NCBI RefSeq assembly: GCF_024521635.1
Contig: NW_026250410.1
Location: 682,001 to 746,000 of the forward strand
From: Tricharina praecox
Lineage: Eukaryota
Reading direction: 5' to 3'
DNA: 64,000 bases
Shown here: piece by piece, positions 1 through 64,000 of the stretch
Position numbering within the stretch: position 1 is the stretch's first letter
How the letters are laid out: each line of letters opens with the position of its first letter
Program-made: the position numbers and the translations under genes
The notes under the pieces: model-generated
Database searches by the model: none
What the model saw: the letters and a program-made list of their open reading frames with translations, nothing else
Told to the model about the DNA's origin: nothing

Positions 1-3000
1 TAGCGTTGTAAACATGGAAGTACGGGTCCACATACCATCAAGCCACGAGGGCCAGCATAGATCTTCAAGACGCCCTGGCCCTCATCACCCGGCAGCACCG
101 CCTTGACGCGATACGTCTTGACGCCATTTTCCCAGAACGGCTGAGCCAGCGCGCGCTTCTTGACCACCTCGCCGGTCTCGAACACGTCGCCGTCCTGGTC
201 GATCGCAAACCCGTTTGCCTCCACCTCCGCCACGCACTCAACATCCGGCGGCACGCTGAACTCGATCTGCACCACCTCCAGGTTCTCCATCCTGATCAGA
301 CTGGTGTCGTAGTTGATCAGCTGCAGGCCATGTCTGAAGAACGGCGGGCAGGCACACGGCAACGCCATCAGTATTGGTAGCGGCAGTGGCGGGACCAGGT
401 GCTGCTCCTCCATCGTGAGCGGAATGTGTGTCCACACAAACTCACTCGGTCTTGTCAGGAAGTAGAAGAACTCCGCCTGGTTGACCGGTGCCTGCGAATA
501 CATGTAACGCCGAGGGTGGGTTGGAGACGCAAGCGAACAATCCATGAACCGCCACTCGCCATCCACAACCACCGCGTTCCACCAATGATTTGCGCGGGGA
601 CAGGTCTCGATTTCAACAGCCTCACCCGGAGCCTTGAGGAAACCCCGGACGATGTCGCAGTGGATTCCGACTGCTGCGCACATCCCCTGCACCACAGCCG
701 CGACCTCTTCGGGCGACCCACGTCTCTGTGCCAGCACTCTCCGCGCATCGATAGAATGTGGTCCGTACTCGCCGTCCATCGGTCCGCTCGGGTGCTCCCA
801 AGCGATCCTTTCCGTGATCCAAGTGTATATAGCGCGCAACCGCTGGACGTCGCTGCGGTACGGCCGACAGACCTGGTGGGTGGCAAGACTCTCTGGTGTG
901 GTGAACGGCGGCAAACTGGTGATGAACCTGGCAGCCTTATCGACCAGAGCCAGGCTGGTGGTCTCAAAGTCCTGCGGATTAGTGACGATGCCACCATCGG
1001 CCGCCTCGTCGCCATCCACGTCCTCGTCCAACGCATCCACCGGTCTCAGGACCGGTTGATCCATCATTTGCTGCTTCTCCTGCCGTTCTATCCGCTCATT
1101 CCTAGACAGCGTATTCGAGCGATTGACGTCTCGTCGGACCTGCACCCAGTCCTGTCCGTGCGACTGCATAGCCCTCGACTGCACCGGGATCTCATCGACA
1201 CCCCTTATGGACGCCGCGCTGGTCTTCGCACTGTTGAGGATCTTCTTGAAAAAGTTTGCCTTCTTGGGTTTCGGCGGAACGAGTCCACCAAAAACACCAT
1301 CGGCCGGAGTACTGACGGTCGTGCCCCACGTTTGACCACGCTTGCGACCAAACGTCCCCGTTCCGGACCCAGATCCCGAACCCGACCCGGAGGCCATGTA
1401 GCCCGATGGCGTTTCTGCTCGAGTGCCGTAAGTGCTCACCGGTCTGGGCGAATTACGTCCTGGGTCCTCGATGGTGCTGATGGATTTGTATTTCCGCCTT
1501 GCCAGACTACCAGCACTAGTGGCCGAGAACCCGCCGGCACTCATGCCGCTCATGATACTCGCACTTGTCAGAGCCGTTGAATTCGTGCTGTTTGTAGCGG
1601 ACGAGTGATTGGAGGTTGAATTCGACGAAAGGGTCTCGACTCTAGCCAACGGTCTCGGGCGAACCATCTTTGCCGGGCTGGCACTTCTCGAAGCATAGCG
1701 AAGATCGAAAGCGGGATTACGGGCCTTAAGCGTGGGATCGCCGGTCCTCGGTCGCTCGCTGTAGCTCGAGAACTTTGCCGGAGTTGGCGGGGGTATGTCG
1801 ACTTCGGAGTCACGCCTTGGTTGCTCTTGGAATCTCCGCAGACGGTCTTCCATCCGCTCCGCATAGCCGATCGGCATGGGAGGCTCGGTGGGATACATGG
1901 GGATGCCATTCTCGTCCTCATCATCCTCGTATTCATTCCGTCCAGCGATTCCCAGTGATGTCTCGGGTCGAATGTGCCGCTTCGTGGGACTTCCCGCGTA
2001 GATCTCTCCGAAGGATTCGGGGGACCAGGGAGCATTCGGGGTGCGAGGCCGATCGTCGTAAGAGCTCATATGCTCGAGACTCTCCATCACATCTTCCATG
2101 GCATTCCTCAGCGGACTCGGCGTCTGACCGTTTGGCGTTGGTGCTCTCGAACCCATCGGGGTAAGCCGTCCGTCGGGCGTGGGCAGAGGCAGTGGTGAGG
2201 CGGCCCGCCGGTTGACTCTGTGAGGCGGTGGGGCTGGCGGGGGCGAGTCGCCTCTATCATGCATCATCTCACCCCTACCATACGGATTCGGCGATGCTGC
2301 GCGCTGGTAGTCCCTCGGCGGTGCAGGCGATGTGGACCTGTAATGCTGCGACGGAGCGGGAGAAGTGGCCCTGTAATGCTGCGACGGTGCGGGCGAAGTA
2401 GCGCGGGGCATTCGATACGCATCTTCTCTCCCGTGTGGATTCGGCGATGCTGCGCGCTGGTAGTTTCTCGGCGGGGCGGGTGACACGGCTCTGTAATGCG
2501 ATGGCGCAGGAGAAGCGCTCCTGTGGATATTATCGCGGCCACCGAAGGACGGCGCGGGCGAAACAGCCCTGTTGTAGGGATTAGGATTAGGCGACGCAGC
2601 TCTACTGTACGGATTGGGCGATGCGGCGCGATTGTAGCCACTCGGAGACGCCGCGCGAGATATCGACCGTTGCTGGTTGTGGTGGTCCGGTGGCGCTGGC
2701 GAGCGCGATCTTCCCGTCCGCGACCTGGAGCTCCCCCCCTCCCCACCACCACCATGGCGATCGTGCGCGGGCGAAGCCCCCCTCCTCGAGCGGGTCGACG
2801 GCGCCGGCGACGCCGCCCTCGACGCCCTCCCTCTATCGCCGTCGGGCCCCAGACGCGAAGGACTGGCGTTCCGCGACGCCGGTCTCGGTGGGTGGATCCC
2901 GGGTCGCTGGTAGTTCTCGAGCACCTCCACGTAATTCGACGGGAACAAGCCCACCGTCTTGTTACGCCGCAGTCGCCCCATCCACCATTGTCCGTCTCCC

Positions 3001-3231
3001 GCGTTCAAACATTCAATCAGGTCGCCTTCCACGAAGCCAAGATCGCGCTTGGTCTGCACTCTGTCAGCTGGAACCTCACACCGCGCCGCGCCGCGCCGTC
3101 GTCACTTCGCGTTCCCGACGACGACAAAAACAACGACAACAACAATAACGCTGGCTTACCTCTCCTCCCCACGAGTAGATGGCCTTGCACATGCATGGGA
3201 ACGTTGGTAATGGTCTGCCCGCGCCCGGCAT
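1..3231 (-). CDS. CYK3: Cytokinesis protein 3 (SH3 + transglutaminase-like domain); 3' end runs off the window start
   Basis: Manual translation: ATG at 3231, exon 1 MPGAGRPLPTFPCMCKAIYSWGGE, intron 3159-3054 (GTAAG..CAG), exon 2 TKRDLGFVEGDLIECLNAGDGQWWMGRLRRNKTVGLFPSNYVEVL (SH3). The same frame near 590 gives ANHWWNAVVVDGEWRFMDCSLASPTHP (transglutaminase-like motif of Cyk3). No stop was seen before base 1, which would explain its absence from the ORF track. Confidence 0.93.
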
Positions 3232-4187
3232 ATCGGAGGTGGCTGGATCGCGTTGGTTGGTGGTGGTGATGATTCACGAGGCTCGGGGGGGATCCGGGAT
3301 GCGAGCTAGGGGATTGACAATATGTTTGATGAAAGGCTGATGGGAGATGATTGGCAACCTTAAACGATTGACTCTCTGTGACGAGGGAGTATCGGCAGGC
3401 AGTTATGGGTAAGTGTTCGGGTGGGGTGGGTGGGATGTGGAAGTGATGTGAGTTGAGGATTGTGGGAGCGAGGGTATGTTTTCGAGTGTATGGGTGATAC
3501 TTGGGATGGCTGGGTGTTGGGAGCGATAATAATTGGTGGCATATCTAGAGTGAGTGAGGTTGGTTGGACCTTGTTGCGGAAGGTAGTTGTTTTTTTGGGC
3601 TGGGTTGCTTGGGGAACCGCCGGGGGCGGGGGGGTGGGTGGGCGGTGGGCGGTGGGCACGGCAGGCGAGGCGAGGCGAGGAGAAGCACATCAAAACACAA
3701 AGGAGATCGATCTGCACGGCGGAGCGAGGATGAGCGACGCCCACGATTGCAAGAATAGCTCGATTCACGTGACAGGGCGACACGATAGGCGGGATAGGGG
3801 ATAAGCGGGGATAAGGGCACGCGTCGGGTGGGAATGGGGCGGGCGGGGAGTTGAGGCGGGGAGTGGGGAGCGGGGCGGGGAGTTTGAGGCGGGGAATCGG
3901 AGCAGAGAATGGGGGAGTATGACGGTAGCAGTAGGAGTGCGAACACGTGGAGACTGGCGATAGTCCGAAATGCGCAGAGGGGGCGACAGGCGCTCGCTTG
4001 AGATCCTTAGGCAGTGCATACAGACACAGGTACACAGGCACTGGGTATCATAGGTACATAGGCAAACAGCACATAGCACGTACATACAGGTACAGTAGGT
4101 AGGCAGTTAGCATATCTGACTGCTCAACATGTGCGGCGGGCATTCAGACGAATCCGATGGCACATGTGCATCGTTCGGGGTATATAC

Positions 4188-4297
4188 GCAGCTGCAGCTG
4201 CAGCTGTAGCTGTATGGTAGCTGTAGCTGCGGAGTAGCTGTATGGTAGCTGTAGCTGCGGAGTAGCTGCGGAGTAGCTTTGCAGTGCGTAGCTGCGG
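4188..4297. repeat. Degenerate hexamer/nonamer repeat (GCAGCT / GTAGCT / GCGGAGTAGCT)
   Basis: Visible run gcagctgcagctgcagctgtagctgtatggtagctgtagctgcggagtagct... Confidence 0.85.
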
Positions 4298-5175
4298 AGT
4301 GGGGTGCGGGCTTATCTAGCGCCAGGCGGGTGGCGGGGCGGGGCGGTCGATCGGGCACATAGTCGGACACTCGGTCAGCAGCGCTTCGGGTTTGCGGCTG
4401 AATCCTGCAGCCTGCGTATTCGATAGTACTCTACATATCGTCAACAATCCCTTCGGTTCCGAGACAAAGGAGATTACTCTACAGATGCTCAACCGGCGAG
4501 CGTGCAACGGTGCAAGTATCCGCTCATCCTGACCAGCAGCTCATCGAGTCATTCCATTGGCGGGCACCGGCTGAAGCTCAGCTGTTAGTTGCTAGATTTT
4601 GAAGATCTGCCTTTCTTTGTTGCGAACAGAGTGGCAAGAAGAAACAGTTTCCAGCAGCATCATTCCGGCGCCAATGTAGCGTCGACGAAGCCCGCGTACC
4701 TAAACGCCCAAGACTTGGTGCGCTTCACGTTCGGAAATGTGTCAGTTCGAAACGCGCTTCGAATGCGGGCCTTCGTATGGTGCACAGTGTGAGTACACAG
4801 TATCGCGGGTTCTCGTACTTGTCTGGTTATCTGGTTACATGCAGAAACAGAAAAGTAGCCGTCGGAAAACCTCAAGGCTGGTTGCCATCCGTCGCTCCAC
4901 GATCGCAACCTGACGTTGAGTACTACTAGTATCAATTCGTATTCACATACATTTTCAATGGTTCCTCGTGCAAACGCAGCTCAAACTTGAACGATATGAT
5001 AGGCAACACCCCTCCGCGACGCAAGTACGTATAAATAATTAGCCCTAGTCTTGCTTCTCCAGGACCTCCACTGTGTACTCACACGCTCTAATCCCTCCCA
5101 TCCCATCCATCCATCTATCTTCTTCTCCAATCGAACTCACCAACGAGCACCATATCTTCTCACAACGCAACAGAA

Positions 5176-6013
5176 ATGACGACCCCTACTACTACTACCA
5201 CGACGACGATGGGACATGCCTGTTTTTTCTACGGTGAAACAACCCTCCCCCCCTCCTCCACCCGCTGAGCTCTCGTGCTAACATTTCGCCGACGTTCAGG
5301 CACATTGATGAGCTTCAAGGTACGTCCATTTACCACATCCCATTTACCACATCCCAGCCCAATTCATCCCACCACCCCACTAACCCCCTCCCAGGTTCTC
5401 AGCCGAGTCCTCTACGGCACTCCCACGCCGGAAGCGTGGCAGAGCCAGGGCCTCCACATCCGCCCGGCGATCCTTCACGACTACTGCCGGCACCAAGTGC
5501 GCTTCGCAGACTACCCGGGGATCGTGGCAGAGCCCGGAAAGTGCGTGCGCGGCACGTATGTAACCGGAATCACCGACATGGAGCTGTGGCGGCTCGACGC
5601 TTTCGAAGGCGGCGAGTATAGGCGCGAGGTGGTGAGGGTTAGGTTGCTGCGGGGGGAGGGGGAGGAGGGGATGGAGGAGATGGGGGAGAGGGAGTGCGCG
5701 ACTTACGTCTATAAAGATGAGAACAGGCTCGTTAAGGAGGAGTGGGATTTTGCGGAGTTTGTGAGGGAGAAGCTCCATCGTTGGGTTGGCGACGAGAAGG
5801 AATACTCTGGTCAGTCGACGTCCGGGTCTGACTCTGGTGACGAGGAGGAGGACGGCGACGAGGATGGTGACGAGTGATGTAGCTAACTGTGCCCTGTTGT
5901 GCGCTCCAGAAGTTGACAAGCTCGATCCGCTCGGTGGCCGTTGGTGGGGAAATGGCTTCGCTGAGGGAGAGGAGAAATCGGAAGTCGACGAGAAGTTGAA
6001 GGCGGCGGTATAA
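5176..6013 (+). CDS. AIG2-like / gamma-glutamylcyclotransferase family protein (4 exons)
   Basis: ATG 5176. The FFY|GTLM motif is split by intron 5234-5299 and a 20-nt exon 5300-5319. Exon 3 has YCRHQVRFADYPGI..VRGTYV..LDAFEGGEYRR. Intron 5810-5909 (GTCAGT..GCTAAC..CAG); last exon ends ...EKLKAAV*. Confidence 0.88.
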
Positions 6014-6645
6014 TGGCGCTCAACGCATTGTTACATATGGCTAAATCTTTGACTAGCGAAATTGATGGGTTTGGTGGTTTTCTGTGCATTTCGCTTACTG
6101 GAATAGTGAGCTCCTGATAAAATATTCGCTGACACTGCACGGGTTATCACTCGGTTGGAACCACAACAAGTAAAGTGGTCATAGCAAATAATGCTGCCGT
6201 TATAGATGCTGTGCTGCATATAAAAAGAGGAATGTCTTGATCTCATCGACCTGCTAGGCTGCTACAAGTGCGTCAATTATGTAGCTATGGAACCAGGCGG
6301 CAAAGCAGGAAGCTCGAGTATTTGGTGCTCTACAGCATTAGTCTGGAGGCTGGCATTGTGTGGCTGAAAATCATGAACCATTTAGCAACGGCGTCCACAT
6401 CCACCAGTCGTACATCAAGCATTGGCGAAGGCTTACATACTAGTATGTAGCTTGGCCCAACGGAGATATTACGTAGTCACTGCGAACCGTAGCCCGTTGA
6501 CATCAAGCTACCTAGTGTGTAGTGTGATGCTTGACCGGGTAGCGAGCTTCCCTCAGCAACCCGGAAGTCTCATTGCCCCCACCTACGACATCCCACCTTC
6601 TTCCGCATCTGACTTACCAATCACCACCGACAAAACACCACAACC

Positions 6646-7865
6646 ATGGCGACCGCACCCACCGATCCGCCTGGCAAGCTGCCCGCGACCGTAGTTTGCA
6701 TTGGAATGGCAGGTCCGGCACCATTCTCTCCCCCCTCAATTGAGTCCATCCAAGTGCACGCATCTCACGCATCTCCTTAGGTGCCGGCAAAACGGCCTTC
6801 ATGCAGCGCCTGAACGCGCACCTACACGCGGCCGCCGAGCCACCCTACATCATCAACCTCGACCCAGCGGTGAAGAACGTGCCGTTCGACCGGCACATCG
6901 ACATCCGGGACTCTGTGAACTACCGGGAGGTGATGACGCAGTACAACCTAGGCCCGAACGGCGGGATCATGACGTCGCTCAACCTCTTCGCGACCAAGAT
7001 CGACCAAGTCATCGGGATCCTCGAGAAGCGCGCGGCGACGCTCACGCGCGTCCTCGTCGATACCCCGGGGCAGATCGAGTGCTTCGTCTGGTCCGCCTCT
7101 GGCGCTATCATCACGGATGCACTGGCGTCGACTTTCCCCACCGTCATTGCGTACATCATTGATACGCCCCGCACGGCACAGCCCGCTACTTTCATGGCGA
7201 ATATGCTCTACGCTTGCTCGATCCTCTACAAGACTAAGCTGCCAATGGTACTTGTCTTTAATAAGACGGACGCGCATGATGCCGCGTTCGCGAAGGAGTG
7301 GATGACGGATTTTGAGGCGTTTCAGGCCGCGCTGAGGGCGAGTGAGGAGCGCGGCGATGAGGAGGCGATCGGGGGCAGTGGCTACATGGGATCGCTGCTG
7401 AATTCGATGTCGCTCATGCTCGACGAGTTCTACAATCACCTCGATATTGTCAGTGTCAGTGCGATGACGGGTGCGGGCATCGATGACTTCTTGAAGGCGG
7501 TGGATGGCAAGGTTGAGGAGTACGAGAAGGAGTACAGACCGGAGATGGAGAAGGCGCGGGCGAAGAGGGACGAGGATAAGCTGAAGGGAAAGCAGAAGGA
7601 GCTGGACAGACTCATGAAAGACCTCGCTGTCGGAAAGAAGAAGGAGAAGGAAGAACCCAACGTCATGAGCGACATCGAGAGCAGCGACGAGGAGGAGGGC
7701 ACAGGCCTGGTGGAGCGAGATGAGGACGATGCCATGGATGAGAATCAAGAGGATGAGGATGGACTAAAGCAGAGATATGAGAAGGCGCTGAAGGAGCGCG
7801 GCGGCGATAAGGACAGCAAGATGGACGAAGAGAGCTTGCAGAGATATCTCCGTGCAAATGGTTAG
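6646..7865 (+). CDS. NPA3: GPN-loop GTPase 1 (RNA polymerase II biogenesis/import)
   Basis: ATG 6646, [13 protein letters not shown]-loop across intron 6713-6780; [23 protein letters not shown] (GPN loop), DTPGQIE, NKTD; acidic C-terminal tail. Confidence 0.96.
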
Positions 7866-8839
7866 ATAATCGGAGGATTTGCTTCTCAGGTCAAAGGCGT
7901 TTGGGAGTACATACTTAGAATTTTACTCGGCTGTTTCACGGAATCATGATACCAACTATGTACAATCGGGCGAACAGCTCGGGGGAAACGAGCTGAAAAA
8001 ATGAGCGTCCACGACAAGGACTGATGTCCCTCTGTGGCGGAGGCTGGAGTGTGGCTGAATAATGGCCATTTAGCCCCAGTACTTGCGCTCTAAATGAAGT
8101 CAGACGCCGCGTAAAGTTGGTGCGTTAAATCATCAGGGTTTTGGTGAAGAGCGGTAAATATTGTCCATGCGCACATAACGTCCTCATCGCGAGCTTCGTT
8201 ACCACATCACTAGCGTAGCCGACACGCTCGTCATGTCGCGCGGTAGCAACATGCATAAGCGACCGTTACACTCACATGATACGGATGGAAGGGCGATATG
8301 GGGGCGATCATTGACGGCGCAGCGACTGCGCCACATCGCTTATGCGTGTAAGAGCTCCCCACCAACGAACAATGGATGTGGCCTGCTCGTTTCACCACCG
8401 GTAGGTATCGGCACCGTCCGTACAGCCGACTTCCCCCACTTCAATATGCAGTTACAATGCCATACTGGGTGAGGTAGGCCAATAGTTAGTTGCCCAAACA
8501 GGTTCGAGCCCCCACCACCTCGGTGACGGAGATGCTGGGTGGGCCGAGTAGCAACGTGGCGCGGGTAGGGAGGCACGCAGCCATTGGGATGTGTAAGTAT
8601 TGTACTCTACCTATCGGGAGTCGTCGAGGCATGACTTGCCGCACGTTCTATTTAGCGCCAAGTCTCATCCTAGCTCACCAACGTCGTGGCTCGTCGTCTC
8701 TCCTCATTATCCCCCACATTCCCCCACATTTCCACCTATCGCCTCGCCTTATCCAACTGCACAACACCTCTGAGCTTCCCCAAGCTCGCACCGAAAACCC
8801 AACAAGCTTGAACATCACCGCCGACAAACTACCGCGGCA

Positions 8840-11800
8840 ATGGGGGCCGGAGATAGCAAGCTGTCATTCAAGAAAGGCGTGTTCCGACTCTCGGAAGAAA
8901 CCGTACAATCCCGCAACTCCATTCCTCCCGTTCCTTCGTTCTCCGGAAGCTCTGTAGCGGAATTCTGACCTTGCTCCGGCCGACCGATAGGACATTCCGG
9001 CGAACGACCCGTACTGGCTTTCGTTCTGGGAGCTCCCCGAGTCGGTCGACGACGTGTTCACGCTGTTTTCCGCGGCGGACATCCGGCGCGCGCGCGATAA
9101 CCACCTCCAGAACCTCGAAACCCTCATTCTTGCGCTGAGCTCGCGGCTGCTTGCGCTGCGCCACCATGCGTCGTTCCCGGATGACTCGGCTCCCGAGCGA
9201 CACGCGCTGAACTGTATCCGCATCCTGACACGGCTGATGCCGTTTATCTACGAGAGCGAGCAGCTGGATGCCTGGGAGAACCAGTTCTTTTGGGGAGCGA
9301 GGAGACGCCGTGCGAGGCAGGCGTATGCGGCGCCTCCTGCCGAGGTGCTGTTCGATGAGACTACGGAGCCGGATGCCGCGGTTACGGAAGATGAGGGCGA
9401 GTATGAGGATGCGCCACCGTTGATGGAGGAGCTGGTCGACTGCCTGATCGACCTGCTGTTCTATCAGGGCTTTACGCTGCCCCCGGCGACGAACGGGAAT
9501 GCGGGGAAGTCGAGGGTTACCTATGCGATCTGGCAGAGCGGAGTGGGGTGCAATGCGCCGGTGGGGACTACGCGCGAGGGCGAGAATAATAAGATCGAGA
9601 TACTGAGGCTGCTCCTGGCCATCACTAGCAAAGCCATGTTTATGCCGGCGAGTGTGCTGCCGATCAAGGGCGTCAAGGTGCTGACTTACATGGCTACCTG
9701 TCCGGATAAGAGGGTGGTCTTGTCAATGCTTTGTTCGCTGCTTAATACCACGCTGAAATACAACCCGGCGAGCTGGAGAGTGCCATACGACCATGTGGTC
9801 TTCACGGATCCAAGGCAAGTGCTGGTCACCTACAGTTTACAATTGCTCCTGGTGTTATTGCTGTATCCCGTTCCGGAAGCACCTGGTCCGGTCTTGAAGA
9901 ACAACTACCGCCACTACTTGGGCCGACTGCATAGAACACAGGACTTTCAGTTCTGTGTGGATGGAATGACAAGAATCCTAAATCAGCCGGTATGAATGTG
10001 TGCCATGAGATTATCCTGCGTGGCTTGGGGGCTGATGGTTGAAACAGATACAAGCAACGACATCGTACCTTCCCGGAAGCCAGAAATCGCTCAAATGGGC
10101 ACCGGAGATGATGATGCTATTCTGGGAGGCACTACAGTGTAACAAGCGATTCCGGAGCTTCATAATCGACACGGACCGAGTCCACGACTTTGTCGTCTTG
10201 ATCATGTATTATGCACTGGAGCACCGTCTGGACCCTTCACGATCGGGAGTGGTGCGCATGTGTGTCTTTGTCTTACAAACGCTGTCAACGGAGCATAAGT
10301 TCGGCAAGAGCTTGAACAAGCGCTTCGAGGGACAGGACAGCCTCCCTGCCAGTGTTCGGATACCGTCCTTCAGCGGCAGCTATGCGGATTATCTCATAAT
10401 CGTGGGTCGTCCCCGGAACTTTCATTCCCCCCGCGCGGTGTATTGACCATGTCCGCAGTCCATATACACCCTGATCACTACGAGTAAAGGAAAACTGAGT
10501 GCAGTGTATCCCGCGCTCTTGGCCATCGTTGCAAACATTGCCCCTCACGTCCAAAATATGTCATCAGCGGCGAGCAGCAAACTAATACAGCTGTTCACGT
10601 CGATGTCTGCGCCCACATTCCTGCTCGCAAATGAGAACAATCACTCACTATTGCACTCGTTGCTGGAGTCGATGAACGGAATCGTCGAGCATCAGTACTC
10701 TGGTAGGTCTTAGTGTTATTGCCGTATCTGACCAAAGACTGACTTGCGATGGCAGCGAACCCCCACTTTATCTACTCCATCCTCCGCCAAAGCAAGCGCT
10801 TTGAAGCTCTGCGAAACTTCACACTGGAGCAGGGCCAGGAGGAGGTGGACCGCGAGAACAGGCTCAAGAAGGACCGGGGTGAGGGCGTCGAGGGCTCGCC
10901 TAAAGTCTCCTTCAGCATGTCGGAAATGCAACGACCCAAAAGAGGAGGAGGAGGAGGAGCTCCAGATACGCCGGCGACACCTTCATCGCCTAACGCCTTC
11001 GAGATTGGGGAGGATTCGGACGACGATGACGAGGATGGGGAGGATGGCGAGGAGGAGGGAGGGAAAAAAGAAGCGAAACCTGCAAAGGCAAAAGAATCTA
11101 TACCGACATCTCCCACATCTCCAACATCTCCAATGGTAGCATCACCGAGGGCAATGTCGGAAACAGCTTCCACTTCTGGGCAATCAGAGGACGCAGTCCC
11201 ATTACAGCTCCGTGGCATGTCGGAGAAAGCTCGTGGTAAGCTACCGGAGGGTGCATTCCAGCGCCAAGGAAGCACCACGAGTCTTACAAACCACGTCTCG
11301 GGAGCCGCAACACCAACACTCGGTGGCAACGGCTTCGTACCGACGTCTGCTTGGGTATGTTCCTCCCCATCCACGGAATGACTTTGCAACTAACCGTTCT
11401 AGATCGAGAGTTGGCTCCCGCACCTCCCGCTGCACACGATCCTCACAGTGATCCAGCAGCTGCAACCCGAGCTCCGCTCCATCCTCGCGCCCAAACCCAA
11501 CGACAGCGCGCTGCAAAACACGCTCCCACCGCTCCTGGAGCGCATCCGCAAGACCGAGCTGCGCGGCGTCGAGCCTATCCCCGTCAAGACGCACATGTTT
11601 GAGTGGAGTCCGCAAGCCCTGGGCTGGTACGAGTCGCTGCTGTGGGGCTTCATCTTTGTGGGCGAGCGGCACGTGTCGAAGGGTACCGGTACGGTTGGCG
11701 TCTGGAACGGTACCGCCGTAAGGCTGTTTAGAGTCCAGGAGACGGCGCCGGAAGGACCCAGTTTACTGGCGCCACGCGGAGGTGTCGACGCTATCGGGAG

Positions 11801-11969
11801 TAATCTGATTGAACGCCTCGGCAGTGTCACGCTGGGTGGGAGGAGGGATAGTACTGCTACGCAGGGCCACGCGAGTAGGAGGGAGAGCACCCAGGGCCAC
11901 ACGAGTATAAGGGAGAGTACGGAGTCGGGAGCGGGCGGGTTACCAAACGTGAGATCGCCGACGGCATAG
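8840..11969 (+). CDS. HID1: HID1/Ecm30 family Golgi protein (multi-exon)
   Basis: Begins MGAGDSKLSFKKGVFRLSE (myristoylation-type N-terminus), then FWELPESVDDVFTLFS..DIRRARD, ALNCIRILTRLMPFIYE, IWQSGVG, YLGRLHRTQDFQF and C-terminal WYESLLWGFIF..GVWNGTAVRLF. ORF segments 9054-9995, 10039-10446, 10504-10713, 10749-11381 and 11448-11969 are joined by GT-AG introns. Confidence 0.92.
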
Positions 11970-12238
11970 AGTGCTGCCAGGTCTCTATGGGGCTCGGGGA
12001 GGAGGTGGTGATGGGAGATGTTTTGTTGTTTTTTGTGGCGGGTGGTCCTGTTCGTTTGATTCTTCTTCGTGTAAATGGTGTTAGGGTTGTTTCGTTCAGA
12101 ATATATCTTTCGGTTTTCTCCACCAGATTATTGGTACTAGTTACCCAAGAGAGCGTGGTCAAAACAAGGTAAAAGTTTGGTTGGATGTTGGCAGAAAGTA
12201 GCATTTTACATACCCGCTGGGCGGCAGAGATAGGGGCG

Positions 12239-13295
12239 TCATTTATCACCGCCGGAAGCTGCAGCATCCTCTTTCTTTTCGTCGTCATTCCCGCCGACTT
12301 TTTCGTCTACCTCTTCGGCAAGTTCCTCATCCTCATCCTCGCCCTCGTCCTCGTCGCAACTCGACGCCCCCGCATCCGCAATTTTCTCGTCCTTCTCCTT
12401 TCCCAAAAAGAACTCCTCGGGCGTAAAAAACCCAATCCCCACGCCCTGTGCCCACTTCCTATCCGAATCCGAAAAGTCGCCCTTCCTGCCGGCGGCATCA
12501 CCAACCAACCACGAGGCGTTCATATCCACCTCTCCCTGCAGCTCCTTTACTACCACATCCCACATCCCCTTCTCCGGCTTTCTATACCCGTCCTTCTCCG
12601 TCGCGGCATACACCGTGACAATAGGCAGGTCCAGCCCCGCCAGGACCGCAGCGACCTTGCGCTTGAATTTGTGCAGCGTCACAGTGTCTTTCCGTGGCGC
12701 TTTGAGACCGGCTTGGTTGCTGAAGATCGCTATGTCGTAGCCGGACTGGTATAGTGCAGCAAGCCGCGCCGGGATCAGTGGTGACCAGAAGGTCCAGTCA
12801 CTCGCGGTCCGCGCGTGGACGCTGCCCGAGAGAGTTCTGATTAGTGTGCCGTCCTGGGATTTGATGTTAGCATCTTTTCCTCCCCCTTCTGCAGCAGCGG
12901 GTATAGAACATACATACCAGATCAAATCCGGCGACCTTCCGCGGCCCCTCTCTCCCCCGCTCCACCGCCACCTCCGTGGCGCCGGGCGAACGGTACCGCC
13001 CGACCAGCAGCGTCCCGCCGACGACACGCCAGGTGGTCGGCGGGGGCGTCTTCTGGCTGGCCGGCTTGAAGAAGTTGACCATGGCGCTTTCTTTGCGCCG
13101 TTAGCTTTTCCGGTTGGGCACGGGAGGGAAGGGCATAGTACTGGTCGTTGTCGATTTGATCTTAGCTTTCTTCGTACTCGTTGTGATCACAGTGACACTG
13201 GAGGAGGAGGAGGCGGCGGCGGCGGCGGCGACGGGAGGAGGGGAGATACGCGAGGTCAGGCTCGAGAGCGGACGTTTCTTGTTTTGGGGCGGCAT
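12239..13295 (-). CDS. TPP1: DNA 3'-phosphatase (PNK3P HAD domain, Tpp1/Pnk1-phosphatase-like), 3 exons
   Basis: ATG 13295 (MPPQNKKRP). HAD motif AGFDL|DGTLI spans an intron; FSNQAG, YRKPEKGMW, VGDAAGR..DFSDSDRKWA, FFTPEEFF, then an acidic tail and stop. Confidence 0.88.
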
Positions 13296-14079
13296 TGCTA
13301 GTGGTGGGTTGTGGATTGTGGTATTGGTGGTCGTGGTGGTCGTGGTCGTGGGTGGGAGCTGGAGTACCGATAGTGACAGTGATAGTGATGGTAGCGGGGA
13401 TGTGGTGGGAAGACGCGATGTGGCGCGTCGAGCAACGAGTAGTAAAGTCATGCCGTAATACTATTAGGTACTATTTAACCCCTCCGCGTCAAAGCACAGC
13501 ATTCGCGGGGAACAATGACGGCCTGACGGCGGAGACAAGTATGACCAACTCTTGAAGCCTCAGCAACCGATAATTGATTCGGATAATTGCAAGATCGCAC
13601 GCTTTATGAGCAGTGGAAAGGGCATCGTTGGCGGGTTAACTATTCCCACCAGTTATCTCGTGGGATCCGGAACACTCTGTCGATCAGCTCTTCTGCGTTG
13701 GCACGAGCCTGCTCCTGAGTGAGACTTTTTTTCCCCGCCTGGTTCAGACATGATCAGTGACATCGAGAGCGGTCCGATAGCTGGTTGGCATTTCGGTGAA
13801 TAGAGTGGACGGCGGTGATGGGATCCAGCTGTATGGCAATTGGATTCAACGAATTATGTGCCTCTATATCTACTACTACAATAGAGTAGATCCTGCGGTT
13901 TATGATGTCCAAAAACCATCTCCCATCTACTCTACTAGTACCATTAAGCGTGCATCGATCGTCAATATACATGAAGTCCCCCGTCTAAACCCGAAAACCA
14001 AAAAAAAAACCCCTCATCACCTTGTGTATCCCCATCCAAAAAAGCAAACGCCCCCCTCCCTTTCCCTTCCTTTTCCCTA

Positions 14080-15027
14080 CTACCCCACCATCTCCACCCC
14101 CTTCCCCTTCTCCTCCACCTTCGGCCCATTCCCAAACCTCCAGAACTGCACGCCCAGATACGAGTCCATGATCATCTGTATGACAGCGCAGACCTTGAAC
14201 TGCAGACCGACATGCTGAGCGTTATAGAAGTAGACCATTTTCATGACATCGCCGAGCAGCCACGAGGCGAGAACGGATACACGAAAGCCCTGACAGCTCC
14301 TGCTGCGATGATTCGCGATGACCTGGGGCATTGGGAGTGTCGCCTCGATGCCGAGCGCGAGGTACCCCACGGCGTCGACAAACAAGCTCGAGCGGCCAAA
14401 CAGCAGCTGTAGCACGGTGGTGGTGAGCGTAAAGTACCCCAGGAACTCCCAGTAGGGGCGCTGCGAGCGCCACTGCCAGAAGCGATAGGGACGCTTTGTA
14501 GCAGCACCCCCGGCGAATGGGCTGTTGTGTGCGCTGTCGGCTGGACGGTGGTCCAGCGCCACTTTGAGCAGTGCTAGTTGCACAAAGATCATTAGGATAC
14601 TCTGTAGCAAAAGCGACGTCTCGAATTCGGCCCCGAGCCAGTAGAAACACCGCAGGATCGAGGCGAGGAGCATTATCAACGGTGTCTAGTGCGCGACCGG
14701 TCAGCCAAGGTGCGGGCGGGGACGGGGGGAGCGGAGGGGACGGACGTCAAGCGAGAACCCGCGCGACGAGCGCGTAACGTGGATATTCCGAATCTACACC
14801 GGCGGACAGTCAGTCAATCGCGTTCCGGTCCGGGTGAAGCTCGCATTGAGCGCGCGCGCGTGCGTACTTGATCGCCATAGCTCGTCAACGGACTGGTGAT
14901 GAGGCTGTTCCGTTCCCTCCATTAGCACTCAAGCTCGCTCGCTCCCCCGTCCGACCACCCACCACCAGCGGAGCACAACTTACAAACACGGCGCAATGTA
15001 CTGTATCAGGATATTAAAGAGACCCAT
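14080..15027 (-). CDS. ANY1: PQ-loop membrane protein (Any1/PQLC1-like), 4 exons
   Basis: Exons 15027-14984, 14904-14868, 14793-14746 and 14685-14080 join in frame: MGLFNILIQYIAPCFLITSPLTSYGDQIRNIHVTRSSRGFSLDTPLIMLLASILRCFYW..., with second motif EATLPMPQ..GFRVSVLASWLLGD. Confidence 0.88.
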
Positions 15028-16319
15028 TTCGGTGGCTTGCTGGACAGAGCTCCCAATGAAATAATCAAAAGACGACAGCGGTGAAGAGAAAGAATACTGC
15101 AGGAGAAGAAGAAGAAGGCGAAGAAGAAGTGTGTTAGAGAAAGGGGGACACGCAGCATGCACACGACAAAAACCCTCCAATGGATAAATCTGAAGAATTT
15201 CTAGAGCTCGGTACTAGAGTAGAGTAGTTGGCCCTTGGGAGCACGCGGCAGCCGATGGATGCTTGTTAGAGTACCAGGATTCGACCGTCCGAACGAACGA
15301 AGAACGCTTATCTACTCTATATAGGTATCTTGAGCTGGCTAACCCCCAAATAGCACTTTTGACGACGAGGGGGAATCCGAGATTCCGTGGCGATGCGGCC
15401 CGGAGGACGTCTTCGGACAATGGCGCATTACTAACTGTACTTAGTCATGGTACTTCGGGGCGTTCTGTGGAGTCAGCGGCGGCCTCGCATCTACCTAGTG
15501 GCGGCCGCCCGGGATTCCGGAGGTTCAGCATCCGAGCGAATAGCACCACGTGACAACGGAACAACAGCCTTCGACTGGAGATTCCGTATCACCAACTCAC
15601 ATTCTAGAACAACGGCGGATCTACACGAAGGACAAGAACTTACGAACAGACAGCCCCCAAAGCCAATACCGAACGTCGGAAATGTATGTTGTAACGCATT
15701 GTTGCGGGCTTGGAGCGGTCATGGGTATTCACTCGAGCCTTTGTGCTTTCGCCGAGGACCTACGGATACCCGGGTGTACAGCGAGTTGCTATAGTCAAGA
15801 CAGGGCCCGTACGCGATAATAAACCGAATTTCTCTCTCTCTATCGCGGGTGCACAGCGGTCATCATCCACCGCCCCCCAATCACAATCACCACAACCGAA
15901 CATAGCGCGAGTGCACGGCCATGATGCCCCCAACAGGATGACAAGACGTTCGTGTAAGTATAGCAGAAGAAATAATTTCAGAAAAGTTTCGAAGAACGCA
16001 TATTTCCAAGCACGGTATGTACATACATATGAAGAGCAGCTTTGTATAGTAGGTGGGCAAGCTCCTCTCCGGACGAGTATGCACCGATTTGATCTCACGA
16101 CTACGTTGACAAGAGATACTATCGACAAGGCTGAATCTCGATCACGAATAACCATCTCAGCACACCGCCCGCGTCCCAGTAAAGCCCCACCTCCAATTAA
16201 AATTCATGCCCGCTCACCGCATCATCAACCGCATCATTAACCGCACATAAGAAATCAAGCAATCCCACCGCCCCCCTCCCCCCCCCCGCCCCACCACCCG
16301 CCAACCCCCCTAAACCCCC

Positions 16320-16702
16320 CTAAACCCCAGTCTGCCCCACAGTCCCATAACTCGTCCCAACGCCCTGCACCCTCTCAGAGTACACCCCCGGCGCGCGCCT
16401 TACAGGCAGCACACCCGCCGCACGATCATGTTTCCTCTCGTAGTAGACGTATTCCACATAGAAGGCGTGGAGGTGGCCGGGCAGCTGTCATTCATACATT
16501 ATTATTAGCATTGTTAGCATTGCGGGGAAGAATCCTGGCGGGGAAGGGGGAAGAAGGAAGGGAAAGGGGGACGAACGTAGCCCAGCAGCGTGAGGCAGAT
16601 GTTGATCAGCACGTCGGCGCCGCAGCCGGCGACGAAGAATACGCCCAGAGGCGGGAATAGGATCGTGATTAGGACGAGGAGGAAGGTGGAGCAGAACCCC
16701 AT
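16320..16702 (-). CDS. PMP3: Pmp3/RCI2 (UPF0057) plasma-membrane proteolipid, 2 exons
   Basis: ILFPPLGVFFVAGCGADVLINICLTLLGY|LPGHLHAFYVEYVYY...; intron about 16576-16485; stop TAG at 16322-16320. Confidence 0.9.
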
Positions 16703-18018
16703 AGTGCTGCGGGGCTTGGGGGGCTTGGGGTATTGGTGGTGGTGGTGGTGGTGGTGGTGTTTGGGGTTTTAGTGTAGTGTCGTGTAGTATCGTGTCGTGT
16801 GTGGCGCGGGATTTCGAGATAGTAGGCAGTAATTAAAGCGTTGTGGAAATGTAAATATTCAGGAGAACGGGGTGGGTGCTCGCGTGCTCTTCAAGGGGCG
16901 AGGTGGACGAGGTGGACGAGGTGGACGAGGTGGACGCGGCAATGTGCATGACGTCATTGCGAGAATGGCAGTGACGACATTGTGTAGAGTACGGATTTGG
17001 ATTGCGACCCCGGTTGACTCTGGAGGCCTGTGGCATGTGGAAGTTCATCGGACGTCACTCGATGAGCTGGATGCGGTAGGAATAGTGGGGGTCGATTTTG
17101 CGGAATACTTGTGCTAAGTAGCTGCATAGGTCGGGTGTGGTGTGGTTGGTTTACCGGTTCTAGTCCAACTGGGGATGTATATTGTGTCCTCCTTCCAGAG
17201 AGTACAGTTCCAATCCCAATCCCACCACATCGGCAACCCGACATCACGTCCAACCACGACCGCTCCACAGGAAGATAGGTATCATCGACGCTCTCGACGA
17301 AGAGTACATACGGTACCATGTAGGCCTCTGTGATCATAGTAGCAATATTTGACCATTCGGCTTGTAGTCAAGAAAACCATTCGTAGTGTGTACACAAGAT
17401 CTCACTCGCCCATCCACTCATCCACCCATCCAATAGAATTAACATTTGCATTTTGCATTTGCATACCCATCAAAGTCCACCCTTCAAAGTTCACCTCTCT
17501 CGCAAGCACCAAGAGCAAGCTGGGATGAGAACAATCTACTACCTAAGCAACAAAAAACCAAACTTATCCACGTAAAAAAAATCCCAAACTCGCGCGTAGC
17601 ATCAGAAGAGACAAGGATCACCAAGCACAGGACTACAAATAAAGTTACAAGAAGCAGAAAGAAGAAGAAAGAAGAAAGAAGAAGTAACGGGTAAGAAAGA
17701 AAAAATGAAGGGTTTCCCATCAGCAGCCATTCGATCGTTCGATGTATGGAAGAGAAAATAAAAAAAACACTAGGAGCTAGGTTTACAAGCCCATTGAAAC
17801 CCCCAAAAATCCAGTTATTTGCAAAGTACGGAGTGGAAAGGAAAAAAAACAACCAGAAACAGCCACGCAATCCCAGAGACAAAAAAACAAACCCCCCCCC
17901 CCCCCAACCATTCTCAAACGCCAGAGAAAAAAGCACAAAATCAAGGGCTTTATACATGGGAGAAAAGAAGGGAAGGAAACGACGGATAAGAGAGACAAGG
18001 CAAGAAAGGGTACATTAT

Positions 18019-21000
18019 TCATGAGGGATCGCGGTGGAGAAACTGGTCCGCCATGCTGTCGAGAGTCTCCGCAGTAGTATTTTCCAGTGCCTGGGCGGCA
18101 ATCGACTCGTATCCGGATGTGCCGGGTCCGGATGACGGCTCCTTTGTGTAAAGGTCGAACATGCTGTTTTCTTCTCGACTGTTCGCGGAGTTGTATTGGG
18201 GACTCCCGGAACAACTACTGGTGGCAGTACGGTGACCGTGGTAACCACCGAAGAGTGCTGGGTCGAGTGTCTGTCCGCGGCCGGGATTGTTGACCAACAC
18301 GGGGGAGCCAGGCGTTCCGTAGCTAGGTTGGGATAATGTAGGCGACCCGTGCGTGGTAGCCGATCCGTATCGCTGGTAGTCGTACGACTGTGTGTGGTCA
18401 GGCTCCGGTGATCCATTGTTCCCAAGCGGTGCCGGCCTGATCGGAGGTGGCTTTCCGTTGACCTCGCCCACCTTCTTCTTAAATATGTGGGCTTTGGTTC
18501 GGTATTGCGGTGGGAGATCATCCGGATTCTGAATACCCATCTGCGCCATCAACTTCTGTTGCTTGGTAGGTCGAGGCTTGCGGGTCGACTGAGAGTTTTC
18601 GACCGTTGGGGGTGGTTCGGGCGCGATCGGCATCCATTTATGCAGCTCCTGGCGAAAGAAGTTTGTCTCGTGTGAGAGTAGAATCTCGGCGCCCTCAATC
18701 TTCCGCAGATAGAATCGCATTGTCGGGACCTCGGCGGAAGTCAGGCCAAGAGGAGAGTTCGTATACGAGCTGACAAACTGTCTAAATTTGGAAGCTCCTT
18801 CAATAATCCGATGGAGACAGTCCATTTCATCTGGTATGAACGGAAGGCTGGGGATTTCGGATTCCCATTCGATCAAGTCCTCCAGCTTGGGCCGTGCTGC
18901 GTCCCGAGGGATCTTAACCCGATAGTCGCAAATGGGACAAGTGTATTTGTCATCTTCCTTAACCTTGCCTCTAGCAATCTTAAGACACTTGCCATGGTAC
19001 CTGTGATCGAATCAGCATCTAATTCCCGGAAGAATAGGTTTTGGCCAAACATACCATTCGTGGCACACCTCACATTCGATCATCATTCCCGCTTCTGGTT
19101 GTCGACAGATGCAAAACACTTCCCGCGACCTTCCACGCGAGCTCTCTCCTTCCCCAAAGCTCGAATCGTTCTTGGTATCGGGGCTGGGCTCCCTGCTGGA
19201 GGGTTCGACGGGTGTACGCGGTTTATCCTCGAGCGCGAAGCAGTGCTCGTTCCGACTCTCCACATAACTCATGTGTTGCTGCAGGATGTGTAGAGGCGCG
19301 TTCGCCTTTCCGAAAAGCTTCTTGCCTCGCCGCATCCAGTCCTCGTGGCGCTTCTGTTCCTTTTCCAGATCGAGGGTTCCGGAAGGCTTGCTGTGGAACT
19401 CCAGGAGGCTATCGATTACTTCCCGCACATCCTTGTACATCGGCCTATTCTGCAGGTAGGGTGACTTGCTGGCCTCGTACAGGGCGACGATCTGGCGGTG
19501 AGCTTCCCTCTGCTTGTTCAAGATCTGATCGACCTGAACGAGAGTATCTCCCGAAACGGGCAAGGTGGCCGCTTGTCCAGACAGCGCCTCCAGTTGCTGG
19601 AAGTTGATCATCTCGGCGCTCATGAGCTCTTTGGCCTTCGATTCCCACATCTCACCGGCCTCCCTTTGCGCTTTATAGAAGAGGATCTGGTCGTTACTGT
19701 CGGGAATACCCAGCTCGACACCATTCTTGATCAGGTCGTCGACCTCCTGGAGGGTGAGCTGTTTGCCCCGGAGTTCTCGTGCATTGTCGACCCACTTCAG
19801 CTGCTTGACAATCTTCTCGAGAAGGTCGGTTTCGGCGAGATCCACATTAAAGCTCTTGCCTAATTCCACCAGTCCCTCGTAATCGGTCGTCGACAACGCT
19901 CCAGGAGTCGCCAGGGCGTGTCTCGCGCGGAGTTGAAATTCCCGTATGGAGTCGGCGCGCTCGGTCAGCTGCTCGATTTCCGGGCAATCGAATCCCAGAT
20001 CATCGGCGGACTGGAGCAGTTCCAAGATCCTCTCCAGCTTCCGGTGCGCACGCTCTTTCTCCTCCATCTCCGCAACCTTTGCCTTTCCCCCGGTCCTCCA
20101 GACCTTACCGCTCTTTCCCCGGTTCTGCTGCTTCCGTGAGACGAATGGAGTAGCCTCCTCGACCCATTCCTGCGCACGCTCGATGAAAAGCTTCAAAGGA
20201 GCCAACTCGGGGATGTAGTAAGGAATCTTTTCACCTTCCGCGAGAAGCGCCTTGAGACCCTTCAGCTGTGGCCTGGGAGTCTCGAGCATGGTTTTCTCCA
20301 ACTTTGCAGCCCAAGCTTTCGGTAGGTTTGCTTTTTCCTCTACTTTGCGGACCAGTTCCTCCAAATCCTCATCACTCATCCGCATGCGGAGGGTGATCAG
20401 AGATTTGTTACAATCGCAGATATCGCGGAAGTGGGTCGGACAAACAATGTTGCTGGTACACGAGCAAATGACCTGAGAGAGGTAACAGTAGACCTTGCAT
20501 ACCCCGCACTGGTACTCCTCTTCTGTCAGTTCCACGTTGTCCCCAAGGATCACTTTGTTGAAGGACGGAAGTTGTTCCTGAAGCATGCTTCGCAGTGCCA
20601 ATTCTCTGCTCTTGACGCGTTCGAGAGCGGGAGCTAGCCACTGAGCAGTCTTGATGGTCGTGTCCCTAGCCGCGGCCGTGAGGAGCAATTCATCGTGAGA
20701 GAAAACAGGCGCCCTTCGGAACTGCTGGTATCTTTCAACTCCTTCCTGTCCGAATGGTTCCCAGTCTGAGGGCGCAAAGTTGACCGCTTCGTTAAAGTTG
20801 AATCCGTGGTTGAAGCCCGCATGGTAAGCCTTCGGAAAAGTAACCACAAACTGACCGGCTCGCTGATCGAGTGCATAGACCCTAACGCCGACCTTCTGGA
20901 GATGCGCGGGTGTGAGCAGGGTGACCAATTGGAACAGTAGATCTGGCTGCTGCTCAAATAGTTCCGGCACGGCTTCCCGCATGGCGCTTTCAAACTTGTC

Positions 21001-23464
21001 GGCGTCGTCTCCGGGTATGCCGTACCAGGTCTTTGTGGCTCCAAAGTGCTGGTAGTTGGCCGAGTAGGTGAAGTGGTCCTCGTTATGCCAGCAAAAGGTC
21101 GAGAAGCACATACCGACGTACAGCCAAGGCACGGTCATCCCCGACACATCCGACTTGATATGTCGGAACAAAGATTCCGGGTGCAGTGGTAGGATGTTTA
21201 GATTCCAGGGATCCGTCGAATATGGATTGCACGGGTGCCTCTCTATTGTGGGAAAACCGCTACCATGGGTTGTCGAATGGATGTCGGCGCCGTATTCCAC
21301 CTCAACGGTCTCATGGACGCTCTCCACCAGCCTCCAAAACTCCCGTTCGACATCATCCTCGGTGACCGGCCGCGGCTTGTTCAGTATCGGGTCGTACGGC
21401 ATCTTCTTCTGAAAGTAGAGATCTCTAAAGTTGTTCGCTTTCTCTTGGAATTGTCGCAAAGAGTAAATCTCGCCATCCGCGAAGCCGTACTCTCCGGTTC
21501 CGACCAGACAGCGATCACAGTACCAATCACGATCAGGGACCGACTTCAGCGCCGGATCGAGGCAGTAAATGTGGTATCCGTAGTCGCAGCCGTCACACAG
21601 CAGTAGACTTTTCATGTCATCCCCACGGCCGCATTTTTCACATTTCTAAATGTGCGAAAAAGGTCAGCAGCTGCACCAACGAATATTAAATAGAAAATTA
21701 CGGTTGAATTTTCAGCTGCACGAACCTCTCCGGGTTTATTGTGGGTCCGGTCACCCAAGGTCCTGGGCACGGATGATGGTTTATGCAATGTCATGTGTGA
21801 CCCCGCAACCATAGGAGCAGGTTCTACACACATGCAAGTTCTCGTCAGCCAAGAGATCTCGCAAGCGAGGATCCACACACACACAGAGCAGGGACACACA
21901 ACAATAACAATAACAACGTACCCTTCTTCAACCTCTTACTGCGTCGCTCTCCGTTTTCGATATCGTCGACTCTGCCATTCGCGATATCTCGAGAATCTGA
22001 GCTGCTTTCTGAGCTATGCTGTCGCTTTAACGGAGAACTCATGACTCCTCCTCCCACCTTGGCCTCTGGCGATTCTCTAGTGCTTGAAATTCCATCGGCG
22101 CTTCGCATGGAACTGCTGCTCGGCGTCAATCCGGAATCGAGCTCACTTCTCACCCCATTCGTGCCGCCGACCGCAAATCCAGGGGCATGGCCCGAATTAA
22201 CTGGTGCAAATGCTCCCCCGTTGAATCCTCCGACCGAAGGCGTGGGGGTTGCGTCCGGCATATCCACATCAAATTTATTCGGTGTACCCACCGACGCTGC
22301 CAGAGCTGAGGAAGCTCTAATTGTCGGGGAGTCCGGTCCGAAACTACTACCAATGGGCGAACCATTTTTCTGCATTGGGGTACTCTTGATCGGGGTAGAA
22401 GCGGGGGAAGGTGTGATGGGCCCTCCAAATTCGGCCTCTATCTGTTGTTGGACTCCGGGCTTCGCCGACTTGACCCATTCCTCATACGGTTGCAAGTAGC
22501 GTGAATATGAGTTTTTGAGGGATGTAGACAGACTGGACATTATTTTTCCCGAATATCCCAAGTCCCTTCCGATCTCAGCCCATTTCTTGCCTCTACAAAC
22601 CGTAGCGAAACCACCTCGGATTTCTACTGCCTTTTTTAGACGATAGAGATCGAGTGGCCGTTTGTCGACCGAAGGGAACCGGTTGAGACTGGTACCATGC
22701 TGTTTGTGGTACTTTGAGAGTTGGTCGAGATAGTTGAGATTCGCTCTCGTACCTCCTTCCACCGAGTTGAGCTCCTGTCGTCTCGTACGAAAGTGGAATC
22801 GCTAACAGTCGGTTAGCAGCTTGTCTAAACGTATTGGTGGGAAAATAGTAGGGCGGGCATAATGCAGGTTCTCGTTGGATTGGTAGAGTACGGCAATGAT
22901 GGCGGCGGTGGTGGTAGTGGTAGTGGTAGTTTTAATGGTAATGGGTGCTGGTAATGGTGGTGGTGGTGGGGCAGGCAGAGTGTATGAAGGGAGCGATGGA
23001 AGCCGGGTGAGCGAGCGACGAACCTCTGTGTCTATTCCAAAGTCGGGTGACCAATTTTCCGGCGGTATGATTTTTACAATTCCGTATTTTCTGCCCTCTT
23101 CCGCGATGCTTCGTATGTACTCCATGGGATCCTTAAACTCCTCGGGAGTGGGTGTAAACGTAGGCGCCTCTATCAAACCGTGCGGACGAATTCTCTTAGG
23201 ATTCTCCTTGATAGCGGGATTTCGTCTTTCCACGGTCGACATATCGAGCGACTGGGCCTTTCGGGAGCTCAGCGGCGCCGTTTGATAGCCCCCGGGCTGC
23301 CCAGCAAGGGGCACCGGAGTACCGCTTCCTGGTTTCGGTGCTGCCGCCGATGCGGACGTGGATGCGCCATTAGTTTTCACTTTCGACGAGGAGGCGCGCG
23401 GCGAAGGTCTAGCGGAGGGAGTCGCCGTGGCGGAGGAGCTCGGTGTGGCGGCGACCGGCGTCAT
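18019..23464 (-). CDS. lid2: KDM5/JARID1-family H3K4 demethylase (JmjN, ARID, PHD, JmjC, C5HC2 finger, PLU-1, PHD)
   Basis: JmjN EAPTFTPTPEEFKDPMEYI..GIVKIIPP; ARID PLDLYRLKKAVEIRGGF..KKWAEIG; PHD LLLCDGCDYGYHIYCLDP..WYCDRC; JmjC EYGAD..PWLYVGMCFSTFCWHNEDH..YHAGFNHG; C5HC2 CGVCKVYCYLS; second PHD FCICRQ..MIECEVCHEW. First in-frame ATG at 23464. Confidence 0.96.
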
Positions 23465-26400
23465 CGCGGCGGCGGCGGCGGCGGCGGCGGTGTATATGGT
23501 GGTGGCAGTCGATCGGGGTGACAATGGTGCTGGTGGTTAAGCGGTGTATGCGGTGGTGGTGGTGGTGGTGGTGGTGGTGGTAGGTGGGGGGTAGGCAGGT
23601 GGATGTGCGTAGGTAGCAACAGTAATCTAGGCTGTGGTATATCTGTGAGAAACTACGGGCCCCCAGCGGTTGGAACATTCAGAGGAGCATGCAAGAAAAT
23701 TGCAGCGGCCACTCCAGTCGAGAGTGTGCGTGGAGGTCGAAAGGGAATGCTGAAGCGTACGAGAGACTATCACAGACGGGCCCGAACCATGAGCATGTGA
23801 GGGGTGGGCAGCTGGCAATCGTGCAGTCGGGCAGTTGGGTTAGGTGGATGATGTTGGGTTGGGGGGGGGGGGGGGTGTTAGGATGGGGTTGGGATTTGAA
23901 TGGGTGTGTGTGGTGGGTGGGCTGAGATATATGTGTATCTGGACCGAGCAACCAACCCCTTCTGTGACAGCTCTCCGTCTGCAGCGCAGTCTGATATATA
24001 TTAAGGCCTTTGAGCGAAAGAATCCTTTTTTCGGTACCGAATTGGAAGGCGAAGGGGCGAGGAGACGATCGCAAGGCGGGCAGACAGTGGCAGGAGGCGT
24101 TTGGGCGGGCGCGAGGGCGGGCGCGAGGGCGGGCGCGAGGAGGTAGTTGGGGTGGTGGTGGTGGTGGCCACTGGTGGTGGTAGTCGGTAACGGCGGGAGA
24201 AGGGATTGAAGAGACTCGCAGGCAGAGTTGGTGCCGGCGGTGGGAATTCGGTGCGCGCCGCTAGCCCATAGGAGTAGGCAGGTAGTTGGGATGGAGAGGA
24301 GGTGCAAAGTGTAGTTACGAGTATGGCAAGTAAGCCCACGGCTGGCCACAGAGCAGATGCTAACTAGAGTACTTTCTACCGTACGGTGCACGGGAGAGAG
24401 ATACCTAGATCTTACATAGTCTGGGTACTCTAGAGCGCTCTTCGACCTCTGTCGCCGAGAAGCAGCTCTCTCTCTTCTGCTAGACTCCCGAGCTTCTTCT
24501 TCTTCTTCGGATACGTAGCGAGAGGAAGCACGATTCACGCGGACATAGGCATTAGGTACTGGTACATATCGCCATCTATCATCATCACCATCATCATCTT
24601 GACGTCTGGCTGGCGAGCACATATTCTAGACTCTGGAGGAGTTACCGGCACACGCCTTCGGAATTATATTGCCATGCCTCAGTGGCAACATCCCTTGAAT
24701 GTTCGCACAGCACACAGCGCGGATACCATTCGTCCAATATTCTAATCGTTCATAATCCTGATCCTCTCTCTCTTTCTCTCTTCGCCCGTGGGCGGGTATG
24801 GCACCGGGGGGAGCTGGGAGGTGGGAGGTGGGAGTACATACGCCTTTATATTCAACCGCGCTCGTGTAAGTAGGGTACTTACGGCGTGCTAGGCCTGGCC
24901 TGGCCTGTACGTACCATGCAGAGTACGTACTGTCGCTAGCGGCAACAGAGATGCTGGTGGTGATGATGACTCGCCTATCCCGTTGTTGTGTCTTCGTCGA
25001 TTCTTCAGCCTGCCTGCCTACCCAGTGCCCACGCTTCCCTCCCCCCTACCCACCCACGGCGACAGATATATAGTTCGCACGTAAAGTGTAAGTTGTATGG
25101 TCCAGGACGCCTCAACTCAACTCAACTCCCGTGGCTATCCGTGCTTTCCGCGACTGACTTCTGGCTGCTGACTGCTTGCTGCTGGCCTTAAGTCCAGCGG
25201 GAGAAGAGGAGCACTTCCAAGTTCCAACTGCCTACTTTTCCGTTCCGTGTATGTAGTTGTAGTATATGTTCTCGTGCGCCGTATCTCGGTATCTCCAACT
25301 CACGCGCACCTCCAATCGCGAACCGTATATATGTATGGTGTGCGCTGCGTTGACCAGCGCCGACCAGCGCCGACCAGCGACCAGTGACCAGACCAATGAC
25401 CAGAGCGGCTAGAGCTGACTGTATATCGACAGGAATGGAATTTTCCCTAACACCTGCCAGGTAGGCTGCCATGCAGCGGCCGAACATCGGACATCGGACA
25501 TCCATCGGACATCCCACCCATCGGGAAATATCCGACTTCCCTCCGTGCGTGTCTGTCCTATGTATGATATCTCGAAACTCAACTTCAACGACCCCGACCA
25601 CAACGACATCGACGACGGCGGCAACTCTTTTTGCTGCTGCCGCTGCTACTCACGATAAATTTTGAATTGAGTCCACGCCGCTGGGACTATGAAGGAAAAG
25701 GAAAAGGAGGGGGGGGAAAGGAGGAAAAAATGACTGACTATGGCCAATTGAACAAGTGCGAAAACTCCACGTGCGTGGCTTCCAGATTCCAAAGGAAAGT
25801 TTCTCGAAAGTTCAAACTCAAGTGGATAGTCGCAAACCGTGTCACTGGCACAAACATTACATCGCTAAGGAATTTCTTCACGAATCAACCGCTCATGTAC
25901 CGCCTATATACGGTACGAGTAGGTACCTGTGGAACTCGCGGAACTCGTGGGACTCATGGAACTCCCAGGTAAAACGTGTCGCGTCCTACTACCTGGTACT
26001 GGTACATAGAACGGACGCTGACAGCCTGAAGTGAAGTGCTGAATGAAATCCATCACTACCCACCTGGCAAGTATGAAACTCTGAAACTCTTTGTGACCCG
26101 GTCCCGACTCCCGCGTATGTATCGTCCACGAGGCTCCAACACTGAGCAGCGAGCCTGCCAATGGCCATGTCATCTGAAAGTTGAAACCCGTCAATAATAA
26201 TTCCGCCGTTCTTCTCGAGGCTCGTCGATGAAGTTGATCCTCACTTCTGGAGAGTAGGTATCGCATCCCTGTAGTTAGGCACCCCGGCTGGCGACCACCC
26301 TTGGGCCTTCCATCCGTGGGAATGTGGATCGTTTGGTATGTATAATTCTGACCATGTATGCGGCTCACGGGTTTCGAGGAACGTCACCGCCGCCGATGCA

Positions 26401-26487
26401 GTAGGTACCTATCTCTCCGCACCGAGTGTGTGCATTGCACTTCTCGAATCTCGAGTTCCTTTGCGTCCGAGTCCGCTGCATCAGTCT

Positions 26488-26537
26488 CGCCCGCTCCTCC
26501 GCCCGCTCCTCCGCCCGCTCCTCCGCCCGCTCCTCCG
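26488..26537. repeat. 12-bp tandem repeat (CGCCCGCTCCTC) x4
   Basis: Directly visible; explains the RPLL/PPPA repeats in the ORF track. Confidence 0.9.
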
Positions 26538-27659
26538 TCGACACGACACGTGTAAGCACATGTTCGACGGCGACATGCGGGCTCATGGATCTGCGCGGGT
26601 ATTTAGGAGTTTGAGATCCGGATCTCTGGAAGAACAGACACTCCACTGAGGGGCCGAGATGTGTATCATACCTAGTGCGGCAGCAATACCTGGTCTTGCT
26701 CGCAGGCTAAGTCCGGCCTTGCCGATGCCCATTGTGCAGTGTGCACGGGAGCTCCGGTTTATGCATACCGGTATATGTAGCAACGTTCTCCACGATCTTT
26801 GGGGGTGGGGCCAAGATGCGGTGGGTAGCATTCGAAGTTCGATCGTCGCCAGCGGCCAGCTTCGTGAAGTCGTGTCCGAGTATGATACATACTAAGCAGT
26901 GTTGAGAATTATGGTGCCGAGTACCTATACAATGACGGAGCTATATACCAGTAGATACTAGTAGGACACCAACCGAGGTGTAGCAGCTTGATCGATCAAT
27001 CGATCGCAGTAGGCTGAGGTGGGGATAAGCTCATGTAAGTATGTAAAGCAACGGCATCCGCCCGTTGCGCGGCCATTCGCAGACAGTAGCACTTCTCTAA
27101 CCACATAAATCTATGGTCAAATCATCCACTCCGTTGAAAGCCAGAGCTGGAGCTGAAGCCGCAGCTGAAGCCGCAGCCATGACGTCGGCCGCTCCATCCA
27201 ACACCCGCAATGAGCCCGCCGGCCACGGCCCACGCATCATCATCGTCGGCGGGGGTCGGCCCCCTCCCCCCCTAATTCCAATCCCACGCTTCGCCGCCGC
27301 CACCACCACCACCACCACCACCACAACCACGAAAGGAGGTAGATATCATACGCCTGCCCTTAAAACAGCCAATAGGTATAAACGTTTCCTTTCGCTTTGT
27401 TCTCCTCAGTCCGCAGGCGCAGGCAGCAGTCATGTGTCATCGGTGGTCACATCCACGGTCACATCCATGGCCAATCGCTGCCGCGCCCACTGCCCACCCC
27501 CACTAGTCGAAAAGCCGAAAGAAAAAAAATATATGTATGGACTCCATGATGAAAAGCCCACCGACGACGAAACGGGAACTTGGATCTCCCGCTCTCGCTC
27601 TGTTCTCACTTGCACTTGCAGTTGCAGTTGCAGTTGCATGGACGATCTCGCTCGTCCAT

Positions 27660-27713
27660 CATCCATCCACCATCCTTCATCCATCCACCATCCTTCATCC
27701 ATCCACCATCCTT
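27660..27713. repeat. 18-bp tandem repeat (CATCCATCCACCATCCTT) x3
   Basis: Directly visible. Confidence 0.88.
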
Positions 27714-28612
27714 CATTCATCCACCCATCCTCCATCCATCAAATCCATCCACACCCCACGCATGTGTAGAGAGAACAGACAGGCAGCCCAGCCCGCGCAT
27801 ATGCAGGACGGTGACGATGCGACGTGCATATCAGTTGCTGCTATGCATAGAGTACTTAGAGCAGAGTAGAGTACCCAGAGAGGCCAGTCAACCAAATCGA
27901 GCCGCCGGTCTCTTCTTGTGGGACTGAGGCGGTGTTCTTTGTCGAGGGCCGGCGCGATCCGCGCGCCATGGCGTGTTTTGTTTTTGGCTCCCGTCCACTG
28001 AAGGTAGGGTGGGGGCCGGGGGGGAGGGGGGCTACCTATTCTGGCTAGGTGCCTAGATCGCTGATAGTTATGCGAGTTCGTTGCTGCTGTTGTCGATGTC
28101 GCTGTCGAGTGAAGGAAGAAGCTCTTTTGCCGTTGTTCGAACGATACCTAAACCCTGGTCTTCTCGAATGCTGAGCTCTGTGATGGTGGTGGTATCTAGT
28201 AGTTTCAGCTCTGCAGGCAGTCAGTCTCCAGCGCCGTCCGCGATGAATTCTTTGTCTTTGTCCGTGGCAACGAGTGCAGCGCACTCCGGCGCATCGCATC
28301 AATGGGAGGCCCCGAAAGCACCGACGGACAGATGAACGGAGAAACAGAGAAAGAAACAATTCGGCTGCGCTGCGCAGATGGACGCCGGCTCTGCTTTCTT
28401 TATCTATGGCGGTTCTCTCGCTGGGGCATTCCTCCCTCTCCTCCCTCCTCCCTCCGTGGGTATGCGTATGCGTATGTGTGTGTGTCTGTGTGTGTGACAA
28501 GACGTCCCCATCCCATGCCATCCCATCCCATCCCTTCTGTGGATCGATCATGGTCCGAGCCAGCCAGCCTACCTCTGTACCAGCCAGCCAACAAGGATAT
28601 GTCGAAGTGACG

Positions 28613-28682
28613 ATCCAATCCAATCCAATCCAATCCAATCCAATCCAATCCAATCCAATCCAATCCAATCCAATCCAATCCA
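28613..28682. repeat. Pentanucleotide microsatellite (ATCCA) x14
   Basis: Perfect array, directly visible. Confidence 0.95.
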
Positions 28683-30160
28683 GTGGATTATCCCCCCGCC
28701 CACCCAACCGCTAACAATTCCTAGCGATGGTAGATAATCTGGATGGCTCCGCCTCGCCAGCAACTGTCAAAAATCCCTCGGATCTCGAAAACGGTAGTTG
28801 TAAACGAACGGACGAACGAAACCGGTATCAAACGTATCCAACGCGGCGGGGAGGCGAGACAGCTGATCAACTTGAGGAGGGACGTCGGAAGAAGTCGAAT
28901 GCGAGGGGTGAACGCCCTCCCTCCCCCCCACTGGGCCACTGCCCCAAGGGGGTTTAATTTGGGGCAGGGGGAGGGGGAGGGGCTGCCCTTGCGGATCCTC
29001 CGATCGGGCAGACGACAGAGTGAACTGTACGGTAGGGGGGCAGAAGGCGTCGGGTATAAACCAACGACGCATCAAAGCAACGAATCTGCATCCTCGAGTT
29101 CGTGCGTGCGTGTGGAGATCTAGAGTACCTATCCTCCTCTACCTAGAGTAGAGTCGGTAGAGTTGCGAAGTACCGCAAGCGGAGCTCTCGTACCATGAGA
29201 GGAAGAGAGTGGGGAGTGGGGATGTTACACGGAGCTGAGATTGAGGGGTGTGACCGGTGCCGGGCGATGCGCTCACTTGCATATGTAGAGTACATAATCT
29301 ACCGTATTATGATGACCCCACAGCGTCCGTCCGTTCGCCAGATTCGCCGGATTCGGGTTCGGGTTCCCATCCCCATCGCAAGCAAGCAAGCAGCAGTCGA
29401 CTGGATTGATGGTCGCTGGCGCCGTGGCGATGAAATCCGAATACGGTACCTATGAAATCCGAACCGTGAAAGGCTCATGGTTCGTCCTATCCTTAGGCTT
29501 CACGTCGCTCGAGAGTACATATTCCTCGAAGCGACCCAGTGGAACGTCACATGGCCCATGGTCGAGATGGGACGCCGTGTAAAGCCCATCGTGCGGAGTC
29601 TGGAGTGGGTATAGTATGGTACCTACCTGGTCCTCCGCCTTAGGTACCGAGTACACTTCACCACCTGCTTTTACTTCGAGCGATATCGCAGAAAATCAAA
29701 AGCAAAAGAACTCCCACTGCACTGCATTCGGAAAAGAAGTCCAGCCATTCATCCCCCCATCATCCCTTCTTTCCAACCTTCCAGCTCCTGCTCCTGTGCG
29801 CCGGGATCTCAAGAGTCAAAGGGCCTTGTCGCTGTCTGTCTGCCTGTCTGCAAGAGATGTCGACATCCGTGTAACCTTCGTCTATCTCTGGCCGGCGCTG
29901 CTAATAATAGATCGGCAACTGATCTACATACACGCAACAGACGACCAACCTCCTCTGCGCCTGCGGACCTCATCGTACATACACACCGGTAGTGCGGTTA
30001 AACATGAGGCTTCGCTCGACTCGACTCGACTCGGCCACGACGAGACGGAAGCATGAACGGAATGAATGGAATACGGTTTGAATAATGAGTGGGGTAGGTA
30101 TACTAGTGTAAATACAATGCGACGAAAACAACAGTCACTCAGTCACTCAGTAACTACCAC

Positions 30161-31781
30161 CTAGTACTTGCGCCTCGGCCCGTACTTCGCCCACGCCTCA
30201 TCGAAGCCGACACTCCTGGCCCACTGGACGCCCTCCTCTTCGACCGAGTCCATACCTACACGCACATCACATCAGTCCCGCCCGCACCCCTCGTCCGTAG
30301 GAAAACTTACACATCTGCGCAATCTTGATCCACATATCCCCTTGGACGACAAAGCCCTCCTTCTCATGATCCTGGTATTGGGCGCAAATCCTCTCACCAT
30401 GCATACAAGCGCGGATAAACTTGACGACGTGTCCGTCATCCTCCCGCTTTAGCGCCCGCGAGATGATGTTGAGCCATGGATTGGTGGCGGAAGACGCTTC
30501 TTTGGCCGTGTAGTTGCGGATGTCGTCGACGCGGAGGACCGGCGAGCGCCGGGAGGCGTACAGTGCTAGGTCGTGCCGTGACTTCCATTCCAGTAGGCGC
30601 GCCTTTGCGGTGTCCGGCAGCCAGGGCTGCGAGAGGTATGCCGGCAGGAAGATGGAGGAGTTGTGGGAGTGCATGTAGCTATCATCACGAGTCAGCACTC
30701 GTCGGTATCATCCAACGAGAAAAGGTGGGGTAGGGGGACACACTAAAAATCAATACGGATCTCCTTATCCTCCCTCTGCGCCGCAGCGGTAAAGAGTGCA
30801 GCTGCATTAATGCTTTCTGCCATCTTCGCCTGCAGCTTGTCGACAGGCACCGTGTACCGGCTGAGGTACGAGAGCATCTCCTGCGGCGCCCGCTGCAGGA
30901 TCCCTTTGATTTTGTTCCCGTCGCTCCACTTGGGTGCGTCCCGGAGCTTGACATCTTCGCGGATCTCGTCAAGGAGCGTTACCAACGTGGTAGCGCTGGT
31001 GTCGTCCTTCGCCTAGCCCATCTGTCAGCACCTCTTCCTCCCACAAGCCGGAACAACCTACCTCCCGTGCGGCCACCTCCGCCGGAATCAGCAGACCACC
31101 AAGCCAATTAGCCTCTACGGCGGCCATCGCCAGGCCCTCCGCCACAACCGCCGGCAATCCAAACTCGAGGCCATAGCCTATGTGTATGAACGGGTGCAAA
31201 AACCCCGCAAACAGCCGGACCAGCATATCCTCTGCTTTAGGCGAGCCATCGAACAGCTGGTTTATCAAGGTGTCTTCGACGCCGTAGATCTCTATCTCCC
31301 TCGAGAAGTACCTTAGGAACGGGATATAGCACTCATCCTTGCCCAGGGACTTCTCCCACTGCGCGGGATCGGCCAGGTCGATTGCCGGTGGAGCTGGGAG
31401 CGCGAAAAGGGCACGTTGGTAGGCGGATTCACGCTCGTAGCCGCTCTGGATGAGCGGCGCCGGGGCGCCGAGTGAGTAGATCGCCAGCAGGTAGTGCGCT
31501 ATGTGGTTGTGGAAACCGTCGTTGTTGAAGTATATGTGGTTGCGCTCGTGGTTTTCGGTCAGCGCGGCGCTTGTGGCCGCGGCGGAGGCGGGCGTCAGGC
31601 CCGGAAACGGGACGATCCCGTGGGTCTGGGGCGTGAGCACGATCTGGGATGTGGTCGTAGACATGCTGCGCTGGTGCTGCTGGTTGTGATGGTGCTGAGG
31701 ATGATGATGGTGCTGCTGGTAGACGATTGATGTTGATCGTGTGAATTGACGGTTTATAAGTCGCAGTCTGAATGCTTGCAT
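30161..31781 (-). CDS. Questin oxidase-like / HypA-like (DUF4243) oxidoreductase, 4 exons
   Basis: NHIYFNNDGFHNHIAHYLLAIYSLGA, LFAGFLHPFIHIGYGLEF..VAEGLAMAA, IDF|YYMHSHNSSIFL..KARLLEWK, DDGHVVKFIRA, and last exon WARSVGFDEAWAKYGPRRKY* (stop 30163-30161). Start is ATG 31781 or 31664. Confidence 0.85.
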
Positions 31782-32496
31782 TTTAAACCTCCATAGAACA
31801 GAAGAGTGTATGTACACGGAGTCCCTTTGATAGACCGTGACGCTCTAGATCGTCGAGAGTACACGAGCGACATTGGTAGTGCAGTCTGTCGAGCCCTGGC
31901 ACTATTACTAACATGACGTCTATGTACAACACGGGCCCGTCCTACCCGAAATGCGGGGATTGCGATTCGACGGTTGCGCCTGTGTATGCACTTACTCTAC
32001 TGCAGATCTAACTGGAGGAACCTCGTATTGTTTAGCCGCTTCTATCCTACAAAGTAGACAGACCTTTTGCCATCGATCCATCCCAACAAAGCATATGTCG
32101 CACGAAAGGGATGGTTGATAATCTACGATTCTTGCCCGCAATGCGGATTATCGAGACGGACTGTTTACATGTCCGATTGGCACGAATATGAGACGATTTT
32201 TTTGTTTTCTCATCATTTGCATTCGACCTTTTTAGATCATGACAATTACAGCCGGTTCCACCCCACTGTCCTACCCGCACGCAGATGGCCCTCCGCCCGG
32301 CCCGGGAATATGAGACGATTCACATGTGCTAATTGAAATACGAGCGTTAGTGAGTATTCGCCGCTATGATACAACCAAAGCTTCAGAATACTCCCATTGA
32401 AAGAAGAAATGAACCCCCCAAACATGAAGAAAAAAGAGCTGCAAAAGACACAAGTATGGACGGCAGAGGTTGGTATCATACTGCCAGCCCAGTCTA

Positions 32497-34173
<1,677 letters not shown>

Positions 34174-36271
34174 TTTAGCAGCTAGATGGGATAGAAGAGC
34201 GGTGAATTTCGTGGTGTCGGTGTTGAGTTTAGTGTTTTGTTAGGTGTGGTGAGTCGAAGATGAAGGACGTGTTTGAGTTGCTGGGATCACGTCGGAGTTG
34301 GCGCGTTGTGCTTCAGCTAGTTCTTGTCTTGGCACACGGAGCCGTATATATTCGACGTTTGGGGGCTTTGAGCCGCTGCTTCCTCCGGGGCAGGGCCGCG
34401 GGGCGTTGCGACTGGAGATCCACGGGCCGATCAACGGCCATATTTTCCTAAGCGCGTCTGACACCGGTATCTGATCATATCTTCTATATACCGCCTTCTC
34501 CATATCGTATCCTCTAATGAAGCCTCACCTTCATGATAACAACTGTAGTTACCGATCTCTTTTAAAATTCCGCGCTTAATTCTCAGAAAATCTCCAAAGC
34601 AGAAAACAAAAACCCCCACAATCTGATTTCCGATTAGCCGCGAGAATTACCAGATCGGGAGCTCGTCTTACGCTAAGAGGTGTGACTCTTTTGTGAGTTC
34701 ATACGGTATCCTCACCTACTTGGTAATAGAGTAGAGTATCCAGTGTCACAAAATTCTCTTTCCATCCATCTAATAACCGCTCTATTCTTGTCGTTTCCCA
34801 ATAACCGCCGTTGTACGGTCTAAAACTTACCGCCCCTTCCTCTAAGTGTAGCTTCATGACCATCTCGAAGTCGTTCGGTAATAGGTACTGTTCAATAACA
34901 ATTGGGCTAACTGAAGCGTAATATACGGAGGTTGGAATATGCAAGCACTAGCACATCGCCACGAATTCCGTCTTGAAAACGACCGCGGAGTCGTCATTTT
35001 TTTTTCGAGTTCCCGGTAGAGAGGAGGAACAGCTTCACCAGCACATTAAGCCTTCCCCTATCAGCTCACCGATGGCTCACGAAGGAAGGTCTTGAGTAAG
35101 AGTTCGTGCTTGAGACACGATACGACCCTCGAAGCCTTGGGAAACGAGGCTGTCCAAGCTCTATTGAACTCGTACAGAACTGACGAAGTTTTGTTTTAGA
35201 AAAGGTGGATACTTATGCTGGTATGTGCGGGCAAGGGCGTCGGGACCGGAGTAGTATCGGTGCTCTGGAGGTTGGAGTAACTGTAGAAAGACGATATGTC
35301 ATATGTACCTAAGATGTAGTTTGGAGGAGTTTGGACCACAGCCGTCCTGTTACGGCCATCCAGTTCACCAGTTCACTACAATTGCTGCGTCAGTAATCAT
35401 TGGGAGACTCATCAAACTATAAGATAAGAGTCAGTCCTTGGCAATGCCCGAAAATGGAGAGGCTGTTTAAGGTATTGAAGAAAAAATATCATGATATGGA
35501 TTAGTTTCGACGAGGTTTTGTTTCCCTTACGCTTTCGTCTTATTTCGTGGGGTTTCGTCTGGAGGACTACTCTGGTTCATATCATTTTAGTTCGAGGAAG
35601 AACCTACTAAAGTTTGTTTCATGGACGTGTTCGTTACATCTCGTAGAGACGTTCGCTTCGTTTCGTATCGATGTTTCTTTCGTTAATGCATGATTCTGGT
35701 CTTGGGGAAATAAAGGAAATATTTCTTGCGGACTTTGGACAAAAATTAAGTTAAGTCGACTAAGAACTTAAAATACTTAAAGTAGATACATCATACTTCT
35801 TACAGAACAGAAAGCCTAGATGCCATGTCGACAGTGTGAGTCGAACAAATCTGGAGTGATGTATTGGAACTCGAGAGGGGATTCCCCAGCATGCGACATC
35901 CGACTTTACTCCGATTGGTCGCAGCAGTCGCTCTGACTAATCGACAAGGAATGCAAGGCCAAGCTTCCCGCTCCGAGTTGCTCACCTAGAGTCATCCACA
36001 ATACACGCCACCATTACTCGAACAAACGATTTCGATTCGAGGAGCAAGACGAAGAGCAGGCCCTTGGATAATTCACGGCACCAAACTTTTACAGGTTGCC
36101 TGAGGAAGTTTCTTTCCTTTTCACTCATCTGTTTGACCTTTTCATTTCTTAATCAACTCAGCCCCATCGCCGCTTGACGAGTGGAGTCGGTTCTTCTACA
36201 CCTACCACCTTCGACTACACTTTCATTTCGGAACCACATCGTCTCATCTACGAACGATCGCATCTGCAGCC

Positions 36272-39200
36272 ATGGGTGTCCCAAAGTTCTTCCGATGGAT
36301 CTCTGAACGCTATCCGACAATCTCGCAGCTCATTGCGGAGAATAGGATCCCCGAATTCGACAACCTCTATGTAAGCTTATCCCTCGGTGGCGTTGGCTGC
36401 GGTAGTGGTGGTGGTGCACGAGGTTGGAGCGGCGCTGGAGTGGCAGCGCAATTTGCGGAAAGAGACTATGCTGAGAATGTGCAAAGCTTGACATGAACGG
36501 CATCATCCATAATTGCACACACAAGGATGGCGACAGCGCAACGTTCCGCATGACGGAGGATCAGATGTTCATCCAGATCTTCAACTACATCGAGCACCTG
36601 TTCGGTCAGATCAAGCCGCAGAAACTCTTCTTCATGGCCATCGATGGAGTCGCTCCTCGCGCGAAGATGAACCAACAACGAGCTCGACGGTTTAGAACTG
36701 CGCTAGATGCAGAGAAGGCTCACATGGAGGCGGTTCGGAAAGGGGTAGAGATGCCCAAAGAAGACGCCTTTGACAGCAATTGCATCACTCCGGGTTAGTT
36801 GTGGAATGTCCAGAGGTTGTGTGGAACCGCTGATTGCTAATGGGCGAACTTAGGAACGGAGTTCATGGCGCGGTTGACCGAGCAACTCAAGTATTTCGTT
36901 AGCAAGAAGGTGTCGGAAGACGGCGACTGGCAAGGCGTCGAGATCATTTTGTCTGGCCACGAGGTACCCGGAGAAGGAGAGCACAAGATCATGGAGTACA
37001 TCCGTTTAGCGAAAGCGCAGCCCGACTACGACTCGAACGTTCGGCATTGTCTCTACGGCTTAGACGCCGATCTAATCATGTTGGGGCTGTTATCGCACGA
37101 CCCACATTTCTGTTTACTGCGAGAAGAGGTTACGTTTGGACGTGCAACCCGGGGGAAGGCGAAGGAGCTAGAGCATCAGAATTTCTTTCTGATGCATCTC
37201 AGCGTGGTACGGGAGTACTTAGAGCACGAATTCCAGGAGTTACGGCAGCCAGGAGTTATGAGCTTTCCTTACGATTTGGAGAGGATTATTGACGATTTCA
37301 TTTTGCTCGCTTTCTTTGTCGGCAACGATTTTTTACCCAATTTGCCGAATCTGCACATCAACGAAGGCGCATTGGCGTTGCAGTTTGAGACCTACAAGAA
37401 GATTCTGCCCCGGGCGGGTGGATATTTGAACGAACACGGTGTAATAAACCTCGGTCGGCTGCGGTTGCTACTTGACGAGCTTGGTCAATTCGAGCAGAAG
37501 GACTTCGAGAGGGAGAGCGAGGATGGCAATTGGCTCAAAAGCAAGCAGCCTGGCGCCTTGGCGGCCATTGAGAAGGCGAAGAAGAAGGGCAAGCTTGTCC
37601 TGTCAACACAACAGATGGCATTGTTCAAGCAGATCAAGAAGTGGTTGCTCAATGTCCAGAAAACGAAGAATACCGCCGAACCCACTGCGCTGGATCTACC
37701 AGCCACACTTGCTGCCAAGGATAGGAAGTTTGTGGAGGACGTCGCTCGTGATCTGAACCTCCAGTACGAAAGGATTTTGGGCGACGACGGGGAGCTTAGT
37801 CAGCGAATCAGTATGCTCCCGACGATCGGCGGTGATGAGAGCGAGGATGACGAGGAAGGACAACTGGCAGTGCAAAGAGTGTTCCGCCAGTACGAGAGAG
37901 CCCAAGTCATAGACGTTTCTCCTGAGGAAGCGCAGGAGGAAATGCAAAAGAAATACGATCAGAAATTCTATGAATGGAGGAACGATTACTACAAGAGCAA
38001 GTTCGGGTTCGGCTTGGACAACGAGGTGGAAATGAAGAAGTTGACGGAGAACTACGTCGAGGGTCTTCAATGGGTTCTCTACTACTACTATAGAGGAGTG
38101 GTTTCGTGGCCATGGTTCTACAAGTACCACTATTCCCCGAGGATTTCCGGTAGGCAAAAACATCTAACTCAACCCACACCAATACTAATTATGATATTTA
38201 GATATCTCAAAAGGGCTAGGGGCAAACCTCAACTTCAGGTTGGGACAGCCTTTCAGGCCCTTCGAGCAGTTGATGGGTGTCCTCCCGGATCGCAGTAAGA
38301 AGATCGTGCCATCGGCCTATCATGAACTCATGACCTCGTCGAGTTCGCCGATCATCGACTTCTACCCAAGAGATTTCGAGCTCGACATGAACGGAAAGAA
38401 GATGGAATGGGAGGCTGTAGTAAAAATCCCGTTCATCGAAGAAGACCGTCTGTTGCAGGCTATGAGAACGAAGGAAGCAAATTTGACTACCGCTCAGCGA
38501 CTTCGCAACGAGTTTGGAGTCACGTTGAAGTTCACCTATGACCCGCAGCTGGATTATTTATACGAAAGCAGCATGCAGGGTGTGTTTCCGGATATTCCGC
38601 ATTGCCGCTGCAATCTCAACATCTACGAGCTTCCTACCCTTGAAGGTCTGGATATCATTGTTGGACTTTGTGAGGGAGCTAAGCTCGGGGCGGATGCGTT
38701 GGCTGGGTTCCCTAGTTTAAGCACTTTGGATCACATAGCTCAATTGGGTTTCCATGGCGTCGCTGTTTTCCAGCAAGACAGCCGGAACGAGAGCATGATA
38801 TTGACATTAGCGAATGCCTTCGAAGGCGGAAAGGTTCAGGCGGCGCAGCAGATGATTGGGAAGAGAGCATTTGTTGGTATGTGGCGCAAGATCTCTCCGT
38901 CAATGACCGTACACGAGCCTAACTGTGTCTAGGCTATCCTTTCTTGCAAGAGGCGAAAATCAATTCGGTGTCGGACGAGATGTTCAGGTACATGCTTTCG
39001 GACCAAGGTCAGGACGAGGGACAAATTATTCCCGTTCCACACGGTCCGGCTGAGCTCGCCAACTGGAGGCGGAAATCCGAGAGAATCGAAAACCACTACT
39101 CCAAGCGAATGGGAATCGTTACCGGGCCAGTCGAAGTTCTATTCCACGTTGAGATGTTGAAGGGTATGCGCAAGACGGACGAGGGTGCAGTAGTCAAGGA

Positions 39201-40776
39201 ATACGGTCCCATTCCCGGTGTGGAGACGGATTACGCTGCGCAGACGATTGTATGGAATGTGGTCAGTGAGGATCAGCGGTTCCTAGAGAAGGCGCCTCTT
39301 CCCATCGAAGAAGAGTTCCCGGAGGGTGCCAGAGCGTTCTTCCTCGGGGAGTTCAACTACGGAAGGCCTTTGGAGGTCATCAGGCACAACGACAATCGCA
39401 CCGACATCTGGATATCTACAATGGTAACTACCGTGCGCACATTTTGTATCGACTAGACTGTACTAACTTGTGAACAGCAAGCAAAAGAGCCGGATTTTGC
39501 CAAGCAGTTTATTCAACGGGCTGAGCAGTCTACTCCCTACGTGGCCTCTTACCGTTTGGCTCGCCAACTCGGCCTGAATCCGTTGGTGCTGAGTAAAATC
39601 ACATCCAGCTTCCAGGTCCTCGTTGGCGACCAACGCGTGAACCTGGGTCTCAACCTGAAATTTGAGGCCAAGAAGCTGAAAGTGCTTGGCTACTCCCGCA
39701 AGAATCAGGGCGGATGGGAGTTTTCGAACAAAGCCGTTGCCCTCATTGAGGATTATATGAAGAGTTTTCCACAATTCTTCACAGCGCTCATGAGGAACCC
39801 GCACGGTGACCTCTACAAAGACACCGATTTCTACGATCCCAGCGAAAGCAAGCAGAAGATCAACGAGATCAAGGACTGGTTAAAGACCTTTGACAGCAAG
39901 GGCTTCGAGAAGGTACCTCTGGAGGCCATGCAGCTCGATGGAGATGTCGTCATGCAAATCGAGAAAGCTATGGATGCATTCGACAGTGGTTCTCGGGTCC
40001 CTAAGAGGGTCAAGAACGTTCCTCGCAAAGCACTCCTCAAGCCGGTGGATGCCGAACATCGACTGGCGCATCAGCGTTTCGACCTGGGCGACAGGGTCGT
40101 CTACGTGCAAGACTCGGGCAAAGTTCCAATTGCCTCGCGCGGAACAGTCATTGGCCTCACTCGAACGTCCAGGATCACTCTCATCGATGTCGTCTGGGAT
40201 TTCACCTTCATGAGCGGAACTACCCTAGGCAATAGGTGCTCTCCATTCAGGGGCATGACGGTCCCGGTTTCCTCGGTGCTTAACCTTACATCTCGCCAAC
40301 TGATAGCTGGCACGAAAGCGAGCAACCAGTATAAGCCTGTGCCGCCGCCAGCTCCGTTGACGAGCAGTTACGCCGACGCAACAATGGGACCCCCCTCTGG
40401 CTCACCCTCGCCGCAGCCAGCCAACGGCTTCCGTGGAGGTCGTGGAGGTGGGCGTGGACGCGGCGGCTACGATCAGCAGCAGCAGCCCGGAAGAGGTGGT
40501 TTCGTCCCGCGAGGCCCGACGGTGCTCAGTCGCCGTGGCGGACCCCCCGGCGCACCGACCATTCTCCCACGCGGCGGAGCCCAGGGTGTTCAGGGAATTC
40601 AGCACATGCCAGACGGGCAGCAGGGGGCCAATACGTCTAATACTGGCCAGTACCAAGCTGTACCACCACCGGCCATCTTTCATCGTGGAAGGGGAGGATC
40701 GAGAGGCGGACGCGGCGGAAGAGGTGGAAGAGGCGGTGGACCCGGAAGGTTCTCCACCACTGGCGATCGCCAGTAA
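36272..40776 (+). CDS. XRN1: 5'-3' exoribonuclease 1 (multi-exon)
   Basis: MGVPKFFRWISERYP..FDNLY|LDMNGIIH, AIDGVAPRAKMNQQRARRF, FDSNCITPG, PGEGEHKIMEYIR, YGLDADLIMLGL, VGNDFLP; Xrn1-specific C-terminal domains (NLGLNLKF, FDLGDRVVYV) and an RGG tail. Confidence 0.97.
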
Positions 40777-42203
40777 CTGCCATTACTGTCGCGGCAGCAG
40801 CAGTTGAACCTCGTTGGATATCTAGAGTCAATAGTATGGCTCTAGTTATCTCTAGAGGTTCTTCTCAGCTAGGCGAAAGAGGCGTAAGGGTGAAACATGG
40901 GGGGTGATCTGGCGGAAGATGTCTTGTGGTACTCTACTTGCTTTTTACGATCGCTACCTAATACTTTGTAAACTTTGTTTAGATAGTGATGGGTGGCTAT
41001 GATATGGAGGTTTTGTAGCACTTTGTTGTATTTCCCAGGAGCTCTTTGTGTTGTGTCTGGTCACCTGTTGCTTATGTTCTTGCTCATGGTTACTGGTGCA
41101 TCGGTGTTTATCCGGGAGTGGATGGAAGGGTGTAGATTTTACTGAGTAGGTGTCGGTACGGAATATTGTGGGCGTACTCGGGGTCGAGGAGGTGGATACG
41201 GATATGAGTAATGATGTGTCAATTCGTCAAGATGTGGCGAGACGAGAATTGATCATTACCTAGCACCCTCTGCCAGTGCGGAACTATCTCCAATCATCAA
41301 AGTGACCACTTTAAGGCTCTGGATTCATGCGAAGTCATCTAGTAAAATCACATGATGCCGTCGCTGGCACGGTTGAGCGCGTCTTCACCGTTCTGCGGCG
41401 GACATCGAGGTGTGGGGGAGAAGGCACCCCCCCTCCACCGAGTGTCCGTGCGTTCGAACTGGGCCGCTCAGTATCTGTTGGTCCGGCACGGCTGTGGAAA
41501 AGGAACATTGTGCATTAGCGCAATGGCGAAGTCACTGTGCCACAGAATTGAGCCACGACTGAACCCGACTCTAAACTCCTTCTGAGTGGTTGTGGCACGC
41601 ACTGATGCACAACACACACTTTCCTCCTTTTGTGCCGGAGCAAGGGATAGTGTCCTTGGCAGAGAAACCTCACCTCTTCAGTTGTGCGAGGCCTCTGTAT
41701 GCGGGAGACCTCGGTGAACGCGCCAACCAACCATCATGTCTGCCAAACGCGCTCGAAACTCACTCGACGAAGTCGCCGGAAACCCCCGGAAGAAGATCAA
41801 GGACGCGCCGGGAACAACTGCGCCTGCCGAAACGTTCACGCCGTTAACGCATCCGAGACCAGAGCATCTGGGTGTACCACGAGTCCCCCAGGGGACAGAG
41901 TTATCACCGCTAGCCATCTTCTCACTCTACTGGGACGATGAGATTCTCAAACAGATCGTTGTGGCGACCAACCTCTGCGCGGAGTTTAAGCGGCGTCGAA
42001 CTTCAGCCCCCCGGCGAGTATGGAAGCCATTGACGATTGTCGAGTTGAAGTGGTTTCTCGGCGCGACTATCTTTATGGGTGTGGTCAAGGCACCGCAACG
42101 TGTCGACTACTGGGACCGCCGGGGATCGGTTACGCTGCCAAATAAATCGTTGTCGCTCGTCAGGTACGAACAGATCAAGCGGTTTCTTCACATCTCCATG
42201 CCA

Positions 42204-42482
42204 CCGACGGACGAGCTCAATGCACCGGCGGATGAGCTCGGTGCACAGGCGGATGAGCTTAATGCACAGGCGGATGAGCTCAATGCACAGGCGGATGAGC
42301 TCGGTGCACAGGCGGACGAGCTCAATGCACAGGCGGATGAGCTCGGTGCACAGGCGGACGAGCTCGATGAATCGGCGGACGAGCTCGATACACCGGCGGA
42401 CGAGTTGTATGCACCGGCGGACGAGCTCGATGAATCGGCGGATGAGCTCAATACACCGGCGGACGAGCTGGATGCACCGGCG
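42204..42482 (+). repeat. In-frame 21-bp minisatellite x13 encoding heptads (x-A-D-E-L-x-x)
   Basis: Unit like CAGGCGGATGAGCTCAATGCA; protein PTDELNA PADELGA QADELNA ... PADELDA. Confidence 0.95.
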
Positions 42483-43830
42483 GGGAAGGCAAGTTGGACG
42501 GAGGAAATCGAGCCACTCTCCTCTCACCTCCGTCAACGATCTAAGGAGTTGTATCTCCCCGGCACACACGTAGCGACGGAGGAGATGATGGTATTATTCA
42601 AGGGGCGCAGCGTTCACACCTGTCGTTTGCCGAATAAACCGATACGTGTTGGCTACAAGGTCCTGGCTATTTGTGACGCGGGCTACACCCTCGACTGGCT
42701 ATACTCATCTCGCACCCAGTCGATTGCCGGTCTCGAGCAGCCTATCCCAGAGCTGACATCCACTGGTTCAGCGATCTTTCAGCTTTGCCGTAGCCTTGAA
42801 GCTCCTGGGGACCATCGTTACATCGTCTATGTGGATAAAGCTTTCACTACGGTCCCCTTGCTGCGATTGCTACGTAGCCACGAAATTGGTGCATGTGGCA
42901 CTTCCCGTCTTCATTCTGCAGAGCTGCCAGTTGAGATGAAGTCGGACTTGAAGAAGGCTCAGAACAGCCTTGATGGGTTGGTAGTGAAGCCACATGAGCA
43001 TGGATCTACAGATGATGTCCTTTGTATTCGATGGGAGGATGGCAAAAATGTCCGCTTCCTTACAACAGTCCATCCGTGGAACGAGGTCACACTCAAGCTA
43101 CGCCGCAGGCCGCTAGCAACCAGCACCAATGCTGCTGCTATCCACCGAGTCTTCGGAGACTCGGAACGCAAGATGCTGAATATCCCAACAGTTGTGGACG
43201 ATTACATCTTCAACCGCATGAACGGCGCGGACTTAGCGTACCAGCGCCGAGCTGCCCACACAACCCACCAGCGAAGCCTTCAAAGTTGGTTTTCGTTATT
43301 CTTCTTCCTCCTCGATATCTCTCTAGTCAACTCGCATATCCTCATGCAGTTGGCTTGCAAAGAAGCATCCCTTCAAGCCATCGAGGCTGGATGCAATCCA
43401 GCCAATGCGCCTTTCCGCCGCACGATGGATGCCGCCCGCTTCCGTAGTGAGCTTGCCGGTGCGCTCATGAGTATACCCAGTGAGCCTGTCGAGGCGCCCA
43501 CGCGTATACCAAAGCCGCGGAAGCCGGAGCCCAAGCGAGTGCGTTTGCGTTGCCGTTCTAGGAAGACAGACCGTATTGTATTTTCTAAGTCCAGAGATCT
43601 CGTGTGGGAACACGCGAAGGCAGCGGCGTATAGTGGTGGCACAAGGAACCACAAGCTGGTCAAAATGGAGAAGAAGCGTGCGTGTGTGGTCTGTAGATAT
43701 GGGTTTAAAAAGACCAAAACTGGCCGGCAAACTCCAAAGATGGCGTTGTTTGAGTGTACTTCATGTAAACCTCCTATGGCGCTGTGTGCACCTGAGGGGG
43801 GAGAGTGTTGGGTGAAGTGGCATGACGGGT

Positions 43831-43956
43831 GTGAGGTTGTTGGGGAGGGAGCGCTCGCTGCTGCGGAATCGGGTGAGGTTGTTGAGGGGGGAGCGCTCGC
43901 TGCTGCGGAACCGAGTGAGGTTGTTGGAGAGGGGGCGCTCGCTGCTGCGAATCCGG
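43831..43956 (+). repeat. In-frame 42-bp repeat x3 encoding EVVGEGALAAAESG-like units
   Basis: GTGAGGTTGTT starts at 43831, 43873 and 43915. Confidence 0.93.
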
Positions 43957-46900
43957 CTGTGGGATGATCTGCATGCTTTTGATATCACTCAATGTATCGG
44001 TCAGGAAGCGAAGGCGCGAATGCACAATAGGTATACTTAATGTACAATACCTTTTCCACTGTTTTGCCAGACCAAGGGATAGTAAGTTCGCTGCGATACC
44101 CTCGATACCCTCGCTGGTGGGGCTCGCTGGACATCCAACACCTCCTCCCAACACAGTTCGTGATTGCTGGGAGGGCCCAGGCTATTTTTCGTGCCGCGGT
44201 GGCGGAGCCGGCGTATATCGCAACGAGGTCCCTCCCGTCCTCTTGTAATCCTCCCCCAAGTAATTCGGGAAGGGGTTGATGGCGACGATGGCCTTGTGCT
44301 CGCCGGTATACCTTCGGACGATGGGCTACATGGAACCTACATACGTCAGGTACTTAGTTAAGACCTCCCGGATATATAGCTCCAGCGCAGGGCCCAAAGT
44401 CTACGCGTGTTTCGGTCAAGGTGTTGGTTGGTTGGTCAGGAGATTCTTCCAGCACAATAGCAGCGGCCTCGTAATTCCAGCTTCAATGCCTACCAGCAGC
44501 ATCGATCGAAGCGGCGCCGTGAACTCGGGGTTTCGGTATGTGCGATTTCGGCCCTGCTTGTCCCACTCCCACTTGACTTGCTGTCCGTCGGAAACTTGGA
44601 ACGCACTTCGCTGGCTCCCTCGATCCCTTTCCTCGAGTGTTGTGGTGTGCTTGGAAGTTGCTGGTTGACTGATCAATCATCTGCTGCAAGCGGAGACCGG
44701 AGTGCGTAAACCGAAGGCGTAAGAAAATCGAAATCCTTCTCTTCCTTTGGTGGTTTCGGGCGGCTTGGAATTTGACTCACGTAAGTTCTTGGCTCACATC
44801 GGAGACCCAACGGTCTATCTGGCGGCGGAATCGAAAGTGAACAATGGAGGTGATTCGTGGAGGATGATTCGGTGATCATCTCGGAGCCGACGGTGTGTAC
44901 GAAAAACAACTGGGGTTAAGTAGAGTACGGAGCTGGCGTAAGTAGTATGTACTGTGTAGAGCCTTGCATCTTTTCTCTTGGTAGATTCAGACTCCGGAGA
45001 CCATCGGTGGTATGTCAGTACTATAGTCAAGGGGAGGTAAAATAAATGGTAGCAATACAATATCCTGAATTACTACGTGCCGGGCCGGAATATGGTACCG
45101 CTATGCAGGCGCTATAACAGAGATAATCCGATACGTACAGTCAGGAATATGTATTGTAGGTGTACTACACATCGTCGAGAAACAGTATGATGACCGAAGA
45201 AAGCGCAACGTATCGTCAAAAGCACGGCCATGCCGCTACGCATATCGAAGAAAACAAAGTATTGGGTGCCATATCGATTTTTAGCCAAGCATATCGATAT
45301 GTACGTGTATTCGGATACACTCGCACGTCTTCCCGCAACGTAGGTGTGATATGTGGCTGTATGTAACTGAGCCATATCAATATGTAGTGTCAGCGTAGTA
45401 CCAGACATGTAGTCTGTTCAGAATATGCATCAGTGCTGGCTATGCGTTGCACTGCCGTATCTGCTCAGCGGTACGCCACGTAAATAAAACTATATGCTTT
45501 CTGACGCAATGTTTCAACTTTTGGAGTGTATTACTCACTTCGTCACGTAGGTATTATAGCGAAAATATGCAAACGCTATCATATTTCGCCAGAAATATCG
45601 TATTACTCCCAGTTTTTTACCCCCTCCCCTCACTATACAGTATGTACCGCCTCATGAACCCGTACCGCTAGAAGATTCGGAGAATTACTTGCCGTTAAGA
45701 GTATGTGCCTAACCGAGTGATGTCTAGTGACGCCAATATGAGTGATAGCCCATGAACCGATCCTGCGCCGGACGGCGCACGGCACACAGCCCACGTTTCC
45801 CCAGCCACCCAGCCACCCGCATCCTTGCCCGCTTCCCCAACCCTACATAGTGGTGGTGGTGTGAACCATGTATTAAGTGCTCCAAGCATGTGGTTGGGAG
45901 GTTGGAAGGTTGGAGGCTGGGAGTTGGGAGTTGGGTATGTATGGATGGATGGCTGGTGTTTCATGTAGACTATGGCACAGTGCGGCACGGTATGTATTGT
46001 ACAAGACATATGTATGAGGTATGTATGTATGATATGTACCTGCATCCCGTGCTCGACCCGTGCTCGACAGCCGGAACGGGAGGCTGCGAGCGCGGCACAG
46101 GTGTTGGTACCGGTGTTGGTTGCGGGTACGGGTGAGACGGTAACGTTACTATAGAGTAGGTACATGGAGAGAATCTACTCTATAGTAATAAGTACTTAAT
46201 GGATGTGTGCCGACATGGCATGGAAGAAAGCGTTGGTACTATCTGACGTCGCTCTCGCTGCGGCTTCCGGGTGCGGATCTACTCTATATTCTCTCCTCTA
46301 CTCTATATACCAACATACAGGAGGGAGTGATGGACTCGGTGAGAGTGCGGTATAAGTACGGGTCCGTACTCCGTACGACGACGGGATGAACGCTCTTACC
46401 GAGGTAGGGAGTGCGCGGGAACTGAGTACATATGCAAGCCACGTAGGTAGAGTATGCAAGCTACCTATCAGCGATGATATGAGGATATGAGGATATGATA
46501 CATATGAGGACCCGAGAAGTCGCCCTTCGACTTCGTGATTCCCCTCCACCCCCTGAGTCAGCCGACCAAGTCCGGTGGGTTCGGTGGGTTCGGTGGGATT
46601 CAAACTATGGGGCGTTACTGGGATCAAGATTCCGAGGGGGTTGGCACTGGTGGGTGAACACTGGACATATGCATGTCGCCAATATGTAGGAAGAAAAGGA
46701 GATTAGCACGGTACGTATCTTTCCTTTTTTCCTTCTTTTCCTTCCTTTTTCCGCAGCCTCTCCGTGCGCAATGGGACTGTCGACTCGATACGGCACCGGT
46801 AACCATCAGATGGTGGAGACCACACACACTCTCTCTCGCTCTCTGCCGTGTCTGACGGCGGAGGCGGCGGCGGCGGCGACCGCTTCAGCAGTGCATCACG

Positions 46901-48678
46901 ATCGATGCAACATAAGGAGTAAGTAAGTATGAGGTACCTACATGATACCCTCCAAGCTCCCTGAAGATATTTAACCAATCACTGGGCGCGGCAAGGGTGC
47001 ACGTGCAGTGAGAGATTCGAGATTCGAGGTTCAGATCTGTTTCACCGTAACCGGGCCATGCTTCGTCTTCCGTCTTCCGGTTCCCCGATCGTTCGTTCGT
47101 CGATGCGAGGGTAAGTAAATAAGCTGTTGGTGGCTTCAGCTAGCAGCTGCCAGCCACGGCTTCCACCTTGAACCTTGAGCCTTGGGACCTGAGGTTTGAG
47201 GCTTGAGGCTGAACGCTCGTGATGTTCAAGAATACTATTACGAGGTGCAAACAAGGTTATGGTCGCCCTTGCTTAAGTGCTGTTAGTAGATACTTGGAAG
47301 TGGAGGCTTGGAAGTTGGAGGCTTGGAGCCAGTTAGGCCGCCACACGCGCGAGCCAATGAACTAAGCGCCGCCGCCTGAGGCCCGCCGTCCGCAGGCCCG
47401 CGGGCACGCAGCCATTCATCGCCATTCATCGCTATGTAAGCAACCCGTGAACTTACCTACTCTAGGTACAGTAGTGAGCTGCAGCTTTCGCGGCCGCAGT
47501 AGCTACTGCTAGTGAGCGACGTAATCAGCTCAGCTCAGCCAGCTGAACCAGCGCAGCGCGGTGCGGTGCGGCTGAAGATTCTCGATAAAGTGTCTCAGCA
47601 CCGTACCGTAGTTGTGTTGTACTAGCACCTACTACCGTAGTTGGTAAAGTAGACGGACCATTTACCGATACCGATACCGGTGCATTGTGCGTGTGCACAC
47701 CGAGAAAACAGTAGGCCGCGTGGCCGTGATTCAAATTCGTACTCTTCTCTTGGTGGTATCATAGGAGGTATGATCTCGCCCGGTAGACTTCGGTCTTCGG
47801 TCTTCGGCGATGGGGCTTCGGCGCTGGGCTCCATCGGTGCTGGACCCCGACGTCACTCAGCGTGGGATTATGTAACGTGCGCAACGAGACCGGTAGCCAA
47901 GCAAACGCATGCTTGGCAATAATGATCAATTTAGGCATCCGTCCTCAGCCTATGATGATGCTGAGTAGAGTTGTGGGGGGAGTTGAGGAGGGAGGCAGAG
48001 AGGGCAGAGCCTGTCATGCAGCGATCTTATCGCCATTGTCGATTTGCCATACTTACTTTGCTGCTGCTCCCTCGAACCGAGATGGACCGTAAAGTACATA
48101 TCCGTCGATATGAATCATTACCGGTGAGCTGGGGGAAAATCTCGTCGAGAGCTCTTGATCCGAATCGCAGAAGAGGAGGGATCCGGTGATGTGTTGATGG
48201 CAAGTAGAGTAACGAGCGGTACGGTGCGGTATCAATTATGTACCTAATAATGTACATACACAGCCACAGCCACATCCAGTGTCCACGAGTGAGTGACGTC
48301 CGGATCGTCACGACGATACCATATGATCATAATCCGACTGAGACTGAGACTCCGATCGTGGACTACTATACATGGGATTTGCAGAATCCCCCCGAACGAG
48401 CATAGGCAACTAACCATCACTGGCCTATGCAGCCCGTCGCATGAGGTAGTTTTCATTTATTTTTATTTTTATTTTTCTTCTCTTTCCGCAATCCGCACAG
48501 GTGACGACTTCCACAAATAACCCCATCTCATAGTACGTACATGCTCTGGGCAGTAGGCAGTGGAGTGGAGTGCACACTGCATACCGCGGCTGGCGAGGCT
48601 CGGATGAGCCACCAGCATCAGCCAGCATCGGCATCAGCACCACCACCATGCCAGTGGGCTGCCTGACTCGAGCTGAGC

Positions 48679-48680
<2 letters not shown>

Positions 48681-48732
<52 letters not shown>
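48681..48732. repeat. Tetranucleotide microsatellite (TGTC) x13
   Basis: Perfect array, directly visible. Confidence 0.95.
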
Positions 48733-49584
48733 AGACAGATCAGCCCCGGACGTGATATGCTAGGCAGTGTTGAGGTGGCTGGAGCGAGCGGGCGACGGTG
48801 GTGGTACAATGTACCACTCCACACCCCACACCGTAGCCATCGATCGGTCGCGAAGGGACTCCCCTTCTCCTCTCCCCCCTCCCTGGGATGCATACGGATG
48901 ACTTTGTATTACCGTATTTCGCACAAGGCGTTGTAAGTATCCACCGGTACATAGAGTACATGGTACATAGAGTATCATACATACAAGCCATCACCGGGTC
49001 AGTTAGTCCGGAGGGGAGGCAGGACCAAGACCAGGACCGGCGGTCGACGGAAGAGGCGAAGATGCTCAGGGCTCAGGGCCCAGGGCTCAAGGGGACCCCG
49101 GACGTCTTCGTCTCGTCTTTTGTTTTCATCTTCTCGGAGAGGCAAGTCGCAAAAGTGCGAATGAGAGGACGCCGGTAACTGCTACCTTGTGCTAGTACTG
49201 GTAAGTAACTAGGCCTCCCGGGTTGTGTCGGCCAGGAAGAAACTGTCAACGCGGCCTCGCACCGAGTGATGCCATAAATAGACGTCACATCCCGACCAGC
49301 GACTTTGGTCCCTCGCAAACAAGCTGCATGCCACAGCCCTGTGCTAGTCCCTGCGCTGGGAAAATGCGCAAGCGGTGCACTGTATAATTTTTAATGGTGA
49401 AGTGGTGTAGTGCCCTGTGGCGTGCCAGGCTGCCAGCCAGGAAGAAAAGAAAAGAAAAAGAAAAAAAAGCTGCCGTACTCTATTACGGGAGCGATGCAAG
49501 GGTCGTTGCCGATTGAGAGTGTGCGTCGACTATCGCACAAACAGCAAGAGCCAGGCAGAGACGGCTGGGCTGAGTTGCGTGAGC

Positions 49585-49635
49585 TGAGTGAGTGAGTGAG
49601 TGAGTGAGTGAGTGAGTGAGTGAGTGAGTGAGTGA
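49585..49635. repeat. Tetranucleotide microsatellite (TGAG) about x12, just upstream of a TATA-like box
   Basis: Perfect array, directly visible. Confidence 0.95.
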
Positions 49636-49677
49636 CCGACGACCACCAAGTGCAGGTCTCACCGATGTGTCAGGTCC

Positions 49678-49690
49678 TTTATAACTCCTC
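49678..49690 (+). promoter_or_regulatory. TATA-like box followed by a CT-rich leader for the secreted protein gene
   Basis: TTTATAAC at about 49678-49685, followed by a pyrimidine-rich tract, about 220 nt before ATG 49904. Confidence 0.5.
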
Positions 49691-49903
49691 CTCCTCCTCC
49701 TTCAACCTCCCTCCCTCCCTCCTTCCCATCCACATCACACCACAAACACTTCCACCTTCTACCACCACCACTCCACCTAATCCCTCACCTCCATCTCCAC
49801 CTAATCCCTCACCTCCATCTCCACCTTCGTTTTCCACGAAACACAGTCGCTCACGAAACTCCCTTCCACCACACAAAACAAACATCCCCAAACAATCCTC
49901 ACA

Positions 49904-50340
49904 ATGCGTTTCTCTTCCGCCGTCATCGTCGCTGCCATCGTCGGCTTCGCGTCTGCCCAGACCAACGGAACCACCACCCTCTCGGCCGCTCCCTCGGTCA
50001 TCGTCGTCCCGTCGGGCTCTCCCCTCCCCACGAGCGTCATCGTCGGCAACGGTACCGCTAACGCCACTGCCACCTTGTCGAGTAAGTCTTCACATCCATC
50101 CATTCATCCCTCCTTCCCTCCCACAGCTTGCTAACAAAACCCACAGCCTCCCCGACTCCCACCGACACCGAGAGCGAGAGCACCACCCGCCGGCCCTCTG
50201 CCACCAGTGGAGGAGCCAGCGGATCCAGCAGTGCCCCGTCGGCCAGCAGCACCTCTGGTGCCGGCATCATGTACACCGCCAACTCGATCGGTGCCTTCGT
50301 CATCGCTGTCGGAGTCATGGCCGCCGGCCAGATGATCTAA
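49904..50340 (+). CDS. Small secreted Ser/Thr-rich, probably GPI-anchored cell-wall protein (about 123 aa, 2 exons)
   Basis: Signal peptide MRFSSAVIVAAIVGFASAQ; N-glycosylation sequons NGT/NAT; intron 50082-50146 (GTAAGT..GCTAAC..CAG); S/T-rich body; hydrophobic C-terminus SGAG..IGAFVIAVGVMAAGQMI*. Confidence 0.88.
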
Positions 50341-53300
50341 GCCATCAATCCGTACCAGTCCAAGCATCCTCTTCCTATTTCTCTTGCACTTCCCTTTCTT
50401 TTTTTTTTCGTTGGGGCTCTTTTTTTTTCCTTGTAATAATGACCGAGGAATGGGGGATGATGGCAATGACAATCACCTGTGGGGATTGAAATTGGGCATG
50501 GGCATGTGTGATGACGGGATGGATGGACGGACAGAATGGGATGGGATGGTTGATATGGCGTGTATATTACGGGGTTCTTGTCTTGTTCCTTGTTGGCTCT
50601 TAAAAATGGGTGTTGATTCGGCTCTGGGGTTCTTTGTTCTTCTTCTTCTTTCTTCTTCTTTGACGGCTATAAACATTTAATTTCTTTTTCTTCTTCTTTT
50701 TACTTTTCTTCTTCTATCGGAGGGAGGCGCTTGATTCGGTCAACTAGGTGGGGACATGCGGAGGAGGAGGAGGGATTGGGCAGTAGGTGATGGGGGAAGG
50801 CTGGGAGGTTACTTGGGACGGGGACGGGCTGGATGGGAGGGGTATAATTGATGATCATACACACACACACACACGTCTTCATAAGCTTTTTTTACTTTTC
50901 GCACGCAACGCCTAGTGGATTGAGCAACAGCATCTACAGACTTGCAAGCCGCGCGTACGGTAGAATACCTACTCGGTGCAAGCACAAAGAAACCCCACGT
51001 CGCATATACCCGAGCGACGAGCGTGCTAGTCGGTTTGTTACTCAGTTTGTTAGATAGGCAGACGCTCGAACTCGAACTCTGTTCTCCAGCCGCAGGCTCG
51101 TCTTCCCTCTCCGGTATGCTGTGGATAATACTAGTAGGAGGTATACCCACAGCAACGCATGCCCGCGCGTTCATTTTCTCACCTCACCTCACTTCACAGG
51201 ATCACATCACCTCACCTACCACTAGCTGGTAGTTGATACCGTAGCAGTTAATGGTTAGTGGTTGACTAGTAGCCAGTCTCACCTCGACTCCAGGAGTCCA
51301 GCATGCCCAGCATGTCCAGCTCGCCTTGCTACCGTGCGTGCGTCAGTCTGTGCGGCTGGAACTCTTTTGTGTGTGGGTGTGGGGTGGGTGGTGGGTGTTA
51401 CTCTAGTCTCTAGCTAACTACTGTTGGGTATTGGGTGGGTGCTGGGTGCGGTTTTGTGTGGTGGGGTTGGGAGTGGGTTTTGGACTCTGGAGTGGAGTGG
51501 GTGGTGGGTGGGTGGTGTGGTGCGGATGATGTGATACAGTGATACCTACTCTACCGCACGTCGCGTTGCAACAATATTTGAGGGTGGTTGGGGCAGTTGC
51601 AGTGGGCGGTGGCAGTGGTTGGAGAAGTGAAGGGGAAGGGAAAGTGAATGGGAAGGGAAGTGCAATGGCAGTGGTTGGGGCAGTGAATGGGAAGTGAATA
51701 GGAAGGGGAAGTTAATGGGAAGTGAAGAGGAAGGGGGAGGGGATGGGGAAGAGGAAGGGAAGTGAGAGTGAATGGGACCTGCGGAAGGCGAGTGAAGTGA
51801 AGTGAGAGTGAAGTGGCAGTGGCAGTAGCAAGAGCAGCGCGAGGGGAAGTGAATACGAAGTGAAAGCCCAAGAAAAAAGCGGTGGGCAAGAGTAAGTGCT
51901 TAGGTAGGAGGTAAGTACCCAGAGTGACTATGCCCCCAGCCGCACGCGCACGGCTGAACGTGGAGATGCCCACTTGCCTACCCAACTGCCTGCCTGCCTG
52001 CCTATCTACATGCGACTGCGGTAGTCAGCACACTGCATACTCGCTCGCTCTCTCTCTCTCGCTCGTTCACTCAAGGGGGATGGGGGAAGCGATCGATCGA
52101 GGCGGCTGCGGCGCTGCGCTGCCTGCGCTTATGGACGGGTTTCTTTTGGTGAGCTCCGAGTGAGCGCGTGAGTGGCGGGCGGTGGGCGGGTTGTGGGGAA
52201 GGCTTGATGATGTGCCGTGAAGTTTCACTCTCCCTGCCTTGCCCTTGCCGCTATCATGAGTGGGTCTGGTAGCTACTCGCGATCGATCTATCGACATATC
52301 TTGATGCCGTGGTGGTTTGCAGTCGGCGGTCGGCGGTCGTATGCCGGAACGTAGTTCACTAGGCGTCACTCGACATTTCTCCCCCTACCGTTGGTTGGTT
52401 TGCTAGTGAATCTGACCCTTCCAATTCTGTGTCTGATCTCCGTTGTGTTTCTTTTTTATTTTCTTTGCACTTTCCTTGGTGCGTCTCACTACGGTACCTT
52501 GGGTGCCTAGGTGGCCGGGAGGGCGGGGGTCATCACGGGCCGCTGTGGACTGGTCGAGGTCGAGGTCGGATTGGACGATGGACAAAGAAACGGTGTGTGC
52601 ACCGTGTACTATATATTACCATGACCTGGATAAGTTCGCATGCTGTCAATGATCAAACAAAACATAAAGCATCCGTGTTCTGCAGACGGCTCTTTTGCCG
52701 ACACCTCTCCAGGCTCCAGGCGGGAGGCGGGATTGAGAACACACACAACACAGAAGAAAGAGGAGATATGGAGGTTGATCATCTACCAATTCGGTAGATT
52801 ATGATCGAGAAAGAAGAAGAAGAAAACCCCGCCATGGCCGCCAATGTTGATTCCCACCAACGTTGATGTCCACTGTAGTACTAACCATATTCGTTTTCTC
52901 CCGCCGACAGGTCGTCCTCTCGCTCCAACACACGTGTAAGCCCCTCCTCCCAGCAAATTAGACTTAAATATCAAACCCAGCGACCGCTGTCTGAACCCCA
53001 CGAGTCTTGACATCGCACCCAGTGCACCCACCTCCTCACCCTCATCCTCATAACGTATCACTCACTCCATTGCATCGTATATTAGCACTTGGACAATCTT
53101 GAAATCTGTTAAATTTTGTCCCTCCAGGTGGAGGGAACGTGGGTGTGGGGGATGGACGCCGAGACAGTGACCTGGACTGTGCGTACTGTTAGTCTTTATA
53201 AATTGAACGGGAGTATCATACGTCATGTTGAAGCGAAACGAAAAAAAAAATGAAATTGGGACGCTCGTCGGCGGGAGGTTCCATTTCATTTTTTGCGTAC

Positions 53301-53609
53301 GGTGGATTACATAGTATTCTATTCAAGCTGGAGTACCTAGCATTGTCATAGTCATTACCATCACCATTACCTTCCAACCTCCAAGCCCCAACCTCGAAAC
53401 TCCCCATCACCGACCCATCGTCGACCAGTTCTCGGTTCTCGGTTCTCGGAGCTCTACTAGCACCGGGCCCTGGCACATGGCCCTGGCTCCACCACGCACC
53501 ACGCACGGCGCACGCCAGTGTCACGCCGGTGTCGGCCGAAACGAAACACAAACCGTTGGACCCTTAGAACTAAAATAAGTAAAGCTAGTCTTATCGTCCC
53601 GCCGGCTGC

Positions 53610-53655
53610 ACATACACATACACACACATACACACACACACACACGCATACACGC
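53610..53655. repeat. Imperfect (CA)n microsatellite
   Basis: cacatacacatacacacacatacacacacacacacacgcatacac. Confidence 0.8.
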
Positions 53656-53840
53656 GATAAGTGGCTGCATAGCACTACGTGGTCAAAGTCAAAGCCGCAG
53701 ACCAAACGGCGGTGCGGGGCGGTGCGGGGCGGGGGCAATCCAATCCAATTCATGACTCCCAGAAAATACACACAATACACATATGTAGAACGCACCATAA
53801 CGCACAAAACACAAAAGTACCCAAGTAACCAAGTATGTAA

Positions 53841-55822
53841 CTACGTCTTCCACCCCCTCTTGGTCCCAATCTGCCGTCCCTTGATGGACCTGTAATCCTC
53901 GTACCCTTCCGAGTTACCAGCGGCAGCACCGGCACCGGCACCACCACTACTACTAGGCCTCTCCTGTTGGATTTGCTGTTGCTGAAGTTGCTGCTGCTGC
54001 AGTTGCGGAGGCGGATGTGGAGGACCCTGCATACCATATCCACCATCTCCATACCTCTGCAGCCCCTGCTGCTGTAGCTGTCCCATTTGCTGTTGCCCCA
54101 TTTGCTGTATCTGTTGCTGCATCTGCTGTTGCGAATACCCCTGCTGCTGTTGCGGCCACTGCTGCTGCTGCTGCTGCTGCTGGAACGTGGCCATCTGCTG
54201 CATAGCCTGCTGAATATTCTGTATACCTCCCATCTGCTGCATTCCACCGCCCATCTGCGCAAGGAAGTGCTGAAACGTCTGCTGCATGTGGGGCGGGACC
54301 TGGAATGGCGGCGGGATCCAGCCTTGCGGCGGCGGCGGCGGCGGTGGTGGGGCTTGCGCGAAGGCCGCGTGCGCAGTCTGCTGCGACTGCTGGAAAGTGT
54401 AGAGTTGTTGTTGCTGTTGCTGGGGGAGCCATTGTTGCTGCGGATGGGGTGGTGGTGGTGCTTGTTGTTGTTGCTGTTGCGGGGGTGGCTGGAGGATGCT
54501 GGATTGCACGGATTGCATTGAGGTTTGCGCGAAGCCGCGGTGGTACTGCGGCGCCGTGGGTTCGTGCTCGCGCTCCCGCTGTGGCGAGCGGCTGCGGGAT
54601 CGATCCCGGTCCCGTCGCGCCCTTGTCCGGCCGTCGGAAGACACCGATCTCGAGCGTCTCCGCGACCTAGATCTCGACGAGTAATCGCTCGAGAACGACG
54701 TTCTTCTCCCACGGTCATCCTCCTTCTTCAGCGGGCCCCTTCCACGGTCCTTCTCCGCCGCGGACTTCTTCTTATGCCGCATCTGCTCACAGAACGCGCG
54801 GCTCCAACCGTAGTACCCCCCACCATCGATGCCGCCGAAGCCGCCGATGGCATCCGGCTCGTCGCCCGACTCCTTGCCCGCAAACATCGCGTCCATCGAC
54901 GATAGGAAATCCTGCACCGCAGTCACTAACTTCGGCTCGGGCGTGATCGACGCGAACTGCACCGGCTTGACGAGGCGCGCGTTGATCGGCGCCGTGGAGT
55001 TCGGCGTGATCAGCGGAAGCAGGTTCCCCGCCGGCAGATCGTAGAACGGCAGCGACGGGTCGCCGTGGAACGGCGGCAGCAGCAGCATCTTCTGTTTCGA
55101 CTGCGGTTCTGCCGCCGCCGCCGGAGTAGCAGCGGACCCCTCACCCCCCTTCTCCGCCGCAACATCCCGCACCGCCGTCCGCCACTCCACCAGCACTGCA
55201 GGCGAGTAGTACCCCTTCCTCGCCCATATATCCAGCAACCGCTCCAGCCTCGCCAGCTGCTTCGCCGCCTTTGGATACGTCGCGGCCACAAACATGCCCT
55301 TCAGCACGCCCTCAAGCGCAGTCTTGAGCGCGCCGCCGTCGGGCGCAAGGAACTTCGTGTGGTGCAGCAGATCGTTGACGAGGTAGAGGAGGTGCAGCCG
55401 TTTCCTCCGCGCGCTCTCCCGCCTGCTCTTCCCCGCCACCCCCGCCACCTCTTCCGCCCCCGTCGCCGTCACCGTGGTCGTCGTCGTCGAATCCGCAAGC
55501 GCAGTCGCCAGCGCCGCGAGGAACTTCGCGAGTCCCGCCCGTCTTCCCTCAGACGCGACATTCTTGACAATCCATCGTTTACAGACCTACGGGTTCCAAA
55601 CAACGAACATTAGTCCGACGCGCTCAAAAGTTTGTATGGCATTGTCCCGTCGGCCGTGGTCTCAACCTGAATATTCCCCGGCGAGCATACGGACAGCGCT
55701 GTCGACAGCAGCGAGTGGAAGTGCGAGATCTCGTCGCGCGTTAGGGCCGCGGGGTCGGCGCGTAGAAGGCTTGCGGCTAGAGAGGCGCGCGCGATCGCGA
55801 TGGCGTGTGTGGGTGTCGTCAT
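53841..55822 (-). CDS. CID (Pol II CTD-interacting) domain protein with RS and poly-Q regions; CHERP-like
   Basis: ATG 55822, intron 55666-55587, in frame with ORF 53841-55472. CID signature CSPGNIQ|VCKRWI..RLHLLYLVNDLLHH..LERLLDIWARKGYY; PFYDLPAGNLLPLI; RS dipeptide tract; Q-rich tail. Confidence 0.85.
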
Positions 55823-56571
55823 CGCGCTGGATGGATGGATGGTGGTTCGAGTGCGCGGGTTGCGTGGGTTGGTGGGTCGAGGTTGGTGAAGACGCGGATT
55901 GTGCGCGGTGGGGATAGGTGCTGGTGGGGAGAGGTGGTATTGGTGGGGAGGTGGGGAGTAGCGAACTGAAGTTACTCTACCTAGAGTAGGTACGTCAAGC
56001 TTCAGAACCTCATAGTGCTGATCTCTGACCACATGTGAGATCCCCAACACCACCAACAACCCGGGTGACAACGAACTGCGGCCATGAATCCCGTGGTAGA
56101 TGAAGAAAGAGATGCATGATCCCGCAATCACGCCGCTGTGCATTGTCAAGTGTACCGTGTACCGATCTTATCATCTTATCATCTTATCGCAGAATCACGC
56201 CTTTATGTATCTACTCCGGATGTGTGCATTATCATTATGCTTTGTCCCATTTTGCTTGTCCGCATTTTTACTCTCGAAACCTCCCGCTCCAGCTCCCCTC
56301 CCGCTCCCCCTCCCCCCCGCCCCGAACCGCCAGAAACTACTCTACTCTACTGGAGTAGATACAGGTACATAATTGCAGTTTACAAGATTGATGTCGCTTT
56401 CCCACCCCGAAAGAAGAAGAAGAAGAAGACCCGCCTCCCTCGAACTCCAAAGTAAATAAACCATCCCAGATCGCATATAAGTTGGTCCAAGAAAACCGAA
56501 AAAAAGAAAAAAGCATCTTTTAAAAAAGAAATAGTGGGGGGGGGCCGAGCCTAACAAGTCCCGCACATGCA

Positions 56572-57877
56572 CTACATGTTCAGCGCGGCCACAGCTCTAG
56601 CGATATCCGCCTCGGCGACCATGACTGTGCCCGCCCTAGCAGTGCTGAGGTAGCTCATCTCGACGGCGCCATTTCCATTCGCGACGCCGCCCTTCGTGCC
56701 GCCGACGAGTCTCCCAGCGACGCCGCACACGATGCCGGTGGAGTCTACAGGGAGACCGCACAGGTCGAGGACGATGGGGATGAGCACATCGTCCTTGCTG
56801 CCGAGGAGGATGTCCGCGTCCGCGTCGAACATGCACAGCATGTCCTTCTGCAGCAACAGCGACACCGGCTCCAGATCCGTCAGGGTCACGCTCATGAATC
56901 GCGGCTGCGCGACTAGGCACCGCACCAGCCCGAGTTTCAGCGCGGCGTCGTGGCCGCCGATCCCTCGCCAGCCAGAGCCCCCGCCTCGACGCCCCGCGCA
57001 TAGGATCAGCTTGCAGGTCTTGTTGACCATCGGCACGACGTTCTGTTTTCGCAGGGTGCTGAAGGTCGTGTTCTCGAGGTCTGCGAGTGTTGTCGGCGGA
57101 GATAGGGATTGCGTCGACGATGTGGACGACGAATGGCGGTGGTGGCTCAGCGTCACGAAGGAGTCCGAGTACTTCTCGAAGACGAATCCTCGCTGTTGTA
57201 GAGCTTTTGTGACGCTGCTGCGGCTCTTCGCCGGTACGAGAATGTAGTCGGAGAAGTAAGTGGTGATGAAGAAAATCGATCTATATACGGGCTCTCTCGT
57301 CAGCTGCGGGTGCACGTGGTGGACGGACGGACGGAGGAGGAAGCGCCTCTTACACTCTGGCCAACGCCAATGGACTGGTTAGATCCAGCACTCTCTGTCC
57401 CGCATCGAGGCCTTCGCCGTCCACCTGGATGGCTATAAACTCCTCGGTAGAGATCGAAACCTCGCCTCGTAGGCTGGGATCGAGCTTGTCGATCACCGGA
57501 ACAAAGAACCTGGTCGCCGCTTCTTTCGAGCAGACTATCGAGCACTCGACCGGAGTCACCGATATGTTGACGAAATCGGTCGCTACCGAGGACTCGAAGA
57601 AGTCCTCATCCTCCTCCGCCTCATCCGGCTTCGGGTCCCGTGGCTCCGAAGCATTTCCGTCCTCTTTTCGATACGATTCCGGAAGGATGAGTGATAGTAT
57701 TGCTTGGACGAAGTGCGGATATAGCTGCAGCGGTATGTGGATCAAGCTCAACCGGCAGTCCTGGAGACACGGTAAACCAGTTGTTAGCAAGATTGGCTCG
57801 CGGGGGACGTTGAAGCCGCAGTCGCATCGAGGAAAGAAGCCCACCAGGAATTGAATTGAGGCACTCATGTAGGGCAT
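56572..57877 (-). CDS. CASTOR/GATS-like tandem ACT-domain protein, 3 exons
   Basis: MPYMSASIQFL|DCRLSLIHIP..FVNISVTPVECSIVC..AIQVDGEGLDAGQRVLDLTSPLALARV|SIFFITTYFSDYILVP..FMSVTLTDLEPVSLLL..DSTGIVCGVAGRL..MSYLSTARAGTVMV; ACT-repeat pattern of the CASTOR family. Start codon is uncertain (57877 or 57868). Confidence 0.85.
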
Positions 57878-60810
57878 GGACTCGAGCTGTCGGCTTTGTA
57901 TATGGTGCACGTACTGGAGATGTTTACCGGTGTTTCTAGAAAGCAAGCGACAAGTGTATCGGGTTTCTTCTTTTTCTTTTTCTTGTTCTTCTTCTTTCTC
58001 TTCTAGGTCTCTGCTGTTCAGGGCCGAGCTTGCAACGGCGGTGGGGGTTGAGTTGAGAAGCTGAGAGGTCTCGATGCGCGGGAGCGTTTCAGTCAAGATA
58101 GATGACTATTCAGAGCGATAGCGATAAAAGCCGGGAGCAGATCCTTTGTCTCGGTTGGGTAGGTGGAAGTGAGCTGTGACTTTATAGTTATAGGTAGTAC
58201 ACAATATGAAAGACCTGTGATACTTTTCTAAAGACAACACGGCAATGGAAACTGGATGACGAGAAGAAGACGGCTTCCTTATGAAAAAGGCCAACGACCG
58301 CGCAGAGTCATTCGGACTTCTCTCTAGCTCACGAGCCGGGGAGTGGTGGTGGCGGCGGTGGTGGTGCTGGAGGAGGTGGTGGATTGGAAGTTGGTTAGTC
58401 CAATCCGGAAAGCCGATGGCGGTTACCTAGTGTGGTCGCTAACGAAAGCGAATCTCTTGGGCAAACCAGGGATCAACCACCGTTCATCGTCTCATCCTTC
58501 ATCTCCTTCATCTTCTTCTCTTCATCTTCTTCTTCGGGTCAGCTTACGTTTACCGTTTGTGTCCACACGTACAGCATGTGGTTACAGTACATACGTGCGG
58601 TGTCTTTCTTTGCCAGCGGGAAGAACAGCGTTATCATCGGAGAGGATCCGAAGCTGAAGCTATGCACAGCTCCAACTCCTATCTTCCGACTCCGACGCAC
58701 ACAGCTAACCGGCAGATCATCGCCCAAACTCTATCTCGGGGACTCAATTGCCTGACGACGATGAAATATGTCGAGTAGAAGGGGGATATCAAGTAGAGGA
58801 CAGCGAAGAAAGAAAGAAACGGACAACGCGGTGAGCCATGGATGGCGCAAAGAGGGCGGAAAAGCACATTTGTTGCCGCCGTCCCCGGAGGAAGGGCGGG
58901 CGACCTGCAGCAACGCCAGTCGGCTGCAGGTGCGTGGGTGAGAGGGTGGGTGGGTGGCGAACGAGATCGGTCATTGTGCAGAAATTACGATGGCATACAT
59001 GGCCATGCCTGTCGGACCCTGCTGAGAACGATGGGGGCGGTTGGCCGCGGTGTGTGGACCCAGTAGCGAAATTCCATACAGACGCTGGCCAGGCCGTGGT
59101 CCACGATGGCTTCTAGTTCCCAGTTCCCGACCGTTAACTGAAACCCCCAAAGGCGGTACATGGGTAATCACTCGTCCGTGTGATCAAGAGCCGTGTTGGA
59201 GATATCCGAGAGATGAGACGAGACCAGGCATCAATTAGTCGCACGAGTCGAAAACACCTGAGCTCGAGTCCTCGAATCAGGTAAGTATTTGCATCAAGTA
59301 GGTGCGTATGGCTCTGCTCGGTAGGATTCGTAGTGCCGGCACGAGACGAATCAGCGCGGATCACACAGCTGTCCTGAATCCCGTCGTGTGAATCTGTGCA
59401 CGTGCCAACGTTTACTCCGACGACTCCACACCACATGGAAGGCGGCTCGCCGTTATCTACTTTCTTTAGTCACATTCCTCATACTATATCTCCACACCAG
59501 CCGAGCGCAAGGGGTGATTTTTTCCGTTTCTTTTTTTTTCCTCTTTTCTTTCTCTGCTGGGCTTGCCGTATAGGGGAGAAGGCATGGGGCGTTGGACAAA
59601 AGAAAGCAATTGCGGGGCGAGGGGAGGGGGGGCCGATAAGTATAGTACTAAGCAAGTAAGAAGTTGTTGCACGATACGATACGAGGGCACGAGAGATAGG
59701 GATTGGCCTCGCGCTCTCGGTCTCGGCTGTCTGTGTCAGGCTGTCACGCTTGGGACCGCCTCTCTTGCGTCAGGCAAGTGAGCGACAGGGGACTCTGTCG
59801 GGATGATGTCAGGGCGGGCAGGCGACAGCAGCTAGCATAACTAAGCAGAGCTGAGGAAGAGTGCAGGGAAACCGTGTGACGTGAATCAGCTAGGGCCCGA
59901 TCGTCCAAGATCACCATCCATCACTGCTAGACAACCCCCATCGTCAGTCATAGCCCGTCAATCGGCACAGAAACCATCCTAACTATGCACTTCGTCCCCG
60001 AACGGGGTCGAGGCAGCACGGCGATGATGTCTCTTGAATGGAGTGATTGTGCCACCCAATCGCAATCGACAAAAATATTCAATGCACATACTCCGCGTCG
60101 ATTTCGTTTTGAACGTAGCAACAGCTTCAATGCTAACTTCGGGCGATGAATGTGTGTATGCAGAATACTTGCGAAGTTTCGCTAACTACGTGTTTGGGCT
60201 TTTGGAGCGACGTGGAGCGTCTGGGGAAGGAGGGGGAAACGTAAAAGCAGTGAACGTAAAAGCAGCGACGTGGAAGCTGGGAACAGCAACAACCTCAAAG
60301 CGGTATCATTGTTGGTGAGCAGCTAGAGCAGCACAGCTAGAGCAGCACAGCTAGAGCAGCAACGAACGACAACCCCAGCCTTGCCAAACTTCAACGTTCA
60401 AGCCCCCCCAAACCAAACAAGCCTCGCCTTCTTCGCTCAACCCGAACTCCTCCTTCTACCTTCTACCTTCTACTTCATCCATCTCATCTCCACTTCAACC
60501 CTACTCGAAGCCACACCCATTCTCTTCCTCTTCCTGCTCCACGACACTCAAATACTGCACTGCTAGTACCGTTACCCACCACAACCAGCACTGCTTCCCA
60601 CACCACTTACTTCTCCTTCAACCCCTCTGCTACTACTACTACTACTACTACTACTTTCTCCTTCTTCTACTTCACCAATACCACTTCCTCAACCTCACGA
60701 TCGAACTAAAAAAACACTCTTACCCCCCACCATTCCCTTTGTCTACTCCGACAAACAGCAACATCTCTCCAAGCTTTCCTAATTCTCCATTGCTACCTAA
60801 CTCATCCGCG

Positions 60811-63800
60811 ATGAATCCTCTAATGATGGACCCCGTCCACGCTCACACCGGACCCACTACTCATGGCAGTGCTGTGTATCCTCACGCTATGGCAGTCAGC
60901 AATCACGGTTCCCCCATTGATCCGATTCACTACCCGCAGCAGCAGCAGCATTTCGGAATCCAAGGAGGCTTCGCCATGCCGCCGATCCATATGCAGCAAC
61001 AGCAACAGTACAACTACCGCGAACAGGTCCGTTCTTCTTCAGTTCCTGTTTTGTCCTCCCTCCAGAAGACGGACCCAACCTCGGATGCTCATGTCTCCGG
61101 AGATGTAAGGGTTCCGTTCTCCTGTCCTGCTTGGTATCATCGGTTGGGCGGGGGAGGGGGGGAGGGGGTCGTTTGAGTCTTAGTTGCTGACCTGAATTTT
61201 GTGTTTGTCTAGGACTTTGAACGCTCTTGCGTCGTCTACGTCTCCGGTTTGAACTCTGGTATCGACGATAGTACTTTCTTCGAGGCTTTCCGCAAGTTCG
61301 GTATGTCATCACTCTGCCTACCCAACGGAACATTCTCACTGATGCAATTGCAGGAAATATCCTGTCCTGTGTGCGCCGCACCGTGGATTTCGAGATGAAG
61401 CCTAGCGGACAACAATACGCCTTCATTAGATACTCTTCTCCCCAGGAGGCCGTGAGCGCCATCCAGCAAGGTGAAATCGATGTCCAGGGTCGTAAGCTGT
61501 TAGTCACTCCCACACATCGCTCACCATCTAAGAATCTGCCCAACTGACGATATGGAAAACATAGGAACATTAGGCCTCGTGACAAGAAGGGAACTCGCTC
61601 GCAGAGACAGAGCTCCCATGGGAGTCCCGAATCCAGACCTCAGTCATACGGTGCTAGAGGCGGCGAGCAGATCCTTAGATTGATCAACAAGAACCATTCG
61701 GGATCCAATCATCAAAATCGTAACCACCATTACCAGGACAGGATGTCCTACGACCGTAACAACATGGATGGCCTTCAGAACGACTACCACCAGACTCACC
61801 CGCTCAAAGCACGTCCCACTCTGCTGAGCAAGGCCTTGAATGTTGCGAACCTCCCGCCAGACATGGGTCCCAAGCATCTCTACGCGCTCTTCGAAGAGAT
61901 CGGACCGGTCGAGGGCTGCTACATCTTCCCGGTTGCAGACACCGCAGGACGTCGCTACGGACACGTCGTGATGAACTCGTTCTACTTTGCACAGAAGGCG
62001 GTTGAGTCGTTGCATGGCCGTGTACTCGGTGAGCATGTGTTGGATGTCTCCTACAAGACTTCGGATGGTACGGATGCACCACCTTCGTCTTCGGAGCCTC
62101 CTTCTCCGCCGCATGTCGTTGCTGCTCCTCCCCAGATGCAGCAGATGTTTGGCCCGCATCCTTCGTTCCATCAGCACCAGTCTGTTCAACACAACCAGGC
62201 CTTCCACAATCCCTCTCACCCCATGGGATGGGTTCAGAATGGAATGGGAAATAACTTTCCACCCCGGCACTTTGGCGGCATGCAGCAGCCACCGTACGGA
62301 GTCCCAGCACCGCACCTGATGCCTTTCTTTGGAGGTAACCAAGTCTCCATGTTCGGTCAGCCACATGTCGACGACAATCCACCCTTTGACTACCCTACGT
62401 CTCCTCCTATGCATGGGATGCGTTGGGAACAGTCCCCCGAACAGAAGCATTTCTCCGGAAATCGCAATGATCGTCGCTACGATGCTCCCCAAGGGCTTCA
62501 TGCCAACAACTACAGTCGTCAGCAGCACCAGCCCGAGTACGCCGACAGTTCGAACTCGGAACTCCAGCCTAGGAGTGTGTCCAATAGCACCATTGACTCC
62601 ACTGGTACCGCGGCAACTTCTGTGTTCCCCGCTGAAGAGAGCTTCAAGCAGGAATGCGAGAATTCCCCACCGGAGAATAAGGACGGCAAAGAAGCGGTGG
62701 TGAGCTCCTCCACCTACACTGGAGTGGGACTGAACAGCTTTGAGACCCTCACTCCTCCAATCATTCCCGAAACCAAAAAGCCGACGGATCCTTGCAACCT
62801 TTTCATTAAGAACCTGGATGATTGTGTCATCAGCACCTCGGAGGAGCTGAAGAATCTCTTTGAGTCTTTCGGGCAGGTTGCTTCCGCTCATCTTGCTACC
62901 TATCCCGAATCGAAAATTTCCAGAGGATATGGCTTTGTCGCTTTCGCCAAAGCTGAGGATGCCGCGAAGGCGAAGGATAAGATCAACAATATCTTGGTTG
63001 GAAAGAAGAGGGTGTTCGTTAGCTATGCGGAAAGGAAGGAGGACCGTGCTAAGAGACTGAAGTCTATCTTCCAAGGCAAAAACCCCGACGAGGAAGAGGA
63101 TGACGAAGTCAAGAAGGAGACGGATGAAGCCGGTGAGGCCGATGAGGCCGTAGCTACGACGGACGAAGAAGGAAACAATGGCAAGAACATGATGAAGGAG
63201 GAACCAATAGACGCTTCGATCGTCATCGAGGTTTCTACTACGGCCGATGTGGAGGAGTCTCTTAAGGCTAAGGAGGAGGAGGAGCTCCCTGTTGCGTCGA
63301 AGAAGGTTGCGACTGAATCTGGATCCAAGAGGGGAGGAGTTTCGCGTAACAAGGCTCAGGTTGGCGGGCAGAAGGGAACCACTACGAAGGGATTCAAGAG
63401 CACTCCCTTGGATAAGAGTATGCTTCATATTCCGATTTTCAGTCCACATTGCTAATGTTGTTTAGTTACCGAGGTTGAGGAAGAGAAGGTTGTCCCAACC
63501 GAAAAGTCCGTTGGAGATTCCGATGCCACTTCCGGAGTCGTCCCAGAGGTTGCCGTTACCCCATCGTTGGATGCTTTAGCCAAGGTCCCTGCTCCATTAG
63601 GTAGGACCAACAAGGCCGATGCGGAGGGTACTGGCTCCAAGGCTAGCACCGGCGGCGGCAACAACAAGCGCAGTACTCGTCGTAGCGCGGGAACTCAGAA
63701 GATCACCAGCAGTCAGGTTCAGACCGCGGTACCGAGTCTCAAGCAGATCAGCAGCCTTGGACGTTCGTCTTCGAGGATCCCCGTGCAGAACATGGGAGGT

Positions 63801-64000
63801 CCTCTACAGAACATCCCGCCTACTGGACCCCGTTTGAACAACGATGTCACGACTCAGAACCAGGGTAACCCGACTGCTACTACCATCGCTGCTGCCGCCG
63901 GTGGACCCAATCACTATCCCAAGAGGCGTGGCGGATACAAGGGCAACAACCCTCGTAATGGACGCAGCCTGGTGGACAAGAGCGGAGCTGACGGAGCCAC
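60811..64000 (+). CDS. Three-RRM RNA-binding protein (Crp79/Meu5-like); 3' end runs off the window
   Basis: ATG 60811. RRM1 reconstructed across small exons (VVYVSGLN..FRKF|GNILS..QYAFIRY); RRM2 LNVANLPPD..RRYGHVVM; RRM3 NLFIKNLDD..SRGYGFVAF..KRVFVSYAERKEDR; intron near 63418-63465; open to the window end. Confidence 0.85.

Follow-up and report, generated by a model that had tools for sequence, protein, structure and literature searches.

Does the piggyBac-type gene behind XRN1 in the fungus Tricharina praecox encode a protein that its host has kept, or is it the remnant of a dead transposon? The gene lies in a 64,000-nt stretch of contig NW_026250410.1 (hereafter the window). As the initial annotation had described, XRN1 stands upstream and the reading frame of 743 aa runs uninterrupted from ATG to TGA (Table 1). 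The encoded protein matches Pfam DDE_Tnp_1_7 (E 1.2e-51) and, using Foldseek, the T. ni piggyBac/piggyBat transposases (6x67, 9c0f; E 2e-18, 1e-20), and thus has the RNase H-like transposase of the piggyBac superfamily. Fold, order of the motifs, inverted repeats starting with C and a C-terminal Cys-rich domain are common to both sides. In-frame tandem repeats (21-nt ×13.8, 33-nt ×2 and 42-nt ×3) supply about 140 of the 743 residues, and the 21-nt repeat occurs in none of 13 aligned relatives. Pfam coiled-coil matches at residues 160-250 were discarded as artefacts of the tandem repeat. An exact look-up of the protein in the sequence collection returned no entry.

The initial annotation saw no terminal inverted repeats (TIRs) and used the missing TIRs and TTAA as an argument for an immobile protein. 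This argument fails, because TIR remnants exist and the fungal clade does without TTAA, which is also why the TIRs were overlooked at first. A decayed pair with 22 of 30 nt matching and 12 of 50 positions differing bounds an element of 2.6 kb (41475-44078). Its inverted arms (41467-41503 with 44050-44086, 41507-41521 with 44014-44028) line up both with the TIRs of the closest intact relative and with those of MITEs from this genome. The C at the start of piggyBac TIRs is present in these decayed remnants; among transposase-bearing relatives, 27 of 30 show 26-30 matches in 30 nt. TIRs A and B differ at 10 of 42 positions and together look like a 172-bp MITE that may have fused to the element at its 5' end. 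An original left end surviving upstream of TIR A, by which this locus could have served as an empty site, found no support (shuffle p 0.90 and 0.63).

Table 1. Features of the piggyBac-like element and its surroundings (positions in the window)
Feature	Position	Strand	Basis
XRN1, final coding part; neighbour, given as context, with its own RNA contig	39757..40776	+	Pfam, RNA
Left flank GTAT; AT at 41473-41474 is the putative duplicated target	41471..41474	+	NTAT clade pattern
Left TIR remnant A, with decay of the terminal CCC to CTG	41475..41523	+	
TIR copy B, second and inverted, followed by ATAG	41598..41646	-	
5' untranslated remnant; homologous to sister copy, L084 and MITEs	41647..41735	+	
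Transposase ORF, intact, piggyBac-type, 743 aa	41736..43967	+	Pfam, motifs, fold
21-nt in-frame tandem repeat, 13.8 copies, acidic heptad	42194..42483	+	inserted ahead of catalytic domain
E282 (GAG) at first triad position (T. ni D268)	42579..42581	+	alignment
D367 retained (T. ni D346); K368 for conserved N (N347)	42834..42839	+	alignment
D499 retained (D447 position); Y502 at D450-position aspartate	43230..43241	+	alignment
33-nt in-frame duplication	43446..43510	+	
Cys-rich zinc-finger domain, 8/8 conserved Cys/His columns intact	43650..43823	+	alignment, Pfam
42-nt in-frame tandem repeat, 3 copies, lengthens C-terminus	43831..43953	+	
Right TIR remnant C with internal duplication of ~18 nt	44011..44078	-	
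Right flank ATAG; AT is the putative duplicated target	44079..44082	+	

Which target site did the element use? The TTAA at 41311 had been reported as the only one, without a downstream partner; the site is there, but further TTAAs follow the ORF at 44037, 44358 and 44916. None of the four flanks TIRs, and ends based on them were rejected. The downstream sites are irrelevant, because TTAA is found at none of the 74 ends of the clade. In 36 of 37 two-ended relatives the junctions read AT/C...G/AT, none has TTAA, and no element carries a 4-bp direct repeat. For one relative (L053) the ends were mis-picked in the termini table, and by eye AT stands on both sides. The flanks of the 2.6-kb element (GTAT and ATAG) are not TTAA either; in contrast to T. 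ni piggyBac and piggyBat, the fungal clade shows NTAT/ATAN. Its TIRs are also longer, about 41-76 nt in the relatives versus 14 ± 2 nt for piggyBac (PMC5381638). From these junctions, the pattern is best read as a probable 2-bp duplication of AT within TATA, to which a blunt insertion of an element ending in T...A is formally equivalent. TATA would then likely be cut with a 2-nt stagger, a geometry unlike the hairpin at TTAA. Contrary to the AT reading, the self-comparison of one relative (L118) yielded four extra bases, as in a TA-type reading. Empty-site searches with two MITE flanks of the same genome returned one paralogue with an alignment uninformative at the junction, and the other flank was unique. 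The non-TTAA termini are a firmer new result than host retention.

Comparable ends are known from other fungi. Ti_tr1 of Tuber indicum is, in the part of its description available to us, a DDE_Tnp_1_7 transposase element with 52-bp TIRs and no TTAA (Belfiori et al., 2013; PMC3864998), and we liken it to the present clade by that description. It differs by an intact triad and three exons, and its authors called the target-site duplication (TSD) TA and left the class open, whereas our data favour AT in TATA. The Epichloe MITEs EFT-3m/Toru, EFT-27m and EFT-28m have an AT TSD and CTCC/CCC termini (Fleetwood et al., 2011; PMC3227409), resembling the ends found here (17 CTCC and 56 CCC of 74). They are filed, in the accessible text of that paper, under superfamily unknown without a parent element; by description, they may belong with the AT-flanked piggyBac clade. 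A 2-bp AT duplication is also known for ISL2EU, and Spy, described in the portion at hand as lacking a TSD, matches the equivalent blunt insertion (PMC4122938). Both have unrelated PIF/Harbinger-type transposases, in contrast to the 743-aa protein, which is piggyBac by Pfam and fold.

Residues of the active site have drifted, while the zinc finger is kept. The motifs read ATEEMM, VDKAFT and MNGADLAYQ, the last preceded by an insertion, as first noticed; the insertion is one residue long. Of the altered triad that had been proposed, only the substitution at the first position stands (E282), while the second and third aspartates are retained. Compared with T. ni piggyBac, the protein has E, K and Y at the positions of D268, N347 and D450; the catalytic set D268-D346-D447(-D450) is incomplete and reads E-D-D-Y. 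No homologue has E at the first position, where 126 of 128 have D; the position of K368 is N in 153 of 159, and the D450 position, in the GGVDxxD motif as described in PMC2533014, is D in 111 and N in 19 of 137, with Y outside the four commonest residues. By the motif list, 28 of 30 TIR-bearing relatives have an intact D-D-D. Eight of 68 conserved columns depart in the 743-aa protein, five of them in or beside catalytic motifs, a small and post hoc count, and no zinc ligand is lost. The Cys-rich domain is indeed complete and matches Pfam zf-Tnp_2 (26.6 bits, cut-off 24).

Among the scored candidates in the host genome, where counts are lower bounds, we found no near-identical copy; the gene is single-copy in the sense of PMC5381638, and the best paralogue is broken and 74-81% identical in DNA. 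All other piggyBac-like loci found in this genome carry stops or are fragmentary, and a scan for intact ORFs is enriched for lucky survivors. The best relative found shares 72% identity and has both an intact triad and perfect TIRs. No orthologue was seen among the relatives searched; the strains compared at the locus belong to the same species. A second strain carries the element at the same site, with X1 contigs spanning both junctions. Runs with 53-69% of words had been thought to lack the element, which was wrong, as three of those are RNA.

As the initial annotation had proposed to check, the ORF is transcribed, judged by RNA contigs that cover it as a separate unit in three runs from three studies, each spliced at XRN1 introns. 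The contigs start at 41677-41710 in the 5' untranslated remnant and stop at 44020-44033 in TIR remnant C, and depth over 44107-46242 is 0-3 in the same runs. A functional link to XRN1, through an exon reached by read-through or a fusion of the CSB-PGBD3 type, would fit the shared strand and the distance of ~1 kb from the XRN1 stop to the ORF. Against this, the XRN1 contigs end at 41164-41246, the X3, X4 and X5 contigs, which drop rare forms, hold no joint to the ORF, and the synteny check found XRN1 beside none of 80 related metagenome loci. No XRN1 link was found, and we consider one highly improbable. Might the protein still cut DNA? Two triad aspartates, a conservative change of the third and the retained fold (Foldseek) would suit a working or partly working transposase, moving itself or MITEs in trans, or a PiggyMac-like domesticated nuclease. 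Of two assays in PMC2533014 (Table 2), one gave 0 for D268E and the other 9.96E-03, where the positive control reached 3.15E-03; the substitution is therefore not cleanly null, although the text of that paper holds that position D268 specifically needs aspartate. One relative (L156) carries the same E, and its TIRs match at 30 of 30 nt. Four further changes in the active-site motifs (N368K, the insertion at 491-492, V498A, D502Y) and a left TIR without terminal CCC make such activity improbable. The closest MITE pair of the genome is 92% identical, and therefore no recent burst was seen. Decayed TIRs and the altered active site point to an apparently immobile relic; together with the missing near-identical copy and the D-to-E change they support the earlier view of an immobile, probably catalytically impaired protein.

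Whether the host keeps this protein is a closer matter. A sister copy of similar age and branch length (sister by pairwise dS, 0.37 vs 1.05) has 5 stops in 378 shared codons and at least 9 before its frameshift. Its indels are also mostly in frame, so the in-frame repeats of the 743-aa ORF say little. In 47 conserved columns of the shared region, 3 changed in the 743-aa copy alone and 6 in the sister alone, again small, post hoc numbers. The branch dN/dS of the gene (about 0.51-0.53; 0.38-0.77) is indistinguishable from that of the dead sister (about 0.59-0.62; 0.42-0.83; Fisher p 0.41); the intact L084 branch has 0.11, and Ka/Ks values of 0.12-0.43 are given for known PGBD groups (PMC5381638). 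An old, functionless insertion, by luck stop-free and lying in open chromatin, where its own promoter or one derived from a MITE drives transcription, with RNA stable because the frame is open, would account for this, as for the sister, by an active phase followed by neutral decay of ~0.07-0.09 substitutions per site. It would also fit the loss of 6 to 8 conserved residues, the ~140 tolerated repeat residues, the bias of the scan toward intact ORFs and the lack of a RIP-like bias that would force stops (C-to-T occurs across all contexts). The retained zinc ligands and clear RNA cover in three studies argue against it, as does neutral simulation: at 0.08 substitutions per site a stop-free frame has a probability of ~0.01, at 0.12 one of 0.001-0.002; with bootstrap uncertainty the range is 0.009-0.032, and the TIR clock (0.12-0.15 per arm), if correct, would lower it. 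We regard this neutral course as a serious possibility, somewhat short of an even chance.

For retention by the host as a non-catalytic, putative DNA-binding protein, as first proposed, the chances are about balanced: frame survival speaks for it, and the dN/dS shared with a dead copy against it. The gene could then represent an early stage of domestication. A 2.6-kb copy of a fungal piggyBac-like transposon inserted long ago, 0.7 kb behind XRN1, with the AT observed on each side presumably duplicated within TATA. Mobility apparently ended as the TIRs decayed, while the gene, to judge from RNA cover, is still transcribed by itself and kept frame and zinc finger as active-site residues drifted. 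Weak selection may maintain a non-cutting protein, a putative binder of TIR-like DNA, on its own TIRs by the transcript start or on the MITEs of the family, as family repressor or local regulator. The 743 open codons against the stops of the sister, the low probability of a stop-free frame, RNA and the second strain support this early domestication; the dN/dS, the lack of an orthologue among the searched relatives and the ascertainment of lucky survivors are contrary, which leaves it evenly poised.

PGBD1-5, KOBUTA, NeoPGBD, PiggyMac and TPB2 are likewise single intact piggyBac-derived ORFs with catalytic residues partly lost, and PGBD2 and PGBD3 also keep the zinc finger (PMC5381638). As far as that source was available, the known domesticated PGBDs are animal or ciliate, orthologous across species and under a Ka/Ks of 0.09-0.43, whereas the present gene is fungal, has a dN/dS of ~0.5 and still shows TIR remnants. 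We found no host-retained, catalytically dead piggyBac-derived DNA-binding protein described for a fungus. That both hold, such a putative binder and a widespread fungal AT-geometry clade explaining the Epichloe MITEs and Ti_tr1, we offer tentatively and with more doubt than confidence.

If the protein is host-retained, piggyBac domestication reaches fungi, beyond animals and ciliates, and is caught at an early stage, where TIR remnants and a dead sister allow comparison. The AT-flanked clade challenges TTAA as the defining mark of the superfamily and explains why such elements were missed or misfiled in fungal annotation. AT geometry, if true, would account for the Epichloe MITEs with an AT TSD, orphans so far, and for the truffle element Ti_tr1, which has been left without a class. 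The intact relatives L084, L085 and L089 are test material for how the piggyBac fold sets stagger and target, which is of relevance to genome-engineering tools.

The genes of the window and its short GT..AG introns point to a fungus, probably a filamentous ascomycete. Downstream of XRN1, the piggyBac-type reading frame is open throughout its 743 codons, as the initial annotation had it. The protein matched the Pfam domains DDE_Tnp_1_7 (E 1.2e-51) and zf-Tnp_2 and was alignable with T. ni piggyBac; the nearest structures to its predicted model (mean pLDDT 70) were piggyBat and piggyBac. In-frame tandem repeats supply about 140 of the 743 residues. All eight Cys/His columns of the zinc finger are kept, which bears out the complete C-terminal Cys-rich domain described earlier. 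Altered catalytic motifs had also been claimed, and alignment with 164 homologues upholds this for the first triad residue, but the second and third (D367, D499) are kept. Residue 282 is D in 126 of the 128 homologues covering it, N in two, and E within this alignment only in the window copy. Around the kept aspartates we observed N368->K, a 1-residue insertion at 491-492, V498->A and a Y at D502 (the D450 position). Altogether, the copy departs at 8 of 68 columns conserved at ≥80%, five of them in or beside catalytic motifs. Keith et al. (PMC2533014) conclude that D268 of piggyBac must specifically be an aspartate, although the D268E values in their Table 2 are 0 for one assay and 9.96E-03 for the second. 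Since D268E was null in only one of these two assays, impaired catalysis is likely, not proven. Glutamate at the first triad position recurs in L156, a related element whose TIRs match at 30/30.

The element had been described as lacking visible TIRs, a mistaken impression from a search for TTAA: TIRs bound it at both ends, and a third, inverted copy lies inside (Table). A DNA search of the 38.4-Mb assembly recovered a broken sister copy on contig C35 and two 320-bp MITEs that share the element's 3' end. TIR A departs from C at 12 of 50 positions and from B at 10 of 42. Searching with a MITE retrieved 39 matches, spread over about a dozen places, and the closest MITE pair is 92% identical; the family is old in this genome. 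Within MITEs, the two TIRs agree at only 21-30 of 30 positions compared without gaps, so some of the divergence between the window TIRs may be asymmetry of long standing. Upstream of TIR A, no trace of a former left end could be detected.

Coordinates of the element and of other features (window = G000:C83:682001-746000, G000 being the T. praecox assembly)
Feature	Location	Strand	Remark
Palindrome in XRN1 3' untranslated region	window 40806-40861		imperfect, 25 nt
Element	window 41475-44078		preceded by GTAT, followed by ATAG
TIR A	window 41475-41523	+
TIR B	window 41598-41646	-
ORF	window 41736-43967	+
TIR C	window 44011-44078	-
Match to TIRs of 320-bp MITEs	window 44011-44084
RNA contig, X3	window 41677-44033
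RNA contig, X4	window 41710-44020
RNA contigs, X5	window 41704-43842		in pieces
Loose ends, X3 and X4	window 43645-43685
Low-depth bins	window 44107-46242
30 nt shared with L041	window 43967-43996		100% identical
Lone 30 nt in L041	L041:4859-4888 (G000:C83:314358-314387)
Dispersed repeat	window 45020-45650		~35-nt inverted ends
C35 sister (L034)	G000:C35:269800-271600
Element L156	L156:2519-3387
~870-bp inverted repeats around C39 MITE	L039:238-1089 and 5443-6298		79% identical

Several other repeats were seen. MITEs at L053, L076 and L063 (contigs C12, C29 and C17) are made of two left ends, one of them inverted, and so resemble the A-B unit. The lone stretch in L041 has no TIR in view, and its perfect identity contrasts with the age of other copies. 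The C39 MITE (L039) sits in a ~6-kb unit that is possibly another DNA transposon. The dispersed repeat of the window is separate and MITE-like, with at least six other places in the assembly at 70-88% identity; on C13, a copy of its end adjoins one piggyBac MITE end.

Four of eight sequencing runs were compared to the window. X3, X4 and X5 (three studies) are RNA, because two XRN1 introns (GT..AG) are skipped. Their contigs cover the ORF apart from the XRN1 contigs, and all break at its 21-nt repeat. Over the ORF, X3 and X4 reached depths of 84-164; in the low-depth bins X3 had 0-3 and the other two RNA runs 0, so DNA carry-over does not explain the cover. The ORF is thus transcribed independently, the contigs being silent on strand, exact ends and level. 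The loose ends in X3 and X4 represent another expressed sequence resembling the zinc-finger region, and the organism may hold a second piggyBac-related transcript. X1 (DNA) spans both element junctions, with four differences outside the ORF and none within its covered parts; the insertion is common to a second strain, which is so close that X1 has no power for selection. Neither the 80 related loci nor the RNA contigs revealed a tie to XRN1.

The initial annotation read the ORF as a candidate domesticated transposase. Its intact frame, zinc finger and altered active site are real, but the case is weaker than first scored and the argument from missing TIRs was wrong. The window and C35 copies are sisters (dS 0.37, vs 1.05 to L084, the closest intact relative). 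Over 377 shared codons, branch dN/dS was 0.51 (0.38-0.77) for the window copy, 0.62 (0.42-0.83) for C35 and 0.11 for L084; as the first two intervals overlap, selection after immobilisation is not evident from amino-acid change. Disruptions tell the copies apart: C35 carries a large deletion and a late frameshift preceded by nine stops, the window copy no stops. An active phase followed by neutral decay implies 0.07-0.09 substitutions per site, for which P(no stop) is 0.009-0.032; the TIR clock would give 0.001-0.002. The in-frame repeats add little, because C35 indels are likewise mostly in frame, and no RIP-like signature is present. In C35, one frame runs for ~500 codons despite the stops, across several indels and a large deletion, each of them in frame, and selection on the frame may at one time have acted on this sister itself.

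Given a low prior for domestication and a scan biased to intact ORFs, we judge host retention evenly balanced; that the copy is a lucky relic is a serious possibility, which we lean slightly against. With no orthologue found among the relatives compared and a dN/dS near its dead sister's, we do not class the copy as a PGBD gene. Fungal PiggyBac transposase copies number 5,965 in Muszewska et al. (PMC5751038), whose consulted text names no domesticated one.

A possible mechanism starts from what was observed: the insertion is old, its TIRs have decayed, the active site is altered, the zinc finger is intact and transcription is independent. The protein would fold and dimerise as piggyBac does and bind TIR-like DNA without cutting, perhaps at first as a dominant-negative repressor of its own family. 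Autoregulation is conceivable, as TIR B lies immediately 5' of the RNA start. MITE ends might also be bound, by analogy with CSB-PGBD3 and SETMAR, which bind their MITEs; this step is weakened by the MITE TIR sequence differing from that of the window copy.

Lacking both TTAA and the first aspartate, the window copy is not a canonical PBLE. We retrieved 80 related metagenome loci and scanned the 59 with enough flank for inverted repeats. The termini set comprised 30 loci whose transposase is flanked by a TIR pair (picked by eye), from few related metagenomes and not all independent, and seven two-ended MITEs of the assembly; L103 (same insertion as L093), L114, L131, L133 and loci lacking a TIR pair were left out. 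With no AT demanded by the end rule, the pattern AT|C...G|AT was present at 36 of 37 elements, and by eye also at L053, mis-picked by the rule. TAT occurred at 69 of 74 ends, the preceding base being free; TTAA occurred at none of the 74, and no 3- or 4-bp direct repeat at any of the 37 elements. A TA reading fits 33 of 37, and L105, L112 and L132 have AT without TA. Paralogous empty sites (L093 vs L146, L111 vs L145) differ by two extra bases at the junction, as predicted by AT duplication in TATA, and L118 differs from an internal copy by four, as in the TA reading; with alignments just 79-84% identical, this support is only moderate.

Rare ATAG, TTAT, ATAT and ATAA sites have been ascribed to mutation, and a Paracoccidioides TIR measures 50 bp (Bouallegue et al., PMC5381638). 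A truffle piggyBac-like element has 52-bp TIRs and a TSD given as TA (Belfiori et al., PMC3864998), and Epichloe MITEs of unknown superfamily have an AT TSD and CTCC/CCC ends (Fleetwood et al., PMC3227409). In the literature searched, such ends were glimpsed and nothing tying them together was found. Named piggyBac subgroups include piggyBacA and piggyBacX, and the non-TTAA clade may already be catalogued in Repbase or Dfam. The AT flank across this clade is a firmer novelty than domestication of the window copy.
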